A DNA stretch of 64,000 bases from Leucoraja ocellata (taxonomy: Eukaryota): the NCBI GenBank assembly GCA_036785375.1, contig JAWMAR010000049.1, positions 1,674,001 to 1,738,000 on the forward strand, written 5' to 3'. Shown piece by piece: positions 1-64,000 of this stretch (position 1 is the first letter of the stretch; the number at the start of each line of letters is the position of its first letter). Under the pieces are notes generated by a model. That model saw only the letters and a program-made list of their open reading frames with translations, did not search any database and was not told the DNA's origin. The translations under genes and the position numbers were made by a program.

Positions 1-146
1 AATTATTTCACTATAAAACTCTGTATTCCAAACAGAAAAAAAAATCCCAGCATGGATAAACTAATTGTTGCAAGGATTTGACTACTTCGGGTTGACAGCA
101 GGACCTACTGTGTGTAGTGCAGGTGACATTATGTAGGAGAAAATGT

Positions 147-270
147 ATCCTGTATCAGTACACTGTGGACGGCTCGATTGTAATTGTGGATTATCTTTCC
201 ACCGACTGGTTCGCACGCAACAAATAGCTTTTCATGTACCTCGCTACACGTGACACAAACTAAACTTACA
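147..270 (+). mobile_element. 3' end fragment of Rex1/Babar-like LINE
   Basis: Same 3' UTR (…cttttcactgtacctcg…gtgacaataaactaaac type) as copies at ~3955-4262 and 10166-10590. Confidence 0.55.
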
Positions 271-285
271 CTAAAAAATTGAGTA

Positions 286-417
286 TGTAGGAAAGAGCTG
301 CAGATGGTGGTTTAAACCAAGGTGGACACAGAATGCTGGAGTAACTCAGTGGGACGGGCAGCATCTCTGGAGAGAAGGAAAGGGTGACGTTTCGGGTCGA
401 GACCCTTCCTCAGACTG
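286..417 (-). mobile_element. Penelope-like pLTR fragment containing a hammerhead motif
   Basis: Same sequence as the 3' end of the GIY-YIG element at 32497-33150. Confidence 0.8.
386..413 (-). ncRNA. Minimal type-I hammerhead ribozyme motif (PLE type)
   Basis: Minus strand CTGAGGA-A-GGGTC-TC-GACCC-GAAAC-GTC: CUGANGA and GAAA cores, 5-bp stem II, palindromic ACGU stem III, GUC cleavage triplet. Stem I only about 2 bp. Confidence 0.7.
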
Positions 418-556
418 AACTGGAAGTTATCTCAAGCCTCACTCGAAATACTTCAAAATTTAAAATTGAACTTGTACGTAATCAGTGCATCCTATAAAGA
501 AGGAAGTCTTTTACTTTTAAGAAAACAAATTGGTTAGAATCAAGTAACACACTTAC

Positions 557-675
557 CCATCTTTATAAAAGTCCATCCCTAAAACAATACTCTCGTCCGT
601 GTCTTGTCTGCCGTTTGTAGAAACCACGACCATGTATCTAGTCAGGTCCATGTACACACTTTCCAACCGGACAGC
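557..675 (-). CDS. ssh2: ssh2 coding exon (AVRLESVYMDLTRYMVVVSTNGRQDTDESIVLGMDFYKD)
   Basis: 119 nt, ttccag| ... |gtaagt. SSH2-type TRYMVVVSTNGRQDT.ESIVLGMDF. The gene continues below coordinate 1. Confidence 0.97.
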
Positions 676-1239
676 CTGGAATTATTCAAAAGAAAATAAT
701 TTGTTATTTAAACGCTCGACAGAAAATAATACTTGCTGTCAGTGTTCATCCAAACCAAACACAATGAGTGAATGACAAGGTCACCCTGCCATGAAATAAA
801 GCTGCTCCTGCAATTTTATCCTTGTTTACTTGATGGTATTTCTGAAAATTATCCTTCATAAACAACACTTTCCTCCTAACCTGACGATTGGAACAAGGGA
901 CTAAATGACCCACGTCTGTTCCCATATTTACAGTTATTGTCACTTATACCATCCATGTCATTGGCTTCATTATCGCGACGGGTCAAAAAAAGTATGGTCA
1001 ATGTTTAAAGTCAAATAGAGTGTGCTTACTATGCTAATATTACACTGAAGGTCTTCTGCTCTAGACTATAGTTAAATCTGTAATACATTACTTATAGTGT
1101 TCAGTAAATATGAAACCATTGGTAAAACTAACCTGTTACAAGTTTGCTTTCAATTTTGGTGGGGGAACTGCAAGAATAAATTTAGACATGATGATCACAA
1201 CCCTGAAATTGATCTGGAAGATATCCAGGGCAGGTTTAA

Positions 1240-1910
1240 TCGCACACAATCATACTTTATTAGCCAAGTATGTTTCGCAACATATGAGGAATTTCATTTG
1301 CCAAGTCAGTCATACAAATAAAAAGCAACAGAACACACAGAACACATGTTAACATAAACATCCATCACAGAGACTCCTCCACAATCCTCTCCACAGGCCA
1401 GGAAGGCGGGACCTCTGCGTCGAGGCGATCAGCTCCTGCATCGGGGGGGATGTCAGCTCCCCCGTGTCGGCGTCGGGGCTGGTCGAACCTTCCACGTCGG
1501 GGCTGGGCGAACCTTCCACGTCGGGGCTGGGCGAACCATCCTTGGAGTTCCCGACATCCACGGCCTCTCCCGAGACTGCAAGCTCCCGATGTAAAGTCTC
1601 CAGGCCGCGGTTGGAGCTATCCCAGGCAAGGGATCGACTCCGATGTAAGTCCACGTGTCCGTGGTGGAGCCCAAGGTCAGTCCGAGGAGGCCTCCAGCTC
1701 CATCGCTGGTAGGCTGCAGAGTGACCGGAGAATGCGATCTAAAAATTAATCGCATCTCCGGCAAGGTAAGAAAAAGTTTCCCTCTCCCCCCACATAAAAC
1801 AAACCGGAGAACATTTAAACAAACTTTTAACACACACTAAAAATTAAAAAAAGATGAAAAAACAAACAGACGGCTGATGGGGCTGCCAATCGTGCTGCGC
1901 CCCCTGGTGG
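1240..1910 (-). mobile_element. Non-autonomous retroelement with Rex1/Babar-like 3' tail
   Basis: Minus-strand end …aaattcctcatatgttg…catacttggctaataaagt resembles the LINE tail at ~39165-39205. GC-rich body, 24-bp tandem (1471-1541), hairpin 1725-1760. Confidence 0.5.
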
Positions 1911-3457
1911 TACAATGTAATAGCATTGGCTCCATGAACTGAGGGCCTTGATCACCCTCAGTTTCTCCTTGTCACTGCCCTAACCTGACCCATTACATTA
2001 TCCCTATGCAGCTTCATGACAGGGATCAAACACTGTCACTCCAACCAATGTCACATTTTAACCGCTGAGTGATCAGGACGCCCCGTGCTCAGGTGATTTT
2101 TGTCAGTAGAAAAAGTGCTTCAAAAATTACATTTTGCAAGGAATTAGGAGGAAGTTCTGGCTTCTAAAATCCTAAAGACAGTCAAAGTGTTGGAGTAACT
2201 CAGTGCATCTGGCAGCATCTCTGGAGAAAAGGGATGGTGACATTTCGGGTTGGGATCCTTCTTCAGACTGCGATGGAGAAAATCCCATCTCTACTGAGTT
2301 CCATGAGCTTTAATTATTAATTACTAATTGATTGCATGGAAACAGGCCCTTCGGCCCACGCCGACCAATGATACCCCGTTCACACTAGTTCTATGTTATT
2401 CCACTTTCCCCACCCACGAGGGGCAATTTACAGAGGGCCAATTAATCTACACACCCACACGTCTTTGGGATATCATGGGCAGGTTTGCTGTAGGGTGAGT
2501 GGGCAAGGAGAAAGATGTATAGCCACAACCCCCACTTCCAAACTAGTTAACAAAATACCTGGATATTCTGTTGGTAGAATAAACACTGATATTGGCAGCC
2601 AAAACACTTCAACATTTGTCACATCACAAGATATATTGTGAACTGCATTTAGTTTTCCCAGGAGTACTGGTAAAGCAAACTTCCTTAGCATCCGTGCAGC
2701 AACAATGGATATATTTAGCTACTCGTGACCTATCTTCGGTTTAAACCTGCACCTGCAGTTCCTTCCTACACATGTTGACTTGACAACACTGATCTTGCCC
2801 CAACTGCTTGAAGACAGAAATGATACAACTTTCAAATCATCCCCACCCTTTAAACGTAGTTGCCACATAGATGTAAAACAACAAATAGAAGCAGGAAGGC
2901 CCTCATGCCTGCTCTTCGATTCATTCTCATTGCTAATTCTTTATCTCAATACAACTTCCATACACCACTCCTCCATCCTTCAGTTCCTTTAACATCTAAA
3001 AATACCAGCTGCCTAGTAATGTACTCAGAAACACAGTCATCATAGCCCTCACATGGTGAATGCAGAGGACTAACTGCCTCTGGGTGAAAACATTTCTCAT
3101 CTCTTGTTACAAAGGGCTAATCCCTTATCTTGACACTAACACCCTTGATTCTAGACATACCAGTAAGCGGAGACTTGAACTACATCCAACTCAGCTAGCC
3201 CTTTAAGAATGTTATACATTTGAACAAGATATCTTCTCATTCAGGACAGAAGATAACCTGCTGCTTAATCTGGTGTGGAAACAATCTGGTAAACCGTTGC
3301 TGCACTCCCTCTATTGAACAAGCATCTGTCCTTGAGTAGTGAGATCACAACACACAGTATTCTGGACGCAGTTGTAGCAGGGCATTAAATAAAGGGAGAA
3401 AGCCATCTTGATCTTTGTACTCCAATCCTCTTGCAATAAAGACCAACATATAGCTTG

Positions 3458-3654
3458 AAGATAGACACAAAGTACTGGGGTAACAGCAGGTCAGGCAGCG
3501 TCTCCAAAAAAAATGAGGGGTCGGAACCCCTCTTCACACACCCGACCCGAAATGGCACCCACACTTTTTTCTCCAGAGATGTTGCCTGACCCGCTGTGTT
3601 ACTCCAGCACTTTGAGTCTATCTTCGGTATATACCAGCAACTGCAGTTCCTTCT
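3458..3654. mobile_element. Penelope-derived hairpin mini-element
   Basis: Inverted pLTR arms. Flanked by accaacatatagcttg (3442) / accaacataaagtttg (3655), a 16-bp TSD with 2 mismatches. Confidence 0.8.
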
Positions 3655-3954
3655 ACCAACATAAAGTTTGTTTCCTCACTGCTTCCAGATATTGCAAATT
3701 GATATGCTAGTTGTTCTGCATAGGGGCCAGGACCCATGCCTGTGAGTGGATGGTGGGCCACATCTATCGCCATAGTGTGACACTTGGTGCTGTTTTTCGC
3801 ATTAGTTTTCATGTGTTTTTCAATCAGTTTTCTGCAGTTCCCTGGTGGCCCGCGCGCCTCGTGACTGGCTGCAGTTCCCAGATCGCGAAAATGATTGAAA
3901 AAAAATACGGCCGCGGGCCGGAAGATTTTGGGTTACGGGCAAGATCCGGGTCAC

Positions 3955-4262
3955 TCCCTCTTCTCCCCTTAGGAAAGACGTACAAACGTTTGAAAACGCA
4001 CACCTCCAGAATCAGGGAGTTTCAGGTAACTGAACTGTTCTCTCTTCAGCTAGACTGCAGTCTAGATCTCCCATCTATCTCATTGAGACCTTTAAACTTG
4101 CTTTCATTAGACGCTCTTGTGCTAAATGTTGTACCCTTTATCTGTGCATTGTGAATGACTCGATTGGAATCATGGATAGTATTTTATTTGACTGGATAGT
4201 ACGCAAACAAAAGCTTTTCACAGTACCTCGACAAGTACACATGACAATAATAAACTAAACTA
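3955..4262 (+). mobile_element. Rex1/Babar-like LINE 3' fragment
   Basis: LLPLGKTYKRLKTHTSR resembles the RT C-terminus at 29370-29440. (aaact)n tail. Confidence 0.7.
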
Positions 4263-4451
4263 AGGATGTAATAATCATGTCTAAAGCTGTTCAATACACA
4301 TGCAAATACCATGTAAGCAATGGGCACTTGCCCGTGTCCTAGAGATGGGAAAGGGACACTTGTGCAGAAGATTTTCACTAAAGATGCAAGTCCCAATGGA
4401 GTTTTACCACTCATGCAACTGGTGCTATGTGTGGAACCCGTGCAGAAACAT

Positions 4452-4616
4452 TTAAGAAAGAACTGCAGATGCTGGAAAAATCGAAGGTAGACAAAAAATG
4501 CTGGAGAAACTCAGCGGGTGAGGCAGCATCTATGGAGAGAAGAAACATCGCCTATTCCTTCTCTCCATAGATGCTGCCTCACCCGCTGAGTTTCTCCAGC
4601 ATTTTTTTGTCTACCT
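4452..4616. mobile_element. Penelope-derived hairpin mini-element
   Basis: Near-perfect inverted arms plus one-sided tail. TSD tgcagaaacat at 4441-4451 and 4617-4627. Confidence 0.85.
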
Positions 4617-4834
4617 TGCAGAAACATGTCCTTTTACACTTAAAAATTCTCATTGCAGCATTTCCTTTGGTCTTCCTGGTCTGGCTCGATATCCGGGTGT
4701 ACCTGATCAACCTCAAACTCACATCCCAAAATTCATGCACACAGTCGATGACAATAGAGTTAATCTCTGTCCAGTGTCCTGGTTCTCTTCATATGTTGCC
4801 ATCCCGAACCCCAATCCCCACACATCTTCTAACC

Positions 4835-5078
4835 CAAAGGTTCCCAGCCTGGGGTAAATTTAAGTTTACCCCCCAGGGGGGCAGATTTCACCTACCCCGG
4901 GGGTAAATTTGTTGATTCTGGGTTTGTATGTATTTTCTCTCATCTACTGACTGTGTTTGGTTCTGTTATACCGGTATCTGTTCATCATTAGTTGTTCATA
5001 AATAAGTGAAATAACATTGTTACGTGCTATTAAAGTTGCCGTGGGTAAACGGGACGAAAAAACGTTTGGGAACCCCAA
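4835..5078. mobile_element. hAT (Charlie-like) MITE
   Basis: TIR-like caaaggttcccagcc … gtttgggaaccccaa. 8-bp TSD ttctaacc/ttctaatc. Confidence 0.65.
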
Positions 5079-6154
5079 TTCTAATCTCATTGCCCAAGGG
5101 CCACATTAGTCATTCTGAAACCCAAATCCTATAAAACCACATAATTTCAAATCCGTGTGTTAATGCTAAAGATATTTTTCTCATCAGTTTCAAATCGCTC
5201 ATTGCATAAATTTCCTCTCAGCCTTTCATGTTATATTCCATTTGCAAAATATCTTAAACCAATTTGTCTGAGAAAATTTGCATATTTATTAAAAATCAAA
5301 TGCAGCCAACAAATGAGATAAATAACGTGATCAATTGCGACTAAGTGTTGCAGCTTTTCAAACCAATCTATGACTAACCGAGGGGGGGTTCTCGAGCTTG
5401 AAATAGAGGTCCTGCTCCTGTACACAAGATACAATCAATGTCATTTCCACATCAGGAAAGCACAAAGAACTTCACTACAATAACTAGAACTTAACTGCAT
5501 TTCTTCGAAACCAGGAATGTTCAGATTTTTTTTTTCAGTGTACTGACCTTCAAGGCACAGTGCCAACCTATCGGGAATGGCAAAATGTGATTTTAAAATC
5601 TGCTACACTCCTGGGAAGGGAATGGGAGGGTGGGGGGGGAGAGAGAGAGTTGGATATGCTTGACAAAGCAAGCATTTCATCCCCATTCACAGCTGCCCTT
5701 GATATGGTGGCATGGAGGTGTTGTCCACCATTACAATGCACTTCTTTTCAATGTAATCACTCCTCTGCATTCTGCTTTCTAAACGTTGCAATGCTTATCA
5801 ACCGAGTGCTATTGACAAGCTCAAACATTGCTGGGTCGGCATTAAGGGAATCTCTGACTTGGTACCTTTCCAACTTTTAAATTCTCAATCAAGAGTTATC
5901 TGAAACCCATTTCACAATGTGTAACGGGAAGTTGGGGCAGTGTTTCCAGAGAAATGACGCATGAGGAAGTGTCAGAACTGACTGAAGACGTGTTGACCGT
6001 CAAGTTGACTTCATGCTACATGGGAATAGGAAACCACAACTCATCTTTGTAATATTTCACTGGTTTGGCCAGAAGAACAGACCCGAGCATAAAATCCAAG
6101 TCAATGCGGTTTGACAAAAAAGACAAACGAGTCTGCAACACAAGGATAACTCAC

Positions 6155-6219
6155 CAGTCGAATGTTGTCTTCAGGTCTAAGAAGTGTGAACATTGCCTGC
6201 AGGTGCTGTTGGAGATCAC
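6155..6219 (-). CDS. ssh2: ssh2 coding exon (G-DLQQHLQAMFTLLRPEDNIRL)
   Basis: 65 nt, cctag| ... |gtgagt. Phases match both neighbouring exons. SSH2 motif DLQQHLQAMF.LLRPEDNIRL. Confidence 0.97.
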
Positions 6220-6952
6220 CTAGGTTTATTTTATGAAAAAAGTTGAATTAGAGAAGTATCACTGAGTACTGAATTTTGTAAATAGCGGTGTTGTTTTCTA
6301 TCTGGCCACTGGAACACGTTGGCACTTGCTCCATGGTGCACAGTTCCCCATATGAAGATGGGCGACATTTCACTGGTTATATGGTACACTTGCTCCACTG
6401 GCCATGAACACTTATCATCATGTGGAACAATATAGAGGACATGAAAGGAGAATTCACTCTGCACTGACATAAATCAAACCTCATTTACAACATTTAAAAA
6501 AAAATCATAAAATTGCAAAATAACCAAATTTATAGCAGATATGTCTCTCAACATTTACTTGCAGTGGAAGCTGTGAATGTAAATACCATGTATATCATCG
6601 TTGCCAACAGATATTTATAAAAACTTGGATGCCGCAAGGTTAGTGTGTTTTAATCTTTTAGATTAAATTACTACACATAAAATATTTCAATCTAAACTAA
6701 TGTCCTGTAAATAAAACAATGTCTCCAAACTAAATAGTCCAAAGAAAACTATTTTTTTTTAATTTAGGTCTCATTAAAGACAATTAAAAGAGGCCTAAAA
6801 AATGCATCTGCTGGTGAATGTTAAAATAAAATAATGAGAGACTAATCGGTCGGTCAAAGCTCCTCCAAATCCATAGACACACGAGGGGAGAGGAGTGGTA
6901 CAGCAGTGCTCCTGTAATCTAGATCCATCACTTATGGATGGTGCCTGTGTAG

Positions 6953-7260
6953 TCTAGTTTGATTTAGAGATACAGCACGGAAACAGGCCCATCGGCCCAA
7001 CGAGTCTGCGCCGACCAGCGATCCCCGCACATTAACACAATCCTACACACACTAGGGACAATTTACACATACATCAAGCCAATTAACCTACATACCTGAA
7101 TGTCTTTGGAGTGTGGGAGGAAACCGAAGGTCTCGGAGGAAACCCACGTGGTCACGGGGAGAACGTACAAACTCCGTACAAACAGCACCCATAGTCGTGG
7201 TCGAACCCAGGTCTCTGGCGCTGCAAGGCAGCAACTCTACCGCTGCGCCACCGTGCCGCC
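6953..7260 (-). mobile_element. HE1-like tRNA-derived V-SINE
   Basis: Minus strand ggcggcacggtggcgcagcggtagag (A box) … gggttcgacc (B box), V-domain, (aaact)n tail. Confidence 0.85.
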
Positions 7261-8192
7261 CTTGCCCAATTTCTCCTTGACTGCATGTGTTTACACCGCC
7301 TGTTCCCGTTTCCTCCCACATCCAAAACATGTGCTGGGAGATTAAATGGCCACCGTAAATTACCCCTTAATGAAACCAAGCACCAGAACAAAACTCAAGG
7401 AGAGTTGGTGAGCATACGAGAGAAAATAAGTTACGTGGGAATGGGACTGACAGCATTAGAAATCGTTAGGAGCCTGACAGAATGGCCACACTCATTCCCC
7501 CAACAAGTATTGGTGGTTTAGAAAGGAACAGCGCTGGGTAGCTAGAGCTCTGCTGCAACGTTGGGTGTATCTAGATTTCACAATTAACACGGAAGAAAAG
7601 GTTACATATCGATGATGAAATGTCAGCATAGATCAGAAAACTAACAAATGATTATCCTCAGAGGTGCAGAGCAGCATAACTGTCAGTACTTGCAATACCT
7701 CAGCCAACACAAAATAGCAAGGAAAAATAAATCATGACAAAACCAGACTAGATTCTAAGTGGGATTTGTGAAATGGCAACAACGAAGCCTTAAATAACTG
7801 ATTTAAAAATAATTTATGCAACCAGGTCACATTTTATTGTATGCTTCATCAGATCCATTCTGACAAAGTTGTGAAATTATCTACTGCTTCAGCAGTTTAT
7901 AGTTAAAAGGATTTTGTAAAAAAGTTATTAAAATGGTAACATTTAAAATGCGTTAAAAAATGAACTGAAGGAACTAGAAGTCTTCAGCTGAATCAGGATG
8001 GATCCAAATTACTGCTGCACTGTCCCATTGTTCTTGGATACATAAGCACTTGGTGAAAGAAAACAGTTTGGCCCAGAAATGTTGAAGCTGTTTAAAGCAT
8101 TGAAATAAAGGGAAATATTCTTCTGTACCCCATTCTCAACAATGCAAAGAAATAACACTGAGATACAAATGGTGTTAAACTAGTGATTATGG

Positions 8193-8307
8193 GGTGGGAG
8201 ATTGCAACCTTCACGTGGGAGATTGCAACCCGCCCTGTTTCAATAGAACAAGTTGTCCTACAACTCTAGGCTGTGCACGCTATACGCAAGAAGAAGTTGA
8301 AGAAGAG
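8193..8307 (+). mobile_element. 5'-truncated non-LTR 3' end with (GAA)n tail, possibly RTE-like
   Basis: Flanked by 10-bp TSD gtgattatgg (8183-8192, 8308-8317). Internal 16-bp duplication gtgggagattgcaacc. Confidence 0.55.
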
Positions 8308-8431
8308 GTGATTATGGACATGACATAAACTGCTCGACTTCTACACTGCCACGTGAAGTCTAAAACAGCAAGAAAAGCAAAGTAAATAATATGGAGAAAT
8401 CAAAAATCTGTCAAAACAATGGTAGACTTTA

Positions 8432-8710
8432 CAGCGGCACGGTGGCGTAGCGGTAGTTGCTACCTCACAGCGCCCTAGACCCGGGATTCCATTCTGACTA
8501 CGGGCGTGGTCTGTACGGAGTTTGTACGATCTCCCCGTGACCGCGTGGGTTTGCTCAGGGGGCTCCGGTTCCTTCCCACACTCCACAGACTTGCAGGTTT
8601 GGAGGTTAATTGTCCCCAGTGTGCAGGATAGTGCTAGTGCACGGGGATGACTGATTCGCATGGACTTTGTGGGCCTAAGGGCTCGTTTCCGCGCTGTATC
8701 TCTAAAGTCT
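8432..8710 (+). mobile_element. HE1-like V-SINE
   Basis: Same head and body as 6953-7260. Confidence 0.85.
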
Positions 8711-9295
8711 TAAAATACCGCTGATAAAATATGATGTAAAGATTGGGCAAGTTGTGACATTCAATGATATACATCAAAGAACCATCGGGTCTGTCCATTC
8801 CCTTCACAGGTGCTGGCCGAACCACTGAGTTTCTCTAGCATATTGTTTATTGCTCAGGATTCCAGCATCTGCAGTCTCTTGCGTCACCATATTTTGAAGC
8901 GAAGTTTCAAGACTTAGTTCTGCAGCATTCAGCTTTGAAATGAACAGAAGTTAACATCAAATTACCAAAACCCTTTCAAAGGAAAAAACTTGGGCCAATC
9001 TATATGTTGCAATAGATGTGATGTGACCACTTCTGATAAAATATGAAAGATGACCAAATCTGATTAAATATTTTGCAAAATCATTAGCAAATACGTACAG
9101 TATTTATACTGAAGTCAAAATTCTCACGCTGTTCTTGCCCACATAAGCAGAAGTATATATTCACTTCCCTTTTTCAAACTGGGGAAACATAGCTTTGCTT
9201 GCAATCAACTCAAACAAGTTTACAAACAGTTGTCTCAACATGATGAAGAAGTTCATAAATCCTAATTAATTAAATTATATTTATTAGATCCTGGC

Positions 9296-9855
9296 CTTGT
9301 GTTACCTCACATTGGTGAGGCCACATTTAGAATTTTATGTTCAGATTTGGTCATACTGTTACAGGAAAGATATAGTGAAGCTGGAAAGGGTGCAGAGAAG
9401 ATTTACGAGGATGTTGTCGGGACTCGAGGACCTGAGCTACAGGGAGAGGTTGAGCAGGCTAGGACTTTATTCCTTGGAGTACAGGAGGATGAGGGGTGAT
9501 CTTAGTGAGGTGTATAAAACCATGAAGAAAATAGATATGGTGAATGCACACAGTATTTTGCCCAGAATAGGGGAATAGAGAACCAGAGAACATACGTTTA
9601 AGGAAAGAGGGATTTATTTAATAGAAACAAGAGGGGCAACTTTTTTTTTTACACAAAGGGTAGTGGGTATATGGAACGAGCTGTCGGAGGAGCTTGTTGA
9701 GACAGATATTATCACAATGTTTAAGAAACCCTTAGCAGGCACAGGAATAGATAGGTGTAGAGGGATATGGGCCAAACTCAGGCTGGTGGGTCTGGTGTAG
9801 AAGGGGCATGGATTGATCAGCGCTGGCAAGTTGGGCCAAAGGGCCAGTTGCCACG
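9296..9855 (+). mobile_element. CR1 (HER1-like) LINE 3' fragment
   Basis: LVRPHLEF…KLERVQRRFTRML…LSYRERLSRLGLYSLEYRRMRGDL, the CR1 ORF2 C-terminus. Confidence 0.9.
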
Positions 9856-10165
9856 TAGAATTTCTACTAAATTGAGGAATACAAATCTTCTATGAAAGCA
9901 AGTGCAATTGTACAGCACAGTGTAACAGGACACAATGACCGAGGTTCCTTTGCAGTAACATGACATAGAAGTTTGTGCTGCTGCCTCTCAGCTCCAGAGA
10001 CCGAAGTCCGATTCTGATCTCTACTTCCGTGCGTAAGCAGAGTTTGCATACACTTGACATTACCACGTCAGGTAATGGAAGCATTCCTCCAGATGCTTTC
10101 CAAAAATGTGCTTTGAGGTTAATTGGCTGCTGTAAGTAACTGCTTGACGGATTTTTCTTTAGTTC

Positions 10166-10590
10166 AGTTAGTTTATTGTCACGTGTAAGGCACAGTAAAC
10201 GGAAAGACAATTGCACCGTTCACAGTGGACGGATACAGGATAAAGGGAATAATGTTTAGCGCAAGATAACGTCCAGTAAAGTCGAATTAAAGATAGTCTG
10301 AGGGTCTCCAATGAGGTTGATGGGAACCCAGGACCACTCTCTAGTTGGTGAGATGAGGGTTCAGTGGCTGGGAAGAAATAGTTCCTGAAACTGGAGATGT
10401 GTGTTTTCACACTTTCTGTACCTCTAGCCTGATGGGAGAGGAGTGACCGGGGTGAGACTCTCCTTGATAGTGACCTTGCTGAGGCAGTGTGAGGAGTGAA
10501 TGGAAGGGAGTTAGGTTTGTGATGGTCTGGGCTACGTCTATAATTCTCTGCACTTTCTTGCTTTCTTGAATGGAGCTTTTCCCAAACCAA
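10166..10590 (-). mobile_element. Rex1/Babar-like LINE 3' fragment
   Basis: ESKKVQRIIDVAQTI and …SSFRNYFFP remnants plus 3' tail. Confidence 0.7.
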
Positions 10591-10840
10591 AGATAAAGCA
10601 ATCTAAAAGATAAAGGAATTAGAGGAGAAATCAATGGGCATGTGAGAGTGTAAGTTGTTGGGTTGCAGGGCAATAGGGGAATGTGGTCAATGAGATCACT
10701 CACAAAGCCGGCATGGACCCCATGACGCCAATGTTTGTCAGGCTCTACACGAGGCAGCACAAATTGTGCATCTGCAATTATTTTTAAATTCCGCGTCGCT
10801 GCAATTCCACCCAAGAGGCAAGAGTAACCAGTGTCCTCAC

Positions 10841-10944
10841 CCGCATGTTTATTGCGCCGATGATTGATGCGAGATGCAGTCGAGCCATTTCCTCGAGGCA
10901 GGAATAACGCCGCACCTTTTACAGTCAAGAAGCTCTCGCTTATA
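10841..10944 (-). CDS. ssh2: ssh2 coding exon (ISESFLTVKGAALFLPRGNGSTASRINHRRNKHA-G)
   Basis: 104 nt, ctacag| ... |gtgagg. Near-identical to the SSH2 N-terminal domain. Confidence 0.97.
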
Positions 10945-11129
10945 CTGTAGAGAAAAAGATAATTGGGGTCAAATTATTAACACCAGAACAAATTCAGCCT
11001 ACTACAACTTTTTTTTTGGCCGTTCTAACAATAACTTATTTTGTAGTGTTGTCTCAAGAAACTACATTCAGGAATATCATCAAACATTGCACGGGAAGAC
11101 AACGTTATAAACGGTGATTGGAAACAGCG

Positions 11130-11420
11130 GCGAAACGGTGGCGCAGCGGTAGAGTTGCTGCCTTACAACGCCAGAGACCAGAGTTCGATCCTGACTATGG
11201 GTGCTGTCGGTACGGTGTTTGTACGCTCTACCTGCGACTGCGTGGGTTTTCTCCGGGTGCTCCGGTTTCCTCCCACACTACAAAGACGCACGGGTTTGTA
11301 GGTTAATGTAAACTGTAAATTGCCCCAAGTGTGCGTAGGATAGCGTTAGTGTACGGGGATCGCTGGTCAACGTGGATTCGGTGAGCATACAGTGTTTCCA
11401 CGTTGCATCTCTTAACTAAA
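11130..11420 (+). mobile_element. HE1-like V-SINE
   Basis: tRNA-derived head and V-domain. Confidence 0.85.
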
Positions 11421-11447
11421 CAATGAATTAACAAGTAAATAATTACA

Positions 11448-11692
11448 GGTACGCAAAAAAGCCGGAGAAACTCAGCGGGTGCAGCAGCATCTATGGAACG
11501 AAGGAAATAGGCAACGTTTCGGGCCGAAACCCCTTGGGTTTCGGCCCGAAACGTTACCTATTTCCTTAAACGTTGCCTATTTCCTTAAACGTTGCCTATT
11601 TCCTTCGCTCCATAGATGCTGCTGCACCCGCTGAGTTTCTCCAGCTTTTTTGCGTACCTTCGATTTTCCAGCATCTGCAGTTCCTTCTTAAA
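11448..11692. mobile_element. Penelope-derived hairpin mini-element (second subfamily)
   Basis: Inverted arms, central palindrome aacgtttcgggccgaaaccc/gggtttcggcccgaaacgtt, 19-bp tandem x3. Flank duplication attacaggta. Confidence 0.85.
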
Positions 11693-11697
11693 TTATT

Positions 11698-11923
11698 ACA
11701 GGTATCTCGCGTTTAATGCATATTTGATTTTACATTTTTATGAAATAATGTGCTTGGATATTTAATACCAAACTACTTTTATAATAAAGTTTTATATATA
11801 CTATACTTTTGGAATAACGTGCTCAAATTTCTGCCCGTTTAAATGTATATAGTTAATTTAAGCATTTTTGGATTACGTGCTGCTTTTCAGGAATGTGACC
11901 CCCATGATAAACACAAGGTGCCC
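11698..11923. mobile_element. Possible Tc1/mariner (Tigger-like) MITE
   Basis: ta-caggtatctcgcg … caaggtgcccg-ta, weak TIRs with TA flanks. Confidence 0.35.
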
Positions 11924-12849
11924 GTACTCAGCTGCAGGCTCACTTCTTGCAAATTAATATTTATTGAGCTGATAATGTAGGAGCGATGACAACTATTGTC
12001 AGGACAATACAAAACTGTACACAGCAGAGCTTATCGTCAAAGACTATTTGAAATGTAGAAGTTAAGCCAAAGTTGCCAGGTGGTGACAGTTTAATTCTTG
12101 CAACGATGATATCACATTGTTTTTTCAAAGTGAGAAGAGAGAGACTTGAGGGGCAACTTTTTCCACAAAGAGTGGTGTGTGTATGGAATGAGCTGCCAGA
12201 GGACATACCAACAGGTACATGGAAAGGAAAACTGTAGAGGGGTCCCGACCCAAAACATCACTTATCCATGTCCTCCAGAGATGCTGCCTGACCACGCGCC
12301 GAGTTATTCCAGCACTTGGTCTCAGTTTTAGAGGGATGTGGACCAAATACAGAACTAGCTTAATTGAGCTATATTGGTCAGTATGGACGAACTGAGCCGA
12401 GGGTCTGCTTCTATGTTGTACCACACTAAAGTGTTTTATAAACCATATCCGTTGCAAGTCCTTTACTAAAGTTTAAGCAAAAAGAACATCAGAACAATGC
12501 TGATAATGTCGATACAGCTGCCCTTGCAACTCAAGCCTTCTCAGCAAGATTGAAAAAGAGAAAAACATTGCAGACTATTCCAGAAATAAAACCTTTCTCA
12601 ATCACAACGACAGTAGGCAAGAGAAATGCCATGCCATTTCCCAAACAAATACATAGAACTGCAATAGTTCCTTTGTAAAAAAGTTTGATTGTTGAATGGG
12701 ATATTGGTGGAGGGTTATGGACCATGTGCAGGTAGAGGAGCATGTTTAACTTGGCATCATGTGCGTGCGGCATGGAGATTGCGTGTTCCTGTATTGTACT
12801 GTTCGATGCTCAATGTTCTATGAATGGTTTCACAAGCCATGAACTTTGA

Positions 12850-13330
12850 GTCTAGTTTAGTTACGGCATTGAAACAGGCACTTCGGCCCAGAGTCCACGC
12901 CAACCAGCGATCACCCGTTCACACTAATTATCCCACTTTCTCATCCACTCCCGACACATTAGAGGAAATTTACAGAGGCAATTTAACCTGCAAACCCGCA
13001 CGTCTTTGGGATGTGGGAAGAAACCGGAGAATCTGTAGGAAACCTATGGGAATCTGTACAACTCCTTAAGGGCTTGCCCCACTTACGCGACTTACTGGCA
13101 CCCGTCATAGTCACAGCAGGTTGCCGAAAATGTTCCACATGTTGAAAATCCAGCGGCGACCAGAAAAAAGGTACGACTCTTTGGCCGACTACTCACCACC
13201 AGACAGGCTTCACCCCGCAACATGTCACGTAAGTGGAAAAGGCCATTTACAGACAGCACCCAAGATCAGGATCAAACCCAAATCTCCAGCGTTGTGAGGC
13301 AGCAGCAACTCTACCAGCTGCACCACTGTG
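12850..13330 (-). mobile_element. HE1-like V-SINE interrupted by a Harbinger MITE
   Basis: The SINE sequence acaactcc(tta)cagacagcacc is split by the 13069-13246 insertion. Confidence 0.8.
13069..13246. mobile_element. PIF/Harbinger MITE (internally deleted)
   Basis: agggcttgccccactta … taagtggaaaaggccat TIRs, 3-bp TTA TSD. Same family as 23346-24107. Confidence 0.8.
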
Positions 13331-14152
13331 CTACACTATAACATCACAATACAAGCAACATTTGAAATCTTTGACAAATGAAAGTTATATGGTCAAGGAA
13401 TGAGCAGATTTAGGCCATTCGGCCCATCAAGTCTACGCCGCCATTCAATCATCCATGATATATCTCTCCCTCCTAACCCCCATTCTCCTGCCTTCTCCCC
13501 GTAACCTCTGACACCCGCATTAATCAAGTTGCGATGTCAATTCCAAAATATAAACCACTACAAAATGTAACTGACTACAAAGCACAGTTAGTTGCAAGCT
13601 TTGATCTGACCCCAGGTTTCAGTTCCTTCCAACATTGGAAACTACAGAGATCTTCCACATGTACTATTTCAAAACATATTTGTGCTCTCCAAAATACATT
13701 GCAGCAAACAATGGCAACAGTTCTTACAGTGGTGCCCAAGAGTAATGACACTGGCTCCTTGTGTCAAATTATTAATAGCAGTCAAGATCAAAGAAAATAA
13801 AATTGGTCAATCTGGCTGACCTAGAGTAGGTTTAAAATAAAAGGAATGTGATCTGTACTGGACACTTTTTATTCCTTTCCTCCTACATAAAATGCACCGT
13901 AATAAATTGCAGTCACATTCTTTTAGAAGGCTCTCTCACTCTCAGTAAAGGAATACACCCTCCCACCCAAAACCAAACTGATTGAGTACAGATTTAAAAT
14001 TAAATTCCCCTTCACCAAAAGGGAGTTCGCTATTCTGTTTGCCGTTTTAAACACAATTAAATCATTCCACAATATTCTGAACAAGGGAATCCACACGGAA
14101 CAAAGCGAGGTGCATCGATATGCAAGAAAAACTAAACGGGAGTCAATGATTA

Positions 14153-14236
14153 GTGATGTACAGCACTTTGTTGCAGCTATGTTTGTTTTTAAAGTGCTCT
14201 ATAAATAAAATTATTATTATTATTATTATTATTATT
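14153..14236 (+). mobile_element. L2-like LINE 3' end with (TAT)n tail
   Basis: gtacagcactttg…aaagtgctctataaataaa followed by (tat)n. Confidence 0.6.
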
Positions 14237-14476
14237 ACATTGTCAAGAGTTAAGAGTGTTTTATTGTTGTATGTATTGAAGCAGAACAGTGGATTTCTGA
14301 ATTACAGCAGCACAACAGTTCTGTAAAGATAGTACACTGCAAACACCATATTAAACAACCTGGTATCCACTAGATTCTGATCATTAAAAATTGTGCTGAC
14401 CATAAAAAGCCTAATAGATGGGAAGATGGTTAATGGAGAACTTCTACCATACTTAAACATCAGACATTTCCTAACT

Positions 14477-14910
14477 GAAGATAGACACAAAATGCTGGGT
14501 AATTTAGAACGGAGACGAGGAAACACTTTTTCTCACGGAGAGTGGTGAGTCTGTGGAATTCTCTGCCTCAGACGGCGGTGGAGGCGGGTTCTCTGGATGG
14601 TTTCAAGAGAGAGCTAGATAGGGCTCTTAAAGAGAGCGGAGTCAGGGGATATGGGGAGAAGGCAGGAACGGGGTACTGATTGTGGATGATCAGCCATGAT
14701 CACATTGAATGGCGGTGCTGGCTCGAAGGGCCGAATGGCCTACTCCTGCATCTGTTGTCCATTGTCTAATTCAGAGGAACAGGCATCACTATTCATGAAC
14801 AGGCTGTCTACTCCTTCTATCCAGAGATGCTGAGTCTCTAACAGAGATGTTGAGTTACTCCAGCATTTTGTGTCTATCTTTAGTGTAACCAGCACCTGCA
14901 GTTTCTTCCT
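14477..14910. mobile_element. Penelope hairpin element with nested CR1 3' end (~14505-14767)
   Basis: PLE arm gctgggtaatt is interrupted and resumes taattcagagg. The insert is a CR1 3' UTR. Confidence 0.7.
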
Positions 14911-15131
14911 AACCATTTTCTGACAACTGGAATGAACAGCACTCGTCGATATGGTGCAGGTGGGGTCTCCAAGGTGAGAGGATTGGTGAGGAGGATACAG
15001 ACAAGATTATGCCTGTTCCCAGGTGATTCCACTACGAGAGTATACAAGCAAGTGTGTCTGTATGTGTACGTCCATGCACAACAGTTTGGGCTGCAGTCAT
15101 ACCGGGCTTCCTCACCTCTCGTCTCAAGATG

Positions 15132-15259
15132 TTTAAGAAAGAACCGCAGATGCTGGAAAAATCGAAGGTCGACAAAAATGCTGGAGAAACTCAGCGGGTG
15201 AGGAAGATCTATGATGATGCCTCACCCGCTGTTTCTCCAGCATTTCTGTCTACCTTCTA
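15132..15259. mobile_element. Penelope-derived hairpin mini-element with collapsed loop
   Basis: TSD gtctcaagatg at 15121-15131 and 15260-15270. Confidence 0.85.
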
Positions 15260-15629
15260 GTCTCAAGATGGTGGTTTTTAGTGTGTAATGGCCACTCCAT
15301 TTTACCAGAAGTCACACACAGAGACATCTTCAACTCCTCAGAAAATACATTAACAACAGCAGCAGCTACATGCAGACTTTACCACATTGTTTTGGTCACA
15401 CTTGCATGTTAATCAGTAAGCTGCCTACCACACCCCATTTCACACGTTTAACCACTGAAGATAAGTGTGCTGAGAGGACACTGCACAACAAACAAAACCT
15501 TGAAGGAAGAATGACAAAGAATACTGTAATAAATACAAACATTAATTTCTTCTACTTAATGCCTCATAGCACTAAAATGATCAAATTCTCTGAAGCAGAA
15601 TTGTCTATTTTCATAGTGCAAAGTCGTAC

Positions 15630-16600
15630 GGTCATAAGGAATAGGAGTAGAATTAGGCCATTTGGCCCATCAAGACTACTATGCCATTCAATCATGGCTG
15701 ATCTATCTCGCCCTCCTAACCCCATTTGCCCCATTAGACACCAGTACTAATCAAGAATCTATCCATCTCTGCTTTAAATATATCCACTGACTTGGCCTCC
15801 ACAGCCTTCTGTAGCAAAGGATTCCACAGATTCACCACCTTCTGACCATAGGAATTTCTCATCATCTCCTTCCTAGAAGAACGCCCTTTAATACTGAGGC
15901 TATGACCTAGACTCTCCCACTAATGGAACCATCATCTCCACATCCACTCTATCCAAGCCTTTCACTATTCTGTATGTTTCAATGAGGTCCCCCCTCATTC
16001 TTCTAAACTAGCAAGTACAGGCCCAGTGCCTACATATTCCTGGGATCATTCTTGTAAACCTCCTCTGGACCCTCTCCAGAAACAGCACATCCTTAAACAG
16101 GTATGGGGTCCAAAATTGCTCACAATATTCCGAATGCGGAAGATAGACAAAAATGCTGGAGAAACTCAGCGGGTGAGACAGCATCTATGGAGCGAAGAAA
16201 ATAGGTAATGTTTCGGGTCGAAACAGACATTATTCCAAATGTGGCCTTATAGATCCTCAACATTACATCCCTGTTTTTGTATACATGCCCTCTTGAAATA
16301 AATGCTAGCAGTTACAATAGACAATGGACAATAGGTGCAGGAGTAGGCCAATAAGCCCTTCGAGCCAGCACCACCATTCAATGTGATCATGGCTGATCAT
16401 CCCCAATCGGTACCCCGTTCCTGCCTTCTCCCCATATCCCCTGACTCCGCTATTTTTAAGAGCCCTATCTAGCTCTCTCTTGAAAGCATCCAGAGAACCT
16501 GCCTCCACCGCCCTCTGAGGCAGAGAATTCCACAGACTCACCATTCTCTGTGAGAAAAAGTGTTTCCTTGTCTCCATTCTAAATGGCTTACTCCTTATTC
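15630..16600 (-). mobile_element. CR1 fragments with nested PLE fragment (~16140-16225)
   Basis: CR1 3' end and ORF2 C-terminus on the minus strand (RKHFFSQRMVSLWNSLP…DAFKRELD). PLE insert flanked by tattcc(g/a)aatg(c/t)gg. Confidence 0.8.
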
Positions 16601-16875
16601 CTTACTCCTTATTTAGTTTGCTTTCTTCCAATGGAATTGTCTGGGAAATGAATTATTTATCTTGTCAGAACAAATTAAGAAAGAATTTGATTCTGGACAC
16701 TTGCCTGAACCATTTGATGAATATGGAGACAGAGAGAAAACAAGCATATGGTAATATCTAAGACTTGATTACTAATATGGAAGTCATTCAATTGCAACTA
16801 TTCACAGGACACAGCCTCAAAGGTGAAAGTTTACTACCAATCCACCTTGAGGTGGAGACCACCACTTTGAACTTT

Positions 16876-17115
16876 GATTAGTTTAGAGATGCAGTGCAGA
16901 AACAGGCCCTTCGGCCCATGCCGATCAGCGATCACCCTATCCAGTGACACTATCCTACACACGAGGGAAAATTTACAATTAATCAGCCTACAAACCTGTA
17001 TGTCTTTAGAGTATCATGGGGAGAACGTACAAAGTCCGTACAGAGAGCATCTGTAGTCAGAATCAAACCCGGGTCTCTGGCGCCGTAAGGCAGCAGCTCT
17101 AGGCACCACCGTGCT
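16876..17115 (-). mobile_element. HE1-like V-SINE
   Basis: Homology to the other copies. Confidence 0.75.
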
Positions 17116-18087
17116 GGCCAGCAGCCATACATGTGGTCAAGGCATTCCCTCAATGTATCGACAAATTAGTTCGTTACCAGGCAGTGCAAGGTCAAATATA
17201 TTGATTTACTTTGGAATCCAACAGGCCACAGTGGAGAGCATAGACTTGCTTGTGCAAGAAGGAAGGCACTGGTGAACTATTGCCCATTTCATACAGCAAG
17301 CAAGTGCCCACATAGCCACAGGATGTCTGCTATTGTACTGGTTATGATGCTAGAATCATGATTCAGATACACATCCTGCTGGTTCACAGACTGGTTGCAA
17401 TTCCACCAGAACAACAACAGGAAATTTAAATTCAGCTAAATTTATCAATCTGGAATAAAAAGCTCGCAACCAGGAAGCCAGCAGTTGAATTCCGTGGAAT
17501 ATTTATCAATTATATATATTGGATTATCAGTTCATTTTAATGCTGTTTCCTAAGACTTGTCTGAATAGCAATTTTTCATTTCAAATGTTTAACAAATATA
17601 CAGGAATTTAAATATAATGTACACAAAGTATATGTACAACAATCACAAGAACTATGTCTGCCATGAGAGCATTTTGGGTTGTCAAAATATTGTTTACTGC
17701 CTAGAAAGAAAAGCCACATGAATGAAAATAAACTGTAAGGGAAGTTCATAAATTCAACTTAAAAAGCACAGCTTTCAATCCAGACTGTGCTGAACCTTGT
17801 CAAGATGCCCTTGGGTTGTAATGATTGGTGGTTTTGCTTCTGGAAGAAATGCTGCTGCTCTTTCCATTTGACTTATTGAACAGCGTGTGGTTGTTACAGT
17901 GAACCAAGCAAGAAACTGCACTTCCAAAACAGCACCATTTCTGAATTGTTCAGACATTCTCTCTCTTACCTTCTCTCTCGCTCTCTCTCCCTCTCAAATT
18001 CATTTTGTTGTACATACAGTTTACCTTAAGAAAATTATGTTTGCAGATTAGGTAAAGTGATGAGCGTGACTGTGACTCTAAATCAAA

Positions 18088-18325
18088 TGTTTAAGAAGGA
18101 ACTGCAGATGCTGGAAAAATCAGAGTTAGACAAAAATGCTGGAGAAACTCAGCGGGTGAGGCAGCATCTATGGAGCGAAGGAATAGGTGACGTTTCGGGT
18201 CGAGACCAAAAAACCACCATCTTGAGATGAGAAGGTAGACAAAAATGCTGGAGAAACTCAGTGGGCGAGGCAGCATCTACGATGCTGCCTCGCCCGCTGA
18301 GTTTCTCCAGCATTTTTGTCTACCT
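18088..18325. mobile_element. Composite Penelope mini-element carrying a copy of the 15.2-kb locus
   Basis: pLTR fragment, then 19 nt of the 15.2-kb flank, then a hairpin. Flank duplication tgactctaaat (18073, 18327). Confidence 0.85.
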
Positions 18326-18715
18326 ATGACTCTAAATAAGACTCTTTTGGTCTATCTCAAAGCACCAATGAGGCTTTGCAGCGGGTTCAATCCTGACCTT
18401 GGGTGCTGGCTTGTGGAGTTTGCATGTTCTCACTTGTGACTGCATAGGTTTCCTCCCACATCCCAAAGATGTGCAGTTAATCGGCCCTCTGTAAATTGCC
18501 CCTCGTGTGTGGGAATGGATGAGAAAGTGGGATAACATAGAAGTAGAGTGCGAGCAGGTGCCCGAAGGTCGCCGTGAACTCGATAGGCCGAAGGACCCAC
18601 TTCCATGCTGTATCTCTAAATTAAATGAAATGAATTAGTTTAATTGTAATTATTTGTGTATAAAATCACGAGAGGAATAGATTGGGTAGACACAGAGTCT
18701 CTTGGCCAGAGTAGG

Positions 18716-19010
18716 GCAGTACGTCGGCGCAGCGGTAGAGTTGCTGCCTTACAGCGCTAGAGACCCGGGTTCAATCCCGACTAAGGGTGCTGTCTGTAAG
18801 GAGTTTGTACGTTCTCCTCGTGACCCGAGTGGGTTTTCGCCGAGATGTTCGGTTTCCTCCCACACTCTTAAGACGTGCAGGCTTGTAGGTTAATTGGCTT
18901 AGTGCATGTAAAAACAAATATTGTCCCTAGTGGGTGTACGATTAGTGTTAATTTGCAGGGACCTGATGGGCCAAAGGGTCTGTCTCTGCACTGCATCTCT
19001 AAACTAAACT
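18716..19010 (+). mobile_element. HE1-like V-SINE inserted in a CR1 fragment
   Basis: SINE head and body. CR1 sequence on both sides (~18655-18715 and ~19015-19505). Confidence 0.75.
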
Positions 19011-19170
19011 GAAGTAGGTGAATGAGGGACCAGACGACATAGGTTTAAGGTGAAATGGGAACAATGTTTTCCACACAAAGGGTGGTGGGTGTATGGAACG
19101 AGCTGCCAGATGAGGTAGTTGAGGCTGGGATTATCTCAACGTTTAAGAACTGGTTAGACAGGTACATGGA

Positions 19171-19387
19171 CTGTAAACGCCTATCTCACCAGGGACTAAC
19201 TCTACTGAACGTTTTTCCTTCTATTATTTATTGTGTAAAAGAATATGTGTGTTATGATTGTGTTTATAATTTGTTTGGTTGTTTTGTTGTTTGTCTTTTG
19301 CACAAAAGTCCGCGAGCATTGCCACTTTCATTTCACTGCACATCTCGTATGTGTATGTGACAAATAAACTTGACTTGACTTGACTTG
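19171..19387 (+). mobile_element. Rex1/Babar-like 3' end nested in CR1
   Basis: (cttga)n tail. CR1 acatgga|taggacagg is split with tgga duplicated. Confidence 0.7.
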
Positions 19388-19964
19388 GATAGGACAGGTT
19401 TGGAGGGATATGGACCAAATGCGGGCAGGTGGGACTAGTGTAGCTGGGACATGTTGGCCGGTGTAGCAAGTTGGGCCAAAGGGCCTTTTCCCACACTGTA
19501 TCACTCTGACGCTAATTCATTGCATTGTTAAGTGTACCTATTTAATCTTCACTTTCATTTATTTAAAAAAATCTAATCGCCATTGTACAAGAGCTTGTTA
19601 AAGGCAGCCATTATTAACAATTTCACAATGATGCTTTCAGCTTTATTGTGCTACATGATTAAATGAGAGCAGCCTCTTTAATCTCATTGAAACACATCCG
19701 TATTCATTCTACTCACCCGTTTCTAAGCAGACGTTTGTTAAATTTGTGTGTCAGAGTTATCTGGTGATTACACTTGCAGATGCAAGTGTACCAGGTGTCT
19801 GGAGGGCATGCACAGGGAGTACAGAAACCTTGTGTACCATCACTCCCCTCCCTCCCTCCCAGCCACACTGGCACCTCTTGCCCCTCTTGCAGTAGGTAGG
19901 GGCTGCAGTTGTCACTTTGGCCTCATTAGTCACCACAGAGCCCTCACAACCAACGATGAATGAG

Positions 19965-20450
19965 TAGGAAGGAACTGCAGATACTGGTTTAAACCGTAGA
20001 CACAAAAAGCTGGAGTAACTCAGCAGGTCAGACAGCATCTCTGGAGAAAATAGATGACGTTTCGGGTCGAGACCCTTCTTTAGACTGAGGGCCAGGGGGA
20101 AGGGAAACGAGAGACATAGACGGTGATGCAAGAGAGATTTAGAACAAATGAATGAAAGATATGCAAAAAAGTAACCATGATAAAGGAACCAGGCCATTGT
20201 TAGCTGTGGGCGAGGTGAGAACTGCTGTAGCAGTAGAGGTGCTGCCTTATAGTGCCAGAGACCTGGGTTCAAATCCTAACTGAGGGTGCTACCTGTGTGT
20301 AGTTTGTACCTTCTCCCTGTGACCACATGGGTTTTACCAGGTGCTCGGGTTTCCTTTGACACTCCACATGCTAAATTGTGCCGAGTGTGTAGGGTAAGGT
20401 TGCTGGTTGGCGTGGACTCGGTGGGCCGAAGGTTCTCTATCTCGAAAGTC
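19965..20450. mobile_element. Penelope pLTR (minus) followed by V-SINE (plus)
   Basis: PLE 3' end with a mutated hammerhead at 20056-20083. SINE from ~20222. Confidence 0.7.
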
Positions 20451-20780
20451 TAATATAATTCAAATGTATTCAAAAGATAATTTCAGTAATCACAGGGATG
20501 CTACACTTGGCCACACTTCCCATGAATATGGAAAAGGAGGAAAAATAAATATAAAAATAAAGGAGGTCAAAAAAACAGGCAGGTTGCACTATATAGTGAA
20601 ACATTCAAACTTCATTACAAGAACACAGCAGCACGTGACAATAGACTCCTGGGATTGAACAGTTAGCTGTACGACACTTGGACTTGAGTAAAGTGCAAGA
20701 TATTGGAGTATAGATTTGAATCATTTTTCTCAAACTGGAAAATTTCACAGTAATGGGTTCAAGAGCAAGTCCAGTTTGTC

Positions 20781-21085
20781 CTGGGCCTCCTCCTTTGTCA
20801 GAGTGAGGCCCAGCGCAAATTGGAGGAACAGCACCTCATATTTTGCTTGGGTAGCTTACACCCCAACAGTATGAACATTGACTTGTCTAACTTCAAATAG
20901 GCCTTGCTTTCCCTCTCTCCATCCCCTCCCCCTTCCCAGTTCTCCCACCAGTCTTACTGTCTCCGACTACTTTCTATCTTTGTCCCTGACATCAGTCTGA
21001 AGAAGGGTCTTGACCCGAAACGTCGCCCATTCCTTCTCTCCAGAGATGTTGCCCGCCCAGCTGAGTTACTCCAGCGTTTTGTGTC
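20781..21085 (+). mobile_element. Penelope-like element 3' end with hammerhead at 20997-21024
   Basis: EAQRKLEEQHLIF C-terminus, then CTGAAGAAGGGTCTTGACCCGAAACGTC. Confidence 0.85.
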
Positions 21086-21858
21086 AAATTTGAGGTTTGC
21101 TTTGTCAAATGATACATCAGGTAAATGATGAATGAACACAATTATGCCAGCTGCTGAAAATCACAAGATTCCTATTCCTGGATTTTCATCACCAAGAAAT
21201 ACAAGAATGTTGGAGCTAATGTTGCAGAGGCCAGACAACTAGGACATTGCTCTGGGCACAAATGTTCCAGACACACTGAAGTAAACTGTTTCACTCCTTG
21301 TTATTTTAGTAACTTGTACATGGGAACAGTCTATAAAAAGCAGTCCCCTATTTATCATGTCCCATTTAACTAGTTCAAACTGTGTTGGCAATTTACATGC
21401 AAGCAGGTCGACTTGCACTTCAGTCCGTCCATTGGTATATTCTGTGCCCATCAAGAGCAGGCCGACTATATTTAGTTCTAGTGTTCAAACTGGATTTCCA
21501 TCGCAGTGGTGAACAGTCTTGTGTCCCAAAGACAATTTGTCCTAGGAATAGTAATAATGAAATAAACTCTTGACACATTTCTGATACAATCATTGAACCC
21601 TTTCAAACATTACTTTTCTAGGAAGCCGATAAGAACATGACTAGAATAACGATGGTTCAGCAGGCGTATGTTTGCTCCAAAATACAGTGCACAACTTGCA
21701 TTTCTCCATAGAATATTGATGTCCGCAATCCCCTTCACATCAGTCTATGGTAACTATAGAAAATTCAAACTAGCACCTACTCCCTGCATTCTAATTATTT
21801 TTCGGTGTATGTGCGACCGTGTCAAATTTTAGTCCATAGCGTTAACTCTTGGTAAAAC

Positions 21859-22370
21859 ACAGAGTGCTGGAGTAACTCAGCGGGTCAGGCAGCATCTATG
21901 GAGAACATGGATAGGTGACGTTTCACAGAGTGCTGGAGTAACTCAGCGGGTCAGGCAGCATCTGTGGAGAACATGGATAGGTGACGTTTCACAGAGTGCT
22001 GGAGTAACTCAGCGGGTCAGGCAGCATCTATGGAGCTAAGGAAATAGGCAACGTTGCCTATTTCCAGAAGGATTTCGGCCCGAAAAGTTGCCTATTTCCT
22101 TAGCTCCATAGATGCTGCTGCACCATAACTCAGCGGATCAGGCAGCATCTGTGGAGAACATGGATAGGTGACGTTTCACAGAGTGCTGGAGTAACTCAGC
22201 GGGTCAGGCAGCATCTCTGGAGAATATGGATAGGTGACATTTCAGGTCGAGACCCTTCGGAACCCATCCCAACCCAAAACATGGACTATTAATGTCCTGC
22301 AAAGAAGCCGCCTGAGTTACTCCAGCACTTTGCGTTTGGCTCAGGATTACAGTACCTGCAGTTCCTTGCC
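21859..22370. repeat. 66-bp tandem array derived from PLE pLTR, with a nested hairpin of another PLE subfamily
   Basis: Unit acagagtgctggagtaactc…gtgacgtttc starts at 21859, 21925, 21991 and 22177. Confidence 0.85.
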
Positions 22371-23345
22371 ATTTGGGAATTTTTGGCAGAGAGTTTGACT
22401 TTTTCATTGTGGGGTAGGTGGTCCAACTTTGCCAAATATCATTCTCAAAAATGCATAGATCCCCGAAAGGATTGACGGAAAAGTTAGCCTATTTCACTCA
22501 CAATCCCAGCCAAGATCCACAGTGAATGGAATGGGATTGCTCTCAATTTTAAAATGACAGGAAAGTTGCTACACACATAATGTAGAGTTTTAACGGATGC
22601 AGAACAGTCCAGCACAGGAATTAATCCCACACAAGCAGAGAGCTGAAGAAAACATTCCATCTCACCGGCAATTTACTAAAGGATATGCTGAAATTGACCT
22701 TGTTTGTGACATTAGTCCGCCCAATCTGGCCTCCATTTGGAGACCAGAACTGAGTAATGGCTTCAAACGACATGCCGGGGAAGTTTGGGAAGACTAGCAA
22801 GCATCCAAGTGTAGCTTAGTTCAAAGCTGCTGTTATTCTTATTTGGCAGTAGTTGCAAATGTCAAACGTCTGACTTTCCTGTATCATTGAAGATATTTAC
22901 AACTAACTCATCAATTGGCTTAAATGAATTGTTTATGCATACATCCTTCCATTATCAAAGTTAAACTTCAATCGTATAGGCATTCCCCACAAGATTCTTT
23001 GTTATAAAAATGTATAACCCCTGCCATTAATTGCAACTTGAAAAAAGCCAATGCATAAAATATGTTGTCATAAACAGTACAGCAGAGCAGAAGGAATGCC
23101 GTCAATATTCACCGTACAAAGGGATCAAAGCACAGCACAGTTAATTTAATGATTAAATACGTTTTGCCTGGATCACCTCTCATATCTAGTGGCACTGCAA
23201 ACTAATAGACTTCCCTACGATAAAGGAATCTGCACTCAAGAACAAAAAACAAACCCAATAGAAACTAATCTTAGAGACGCGTGACGTTGATAAATGAGTT
23301 TTCCTTTCACTTGCACCACATCACTCCAGTAAAAAGGGACTGCAA

Positions 23346-24107
23346 AGGGCCTGTCCCACTTACGCGATTGTTTCGGGGACTTGCCGGCACCCATCATGGT
23401 CGCAAACAGGCCGCAGGAAATTTTCAACATGCTGAAAATCCAGCGGCGACCAGAAAAAGGAACGACTCTTTGGGCGACTACTCAACACCAAACAGGCGTC
23501 ACCCCGCGACTGCGACTGCGGGGTGACGCCTGTTTGGTGGTGAGTAGTCGCCCAAAGAGTCGTTCCTTTTTCTGGCCGTCGCTGGATTTTCAACATGTTG
23601 AAAATTTTCGGCAACTTACTGCGACAATGACGGGTGCCGGCAGCTCGCCGAAAAAAAATCACAATAAGTTAGGTCTTTATTCTCTGGAGCGCAGAAGGTT
23701 AAGGGGGGACCTGATAGAGGTCTTTAAAATGATGAGAGGGATAGACAGAGTTGATGTGGACAAGCTTTTCCCTTTGAGAATAGGGAAGATTCAAACAAGA
23801 GGACATGACTTCAGAATTAAGGGACAGAAGTTTAGGGGTAATATGAGGGGGAACTTCTTTACGCAGAGAGTGGTGGCGGTGTGGAATGAGCTCCCAGTGG
23901 AAGTGGTGGAGGCAGGTTCATTAGTATCATTTAAAAATAAATTGGATAGGCATATGGATGAGAAGGGAATGGAGGGTTATGGTACGAATGCAGGCAGGTG
24001 GGACTAAGGGGAAAAAATTTGTTCGGCATGGACTTGTAGGGCCGAGATGGCCTGTTTCCGTGCTGTAATTGTTATATGGTTATATGGTTATAAGTGGGAC
24101 AGGCCCT
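23346..24107. mobile_element. Palindromic PIF/Harbinger MITE split by a CR1 insertion
   Basis: TIRs agggcctgtcccactta / taagtgggacaggccct. About 160-bp arms around a centre near 23510. Confidence 0.85.
23670..24089 (+). mobile_element. Young CR1 (HER1-like) 3' fragment
   Basis: Uninterrupted LGLYSLERRRLRGDLIEVFK…TRGH…FFTQRVVAVWNELP. (atatggtt)n tail. ataagt at both junctions. Confidence 0.92.
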
Positions 24108-26626
24108 TGAGGACGCACTTTATCTAGAAATGCTGTTATAAATTAGAAAAGAAAAATTCATGTTTTAAATTCCAAATGCAACTTCAAGCACTGACATCAA
24201 TAAAACACCTTGTAGTAAAAAACACTTCATATTGAAGAAACCTTCAATCTCACTTGATTTACAGTAACTCCTAGTTACACATTAAAAAGCAAAAGTTCAA
24301 GGCCTAGATGTTCTGAAGCATGTAACTCACTTTCATTTCAAGGAATACTTTAACAAGATCCCCTACTATAATATCCACAAGGCTGAAATTAATATTTATC
24401 CAAAATAGTGAGCTACTGTAAGAGCATGTATCATTATGAAAATAACAACTACAAATTTAATTGTTTTCAGAAAAATGTTTTGTTGTGCTTTGTGGCTCAA
24501 AATCCTCAATGCCCTTAGGTGTTATTTGGAGGCTATTTGCAATACTTCTCACTTCCTGCAAAGCTTCAAATGCATCTGATGAATGTTCAGAGGTGGTACA
24601 CAAGTTGCTGTTACTCCGAACATGACTTTGAAAAAGCTTTAAACCAGTTGCGAAATCCTGCTTGCCATCCCAAGGAAAATATTGACCTAAATTCCACCCA
24701 GGCAAAACATATTCTGTTTAATGTCACAAGGGAGAGAACATCACAGGAACTGGTCTTCCCGCCAACAAAGTCTCTGCCAAACATGATGCCAAGTTAAACT
24801 GATCTCCCCCGGTGCCAGCACATGACCTTCCAGGAACCTGGATGTCTTTTGTTTCTTCAACGTTGCTTCATAATGGAAGCAGTTTGCTGGTGCTCTCCCA
24901 ACGCCACTCAAGAAGGGTCTAGTCACCCGTTCCTTCTCTCCAGAGATGCTATCTGTCCCGCTGAGTTACTCCAGTATTTTGTGACTAACTTTGGTTTAAA
25001 CCAGCATCTGCAGTTCCTTCCTGCACCACTCACCCATCCCCCACTTGGCTCCAACTAATCGTCATCCTTCACCCCACTTTGTTCCACCAATCCCCCTCCC
25101 CCCCCCCACCACCACCGCCATCTTTATACTCGCAATGAAGCATTCATCTTCTTAAGCAGCAGAATACACTCATTTCTGCTGCTCAACGACTACAGCATCC
25201 TTACTGCAAGATCAATGAGTTAGCATTACCATCGCTGGAGATTCTGACATTCTCCACACTGCCAAACCTGCGTTTAGAATCGATTTGCAATGCAAGAGGA
25301 CCGTTTATTCCCTGGCTCCAGCAGTGGTCTAATGCAAAGATTCTATATCCATTCAGACTGACCGCTAGAAGAGTGCAATTTGTAAATTGATTATCCGTGC
25401 TTTAGAAACCCAGCCTTAGCCCAAGACTGCTGCAAAAGAAAATTGTGTTTGTGTATAATAATATTTTTACTGTATTTCACTGTACCTAGGCACATCTTAC
25501 GATTGTGTGAACAGCTTATTGTGATATTCCAAGTATCATAACCATTATTGATGCTTTCAAGAGAGGGTTAGATAGATAGTGCAGTCAGGGGATATGGGAG
25601 AAGGCAGGAACGGGGTACTGATTGTGATGATCAGCCATGATCACATTGAATGGCGGTGCTGGCTCGAAGGGCCGAATGGCCTACTCCTGCACCTACTGTC
25701 TATTGACTGACCCAGGGAAAAGACTACTGCAGATAGACACAAAAAGCTGGAGTAACTCAGCAAGTCAGGCAGCATCTTTGGAAAGACGGAATCGGTGACG
25801 TTTTGGGTCAAGACCCTTCTTCAGACAGGTTAGGGATAAAGGAAACATTCCCTTTGTTTCCAAACTCTTCCTTGCAGCTAATCATCTCCAATTCAGGCAG
25901 CATTTGTGATTACACTTTTCTGCAGCCTCTTTCTCCCAGTACCCATCTTTACTAACTGACAGCAGCACATGGCCACACCCATGGCAATTCCAGCACTCCT
26001 CCAGATACTTTTTAATGATCAATTTCCCTCCTGGGATAAATAAAGTTACATCATATGTTGGCAGCATGTTCCACACTGCAACACTCTGGAAAATAAAGAT
26101 CGTCAGATCCCCTTTCAGGTCTCACCTTCAGAGTCATTCAGTGTGGAAACATGCCCTTTGGCCCATCTGGCCCATGCCGACCAAGATGCCCCATCTACAC
26201 TAGTTCCACCTGACTATATATCTCTCTCTACTTTCCTACCCATGTCCCTGCCTCAAATACCTCCTCTGGCAGCTCTTTCCATATACCCACCACCCTTTAT
26301 GTAAAACATGTTGCCTCTTGGGTTCCTATTAAATCTCCCCCCCCCCCCTCATCTTAAACCTACGTCCTGTTTTTTAAGTCTCCGTATGGAGAAAAATATC
26401 TCAAAACATTCCCTGTACCTCTCATAATTTTGTACACTTTTATCCAGCAGGATTCCTCCACTCCACCTCGTAGAACGAATGCAGCCAGTAAGAGGCATCT
26501 CACAACTGCATTGTTCCACTCTAGGCAACACTCTGATAAATCCTCTCCACATCCTCACATCCTTCCCCTGGTGCGGCAACAGCAAGCCGTGCTGCAGCCG
26601 GGCCAACCAAACCTCTGTACACATTG

Positions 26627-26760
26627 TGTAGGAAGGAACTGCAGATGCTGGTTTAAACCAAAGATAGACACAAAAAGCCGGAGTAACTCAGGCAGCATCT
26701 CTGGAGAGTAGGAATGGGTGATGTTTCGGGTCGAGACCCTTCTTCAGACTGGTTAGGGAA
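26627..26760 (-). mobile_element. Penelope pLTR fragment
   Basis: Hammerhead core at 26720-26747 (AUC triplet). Flank duplication ctgtacacattg. Confidence 0.75.
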
Positions 26761-27039
26761 CACTGTACACATTGCTTTACTAAAGGACATCAATTCAACT
26801 ACTTCACATTCGAGGACTCAATGGTTGTCAAGTTTAGCTGAAGAGCAAGCATTTCTATCTGCAAGATCAATGGTGTATTCAATCACCGTTATACACACAA
26901 GTACAATAATGGAGGCAGACCCAATAATTGGAATTTAAATCTTTTGAGATAAAACCTATTCAGCAAATGTAAAATATTCTATAAATAAAAGAGCAGGATG
27001 TTTTTGCATCACCACCAATATTCTTCATGTAAGCAACAC

Positions 27040-27265
27040 AAAATATCTGGGCTCCACCTTCCTTGGTCATCTGTTGCCAGCCCTGCTTTGTTCTGGCCTT
27101 TTCTTACTTCCCATTCCCTCCCCTCTACTTTCAGTCTGAAGAAGGGTATCGACCCGAAACGCCACCCATCCTTTTTTATCCAGAGATGCTGCCTGACGTT
27201 CTGAGTTATTCTAGCACACCGTGTCTATCTTCAGTATATACCTGCATATGCTGTTCCTTTCTACA
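27040..27265 (+). mobile_element. Penelope pLTR with degenerate hammerhead (27136-27163)
   Basis: CTGAAGAAGGGTATCGACCCGAAACGCC. Confidence 0.75.
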
Positions 27266-27727
27266 CAAAAACATCTCAACCTTCCTCCATTTAATGTTAA
27301 TGGGACCATGATTTATGGATAAATTGGCTGCCAATTTTATTCCAAACCACCACCACCACCAACCACAACTAATGGATCACTCTTCACGTGCAAAGCTCTA
27401 TGGGACATAATAGGAACACCATCAGTTCTATCAAAAAGAAGGTTCTTTGTTAATCGTTCGAGCGAATATTAGTGGCTTGTCAAATGTAAATACATTCGGG
27501 ACACTGGATTAGTACAGCCTACGCCCGGTTATAAAAACAAACTTAACACTGCAAGCAAGATACTTCAACCCAATAAAGCACAAGGTGCAGATATAATCTG
27601 CCTCCATGCAACCAGCAAGTCAGAACACCCATTAATTTTAAAGAAGCTCAAATGGTTAAAATATACTACTATCATTTTACAATTGGTTTTAATGGTCTGA
27701 TTATTCTGTCAATAAAGATGTACTACA

Positions 27728-27786
27728 GGTGTCCTTGAGACTCTTGAAAGGCGCCCATAAATAAAATTTATTATTATTATTATTAC
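27728..27786 (+). mobile_element. L2-like 3' end with (TAT)n tail
   Basis: ggtgtccttgag…gaaaggcgccc…ataaataaaatttattattat. Same family at ~35545-35720. Confidence 0.6.
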
Positions 27787-28029
27787 TACAATTTGTTTTT
27801 TAGAAGAAAAACTGCATGCACTTGATAGTATTTAATATTAAACACACCTAAAAGACACTGTTGAGTGTACAAATGATGCTGAATCTCCCCACTGTGTGTG
27901 TGCGCAACTCAATGGGACATGTAAAAATATATCCCCAAATACTTCTGCTTCAATAATGGGTCATTGACAGCCAACGTTAGCTACAAATGCCATGAAAAGT
28001 CCAAAACACCACCATCATAGAAATGTTCA

Positions 28030-28178
28030 CGAAGGAACTACAGATGCTGGAAAAATTGAAGGTAGATAAAAATGCTGGAGAAACTCAGCGAGACCTATGG
28101 TCTCAACCCGAAACGTCACCTATTCCTTCGCTCCATAGATGCTGCCTCACCCACTGAATTTCTCCAGCATTTTTATCT
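28030..28178. mobile_element. Penelope-derived hairpin mini-element
   Basis: TSD accatcatagaaat at 28011 and 28179. Confidence 0.8.
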
Positions 28179-28830
28179 ACCATCATAGAAATATTCATTC
28201 TTCTTAAGTGGTAATCAAAATATGCAAATATTTATCGTTTGAGAATTGATTTTCCTGCTCGTAATAAACTGGAAGGGAAAACAGAGCAATTTCATTTTTT
28301 TGTTTTAAAGAAAATACAAAACTGAAGATTAAATCAAAGTTCAGGAGCATAATGTTCTTATATCTAGATGTCTATCAATGTAAATGAAAGGATTCTCAGC
28401 CATTTTCAAAGGTAATTTAAACCAGTAAACCAGGTTATCTGTATCAGCAATTTTCTCCCCTGTACATGTACTTCTCGTATTGCCGGATATGGAAGACCAA
28501 CCTGTCAACCATCTCCTCACCCAGGCTGGATTATGCAGGGCTGTTCCATATTGTCAAAAAGAAAATGGATTTGGCATCTCTAAAAGTGAAGGAATAAAGC
28601 CATAACCTGTTAGAGGTTACAAATTTGTGTCAAAATGTAGGACTGAGATGAGGAAAATTGTCTTCACTCAGATAGTTGTGAATCTGTGGAATTTTCTGCC
28701 ACAGAAGGCAGTGGAGTCCAATTCACTGGCTGTTTTCAAGAGAGTTAGATTTAGCTCTTGAGGCTAAAGGAATCAAGGTATATGGGGAAAAAGCAGGAAC
28801 GGGTACCGATTTTTAGATGATTTGCCATGA

Positions 28831-29667
28831 ATCACTGATGGTGACAAGTCAGAGTATCGACCGATTGACCAAATGGTGCCAGCACAACAACCTGGCTCTC
28901 AACACCAGCAAAACCAAGGAACTGATTGTGGACATTGGAAGGGGTAGGATAGGGACCCACAATCCTGTTCATATCAATGGAACGAGGGTGGAAAGGATCA
29001 AGGACTTCAAATTCCTGGGCGTGCATATTTCCAAAGATCTTTCCTGGTCCCTGCACACTGATGCAATTATAAAGAAAGCACATCAGCGCCTCTACTTCCT
29101 GAGAAGATTACGGAGAGTCGGAATGTCAAGGAAGACTCTCTTGAACTTCTACAGGTGCACAGTAGAGAGCATGCTGACCGGTTGCATCGTGGCTTGGTTC
29201 GGCATCTTGAGCATACAGGAGCGGAAAAGAATGCAGAAAGTTGTGACCACTGCCCAGTCCATCATCGGCTCTGACCTCCCCACCATCAAAGGGATCTATC
29301 GCAGTCGCTGCCTCAAAAGGACTGCCAACATCATCAAGGACCCACACCATCCTGGCCACACACTCATATCTCTGCTGCCATCAAGTAGAAGGTACAGGAG
29401 CCTGAAATCTGATACAACCAGGTTCATGAACAGCTGCTTCCCCACAGCCATCAGGCTATTAAACTCACCATCAAACAAACTCTAAACTATAACAGCCTAT
29501 TGCACTTTATCTGTTTATTTATTTATGTGTATATATATATATATGGTCTATGCTATATGGACACAGTGAACTGTTCTGTATTTATGCTTACAATACTCTG
29601 TTGTGCTGCAGCAAGGAAGGATTTCATTGTCCTATCTGGGACAGATGACAATAAACCCTCTTGACTT
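28831..29667 (+). mobile_element. Rex1/Babar-clade LINE, 5'-truncated RT C-terminus, inserted into a CR1 3' end (28636-29740)
   Basis: 222-aa ORF WCQHNNLALNTSKTKELIVD…FKFLGVHIS…KKAHQRLYFLRRL…FYRCTVES. (cttga)n tail. CR1 gccatga|tcatattgaatgg is split. Confidence 0.9.
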
Positions 29668-31214
29668 GATCATATTGAATGGCAGTGCTGGCTCGAAGGA
29701 CCGATGGCCTACTCCTGCACCTATTTTTCTATGTTTCTAAAACCACAAAATAAAATGGGTAACATGAGAGTATGAGCGGAAAGAGTGAGATTGAAGGGAT
29801 ACTAAGCCTTTTTTGAATTAATAGGTAGTAATCATAAGTGTATGCAAATAGAAGAATGATAAACTAGAGTACCAAGCATATAACCCCCCCCCCCCCCCAG
29901 GGACAACAGTCTACAGGGGGCAAGACTAGCTTTTACTTTGCATCAAGAACTGCACCATGCTTTCAGTTCCCAGTCTTCTTAATTACACATTCCAAAAGCA
30001 CTCTGATGGCAGTAGCTAGCTGTGCAAAATATGGACATCAGATGCTGGTGACATAAATAGATGTCAAGTGTTTCTAAGTAAATCAGGGCAACTGAGAGTG
30101 CATGAATGAATGAATAACTAATATCAAACAAAAGCAAAAAGAAACTTGCTTTTAGAAAGTGCTTTTCGACACCTCAGGAGACTCTCAAAACCGGTATAAT
30201 TTGCATTTAGCAGGATCCCAGGGGGGAGGGGAGGGAGAGATAAGGATTTAATGCAAAGGAAAAACACTGGCATGGAACAGGGAATGACTGCCAAGCTTTT
30301 CCCCCTTTAGTTGCAGAACACAAGTGTTCCCCAAGGGAACAAGCTGTAAATGCTGAAGCCTCCACCTGGCTCCAGGGTAAAGTTACTACCTCCTACCCAA
30401 ACTCATGCAAATGAACACAGCCAAAGAATTTCAAATAAAGTTCAAATCAAGGCAGAATTAAATAATCTCCCGAATGAAATAATGAGAGCGTTTAAGCAGT
30501 AATGGGGTGTCATTACAAGTCCCAATTCTCAATCACCAGAAAATAAATTGGTCTTTCAGGTTTTTCCTTTCATTACTTTTGGGACCATCCAGTTGCCAAT
30601 ACATAGCCATTTGGCTAATAGGCAGCACTTCCACGGTAGTTAACTGGCCATTTGGGTATTACAGGGGTGTGAAAAGTGTTAAACAAACCAGCTCTTTCAT
30701 TCAAATCATTTATTTTTAATTTCAGGTGATAAACATTTACATTGGGAATAGATCATTTCACAGTAGCTTGACTGTAAAAGATTAGAGTTGATTGGGGGGG
30801 GGGGGGGGGGTCTCTCATATTGTTGTTGGCACTATTCCTACACTCAGGAGCTGGTCCTGGCTGATCAAATCAAGGCGGCTTTCCAACCAATCATGACATT
30901 TCACAAACGCTAAGCAGACCGCATGGATTGAGAAGCATCATTTTCCAATTCTCACGTTACATTGATTGCATTAATATTTTAGATTTAAATGACACCCCGT
31001 CGATATGATAATTGCAAGGTCGGAATAAAATCTAGCCGGCAGATGTTATGAGAGGTCGAATGTAAAGTTCAGCGCTGTACATAAACGGCATCACAAGCAC
31101 AAGTGCACTCTGAAAGTGACATTGCGAAGCACGACTAGTGTGCAGTCACAGTGTGTGCTGTTGGAAGTATTGTTCAGGAATCCCACATTTTAGCGACTTT
31201 CCATTCATACTTAC

Positions 31215-31342
31215 AGCAAGTTGATTTCATTCTGTGAAATGACCGCGTTCTCAGAGAAGTAAGGAGTCATCTTCACGCCATAGCAGGAGCACCAGCTCCC
31301 GGCCTCCGCCTTGCCCTCACCCAGGATAGCGTCCAGAGTCAT
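31215..31342 (-). CDS. ssh2: Alternative first coding exon of ssh2 (MTLDAILGEGKAEAGSWCSCYGVKMTPYFSENAVISQNEINL-L)
   Basis: ATG at 31342 with an in-frame TAA about 40 nt upstream. 128 nt ending CT|gtaagt (phase 2), in frame with the exon at 10944. Resembles the alternative SSH2 N-terminus I recall from mammals (...PYFSANAVISQNAINQL-ISESF). Confidence 0.85.
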
Positions 31343-31850
31343 TGGGACACGTGTAATGTGCTCGCAACTATGTATTTGAGGTTAATTTCGAGGTCCGCCC
31401 GTAGTAAACAAAAATGAGCGCATACAGTTCAATAAAACAAAAATCAGAGCACGGATTGGTAACGTGAAGCGGTGAGGTTAGGCAGGCACTGGTGTGTACA
31501 TGGTGCCGGCTCTGCGCTCCTGCTCTAACAAGGCAAACGCGCCGAGCTCACAGCTATTACAGCCGCCAGCGTCTGACGTCCAGCAGTTAGCCTGGGATTT
31601 GCCGCTGGACTGGGCTGGGCTGGGCTGCCCTGTCACCCACTCTCCTGATGCACAGCCTGGGCTGATGTGACAAGTTCTCAGCGCTCTGTTCTCCCGGTCA
31701 GCTGCTTCTCAGCTGCAGCGCACTTCCTCCCTCCACAGCGCTGGTGGGTGGGTGGGGGCGGCAGGGTGAGTGAGTGAGACAACCACGCCACCGCTCCACA
31801 CTTCCAACTCACGCCAGTTCCTGATATTTTCCCGGGGGGGTCCTTAATGA
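31343..31850 (-). promoter_or_regulatory. GC/CpG-rich internal promoter and 5'UTR of the alternative ssh2 isoform
   Basis: CpG-rich, repeat-free, directly upstream of the alternative ATG exon. CRE-like TGACGTC 31574-31580, ETS-like CACTTCCT 31721-31728, GC box GGGGCGG 31754-31760, CAGCTG E-boxes. Confidence 0.65.
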
Positions 31851-32237
31851 CTAACGTCTTGGTTAATTTTTAGTTTTTTTCTCCGGAAAGTATTTGCTCA
31901 ATCTTCTGTTTAGACTTTCCCAGGCAACTAACTTGGAGCCAAGTTTTGTGCAAAAACATAACTCACTCTACTCGTTTACATTGTGCGAACAAAGCTGGAA
32001 AAGTATGTCGTTTGTTTCAGTCATTTTTCTTTTATACCCACAATCGGTATCTTTATCGTACACACGAGGAACTGCAGATGCTTGTTCATTAAAAAAAGAC
32101 ACAAAGTCCAGGAGTAACTCAGCGGGTCAGACAGCATCTCTGGAGGACAGATGATGTTTCGGGTCGGGACCCCTCTTCAGATTGACCCGCTGAGTTACTC
32201 CTACACTGTCTTTTTTTTTTAATTGTCTATCATGTAA

Positions 32238-32470
32238 ACACAAAGGGTGGTGGGTGTACGGAACAAGCTGCCAGAGGGGGTATTTGAGGCTGGGACTATC
32301 CCAACGTTTAATAAATAGTTAGACAGGTACATGGACAGGACAGGTTTGGAGGGATATGGACCAAACGCAGGCAAGTAGGACTAGGACTAACGTAGCTGGG
32401 ACATGTTGGCTGGTGTGGACATGTTGGGCTGAAGGGCCAGTTTCCTCACTGTATAACTCCATGACTATGA
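32238..32470 (+). mobile_element. CR1 3' end
   Basis: acacaaagggtggtgggt…, (atgact)n tail. Confidence 0.8.
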
Positions 32471-32496
32471 CTCTATTTTTTCGATACCCATTGAAT

Positions 32497-33150
32497 AACC
32501 CAGGTACTTTCCCCTGCAACCGCAGGAGATGTAACACCTGTCCCTTTATCTCCCCCCTCGACTCCATCCAAGGTCCCAAACAGTCTTTCTAGGTGAGGCA
32601 ACTCGCACCTCCTCCAACCTCATCTACTGTATCCGTTGTTCCAGGTGTCAACTTCTCTACATCTGCGAGACCATGTGCAGGCCCCGCGATCGTTTCACTG
32701 AACACCTCCACTCAGTCCATCTTAACCTACCCGATCTCCCTGTGACTCAGCACTTCAACTCCCCCTCCTATTCCCAATCTAATATTTCTATCCTGGGCCT
32801 CCTCCATTATCAGAGTGAGGCCCAGCACAAATTGGAGGAACAGCACCTCATATTTCGCTTGGGTAGTTTACACCCCAGCGGTATAAACATTGACTTCCCT
32901 AACTTCGGATAGCCCTTGCTTTCCCCCTCTCTCCATCCCCTTCCCAGTTCTCCCACTAGTCTTACTGTCTCCGCCTACATTCTATCTTTGTCCTGCCCCC
33001 TCCCCTGACATCAGTCTGAAGAAAGGTCTCGACCCGAAACGTCACCCATTTCTTCTCTCCAGAGATGCTGCTTCACCCGCTGAGTTACTCAAGAGTTTTG
33101 TGTCTACCTTTGATTTAAACCAACATCTGCAGTTCTTTCTTACATAAACA
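32497..33150 (+). mobile_element. Penelope-like element (Neptune-like) 3' part: degenerate Zn-finger plus GIY-YIG endonuclease and pLTR
   Basis: GTFPCNRRRCNTCP, SSNLIYCIRCSRCQLLYI(C)ET…DRFTEH, EAQHKLEEQHLIFRLGSLHPSGINIDF, with a stop and frameshifts. Confidence 0.9.
33016..33043 (+). ncRNA. Minimal hammerhead ribozyme motif in the PLE pLTR
   Basis: CTGAAGA-AAGGTCTCGACCC-GAAAC-GTC about 100 nt after the GIY-YIG stop. Confidence 0.7.
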
Positions 33151-33654
33151 CCATGAATGTGAAACTTGCCCTTACCATGGTCCTGAATTTTACTTATCTT
33201 TGTGTAACATGTTTTCTTCTTTAAAAAAATGACTTTCCTGGAAGTGTGGTTTGCAGACTTTCAGTAGCTGATAAACGAGAATGATAGCTGGTGATGATAA
33301 AAATATGAATTGATAAGCTGTTCTCAGCCAGAGCACTGGCTGGTTGACGCCCACAGTGCTTGAGTTTCTGATAAGAACTTGCTGCTATTTTCTTTCAATA
33401 AATTATAATCATGGATAGCAAGCAAAAACGACATGCTGCAGATGCTGTAGGGTTACCAGAATCATTTGTACAGAGAGAGATAGGTCAGTGCGAGTGTGGG
33501 AAGTCGAATTAAAGTGAAGGGCATTGGAAACAAATTGTATAATTACTTTGCTGAACAGTGAGTTCAGTCTGCAGATGCTGCCATTTTAATCCTCCATTCC
33601 ACTGTTGACTCCTGCACCATTAGAATGTGGCCCCATGCAAAACTGACGGACAGC

Positions 33655-33891
33655 AGATCGACACAAATGGCTGGAGTAACTCAGCTAGTCAGGAAGCTTC
33701 TCTGGTGAAAAAGAATGTGACGTTTCGGGTCGGAACTCTTCTTCAGACTCTTCAAGCCCAAGTCTGAAGAAGGGTTCCGTGCCTAAACATCACCTATTAT
33801 TTTTCTTTAGAGATGCTGCCTTACCCGCTGAGTTACTCCAGCATTGTGTGTCTATCTTCAGTATAAACCACCATCTGCTGTTCCTTCCTAC
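33655..33891. mobile_element. Penelope hairpin element with two inverted hammerhead remnants
   Basis: TSD aaactga(c/a)g(g/a)acagc at 33640 and 33892. Confidence 0.8.
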
Positions 33892-36165
33892 AAACTGAAG
33901 AACAGCGTCCATCTCATCTTCCTAACGGGCTCTATTTTGAATTCTCTAATTTAGCCGACTTGCCTTTTCTGTTTGTCTGTATCAGAGCTGCCCGTCAGAT
34001 TGATCTGTGATTTGAGCTCGAGTTTTTCTCCCCATGTTCCACAGCCTTGCCATTGACAACACAGCAGCACTATGTGCCTCTAAAAGCCATATTAAACCAT
34101 TTGGTCTTGCACTAATCACACCACCTGCTCCACCTACTCTGCAACTTATTTTCTCCCTGAAGAAAATCAGTCTGCAGAAGGGTCCCGACCCAAAACGTCA
34201 ACTGTCCATTCCTTCCACGGATGCTGCCTGACCCACTCAGTTCCTCCAGCACTTTGTTTTGCTCATGATTCCAGCACCTGTGGTTTCACATGTCTATTAT
34301 TTTCTCCCTTTTCCAGTTCTGAAGAAGGATTTTTGGAATTGAAATGTTAACTGTGTCTATTTCCGCGTATATGCTACCTGACCTGCTGAGTGTACCCAGC
34401 ATTTTGTTTATAGCTTGTATTTTGATATCCATTTTTAACAACATTGCATGATGCAATAGGTTTATTATTGTACTCATTGGGCAATGGGCTTTTGCAATGA
34501 ATTATATGAACACAAAGTTCACCGTATGATGATCTTATGTAGGGTCAATGATGTCATATCCTGACAGGATAAAGATCAGCAGCAACTTGTTTGCAATAAA
34601 GGGTGTGGCAAGATCACACACTTCCTATGCTCTTGCAAAACATAGAAACATTGAAGTAGATTTTCTTGATTTTAATATTCAGGTTAAAAAAGATAAAATG
34701 TTGATGAATTCATGAAAAGGAGATTCCTACAGAGAGGTATAATAAAGTGCTGTACAACACCTGTAAGCTGTCATTAGTGAGCAATTGCTGAGAAGATCTT
34801 TCCCATGGATGGGGAAATCTGAAGTTAGGGGCATTTTCTCAGAATATAAAGTGGTCCTGTTGAGATTGGGATGAGGAGGCATTTTAGAGTGTTGTAAATC
34901 ACCAGAGAGCAGTGGCTCTTGCGTTACGGTACATTCAAGACTGAGACTGATTTTTTTGCGTATAGAGGAATCAGGGATTACTCTTGATCAAGAAGATACT
35001 TAAGTTAAGAGCAAACACCAGATCAACCATACAATCTACCCTCCGCTCCTATTTCTTGTGCTTAAAATGTATATTACAACATGTCTGAGAGTTTATTGGT
35101 TTGAATGTCTCAGTATCACACACAGATCAGACCCAAGGAACTGGCCCCATGCGTGGTTGAAGGAAATTCTAGTTGAAGATTGGGACAAGGATTTGGAAGG
35201 ATCTGAAAATAGACATTAGGATTTTGTGCCATGGCCTGCACAGAATAGCGATGTTAGCTTAGCAAGACATTCTGCTAAATTTCTAAGCCAAAAATACAAC
35301 ACAAATTAAATCTTAATTAATAGTTAAGCTTTTTAGTAGGATGAAAAAGAGGCTTTAAGTTTTCAGTAAGTGCATCAATCTTTGCTATTCTTTTCAGTCC
35401 TCTTAAAGCTGTTAAAGATAGCAGAGTCAGGGGACATGGGGAGAAGGCAGGAACGGGGTACTGATTGGGGATGATTCATGTTCACATTGAATGGCGGTGC
35501 TGGCTCGAAGGGCCGAATGGCCTATTCCTGCACCTATCGTCTTCACATTGTGTTTTTGATTTTTGTTTTTGGACTGAATTCTGTTTTTAATTTGTGTTTT
35601 TGTGATGTCTTTATTATTTATTTTATTCTGATTATATGTTTATATTTCCTGTTAACCTATGTAAGGTGTCCTTGAGATGTCTGAAAGGCGCCCAATAAAT
35701 AAAATTTATTATTATTATTACAGAAAATTCTAATTTCTATTTTCAAATCCTTCAAAAACCTTGTTGCAGCCTCCGACTACAATTTCTTTCAACTAAGTAA
35801 CAGGTCTGGATTGTTGGGTCTGATCCATTTCCAGGTTCATGGATAGGACAGGTTTAGAGGAATATGGGCCAAACACAGACAGGTGGTGTCAGTGTAAATG
35901 GGACACGTTGGTCAGCATGGGCAACTTGGGCCAAAGGGCCTGTGTCCACGCTGTATGACTCTGTGACTCTATATCTGACGGCTGAATAATTGTCCTTTCT
36001 GACCATGGGTTGTCAACATGAAGCATTTTCTCTGTCCTCAGATGGTGCCTGACCCGTTGAATGTTTCCAGCCAACATTTTGTTTATACATCTGACTTTCA
36101 TGTAGTGCTCATGCAAGTCAGAAATGAATTCTAGTGGAAAGAAATTAAAATAAACCAATTTTAAG

Positions 36166-36478
36166 CAAGAACGGAACTCACTATCAAAACATGGAGGGGA
36201 CGGGGACACAATTTTTTGGCGGGCGCGCGCGGATGCACACACTCACACGCGCACGGCTTCGGAGGCTCAATCCAGCGATAAATGCAGCTCAACTGCCTGT
36301 CTCACGGGGTTAACATACAGCCCTGCCTGGACTGACGGGATACCAGCGCTGCTTCTCCGCGCTGGCCATATTTCCCGCAAGCCCAGGCAGGTTAACCTGG
36401 CGGAGCTGTCGCCCACCTCTCAAAACATGGGGAGGGGGACGTGTCCCCTCTGGCCCCCCCCGGGTTTTCCGCCCCCTG
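36166..36478. mobile_element. hAT non-autonomous element
   Basis: Perfect 8-bp TSD attttaag (36158-36165, 36479-36486). Right end ttttccgccccctg. Subterminal repeat caaaacatgg(g)gagggggacg. Confidence 0.75.
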
Positions 36479-37699
36479 ATTTTAAGGTCCTTCTTCCAAA
36501 ATAGTTCAAACACCACTCGTGCTCAGAAAAAAATGTTCCATAACCAAACATCGATCATATAAGGCGAGCAAATCATATTTATGAATGACAGTATCGCATT
36601 ATAATGATGTAATTTAAAATGATCTTCTTCATTCCTGGGAATGTGAAGCAGAATAAATAACCATTATACATAGCCTCACTTTTAATCGGAGAAGCTAGAC
36701 AATAATTAAACAGACAGTCTGACTACCTCTGTAACTTACTTTCAGGCAACGAGAAGTGGCACATGGTGGCATCATGAGGTACTTATTGGAAAATGCTTCC
36801 TTCTTCAAAGTCCACATGTAAGCAGCTTTTAAACAGTTATTCAGTGTTTCTTGCAAAGGTTGCTTTTGAAATTGAAGAGAGCTTCTACATAATGCCAAAC
36901 GGTGACAAAAGCAAAGACTATAGATCACATAGCCAGGCCATGCGGCACAACGTGTCCACGCTACTGTGTATACACCACTCACACTTTCGCACATCTATAT
37001 TTATCAGCATAATTTGCTGTTCCGTTCTCCTTCGTATATTTATCCAGCCTCTCCATCAATGCATTTATACCATTCACTCCAGTCACTTCCCATGGTAAAG
37101 TTCCACCTTCTCATTGTTATTTGGGTAAGTAAGACACAAAAAGGCATTACTACAGGAGACTGAAGAGGCTGCAATCAAACATTTCTTCATCCTAAGGGTT
37201 GTGAATCTTGGGAATTGTTTTCCCAAGACTGAAGGCTCAATGACTGAGTATATTCAAGACAAAGAGAAGGATAGATAGATTGTTTTAATATTAAGGGAAT
37301 CAAGGGATACTGGGTTAATGCAGAAAGGTGGTGCCAAGATGGTTTAAAATAAATCAGCCATGATCTAATCAATGGTGGAACAAGGATGAGGAGAAAAAAA
37401 GGCTTGCTGCTTCCACTCTCAGCTCTTGTAGAAATGAAGAATTGCAGATGCTGGTTTATACCAAAGATAGACCCAAAGTGCTGAAGTAACTCAGCGGGTC
37501 AGGCAGCAACTCTGGAGAAAAAGGATAGGTGACGTTTTGGATCGGGGCCCTTTTACACACTGGAAGCTAAGATCTATACTCTTATCACAGCAGGCTCCAT
37601 TTAAAGAAATAAGCAAGTGAATGATCAAATGGATTGCTATATAACACCACACTTACTTCACTGGCAATGCCACTTATCCTCATCAATGTAGACTTGTAG

Positions 37700-37960
37700 A
37701 CTTTAGAAGTACATTGTGGAATCAGGCTAACCAGCAATCACCCCTTACACCAGCACTATCCTACACACTAGGGATAATTTACAGAAGCCAATTAACCTAC
37801 AAACCTGCACGTCTTTGGAATGCGTGTGGAAACCGGAGCACCTGGAGAAAACCCACGGGGTCACAGGGAGAATGTCCAAACTATGTACAGACAGCACCTG
37901 TAGTCAAGATCAAACCTGGGTCTCTGGTGCTATAAGGCAGCAACTCTACCACTGCACTGC
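37700..37960 (-). mobile_element. HE1-like V-SINE
   Basis: Homology to the other copies. Confidence 0.75.
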
Positions 37961-38879
37961 TGGACCACCATTCTACTTCCACCTATACCTTTGCTTGCAA
38001 GAGAAAGACCTTTGATAACAAAGCAAATGGGCATGAGCCGTTTGGAATGGTAAACTGCAGCCTGGGAAAATGAGCAGATTAAGAGAGTCTCCTTCCTTAA
38101 AATAACTACAAACTCTGTAATATTGCTAGCATAGTAGTCAAACATTGATTTGACAATAGGACAGGAATAGTAAAGGCCAGGTATTCATTTATTTTATTAA
38201 CATTTGCAGATCTAATGCAATGTTAATTTATTACATTGATTGCTAACATTCAATAATGTTCAGGGAAGCAATGCTGCATTCAGACAAATTATTTGTGTTA
38301 ATCTGTGCCAAAACCATCATTAGAAGAGACATCCTATGGTTAATTGATGTAGATGTTACTTTGGCTTTTGCAGTGGCGATATAATTGATGTCAGTGCTCC
38401 GAAACAGAGATAAGTCAGCCAGCTCCACTCCCTGGTTCACTTTCCATTATTCTTTGCAGGAAAGAATATTTCCATTAACCACACTGCAAAAACAACGCCA
38501 CCGCCTTAGGAAAGGAAAGAAAGTAATTAAACGAAAGGTGAAAATTAATGCATTATTGCGCTTTAGCTGCTTTGGTTTACCAGTACAATTGTACAAACAT
38601 CAGAAAATCATTTGAAATCGGAGTACTTTTACACGAGTCAGCAAATGCTGGTCACAGGATGAAACTCATCTCATCCACCTATTGCTGCAATGAATGAATG
38701 AGTGCAGCCAGGTGATTTCCCCATAGTTTCACCATCTGCGGGGTCCTAAATAAACACTGCAATCAGTCCTTGCTTGCCTGCATGAGTAACAGGTAATTGT
38801 CGACTGTCTTATGAAATAACCGATTAGTCTCCAGGGCTGTATTCCCTTTTGTTTAAACATATACTGCAAGGGCCAGAAA

Positions 38880-39210
38880 GTGAGTGTGTAAGATCATCTC
38901 CGACTCCTCTCACCCTGGCCACAAACTCTTTGAATCACTTCCCTCTGGAAGGCAACTCCGGACTGTCAAAGCTGCCACAGCCAGGCATGAAAACAGCTTT
39001 TTTCCCCCCACGAGTAGTAGCTCTACTCAATAACCAAAAATCTGTAGCCTCCTTTTGCTCTGGTATTTACATGTTTAATCAATAATGTTTTATTATTAAT
39101 GTTTAATGCTTTATGTGTCATTCCTAACTGTCATTGTATGTCATGTTGCCACTTGCGGGCGGAGCACCAAATTCCTTGTATGTGAATACTTGGCCAATAA
39201 CCTTATTCTT
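38880..39210 (+). mobile_element. Rex1/Babar-like 3' fragment
   Basis: HPGHKLFESLPSGRQLR remnant plus 3' tail. Confidence 0.7.
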
Positions 39211-40697
39211 ATAATAGTCAAGGGATCTATAAAATATAGACACCAGAATCTGCAGATGCTGGAATCTTGAGCAAAAAAACAAAGTGCTGAAGGAACTCAG
39301 CAGGTCAGGCAGCATTTGTGGTGGGAATGGACAGATGACGTTTGGAGTCAGGATCCTTCTTAGTCAGAGTTATACTTCATGGAAACAGGATCTTCGGCCC
39401 AACTTGCCCAATGCTGACCAAGATACCCCATCTACGCCAGTCCCACCTGCCCACGTTTGGCCCATATCCCTATCCTATCCTCTCCATTTACCTGTCCAAA
39501 TGTTTGTTAAGACTGATGCAGTATGGGTAGAAAACTGGAAAAGAAAGGTGAGGTCGGGCCAAAGCATGGCAAGTGATAGGCGGATACAAGTGAAGGGGTG
39601 GTTGGAAGATGGGTGGAGTAAGTGACAAAAGCTGGAGGTCAAGGTGAGAGATGACTGTGCTGTTATTTATGAATTTATATGATACCCACCATTGTATATC
39701 CCTCAATTTATTTATGAATAACATCTCAATGGGGCCATTTCAAATGAAAACAACCTTGTCTGCCCATTCCAAAACTCTCCTAAAAACTGTTGTTAATCAA
39801 TAAATCTGCATTCTTTGTGTGGAAATTGTTCCCATAATCAAGAAAGGTAGGGATATTGAGCACCAGAGATAATGGTTCTCCAAACATCCAATTATGTGTT
39901 CAAGAGTTAAGGGCCAAGCTCCTCTTCCTTTTTTGTGCAGTGGTCACTTTGCCCGTCTTTTATTTTGCACTGTAGTCAATTACTGTTGTTGATGTGAAAG
40001 TGAAGAGATGAATTTATGAGAAATACATTAGTCAGCGAAAGTCAAGATTAAAGATGGTGCGGGCATTACTCCAAGTACAAATTGACAGAACAAATGTGAT
40101 TTTGAAAGGAAGGCACCCAGAGTTACCAAAGATCAAGCAACAACAGATAATGCTGGACCTTAAAGACATGAAATGCTGGAGTAACTCAGCAGGTCAGGCA
40201 GCATCTCTGAAAAACATTGGTAGGTGATATTTCGCTTTGGGATCCTTTATCCAATTGATTTTGGGGGTGGGGTGGGGAGGGGGAAAGAACTATTCAAGTT
40301 CTCCAGGGATGCCGTCTGACCTGCTGAGTTACTCCAGCACTCTGCATTTTTGTTTACAGTGAACCAGCATCTGCACTTCCTTGTTTCTACAGAAAACTGC
40401 AATTTGTTGGTAAGTCCAGAAATGTTAATTAATTTACCTTCTTTGCGGATGCTGACAGACCAGCTAACATAGAATATATATAGGATTAAAGTAATCATAG
40501 TATACCTAGAAGAGTACTGCAGAGGACCAGGCCCTCCCACTCACCAGATCTATGCTAAACATATCATAGCCCTCAGTTCCCAGCATATCTACAAGTCTTC
40601 CCAGCAACAAGCCTCAAGTGCCACTTCAACCACCACCCCAGGCAACATGTACCAGGCACCAAATGTCCTCTACATAAAATATCATGCACCACTTGTA

Positions 40698-40935
40698 GGG
40701 TGGCACAGTGACGTGGCATTAGAGCTGCTGCCTTACAGCACCAGAGAGCAGGGATCAATCCCGACTATGAATGCTGTCTGTAGTTTGTACATTCTCCGGG
40801 TACTCCAGTTTCATCCTACATTTCAAAAATGTACAAGTTTGTAGGTTCATTGACTCCTGTAAACTATCCCTGGTGCATAGATAGAGCTAGCATATGGGCA
40901 ACCCTGGGCCGAAGGGCCTGTATCTCTAAACTAAA
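40698..40935 (+). mobile_element. HE1-like V-SINE (older)
   Basis: Degenerate tRNA head and tail. Confidence 0.7.
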
Positions 40936-43127
40936 CGTTGCATTTTCCCCCACTCACCTTAAACCTATACCCTCTAGTTTCCCTCCCCGTGAAAAAGATT
41001 CTGTCTATTTATGGATGTCTCTCATAATTTTACAAACTTTATCAGGTATCACCTGAGCCTCTGACGCTCCAGAGAAAGTAATCAAAGTTTGTCCAACCTT
41101 GTAGCTATTCATTCAAGTCCTAATGGACACGTTTCATTGGACCATGACCAATAACAAATAGCTAATACAAGGAAATGCAGTTGCTAGTTTACAAAACAAG
41201 ACACAAAGTGCTGGAATAACTCAGTGGGTTAGGCAGCATTTCTGGAGCACATGGATAGGTGATGTTTCAGATCAATGTATTTCACAATCTGAAGAAGGGT
41301 CCAAAACGTTTCACATCAATGTTCCTCCCTTCCCACAGGGGATGATAGAGAATCGGGATCACAATAATCCTCTTACAAGTTTTTCACATCCTCGTATCTT
41401 CTGCTCAGTTTTAACTCTGTGTTCCCTTGTCCTCGAGGGAAATAGAAAGGATGAATGTACAATCGTTTCCCCATGCTAAGTGAAATCAAGAACTAGAAGC
41501 CATAGGTTTAAGGTGAGAGGGGTAAGATTCAATAGGAACCTGACACACAATATACCCCCCCCCCCCCCATATACAAAGGGGTGGGGATATTGAATGTAGT
41601 TGAGACAGGGAGAACTACAATCATAAAAGCCATTTATACAGGCACATGGATAGAAAAGCCTAGCTTGCATGGGATTTCTTGGTCCGTATGAGTGTGTGAA
41701 CCAAAGGACCCGTTTCCAAGCTGTGACCATGTAAAAGCATATCTGAATAAGTAAAAGGGGAAACATGTGCATTTATGTGGCACCTGGAAAAAAGGAATTC
41801 CACTGTATGCATGTACATGTCAATTGAACCATACCTCATCTCTCAAATGTGAAATCGCATGAAATGTGCTGCCTTGTGTAAACAAATCCACCATTTTAAG
41901 TAGAATGGTTGCAAGGATCATACACACATGTCCCATAGGAACCGCAGTGCTTTTTAAAGTACAAGATATAAAAACATCTGAACTCGGCCATTAAAGGACA
42001 CAATACTGAAATCTACAGATACAACCTTGGGAAGTGCGATTATCTATGAAGAGAAGAATAAATGCACTCAGAATAACAAACATTAGCACATTGAGCAAGC
42101 ATTAAATTTTAGTTTAGTTTATTGACACATGTACCGAGTTACAGTGAAAAGCTTTTGTTGTGTGCTAGCTAAACAGTCAGCAGAAATACATTACATGATT
42201 AATGTTCCTTGAAATATAACTGACAGGAAGATACATTGTTAAAGGTAATAAGAATTACATAGGAAACATGAAAAGTAGAAAGTTATATAAAGAGAGAGAA
42301 ATTTCTTACAAGTGATTAGTTCAAAGCATCACAGCAAACTTCTATAATCCAGTTGGAAATATATATGCGGTGCAAGATCTTTAGGAATGATATTAGGTTT
42401 ACGGAGACTCTTAGAACCGAGTACTGAGGATGTTCTTAGTGATAAGAGGCTTTGTTCTAATGAAAATCCTGTATTAAACTGCAAGTTGTGATGATCTGAC
42501 AAAGTCCATAATGAAGTGGGTGACCAGTAATTTAATTAATTAATTAATTAAAACTCAACCAGGTGGGGAGTGATGGTGTGCTGTTTATGAGTAAAACAAT
42601 TTCAGCTTACAAGCTCAACTTCAACAGGATCATATGCTCTGGAGTTTGGGCCAAAATAACTTGGAACTCAGCCAAATCGTTAATTGAACTAAACCGATAG
42701 CTTATTCTTGATCTTATCCATTTGCAAAGGTCACAGTGTTGTTGTTGGACTGCGAGGAGAATGATATTGTGCGTCAGCAAATGTTCAACGTAAAAAGCCT
42801 TTCATAAAAGGTGAAAGGAATCATAGACAGGAAGTGTGGAAGAAAATCTATATGGCTTTGATCCTTGCGTTAGTCTCATGAAGCTGAAGTTTATCTGAAT
42901 AAAATGCCAGTGCATTATGAAATATGCAATCAAAGAAATCCCCCCCTCATCTTCCAAGTTCTCCCACCTATCTTAGCTTGGACTTAATTTTACTGAGACC
43001 CATCACCAACTGCATTGCTGTTAACACTGTAATCAAAAACAGACCACTGTTTAACTGCAACGATTGATGGACTGCATAAAGGTACAAGTTACACTGGTGA
43101 TCCGCAAAACTCCGCGGAAGTGTTAGT

Positions 43128-43510
43128 CATAGAGTCATACAGCACAGACACAGCCCCTTCAGCCCAGCTCAAACATGCTGCCAAAGATGCCCTGTCCAAG
43201 CTGCCCATGTTTGGCCAATATACCTCTATACTTTTCCTATCCATGTATTTTTCAAATATTGTTGGGGTACCTAACTCAACCACTTTCTACAGCAGCTAAA
43301 TCCGTACACCCGCCACTGTGTGAAAATGTTGCCCCTCAGGTTGTTATTAATTTTTTCCTCTCACCTTAAACCAATCCTCTGGTTCTCGATTCACCTACCC
43401 TAGGTAAAAGACTGAGATTTTCCACACTTCTACAAGATGACCCTTCAACTCTTGCGCTCCAAGGAATAAAATTCTAGTTGCTTAACCTCTCCCTGTAGCT
43501 CAGGGCCTTG
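43128..43510 (-). mobile_element. CR1 3' fragment
   Basis: LEFYSLERK remnant and CR1 3' UTR. Confidence 0.7.
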
Positions 43511-45120
43511 AGTCCTAGCAACATCGTTATCCTTCTGTTTGTGATGTCCTACGCTGAGGGATGGATAATCTTCGTGCCTGACCCGACAATTTAGAACCAG
43601 TGAAAAAGGAGTGCTTTCAAGTTGCCCGACTATCAACAGAAGGTGCTAGACATGACCGTTTATTGCCCTCACGATAACAGCTTGGACGGAAAACCTGGCT
43701 GAACAGAAAAGTAGACAAACTTTAAACTCAGGGCTCTGCATCAGTATGCAACTAAGAATGCAAGCAATACTTTTATGGCAACAGACCTGGACTAAATTTA
43801 ACCTCAACACCCCTGGCAGTAATCCTGACGGTGAGAGAGGCTATCAAGGGTAAAATTTGAGGTCATTTGGGCCAATATAGATCGATTAGAGAATGCAAAC
43901 AAGGATTGGGTCTCCCTCATCTGATAGAAGATTTTTGATTACATAATTAAGAAGGGTAAAAATGAGATTGACATTGACATGGTAAATGTAATATTCCAAA
44001 ACTACACTTGATAAAGTACTGCAGTATAAGAATACCATCAAGATTGAAGGTCAACCGAGGCTGTAGCATCATGGATAGAAAACTGGTAAAGTAGCAAAGC
44101 AGCAACGAGAGGTAGCACTTGGACTGTAGGGAAATGTACCGTGCAGTTCTCCAGGCTCGGTCCTTTTCTTCATATGCATTGATCAATTTCTACTTGATTC
44201 TACACAGCACAAGTTCCAATGCTGCAGATAACACAGAACTTGGAAGCACAGCTAATTTTAAGGCAATATGGAGAAGCTGGTGGAATGGGTCATGCAGATG
44301 TACTGAGAAACATGGAGTCATATGTTGGCCAAATGAGGCAACACATAAACTAGCAGCTACATTTCTTGAAGGGGAATAAGAACAGAGCTGGAGGTATAGT
44401 TTGGTTGAAAGTGAAAAGACTGGTTGAGAAAGTGGTTACAAATGCACTGGGACTTACCTGGATGATATTTTTATGGACTTCCAGAAGGCATCCATGAAAT
44501 GGTTAATTTAAAAAGTGCATGGGTGTGTGTGTGTGTATTAGTGTCTATGTGTGTATATGTAGTGTGTATAAAGGGATACTTTACCAGAACAAGTCCAAGA
44601 ATGAGGGACTTCAGTTATGTGAATTGACTGGAGAAGCTAGAGTGTTCTTAATGGAACAGAGTCACAAAGACATTTCATCCAGATATTTCAAATCATAAAA
44701 GATTGGGCAAGTAGATAAAGGGATCTCTTCCCCCCCCCCCCACACACACACACACATCTGCTTATTAACAGCTCATTAACTCTTTCTATTTAGACAATAT
44801 TCATATCATTTGGTTGGGTTAAAAGTACATCGCCTCTTGTAGACTCGCCTTACTACAGCTATCAACAATTCTGCACCCGTCACTAGGTCTGTCAATATGC
44901 CTACACACACACACACCCCCCCATGCTCTTTATTTATTTTATTAACCATTTCATAAGGCTTGATGGATGCCTTCTGGAAGTCCATAAAAATATCATCCTT
45001 AGACATGCACTCGTCTATCATGCTAGCTAGTTCCCCAAAATAATCAAGTACTTCGATGCGAGGGAGGAGTTAAGAAATGACTGCAATTCATTGGGCAGAA
45101 CTACCATCAGGAAAGACACA

Positions 45121-45840
45121 TGGGCCTGTCCCACAGGCGATTTCTCAGCGGACTGCCAGCGACTGTCAAGTTGCCGGCAGTCGTCTGAAAAAAACGACAA
45201 CTGGAACGGCGACACACACACACACATTGCTTCCTTCACCAGCCCATATACATTTTTTTAGACAGCGCTCCCCCTGCTTGCCTGGTCTAAACAATTCACA
45301 CGGTGCAAAGCCAAGGTGATACAGACACAATCTGCGATGAACAGGGTGGTTGGCGCTGTAATTAAGACGGCTAAAGCACAGTGTACGGTAAGTCCTTTAA
45401 AAGAGGGGGGGGGGGGGGGGGGGGGGGGAAGAAGGAGTGGGACAACTTTTAAGAAGCCAGAGAAACACGGCTGTGAAGCTCGGCGGACATTTAACGTATC
45501 CTTGGTTCTGAAAACTACTCCTTTTTTTCCCCAATGAGCCAATGAAATTCACCGGTCCAGCACCAGCTACAACCTACATGAACCTCCAAGAACCTTCGAC
45601 CTGCTGCCATCCACTAGGACCTCCTGGGGACCCACCTACAGCACGAGGAAATTCTCGCTACTCTCCATGGCGGCTTCATTCTAGTCGCTGCTAATTTCAC
45701 GGCGAACATAATGAGGCCGCGAATGTGGAACTGCCTCGCGCCCATGAAGGTGACTCCCCTGGCAACTATCCGCGAACATGTGGCGACTGCATAGTGTCCT
45801 GCAGTCGCCTCCAAAAAGTCACCTAAGTGGAACAGGCCCA
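45121..45840. mobile_element. PIF/Harbinger non-autonomous element (720 bp)
   Basis: TIRs tgggcctgtcccac / gtggaacaggccca, related to 23346-24107. Internal poly-G. Confidence 0.7.
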
Positions 45841-47395
45841 TAAAGCTGACTGAAGGGAGGATCACAAAATGTACTAGATATTCATAACACAAACCATAAA
45901 AATGTAAGAGCTTTCATGTAATTTTACTAGTCAATATGAGACACGAGAAATTGTATGAAACTAAACGGCCTAATTAAAAAGTGATGGAAATCCTGTAGAT
46001 TTTTAAAAAATACTTCAGTTGATCGAGTATGCCAGATTCTGATTACATAAAAAGGACTTGAAGGGTAAGAACTGCAGAAATAATTGATAAAGGGAAACAC
46101 TGGTTTCAAATTCAGCACAACATGGTCCAAAACACAGAAACAAGGTCATAACTAAATGATCTGCTAATGGCAACTGAGAACTGAACATAGGGGATTCCAA
46201 GAACTCCTCCTCTTGAAAACACTTTGTTTCTTTGGACATCCATTGCAAGAGGCAGTCAGGATCAGTTTAATGCCTCATTTGAAAAGCATCATAAATGGCA
46301 AACAACCATGATTCAGAATTGTCAAAGCTCATCAGGCAATACACACAACAGGATTAATGCATTTATTTACAAGATAAATTCTTTGGCAATCACTGCAGCT
46401 CCACAGTCTATAAAGACTTGACCCACTGTATAAAGAGAAATTTTATGCCTTTGAAGAAGCTTTGTTTTTTTTTGAGATTCTATAAATTCAAAACAATAGC
46501 TGGAATAGAACTATTACTATAGTCATTTAATCACGTTAGGCAGTACAAATGAGCAAGATTTAACCCTCTATTTTCTTCTTCCTGCGAGGGATCGTGTGAC
46601 GTAGTACAACATTTTCAGATGGGAACTCATTTTACGCTTAACAAATGGCAGCACCACACGCCTATTTTGTTTGATTTCATCGTAAACTGAAAAATACTTT
46701 AAGAATATTGGATACAACCTTTTTTTCCCTCATGCGACACACAATAGCATGCGGCAGATTTTATACAGAGTTTTTAAATAGAGTCATCAAGAAATAGGGA
46801 ATCTATGAAAGAGGTTGCAGTAAACATGAATCAATAGACCTAACAAAGCTTCATCTGTGATGCTTTCGATAAGTGGAAACAATTTCTCTTTGCCCGCTTT
46901 ATTTAAGGCCTCCATTAGGTGACTTCAGCTCCCAACACTCTCTTCCATCTCTTCCCTTTCAATGGATGCCATTCATCTCAAAATAATGTATTCAATATAC
47001 ATAGGAAATTGCAAGCTTTATATCATAGACTTCTCAGACATTCAAACCATTCATCCACTAAGAGAGAGCGAGCACATTATTCCAGAAAACTTTTGCTTCT
47101 TCAGTTCAAAGACAAAAATGTTAATTGCACATAGAGTAACAAAATAAAGTTTCAGAAAGACAAACATTAACATACTACAACGAAAAAGCTAAATAATTAA
47201 ATTGCAAGCTTAAAAACGAGTTTCAATCAGGTCAATAGCCTTCATTTCCATGTACATGAACCAAATAGAATAGTATTGGGATAAAGCATTGTTTTAAATT
47301 ACAGATAATTATACAAAAGGCAATCCAAGTCACTGAATTACTTTAATTTAGTTTGCACTTTCTTTAAAGTTCTAACCCATTATAATCTAGGTTTG

Positions 47396-47575
47396 TTTAA
47401 GAAAGAACTGCAGATGCTGGAACAATCGAAGGTAGACAAAAATGCCTGAGAAACTCAGCGGGTGAGGCAGCATCTACGGAGAGAGGGACGTTTCGGGTCG
47501 AGATCCTTCCCTCTCTGTCGCCTATCCCTCTCTCCATAGATGCTGCCTCACCCGCTGAGTTTGAATCTGTCTACC
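47396..47575. mobile_element. Penelope-derived hairpin mini-element
   Basis: Perfect 15-bp TSD tataatctaggtttg at 47381-47395 and 47576-47590. Confidence 0.88.
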
Positions 47576-47686
47576 TATAATCTAGGTTTGCAATAGATTT
47601 TGAATAAATGAGCAATTAAACTTTCCATGAAGTGAAAATGATCACAATTTTTCACATTTGAACCAACCATCACATTGGAGAAATTA

Positions 47687-49335
47687 CAGTGCCTTCCATA
47701 ATGTTGTGGGACATGTATTTATTTGTCCCAGTACTCCACAATTTGAGATTTGTAATAGAAAAAATAATCACTTGTGGTTAAAGTGCATATTGTCAGATTT
47801 TATTAAAGGCCATTTTTATACATTTTGGTTTCACCATGTAGAAATTACAGCGCTGTTTATACATAGTCCCTCATTTCAGGGCACCATAATGTTTGGGACA
47901 CATGGATTCACAGGTGTTATAATTGCTCAGGTGTGTTTAATTGCCTCCTTAATGCAGGTATAAGAGAGCTCTCAGCACCTAGTCTTTCCTCCAGTCTTTC
48001 CATCACATTGGATACTTTTATTGCTGTTTATCAACACGAGGACCAAAGTTGTGCCAATGAAAGTCAAAGAAGCCATTATGATACTGAGAAACAAGAATAA
48101 AACTGTTAGAGCATCAGCCAAACCTTAGGCTTACGAAAATCAACTGCTTGGAACATCATCAAGAGGAATGAGAGCACTGGTGAGCTTACTAATCGCAAAG
48201 GGATTGGCAGGCCAGGGAAGACCTCCACAGCTGATGACAGAAGAAAAATTCTCTCTATAATAAAGAAAAATCCACAAATACCTGTCCGACAGATCAGAAA
48301 CGCTCTTCAGGAGTCAGGTGTTGATTTGTCAATGACCACTGTCCGCAGAAGACTTCATTAACAGAAGTACAGAGGCTACACTGCAAGATGCAAACCACTG
48401 GATAGCCGCAAAAATAGGATGGCCGGGTTACAGTTTGCCAAGAAGTACTTAAAAGAGCAACCACAGTTCTGGAAAAAGGTCTTGTGGACAGATGAGACAA
48501 AGATTAACATATATCAGAGTGATGGCAAAAGCAAAGTATAGAGGAGAGAAAGAACTGCCCAAGATCAAAAGCATAGTACTTCATTTTGAAACACGGTGGT
48601 GGGGGTATTATGGCCTGGGCATGTACGGCTCCTGAAGGTACTGGCTCACTTATCTTCATTGATGATACAACTGCCGATGGTAGTAGCATAATTAATTCTG
48701 AAGTGTATAGACACATCCTATCTGCTCACGTTCAAACAAATGCCTCAACTCATTGGCCGGCAGTTCATTCTACAGCAAGACAATGATCCCAAACATACTG
48801 CTGAAGCAACAAAGCAGTTCTACAAAGCTAAAAAATGGTAAATTCTTCAGTGGCTAAGTCAATCACCTGATCTGAAGCGAATTGAGCATGCCTTTTATAT
48901 GCTGAAGAGAAAACTGAAGGGGACTAGCCCCCAAAACAAGCATAAGCTAAAGATGGCTGTAATACAGGCCTGGTAGAGCATCACCAGAGAAGACACCCAA
49001 CAACTGGTGATGTCCACGAATCAGACTTCAAGCAGTCATTACATGCAAAGGATATGCAACAAAATACTAAACATGACTACTTTCATTTACATGGCATTGC
49101 TGTGTCCAAAACATTATGGTGCCCTGAAATAAGGGGGGGGGGGGGGGGAGAACTATGTATAAACACTGCTGTAATTTCTACGTGAAACCACAATGTATTA
49201 AAATGGCCTTTATTAAAATCTGACCATGTGCACTTTAACCACATGTAATTTTTTCCTATTACAAATCTCAAATTGTGGAGTACAAAGGCAAATAAATAAA
49301 TGATGGGTCTGTCCCAAACATTATGGAGAGCACTG
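47687..49335 (+). mobile_element. Full-length Tc1-family transposon with IR/DR ends
   Basis: TA flanks, CAGTG…CACTG ends, about 215-bp TIRs each with outer and inner ccataatgttt-ggac repeats. Confidence 0.95.
48036..49070 (+). pseudogene. Tc1 DD34E-type transposase pseudogene
   Basis: GRPGKT, VLWTDETKI, KHGGGGIMAWAC, QQDNDPKHT, WLSQSPDLKRIEH, GYATKY*. Probable start mutated to ACG, frameshifts, internal TAG near 48974. Confidence 0.92.
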
Positions 49336-49534
49336 TATATATTCCATTCCAGCTTCCTTAATAAGAGGTAACCTATTCACTGGTCCAATAATATTGCTAT
49401 GAACTTACTGCGGAAAGTAAACAGGACTCAGTGGAGATATTTACTTCTTGATGTCGTTAACACTTACCCAGAACGATTTGCAGCCTATATACGAGGCATG
49501 AGTGTTATGCCACGGATAAATGATATACAATTGT

Positions 49535-49822
49535 TCAGTTTAGTTTAGAGACACAGCGTGGAAACAGGCATTTTGGCACATTGAGTACACGCCGACCTGT
49601 GATCCCTGTACACCACCACTATCCTACGCACTTGGGACAAATTACAACCAAACCCAATTAATTAACGGACATGTACATCTTTGGAATGTGGGTGGAAACT
49701 GGAGCACCCAGGAAAAACCCACATGGTCACGAGGATAATATGCAAACAGACAGCACCCGTCGTCAGGATTGAACCCGGGTCTCTGGTGCTGACAGGCAGC
49801 AACTCTACCGCTGCACCACCAT
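49535..49822 (-). mobile_element. HE1-like V-SINE
   Basis: Homology to the other copies. Confidence 0.8.
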
Positions 49823-50196
49823 GCTACCCAAACAGACTATTACATCATCCATCGCGTCTACTCAAATGATTAAGCGGGTAAGGAGGCACAAAGCCATCCA
49901 CATGGGGCAATGGTGCAAAAACAGAACTGGGCCGTGTACACTGCAGTTTGATTCATTTCCCAACAGTAGGCAAACCCAGCAATCATGCATCATTCCTCTC
50001 CCAGCCTTTCTGATAAGCTATATGGTAATTAACTGTGTAGTAATATCTTGGGCATTACCCAATATACTAAAATACAATAATTTGCCCTATATATTTACTC
50101 TGGAAACTTTTCTATGTGCTGTTTCCAAAAATTAAAGTCTCTGCAATTTTCTTTAAAATAGCTGAAAATATTGTTACGGCAATGCAAAGCCTGTCA

Positions 50197-51050
50197 TTTA
50201 AAGTATCAGCATACTCTTCCCTTTTTATTCAAGGAAAAGTGAACATTTTGAAATATTAGACAAAAAAAGTTATTTTGTTGCCTGCTGAACTGAAAGCTGA
50301 TAGCAGCCCATTAGCTGGAATTCATTTACTGTAAAACACAATGCTCTGTTCATTTAATGTTGCATAATTACAGAAGAATGTCTTGGTTGTAACATATAAA
50401 GGCCTAGGTCAGATGCAATCTTAACACCAAACACACTGCTCGAGTACCGCTGAAATTAATTCAAGAATATGATTTCAAAACAATGGATTTGTTTCAATGG
50501 ATCAGATGTGGTTGCAATCCAAAAAAGCCCAACGTCCAATTAGTCTCATTAAGCACTTATTGCAGCCTGTATAGTTTTGGCAAATAATTGTAAAGACAAT
50601 TCCATTACCATTTTAAAGTCTAAAGCCATCTTTTAGGTAAAATAATGGAACAACCTTGCGGATTTTGGGTTTGTTTTATAATTTACATATTGGTGTTAAA
50701 AAGTAAATTATAAAACTATCCGATAGTCTACAGCTAAGAAGCAGAGCATCATTTATGTTTCTGATCTCTAACCTCCTCACATGGCCTTTCACTATTTTCG
50801 CCGCCACGTGCTTATCAAAGTTTGCCTTACGATTTCTATGCTATTCACCAAACCACCAGCTGATGATGGTTCGGGGATAATTAGGATCGAGAGCGCTAAC
50901 CAGTTGATGTACTAGTGACTTTCATGTATTCTCTGCTACCGGCTGCAATATTCCTTGGCTGTGATGACATTTGCTTTGCTTTTGCCTAATATTTCAAAAT
51001 GTTCACTTCTCCTTGAAAATAAAAAGGGAAGAGTATGCTGATACTTTAAA
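50197..51050. repeat. About 70-bp inverted repeat pair (50197-50264 / 50981-51050)
   Basis: tttaaagtatcagcatactcttccctttttatt…aagtgaacattttgaaatattag and its reverse complement. Confidence 0.85.
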
Positions 51051-51734
51051 ACCATCCCACAACAAAATGTCAGCTTTTTCTGAAAGCATGTACTCAATTC
51101 TGGAATCATAGCTTTGAATCTTTACCCACCCTCTCTTGTTCCTCTAACTCTTCTATAAGAACATGCACAGAACTACCCATTTAATTTGACAAGGCTCTTA
51201 TACAAGTTTATTATTAATTTCAATTTTGCAAATCTATCCAATTGGAAACGTATCGCTGTGATTTGCTGGCATTTTATGATTGCATTATTAATTTATCGAC
51301 TAACTTGGTTAATCTGTAGCACACAATCATCTGTTCCACAAGACTTCATGATCAAAGTAAGTGGATGGCCTACTTATTCTTTTATTCTTCCCATCCAATG
51401 ATCCCCCCCCCCCCCCAAAGGATAACCTAGCTTTATTTTTGAATAAAAGGCTTCATCTACACCTCGTGTAACTTGTCTTCAGGCATTGGAGAACTGTGGA
51501 AGCAGGGGGTTGGGCATAGGATGCAATGTTAACTCAATTTATTTCTTGCTAGCAGCGTACAATTTTGCAATGTGCTTTAAATAAATACCAATATTGTGTA
51601 AACTGTCTATCACCCAACACTTTGCTGTTAAGTTGCCGTTGAAAGAATCAAGCTGTCAAGTTTTAATAAATCTTTTATTTTTTTTGTTTCCTTCTGCACC
51701 AAGGAAAGAAGTTAACTGGAGTCCAGGAACGAGT

Positions 51735-52150
51735 GGGTTAGCACATGAGCGTTTGACAGCACTGGGCCTGAAGTTTAGAAAGATAGGGGGGAGGGACCTC
51801 ATTGAAAGCTACAGAATTATGGTAGGCATAGAGTGGATGTGGAAAGGAAGTTTCCACTGGTGGGAAAGTCTAGGACCAAAGGTCATAGCCTCAGAATTAA
51901 AGAGCGCTTTTTTAGTAAGTAGGCGAGGAGGAACTTCTTTCATCAGAAGGTAGTTAATCTGTGGAACTCATCGCCAGAGGGCTGAGGAGGCCAAGTCAGT
52001 GGATATATTTAAGGCAGAGATAGACAAATTCTTGATTAGAACGGCTGTCAAAGGTTGTAGGGTGAGAGCAGGAAAATGGAGGTGGAGATCAGCCATGATT
52101 GAATGGCAGAGTGGACTTGATGAACCAAATGACCTAATTCTACTCCTATA
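51735..52150 (+). mobile_element. CR1 3' fragment
   Basis: ERLTALGL…DLIESYRI remnant and 3' UTR. Confidence 0.75.
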
Positions 52151-52194
52151 ACTTGTGAACTCGAGTCCAACATGGAAATCTTGAGCCGAATCTA

Positions 52195-52830
52195 GTGGTT
52201 CAATCCACACACTATGATTCCAACCAAACTCCTTTGTTGATTGATGCAATCATAAAGAAAGCCTATCAACAACTCTACTTCCTTACAAGATTGAGGAAAT
52301 TCAGTATGTCAACAAATACTCTTGAACATCTACTGGTGTACAGTAGGGAGCATATTGACTGGTTGCATCACAGCCTGGTTCAGCAATTCGAACGCCCAGG
52401 AAAGAAGATGATTACAAAAAGTGGTGAACACTTCCCATTCTATCACTGTTACTGACCTCCCCACCATCGAAGGAATCTACAGGAGTCACTGCCTCAAAGG
52501 CCCACACTACCCTGGCCACACTCTCATTTCACCACTGCCATCTGGAAGAAGGTATAGGAGCCTGAAAACTGTAACATCCAGGTTCAGGAATAACTTCTTC
52601 CCTACAGCCTTCCGGCTATTAAACACTACAACCTCCAAATAGGCTCCGAACATTATTTATGACTTTGCATTATTATTGTCTATTTGTCTACGTTATTTTA
52701 TATGTACATTGAACTTTTATTATTTATTATGGGTTTTACAGAGTAAGATGTTTATGTATTTGTTGTGTAGATGCATGCAAGAATTTCATTGTTCCATTTT
52801 GGGACATATGAAAACAAAACTCTTCACTCT
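52195..52830 (+). mobile_element. Rex1/Babar-like LINE fragment
   Basis: IDAIIKKAYQQLYFLTRLRKF, LPSGRRYRSLKTVTSRFRNNFFPTA. Confidence 0.85.
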
Positions 52831-53138
52831 TGATCACCCATATTAATACCTACAGCAAATGATATTAACCACTGCAGTTACCGACTTTGTTTCAACAGCA
52901 GCATCACCAAATCCATTGACCCCAGGATAAGTCATAGCTCACTCCCGTGTAAACACTAGGAGAATTAAGGGAAATTAAAAAAATAGAAAAATCTCAGTCT
53001 TTGGAGAATTAAAAAACTCTCCAAAACAGTAATATGACATATAGTTTTCCAATTAATATTAGAGTAATTTTACCTCCTAATTCCTCCAATCAGCCTTGCC
53101 CTGTGCGTGGATAATTGGGATATTTATATTCTAGTACA

Positions 53139-53329
53139 AAAAAAAGATACAAAGTGGTGGAGTAACTCAGCAGGTCAGCAGGATCGCTGGATAACATGAA
53201 TAGGCGACATTTCAGGTCGTGAGATACCCATCACCTACCCATGTTCTCCAGAGATGATGCCTGACCTGCTGCGTTACTCCAGCACTTTGTGTCTTTTTTT
53301 GTAAAGCAGCATCAGCAGTTCCTTGTATC
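53139..53329. mobile_element. Penelope-derived hairpin mini-element
   Basis: TSD tata(t/c)tctagtaca at 53125 and 53330. Confidence 0.8.
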
Positions 53330-54474
53330 TATACTCTAGTACAGCGCCACTGAAAAATTCCCTATGATCCTTACCATAAAAGGCGTTGATTACTGGAGAC
53401 ATCTCCAAAGGAATGAACAATCCAGTGACGATCAGCTCATCCCCTGCTCTGGGGAACACATTATTATGGGCATCCTTCCCTTTCAGAAGAATTTGCATGT
53501 GTTTGGGCACCATCTAGGGGTAGTGAACTGTAAGTTGAAGAGTGATGTAGATACAAGGAACTGCAGATGCTGGAATCTTGCACAGAACAGTGCTAAAGGA
53601 ACTCAGCTGGCCAGACAGAAGGGTCCCAACCCAAAACGTCATCTGTCCATGCCCTCCAAAGATGCTGCCTGACCCACTGAGTTACTCCAGCATTATGTAG
53701 TCAATGTGGGTGAATGTTGTTGTTCCTGCTGCAATTCTGCCCCCTCTTTTCATGCTACAAGATGGGACAAATCAAGACCTGACAGTCTTCAAATGTGTTT
53801 CTAAATTGTGGATAGAACAAAATAACTATTGACTCAATTGGTTAAGTGTCATGAAGTAAATATTAATACAGCATGGAACAGCACAGGAACAGGCTTTTCG
53901 GCCCACAATGGCCATGCCAAACATGATGCTGTTAAATTAATTTATTCTACATGCACGTGATCCATATCCCTGCATATTCATGTGCCTATCTAAAAACATC
54001 TTCAATGCCACTATCCTATATCTGGTGGCCTCCACCACCATCCCTGGCAGCACACTCCACGCACCCTCACGCTGTATATATTTAAAAAAAAACAGAAGCA
54101 TTCATAAAAAGCAAAAACATTCATCAGGAATTTAATTATCAAAGAAAAATTAGTTTGAAACCATTTACTGCAACCCACTCTCATTTTGGACTACCTTACA
54201 ATTTTGTATACTGTATACTTTCAGTATTAATCTTTTTCCCCCTAAACTTAAAGATGAATAAAAAATGTTTACAACTTACAAGGGTTTGGAGTTTAAAAGA
54301 TTAGTTTAATCCTTCAGGATAAATTGCAAAAGCCATTGGGAATATGTATTTTAGTAATAAGAAGCATATATCTAATAGTCCTAAAAAGAGTATTTCTGAA
54401 AATATCAAGGCGTAATTTTTCTTATAAAAGTTAACAAAATCTGATCTTCGCTAAAAGGAAGTGACAGTTCTTAC

Positions 54475-54518
54475 CTTCGTGGTTGGGATCTGCGTTCTTC
54501 GTCTACGCTGTCTGCCTC
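54475..54518 (-). CDS. ssh2: Slingshot homolog 2 coding exon (canonical exon 2; EADSVDEERRSQPR-S)
   Basis: 44 nt between ttgcag| and |gtaaga on the minus strand. Resembles vertebrate SSH2 EADSGEEECRSQPRS. The phase-2 end AG joins T of the 10944 exon to give Ser. Confidence 0.92.
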
Positions 54519-54574
54519 CTGCAAGATTTTAAAAACAAAGTCAGAACAAGTAATAAAAACAACTTTTTTTAAAA

Positions 54575-54885
54575 ATTACCCGTCCATCAAGTCTACTCCA
54601 GCATTCAATCATGGCTGACCTCCTAACCCCATTCTCCCCATAACCCGACACCAGTACTGATCACAAATCTATCTATCTCTGCCTTCAAAAATATTAATTT
54701 ACTTGGCCTCCACAGCATCCTGTGGCAAAGAATTCCAGATTCACCACCCTCTGGACTAAATAAATTCCTACTCAGCTCCTTCCTAAAGGAACATTATTTA
54801 ATTCTGAGGCTATGACCTCTGGTCCTAGACTGTCCCACAATGGAAACATCCTCTGCACATCCACTCTATCCAAGTCTATCACTAT
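54575..54885 (-). mobile_element. CR1 3' fragment
   Basis: Homologous to 15630-16000. Confidence 0.75.
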
Positions 54886-55833
54886 TCATAATATAATAAC
54901 TGAGGAATTAAGCATTCAGGCCACAAGGGTTGTTTTGCAGTAACAATTATCACATTATGAAAATGACCTGCTATTAAATGCAACATAACTTTCCACTGTG
55001 AGGTTTCTGGCAACAAAAATCAACAAGTTGTTTTTTGTTTTTTTAATTACAGAAAATGCTGTGAAAAAAGACACAGCATCTGTGGCAAGTGAAGCGGTTA
55101 ACGTTTCAGGTCTGAGGCCTTTCATCAGGTCTGGCCCTCCAGCATTTAGTTGATTTATTTCTGATCTCCTGCACCTGCAGTTCTTTTGATTGTCATTTTT
55201 ACAAGGCCAATGAGAGCACACATTGTCTACCATGAGCAATGAGTTATGTCGGAATGTCAAGCTGTTGGGCTTGATGTTAGCAACACTGCGTGCAATAAAC
55301 ACTGGAAAATCTGGCAGCAAATTCTGGATGATTGTCATTTGACGCAGAGTACAGGAACACCAAGTTCATGCGGGGAAGACAAGCAGTAGAACCACATTTA
55401 AATATTCTGCAAATCAAAAGTAGAAATCAGATTACTCTCTTAAATGCCAAGTTCTTGCATCATAAATCATTTATCACTTCCTAACCGCATCCCACATTCC
55501 AGCCCAAATGTTTGATATTCTTGTCCAACAGAAGCAACTTCTCCAACTTTTGTCCTCAGTAGCATTTTATATCCCAGCTCCTGCCAATCTGGACCACCAT
55601 CTTCCCCCCATTGTCCCAGTGCAACGTACTCTACCACAGAAGCCCCAACATGACAAGAGAATCACCTTACTTTCACTACATACCTCACAGTTCCTCTTCT
55701 TCACCAGTCCCCTTATCTACCCATCCTCCTTACACGAGACTGAGAGAAGAACACAATGAATCCTAGACTACCGCATATATTATTTACTGGGGGCAACAGT
55801 TTCATTTTCTTTCTGATCACACACCCCCATATC

Positions 55834-56360
55834 ATAGAAACATAGAAAATAGGTGCAGGAGTAGGCCATTCGGCCCTTCGAGCCTGCACCGCTATTCAAT
55901 ATGATCATGGCTGATCATCCAACTCAGTATCCTGTACCTGCCTTCTCTCCATACCCCCTGATCCCTTTAGCCACAAGGGCCACATCTAACTCCCTCTTAA
56001 ATATAGCCAACAAACTGGCCTCAACTACCTTCTGCGGCAGAGAATTCCAGAGATTCACCACTCTGTGTGAAAAATGTTTTCCTCATCTCGGTCCTAAAAG
56101 ATTTCCCCTTTATCCTTAAACTGTGACCCCTTGTTCTGGGCTTCCCCAACATCAGAAACAATCTTCCTTCATCCAACCCCTTAAGAATTTTGTAAGTTTC
56201 TATAAGATCCCCCCTCAATCTTCTAAATTCTAGCGAGTACAAACCAAGTCTATCCAGTCTTTCTTCATATGAAAGTCCTGACATCCCAGGAATCAGTCTG
56301 ATGAACCTTCTCTGTACTCCCTCTATGGCAAGAACGTCTTTCCTCAGATTAGGAGACCAA
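55834..56360 (-). mobile_element. CR1 (HER1-like) 3' fragment
   Basis: LSYEERLDRLGLYSLEFRRLRGDLIETYKILKG…TRGHSL. (tttctatg)n tail. Confidence 0.9.
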
Positions 56361-56728
56361 ATCTTATCTTTAGAACTATAGAATAATTTATATTAATCAT
56401 TTGAACTTGTTCCCACTTTTTTCCCCAGTAACAAATATAAGAACAAAGACTTCAATAGCAAGAGCAGCAGCCTGCTCTGGTTACCACTAGATGGTAGCAC
56501 AATAAAAAGCAACATTTTCCATCCACTTGTTCATAAACATCTCACCTCAGTAACAAGCAATTATAATTTCTGCGCAAGTCCCTTGGCCTGTTATATTTGA
56601 CCCAGTGCATTGAAATTTGCTATTCTAAAACTAATTAACAAATATTTTCTTCATGCCTTTAGTTTTTCTGCTAGCATTTGTCCAGTTCCTTTGTGTTCTG
56701 ATGAAGAGCTTTCAGCTTGAAATGTTAA

Positions 56729-57026
56729 GGAAGGAACTGCAGATGCTGGTTAACATCAAAGACAGACACAAAATGCTGGAGTAACTCAGTGGGACAGGCA
56801 GCATCTCTGGATAGAAGGAATGGGTGATGGATCACTTTTGTTGCGTGCCAACTCGTCAGCAGAAAGACAAGGAGTGAATTGCACTGGGACAGTGAAGGGA
56901 AGATAATGTTCCTGATTGGCAGGAGTTGTGTCATCAACAGTTGGAGGAGTTGCTTCTGTTGACTCATTCCTTCGATCCAGAAATGCTGCCTGTCCCGCTC
57001 TTACTCCAGCATTCGGTGTCTTTCTT
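56729..57026. mobile_element. Penelope hairpin element with captured sequence in the loop
   Basis: Perfect 15-bp TSD agcttgaaatgttaa (56714-56728, 57027-57041). Non-PLE insert ~56830-56963. Confidence 0.85.
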
Positions 57027-57134
57027 AGCTTGAAATGTTAATTGTGTTCCTCGTTCCATGGAGATGCCTGGCCCGCCAAGAGATTCCAGCATTTATTTTT
57101 TCAGATTTCCAGAAACCATAGTTCTTTGTTTCTC

Positions 57135-57924
57135 TGCATTCGCAGAGATTATCCGAATTTGGACTACTCCAAATGTGATGATCTACAGGACAATCTTAAT
57201 GGGAAAGTAGTGGGCAGAAAGACATGTCACGCGTGGTTTGAAGAGCAAAAACTCGTAGTTTACAATGCCAAAATTGAAAAGTTGAGGAAAAACAAGGTGT
57301 ACAGAGTTGCTTATTGGTTACAATCTGAGGAGTATGATGATGCTACTGATTGTGATATGCCAATGTACCAGCTAGCAACTGATCTTTTCCATAAAGACTT
57401 GGTCTTTTGCTAGAAATTGTAATTTCTTTACCTATCGGTTGCGGACTCACAGCATATAATACAATAATATTAAAGTATCACATTTTTGAGAATATCACAT
57501 TTTTGAATTTTCAAGGCAGTCTGGATGTTTATTACTATTTCCGTCACAAGGGTCAATTTTGTAATTAGCTACAATTAGGTAACTAACTAATTATATTATT
57601 TAATTTCAGGTCATCCAAGTAAGATGTTTCATATTTGTTTCAGAATGCTTTAATCTATAATATCTGAAAATTTCATTCAGTTCTCTTAATTTTTAAGAAA
57701 GTTATGGTCTTTTGACTGTCCTCGATCACAGCTTTTGTATTAAGGCAATGGAAAAGCAATAGGGAACGTGATGCTAATTTCCGAGTATGAAAATGGCCAT
57801 AACTTTTTTAATACTGAAGATACGAAAGTGAATTAGGTATCAAATTAAAGTTATTTTTATGCTCTGATGGGATAAATTACAGGCTTGATTTTTTTAAATC
57901 TCAAAATTTTGTAACATTCCCACT
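57135..57924 (+). mobile_element. Probable DNA-transposon remnant: ORF C-terminus plus AT-rich end
   Basis: Stop-free frame to TAG at 57413, followed by an AT-rich tract with inverted aaagttatgg/ccataacttt motifs. Superfamily not identified. Confidence 0.45.
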
Positions 57925-58629
57925 ATAAGGAAACCTCCGTCAATCGGGTCACTCGATAAATGAAGTGACATGTCCCGATGTCTACCTCCAAGTAGCTCTG
58001 TGTCAATTGTGATGAATTGCTTTGAAGGAATGATAATGGCCCATATTTGTGCCATCCTTGACAATCTCAACCCCCTGTAATTTACCTACAGTATACATAA
58101 CTGCATTTCTCAGCTGTTTCCACCAGAACTTGCACAGGATAAAGTTGGCAGCATCGAGACACCAAATGTTCAAATAGACACCAAAGTCTGGTGCAAAAAC
58201 AAAACACTGCTGAAGGAAATGCAGGTCACACAAATGAATAGACCTTGTTCCAGGACGGGACTGTTGTTTAGTCTTCACAGTTGCTGCCTGCGCCGCTGAG
58301 TTCCTCCAGCAGTTTGTGTAAGATTTCAACATCTGCAATCTCTGTCCCTCCAAATTATTGGACTGCAGATTTGGTGTTTTTGCTGCGGTCCCTTTAAAGA
58401 CAGGAACACACATAGTTTGGCTGTCGGGCAACAGCCTGCAGGCATTTTATATTGGAACACTAGAGGTGCTCCTTAGTGCTATTTGCCATACAAGGTATTG
58501 TTTGGCATTTTAAACAACACCATAAATACCAGGAATGGAATATGCAACAGTACCTCCTTAACTGCAGTACAGTAAATCACAAACAGAAGAATGAATCCAA
58601 AGTCTGTCAACCTGCAGGTTTATGGACTC

Positions 58630-59950
58630 ACTCAGCACAGAAACAGGCCCTTCAGCCCACCTTTTTGCCAAACTCCCATTTGCTCGCACTACGAGTTTTA
58701 TACCCATCTATGCTTTGCCCACACAAGTGCCAGTCTCGAATCTTTCTCACGGTGATTGTATCTAACTCCACCACATCATCACACAGCGAGTTCCAAATAC
58801 AAAAAAAGATAAATCTTTACCCTCAGACCCACTTTCAAACTCCTTCCTCTCTCCGTAAGCATGTAGCCCCTTGGTTTTGGTACTCTTATCCTGGGAATAA
58901 TATTCTGACTATCGACCGATCTGTACTCAACTTTACATACCTATATGGCAACATTCCTCATCCTCCTTCACTCTCAGCAAAATAAATCTCCATCAATCTC
59001 TCCCCATAATGAAAGTTATTCAATCCAGACAACATCCTGGGTGTGTCTCTTCTGCATGCTCCAGTGAACTACATTCTCCTCTAATCTGGCGACTAGAATT
59101 GCAGTCTAACCAATGTGGTAAAGCTGCGACAATATGTACCAACTTTTATTCCATGCCCCATCCAAGGAAACAAGCACGCCGTGCCTTCTCCACCAGAGAT
59201 GCTGCTTTCAGTGAACTCTGATCTTCAAGTTCCCTCTAGTTACTAACATTTCGTATCCCCCTACCATTTACCGTATATCTCTCTTATCCATATTTGACTT
59301 TCCAAAATACATCACCTCACACTTGTCAGGATTAAATGGTGTATAGCCTTTGCACTGGCAAACTTTCCATCTGACCTATTTCTATCATAGCCCCAAGACG
59401 AGCTTCCTTCTTATCCATAGCACCACCAATTTTCTTGTCAACTGCACACTTACTAATCATACCTTCTATATTCACGTAAATTCACTAATATAAAGTCACA
59501 AACAAACGCAATCAAATCAGTGAAACATGATGTCCCTACAAAAAGCTACGCTATCAATGATCAGCCTCTGTCCAAATATACATAAATCCTATCCAAGAAT
59601 TTCTCTAATAATCTGCCTACCATTGAAGCAAGCTTCCACAGCCTGTAGCTACCTGGCATATCTCAGCTACCCTTCCTAAAGGAACAATATTAGCTATCCT
59701 GCAGTCTTCTAACATGCTGCCCCTGGCTACAAGGATTTAAAATCCTCCATCAGGGCTGTGGCTCTCTCCTCCCTTGCTTCCTATAGCAACCTGGGGTAGA
59801 TCATACCTGACCCAGGGGATTTATCAACCCCGAGGCATCTCATAACGTATAACACCTCTTTCTCCCCAATACTAACACACTCTAGGATGTCCACATACCC
59901 CATCTTGAGCCCACTACCTTCCATGTCCTTCTCTTTATTGAATACAGATG
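58630..59950 (-). mobile_element. Old CR1 ORF2 remnant
   Basis: Minus-strand DKSPG..MIYPRLL, PGSYR and GMISKCAVD (degenerate KFADD) motifs. Confidence 0.7.
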
Positions 59951-62900
59951 AAAAGAGAAGGATTAATTGAGTTGGGATGGGTTGATTTGGTCAATTACTG
60001 GAACATCTTGATTTGCCGTTAGCTTCAGAACAGTGGATGAATAATAAATAAGCAATAGTGCCAGATGAGTTAATATTATGTTTGTCTATTCACTACTCAG
60101 TAATGTGTTAAACATACTGACATTTACTATGGCATACAGTCATTTAGATTTTCACTATAATTGCTGAATGCAATAATGTTGGGACCAGCTTGGTTGTCAT
60201 GGACAAGTTGGGCTAAAGGGGCTGTTTACATGCTGTATAAAACTCTATGACTCTACTGAATACAAATCAAACTTAACAATCATGCATTACCATTTTCAGT
60301 CTCCGTAGCCAAAATAAGGGTTAATCTCGAGTACCTCTCCCCCAAGTAACAAAATGAAGCAATTATGCTTTTGTAATGGAAAATATGCATTAAAACCTGC
60401 CAATCCATATGCTGTTTAAGATGCTTAGAGATGACAATTAGGGTGAAGGCAAATGCTTCATGAAGATTTCAACATATGAAGATATTTCATGTGAATTAAT
60501 GTGTAGTTTTTCCAAGATTTCTTTTTGCATCGGGATAAAAACACATTTTCCCAAAACTGCATTGCTGAAAACTAACTCACTCTATGGTAGAGAGGAAGAG
60601 AAAGGTGTGGAAATGAATCAGACTGTTCAGTAAATTCACAATTCTAGAAACAGAACATTTCTATTCATCATAGATTTTTATTTTATTTTGTTTTATAGTG
60701 CCATCCCCATATTAACCACCTTCTTCCACAATTCATTTTCAACATGGCAATGCCTTTCTGACAAACACTCAGCACTACGTCCCCAAGGAACTGCTCGTCA
60801 CTTTGGCTCCTCTTAGCTCCCAGGCACCAGCTGCTTTGTTTTGTCTGTCAGCCTTTACATTACAAAAAAAAAATACTTAGCTAAAAGTGATCAAAAAGCT
60901 AGGAGATTTAAAAAAAAAACTGACAATCGCAACCCCAATACACTTGCACACCAATCAAATTAATTGAAGCAACATTAAAACTAAATAGAATAAGTTATAG
61001 CAACAGAATTGTATGAATTAAATTAGAATGCAGTTTACAATGACAAGCTATTCAATTCAGATCACTGGAACGATTTAATAAAAGTGTTTTATCCCTTTAT
61101 CCCAGATATTTTCCTCTTTTTCCTGATGTACAGATCCTTGTGTGGTTTTGGGCACAGATGCCAGATGCTTTCTGGCAATTCTCTCAAGAGACTGTTACTC
61201 GTGTGAAGCATGAAATTTCATTCTGCAGCTTATTGAAACAGAGGTGGCATCACGTCAAATTGTGATCCTTTTCTTCTTGCCAACCACATTAACATCTTAA
61301 CCCAAGCATAATGAGTCTAGCCTTACCATTCTCATCACCACAACCCCTGCCATCAATTAACTTCTTAATTTAGAAAAAATGGTTCGAAATCAGACTTGCT
61401 ACATCCGATCCAGCGTAATTACTAGCCTTTAAAAAAATACCGATTAAAAAAAAAATGAAACCACATTGAAAGAACTGGATTTTTAACACCAACTTAATGA
61501 CCAATCTTTTTATCCAGTGTGCCCACATAGTCTAATCACTTCCGATTAATAAAGTTAGCAAACAAGAGAACATCATGTCATTTTTAAAATTATATAAGTT
61601 CAACAGTTAGACAATCATTCCTAACGTGTTCAAATGTTCCCCAGCAAAAATACTATTGGTGATTCACTCCTGCCTTCTGATGGTCAACAGCGAAATTGCT
61701 GCATTTTAAATTAATTGAAATTGTATGAGCAAACTATTTTTTTTATTAGCATCACAAAATGCATGCAACCTCTGCCTATCTTTAGTCTATTGGAATTCTT
61801 CCATCCATAGTGCTATTTAAAAAAAAAAAAAAAAAAAAAATTAAATTAAAATAAATGATGGTCTAGGTTGCTTCCCCCTGCAGCTGCCAGATTCACATCC
61901 TCTGCAACTTCCAGCCTGAACCTTGTTGTTGCACCACTGCTGTGAACCCATAACATGTTTCTCAGCTTTATCTTCAAACGCCTCTGTAAACACACTTTGA
62001 CCAAGCTACTATCTCCCCTACTAACTATCTGCTCCAACCTGGCAATAGCATGAATTTTGTGCATAAGAAGTTTGTTTTAAATGAGAAAAGCAAATAAATG
62101 TTTATTGTTTCTATAGTGTTGGCATTAAAAATGGCAGATTAAAACTCGAACCTTCCTCAGCAAACCATATCCTGTTCAGCAAAGCAAATACACAAGGCCA
62201 GTTCATTTACTCCTGTCCTCAATAACATTAAGGCAATGTACCCAGTAGCCTTGAAATTCAAAGATAAAAATATTTTAAAATTTGATTTCCAATTCTTAGC
62301 CCCCATCATTGCCCTCTATTTCACCCCACCAACGTCCCCTCGTTCTCAGAGTCTGCTCTCTCATGCAACCCCTCCATAAATCTCCTTGACTTTCCAGATG
62401 GACTTTGAGCCAGCTTCTGCTCCATAAGCCACCGATAACCCCGGACACAAAGCACCATATCTATTGTAGCTCCAAGTCTCCAGTGAGACAACCTGAAAAT
62501 GTTCATCTTCACCTACAATCCCGTTCTAACTTCATTGGAATTTTAATGATGGTCTCTATATCCTCCGTGAATGTCTGTCTCCTCTTTCCACATATAGTCT
62601 GCCTGTCCATCTCCTTGATTACGTGCTTTTGTACTTTCTTCCAGAGGCGTCTGTCCTTACAATTAAATACCTTTTTCTCTCCAACTTTACTAATTGTTTT
62701 CATTTTAGAGAGAAACCATATATTAAAGGGGCCCTTCAGCTTCCCAAGTCTGCACAATCATCAAACACTCGTTTACACTAAAGCGACTCAAACCCATTTT
62801 GTTTTCATCTGCCTAATATTTATTTTCTTGCTGCAATACACCTTGTGGCATCTTCAATGGAGAGCTATAAAATGGTTGTTTGATGATCTATTACCTTTAA

Positions 62901-63819
62901 CTAGAACAAAAAGGTAAATGAATCCCATTTCTGTTACAAGCAAGATAGTTCTATTTAGGCACTATAGGTATAGCATCAGTCTTAGAGTTCCAGTTTACAC
63001 CACGAGGCATTTTGGATTGTAGTTCCACTGTTTTATTTTAAAGCCATAAATATCTACAGTGAAAGGGGACTAAAATTTCATGAGAAATAAATCCTAATCA
63101 AGGGATTCCAATCAATGTTTTAGTCTTGGATTACTTTTAATTTTGGAAAAAACTCTGGCCAATATAAATATATTGGAACAGAGAAACTAATGAACAGTTT
63201 GTATACAGATCAGGTCAGAAAAAAAAACCCCATAGCTGTAAACATTTCAAAGCAAACAGGTCTAATGATTGAAAAAATAAATAAATATAATCTTACACAG
63301 GATCAATAACTTAATTTACCAGCCAGATTAATCCACTACTTTTTTCCCTTTGCTTCCTCAAGTTGCCAATACTGTTTGAAACATGGAGCTGTTCCTTTCA
63401 GAGATTAATAAGGAGTAGGGATAAGAAGACAATACAGGTAGGTTCTGCTACTCATTTTATCATGTATGAAAACTAACCTCACAATTATGAGCTATAGTTA
63501 TTAAAGCATGACTAAAATTGTGTTCAATTTTTATCTGACCCGATTCATAACTAGATTTATGTTCAAAGAACACCTTTGGCAATGACATCCTAGAGCACAA
63601 TATCCAAAATGTTTGGCATAGGATCCATAATAGTGTATGTTGTCATTCTATTTAATCATATTTTACACAATAGCGGATCCAACTTTACTGAAATATTCAT
63701 ATGACCGCACCAGAGCAGGTGGGCCTTTCCTTTACCCAGGTGGCCAGCGTAAGGTCCTTTGCATTTTTGAATAATGATAAATACATAGTAGTAAATGCTG
63801 TGTGGGAAGGAACCGCAGA

Positions 63820-63975
63820 TGCTGGTCTACACCGAAGATGGGACACAAAATGCTGGAGTAACTCGGCTGTAGAGACTACATTTCAGGAGAGAAGGAATGG
63901 GCAAAGTTAAGGGTTGAGACCCTCCTTCAAAGTCTGAAGAAGAGTCTCAACCTGAAATGTCACCAATTCATTCTT
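63820..63975. mobile_element. Degenerate Penelope hairpin element
   Basis: pLTR arm plus inverted ctgaagaagagtctcaacctgaaatgtc. Confidence 0.7.
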
Positions 63976-64000
63976 TAGTGCTAAAAGCTGTTGTTCTCCA

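Follow-up and report, generated by a model that had tools for sequence, protein, structure and literature searches.

The 64-kb stretch of DNA analysed here (the window) carries, at 56729-57026, two inverted Penelope arms with other sequence between them, which raises the question of where this sequence came from and whether it arrived together with the arms. An earlier note on the locus had proposed that the loop was filled with nearby DNA by switching between several templates during one insertion, that elements of this kind do so repeatedly and that the mechanism is under-described. The evidence set out below gives good support for a short, old, Penelope-type insertion made in a single event, at a locus without evident function.

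Structure and family of the insertion

On the + strand, the insertion reads long arm, five junction bases, LINE piece, inverted copy and short arm, and its parts and surroundings are as follows:

56695..57135, + strand: older, decayed Penelope tail, the target
56714..56728, no strand: left TSD copy, 15 bp, AGCTTGAAATGTTAA
56729..56829, - strand: long Penelope (pLTR) arm, 3' end outward
56729-56758: 30-nt 'tail' of the long arm, missing from the short arm
56824..56835, no strand: micro-palindrome of 12 nt (5-bp stem, 2-nt loop) at the arm/fill junction
56835..56870, - strand: dispersed LINE-type 3' tail piece, 36 nt, with the polarity of the long arm
56872..56961, - strand: inverted copy (the fill) of 55526-55631
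56962..57026, + strand: short Penelope arm
57027..57041, no strand: right TSD copy, 15 bp, AGCTTGAAATGTTAA

The two TSD copies match at 15/15 positions (score 15), a level not approached by 300 random position pairs, none of which scored above 11 (best 11), and the claim that one perfect 15-bp TSD bounds all parts was thus borne out. When joined, the flanks 56695-56728 and 57042-57135 gave a single-piece alignment to family copies, indicating that the target is an older Penelope tail and that everything between the TSDs was inserted. The insertion struck this older tail at its ribozyme-core motif, and both of its own arms stop just short of the hammerhead-type core motif. The arms (56759-56825 and 56962-57026) are inverted relative to each other and identical at 57/65 positions with a 2-bp gap; the best match of the short arm in the window is the long arm, at 87.7%, the 23 other copies reaching at most 82%. 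A strand of this hairpin folds at z=-9.2, which was equalled by 0/200 shuffles, and the insertion itself contains no ORF. The micro-palindrome at the arm/fill junction may be a short snap-back. A high-copy repeat at 57100-57600 contains an ORF end that shares 68-72% identity with three unnamed proteins, none of them with a Pfam hit, and is probably the C-terminus of an unclassified DNA transposase.

The family to which the arms belong is represented in the window by a reference copy:

32535..33150, + strand: GIY-YIG-like ORF end, then pLTR with hammerhead-type core, then tail

The tail sequence of the long arm follows ORF 32535-32912 by about 95 bp, and an alignment covering 82% of this ORF shows 58% identity to P0007 (RVT_1 and GIY-YIG), indicating that the repeat is the pLTR end of a Penelope; the best named relatives of the ORF are skate and shark proteins, which probably places the genome among the elasmobranchs. 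The insertion belongs to the Penelope-like elements (EN+ PLE) by three features that were looked for and found, namely a pLTR 3' of a GIY-YIG ORF, inverted pLTRs within one TSD and a tail of 30-40 nt at one end only. Among the joints and loose ends listed from the reads, the common ends of the family fall at 56728/56731 and 56759-56765, which are the ends of the two arms here, the short arm ending at the second of them (the equivalent of 56759-56765). We take the motif CTGA.GA...GAAAC in the reference pLTR to be a hammerhead-type core. A core-like motif is visible at 33016-33043, and Rfam at its gathering threshold gave 0 hits in the window; a minimal hammerhead ribozyme motif in the pLTR is described in PMC4209133. 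The window contains no Penelope RT.

Sources of the captured sequence

The larger part of the loop was traced to DNA upstream of the insertion, from which it is separated today by a further element:

55526..55631, + strand: source of the fill, single-copy
55833..56363, - strand: later tail, presumably of CR1/L2 type judging from its motifs, between source and insertion

Fill and source are identical at 74/90 positions with one 16-bp gap, and in the core at 69/83 positions (E=1e-11). The local match scored 64, whereas no other site in the window exceeded 24 and none of 60 shuffles exceeded 31, and no third copy of source or fill was present in the 64-kb window. The loop does hold an inverted local copy as had been proposed, at ends 2-3 bp from those first given; the left limit of the fill is ambiguous over 56872-56878. 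Source and insertion are 1098 bp apart today. The tail at 55833..56363 is absent from sequencing run X11, in which one contig bridges the site, indicating that this tail came later and that the source then lay ~570 bp (567) from the cut. A contig of the same run lacks ~70 bp at 55636-55709, a gap that starts 4 bp past the end of the source and is probably a coincidence.

The earlier note had asked that the source be checked for being itself a repeat, and this was done by depth in 4 of 24 sequencing runs (organisms A-D), with contigs placed at 80% likeness. The source bins (55264-55809) showed single-copy depth like that of the flanks in 4/4 runs, with values of about 25-80 and one bin of 5.7 at the X11 gap; bins in CR1 and Penelope sequence reached 10^6-10^7. 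The objection that the source is a common repeat fails at this sensitivity, and a rare relative near 80% identity is possible. Within the fill, X1 and X3 each gave one single-copy contig at position 56929; X5 and X11 had no depth there and covered the flanks and the left arm, a hole that is uninformative since counts overflowed. The left arm was present in 4/4 runs, and no joint skipping the insertion, as expected from an empty allele, was seen among 15 joints listed of about 3000. A search of 1.84 billion proteins with the source gave 2 matches, one of them weak and unrelated. The better one was an artefact of a tandemly repeated protein, and the source was rejected as a coding relic. A pattern scan of metagenomes was also discarded, the 2 loci that it matched having done so by chance.

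The rest of the loop has another origin. The 36-nt piece at 56835-56870 matches a dispersed tail family (79% at 191-224, 77% at 42152-42190) with a score reached by 0/2000 shuffles, and a high-depth X11 contig departs from the window sequence at 56870. No copy of this family was found within 5 kb, so the loop is not wholly local. The piece had been likened to a Rex/Babar tail, a label that we take to mean the Rex1/Babar LINE. As a dispersed tail it is supported by the shuffles and the further copies; the name was weakly tested, since family copies follow ORF ends that only weakly resemble the Rex-like ORF 28817-29485 (pairwise E=0.01 and 0.32).

The source is unique and lies near the break, features of a locally templated insertion. 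Microhomology amounts to about 2 nt at the junction of local copy and short arm and is ambiguous at that of LINE piece and local copy. The same loop does not recur in many copies, as the centres of the hairpins in the window differ and the fill contig is single-copy. The parts are also compatible in age: fill and source differ at 14/83 sites and the two arms at 8/65 (Fisher p=0.49), while the window differs by 1-3% from contigs of the four runs. Fill and arms being similarly diverged, and far above 1-3%, fits one event that predates those splits. The probability of an intact 15/15 TSD at 12-17% divergence is 0.06-0.14.

Hairpins and local inverted copies across the window

The earlier note had pointed to a second capture at 15-18 kb, and all hairpins were compared by testing 16 head-to-head pairs of arms for a TSD score of at least 9, with the tandem array at 22 kb outside the test. 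The score was reached in 10/16 pairs compared with 3/300 in the null; the pairs at 2.2, 14.5, 26.6, 40.2, 53.6 and 63.8 kb scored below 9 and were dropped, the left arm at 26.6 kb carrying a TSD of its own. In 10/10 TSD-flanked hairpins, a long arm reaching reference position 134-145 is paired with a short one that stops at 101-111, and this pattern is the signature of the one-sided 30-40-nt Penelope 'tail'.

A local inverted fill is present in 2/10 of these hairpins (95% CI 2.5-56%), the second case being real and built as follows:

18084..18323, no strand: second hairpin, 14-bp TSD with 1 mismatch
15166..15280, + strand: source of the 18-kb fill

Here 18209-18326 is an inverted copy of 15166-15280 (E=3e-4, with 19 bp of flank identical), and this source spans flank, TSD, short arm, centre and part of the long arm of another hairpin, 15132-15255. 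Both captures have an inverted source located on the side of the long arm (chance 0.06), which is what a fold-back on the priming strand predicts. A third candidate, 14474-14920, was rejected because its 267-bp fill is a later CR1-type tail nested in the left arm, which resumes beyond it; the fill is equally near to a copy at 25.5 kb (93.7%) and to its neighbour at 16.3 kb (93.6%). The CR1-type tails at 14502-14768, which splits the Penelope arm, and 16318-16584 are 94% identical, inverted and 1.5 kb apart. The statement that these elements repeatedly copy local sequence thus stands for two cases, but as a frequency it is limited to 2/10 hairpins with the wide interval given above.

The window also has three local inverted copies, each of about 70-90 bp, that are not part of Penelope hairpins (at 35.2/35.7, 44.5/44.9 and 50.2/51.0 kb), so the post hoc p value for an enrichment of fills in hairpins is ~0.035, rising to 0.23 when the 18-kb case is left out. 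The first, 35156-35228 / 35721-35793, is a 73-bp inverted copy at 81% directly after a (TTA)n-tailed retroelement end and has no Penelope arms. The second, 44460-44536 / 44907-44998, is 78% identical and lies beside (GT)n/(CA)n tracts; its translation resembles what we take to be a decayed CR1-type RT stretch. The third, 50197-50265 / 50980-51050, is a 71-bp inverted pair, 94% identical, 715 bp apart and without evident TSD, either the TIRs of an element or a young local inversion-duplication, and an imperfect palindrome (50673-50716) lies inside it.

About 25% of the 64-kb window is repeated within itself, and several further arrangements were seen. The array at 21845-22368 consists of 66-bp Penelope tail units, tandem and inverted; in the tandem units the break falls each time at one position close to the ribozyme core, as would follow from serial template jumps. 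At 2590-2776, a short solo Penelope tail has a 13-bp TSD-like match 136 bp upstream; if the match is real, it would enclose some 130 bp of 5' fill for which the window offers no source. A near-perfect 95-bp inverted repeat (94%, 10-nt loop) lies in a CR1-type ORF region at 23413-23612. A Tc1-like element with inverted ends of about 240 bp occupies 47685-49337, and its ORF 48110-48358 matches HTH_Tnp_Tc3_2 (E=8.5e-8).

Possible routes to the capture and their meaning

Taking together the models with two priming ends, with a nascent RNA as template and with a single primer, it is very probable that the capture took place during one insertion. The idea of a single insertion using several templates, one of them local, has held up on the single TSD, the continuous target, the single-copy source and the compatible ages. 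The route that we favour, and to which we give about an even chance, is two-ended target-primed reverse transcription with a jump to a LINE RNA, a fold-back on nearby DNA and end joining. It would start from a 15-nt staggered cut, observed as the TSD. Extension of the left top-strand end from the distal start site would give the long arm; for the short arm, extension of the right bottom-strand end would begin at the proximal site, 30 nt inward of the distal one. The arm ends are observed, and priming at both ends is suggested by in-vitro work on another Penelope. The two arms break off at the ribozyme core, no more than about 4 nt from a common point, and their cDNAs may have stalled there. 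The top cDNA would then have copied 36 nt of a LINE RNA, the polarity of the piece being the same, and after it about 90-106 nt of the top strand then ~570 bp upstream, leaving the inverted copy that is observed. The local copy would have been made by a fold-back on DNA, with the element RT or a host enzyme as polymerase, and the order of these steps is part of the proposal. In the last step, some 2 nt of microhomology, a weak match, may have linked the long-arm cDNA to that of the short arm. The product is a fixed, decaying relic without sign of function.

This two-ended route is further favoured by arm ends that coincide with the family ends, by the pairing of a long with a short arm in 10/10 hairpins and by the fold-back fills known from L1, ZfL2 and R2 junctions. 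Against it stand the number of captures (n=2), the junction microhomologies of 2 nt or ambiguous length, the low probability of the intact TSD (0.06-0.14), the lack of any empty allele among the joints seen and the local inverted copies outside Penelope hairpins. Run-off at the ribozyme cut site was considered as well and is unsupported, several arms beginning 3-8 nt upstream of the expected site; ribozyme cleavage was found unnecessary in PMC11167929.

A single insertion in which the Penelope RT jumped to a nascent RNA running through the locus, such as a minus-strand pre-mRNA, seems rather unlikely. It would suit the 18-kb fill better than the two-ended route does, as this fill crosses a neighbouring hairpin and stops at the internal start site, like a read-through RNA primed there, and one minus-strand transcript, copied by the bottom-strand cDNA, would fit both captures. 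A co-inserted local pre-mRNA is on record once for L1 (PMC10191854). However, no host gene or strand was found among the 150/188 non-repeat ORFs (at least 58 aa) that were scanned; these held no host-gene exons, and their Pfam matches were a Tc1-like transposase, a Rex-like piece and one weak phage-tail match.

We consider it improbable that a single primer and serial snap-back made the whole insertion, with one cDNA producing in turn long arm, LINE piece and local copy and then, folded back on its own arm, the short arm, and with the 30-nt tail difference arising by endonuclease resolution. One top strand could template both inverted parts, and several simple hairpins with symmetric centres and 3-nt loops (11.5, 15.2 and 28 kb) suit snap-back better than two-ended priming. 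Self-priming and endonuclease resolution of the tail have been proposed (PMC3846280 and PMC8557442, respectively), and snap-back of R2 cDNA has been reported (PMC11371274). The fold-back would, however, have to land within about 4 nt of the end of the first arm and, in 10/10 hairpins, to end at the second RT start site, which is a common end genome-wide and a start site in vitro.

Slightly less probable again is a history in two steps, in which a plain palindromic hairpin was inserted first and its tip later broke and was closed by host end-joining with templated pieces. The fill does sit at the centre of an otherwise perfect palindrome, three sites in the window that lack Penelope sequence have inverted local copies of 70-90 bp, and fold-back templated insertions arise at breaks without a retrotransposon (PMC11724301). 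Yet the fill is no younger than the arms (17% vs 12% diverged), the arm tips are not eroded, and the LINE piece, for which there is no local DNA copy, lies in the polarity expected of a cDNA jump. The remaining reading, a dispersed relative of 55526-55631, the TIRs of an old DNA transposon or chance, could draw on the 17% divergence, the 16-bp gap and a contig placement that may miss relatives near 80% identity, but is very improbable given single-copy depth at source and fill, no other match in 64 kb, protein matches limited to a repeat artefact and a weak unrelated one, and a 55526/56961 pair that lacks a TSD around it and has just one of its members within the Penelope TSD.

Parts of the favoured two-ended route are known from other systems, which are compared here from the accessible portions of the papers cited. 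Among Penelope elements, capture of unrelated sequence between solo pLTRs with TSDs is described in rotifers (PMC3846280), and the one-sided 30-40-nt 'tail' with inverted pLTRs is known (PMC3846280, PMC8557442); in those portions, captured spacers are not traced to the flank of the target itself, whereas here the capture was traced to inverted single-copy DNA beside the target, together with part of another LINE. A purified Penelope protein, anole Poseidon PAc, is able to cut and extend the two strands of a target in vitro, with RT start sites on either side of the 30-40-nt tail (PMC11167929). Its two-strand cut and extension, its two RT starts and its AT-rich targets, its own pLTR among them, agree with the present case; it comes from another species, and no template jump to local DNA or other RNAs is described in the portions consulted.

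In L1, 3 fold-backs (0.3%) and 1 combined case, of 52-220 bp, are reported along with the one local pre-mRNA (PMC10191854), 3 insertions with nearby genomic templates and 9 with two RNAs elsewhere (PMC11702581), and two-RNA chimeras have been catalogued (PMC13174262). The likeness to L1 lies in TSD-bounded insertions, local inverted duplications and two-RNA chimeras (PMC10191854, PMC11702581). L1 differs in its enzyme class and in having the fill at the 5' junction of a single element rather than flanked by a pair of arms, and its cases are somatic or experimental at a rate of 0.3%, compared with a fixed germline insertion and an apparent 2/10 here. The 'extra nucleotides' of ZfL2 (PMC4760211) arise when the end of the cDNA, before it is joined, switches to another RNA or primes synthesis on the flank or on the cDNA itself, and the 'snap-back' and 'extra template' junctions of R2 (PMC11371274) reflect the same priming or jump with fills that mostly copy the cDNA itself; both differ from the present case in being engineered cell assays with one-armed insertions. 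Fold-back insertions at double-strand breaks (PMC11724301) are, as here, inverted local duplications primed by microhomology, but in yeast, mostly of 5-34 bp and without retroelement or TSD.

A literature search, mainly of open-access papers, listed no report of target-local inverted capture between Penelope arms, and none of such hairpins in skates or sharks. In the portions of the papers seen, the mechanism is under-described insofar as no Penelope fill has been traced to the flank of its target, but capture between pLTRs and local fills in L1, ZfL2 and R2 have already been reported. The general mechanism is known from other retrotransposons, and what is new is Penelope arms around an inverted, target-local capture.

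A Penelope-specific, high-rate form of this capture is plausible and rests on two cases. We suggest tentatively, and with more doubt than confidence, that the RT jumps to local DNA or nascent RNA after both cDNAs stall, in about 1 in 5 hairpins. How Penelope elements form inverted structures and complete integration is described as unresolved in the accessible text of PMC8557442 and PMC11167929. Hairpins are dense here, 10 with TSDs per 64 kb, and many of them would, if the suggestion is true, constitute a natural record of the steps of Penelope integration. Through counts alone, the side, strand and distance of the fill sources would separate two-ended priming, snap-back, jumps to nascent RNA and later repair. 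Frequent capture, if true, would be an uncounted source of small local inversions, and Penelope would be a major, directional source of short inverted duplications in the genomes of cartilaginous fishes.
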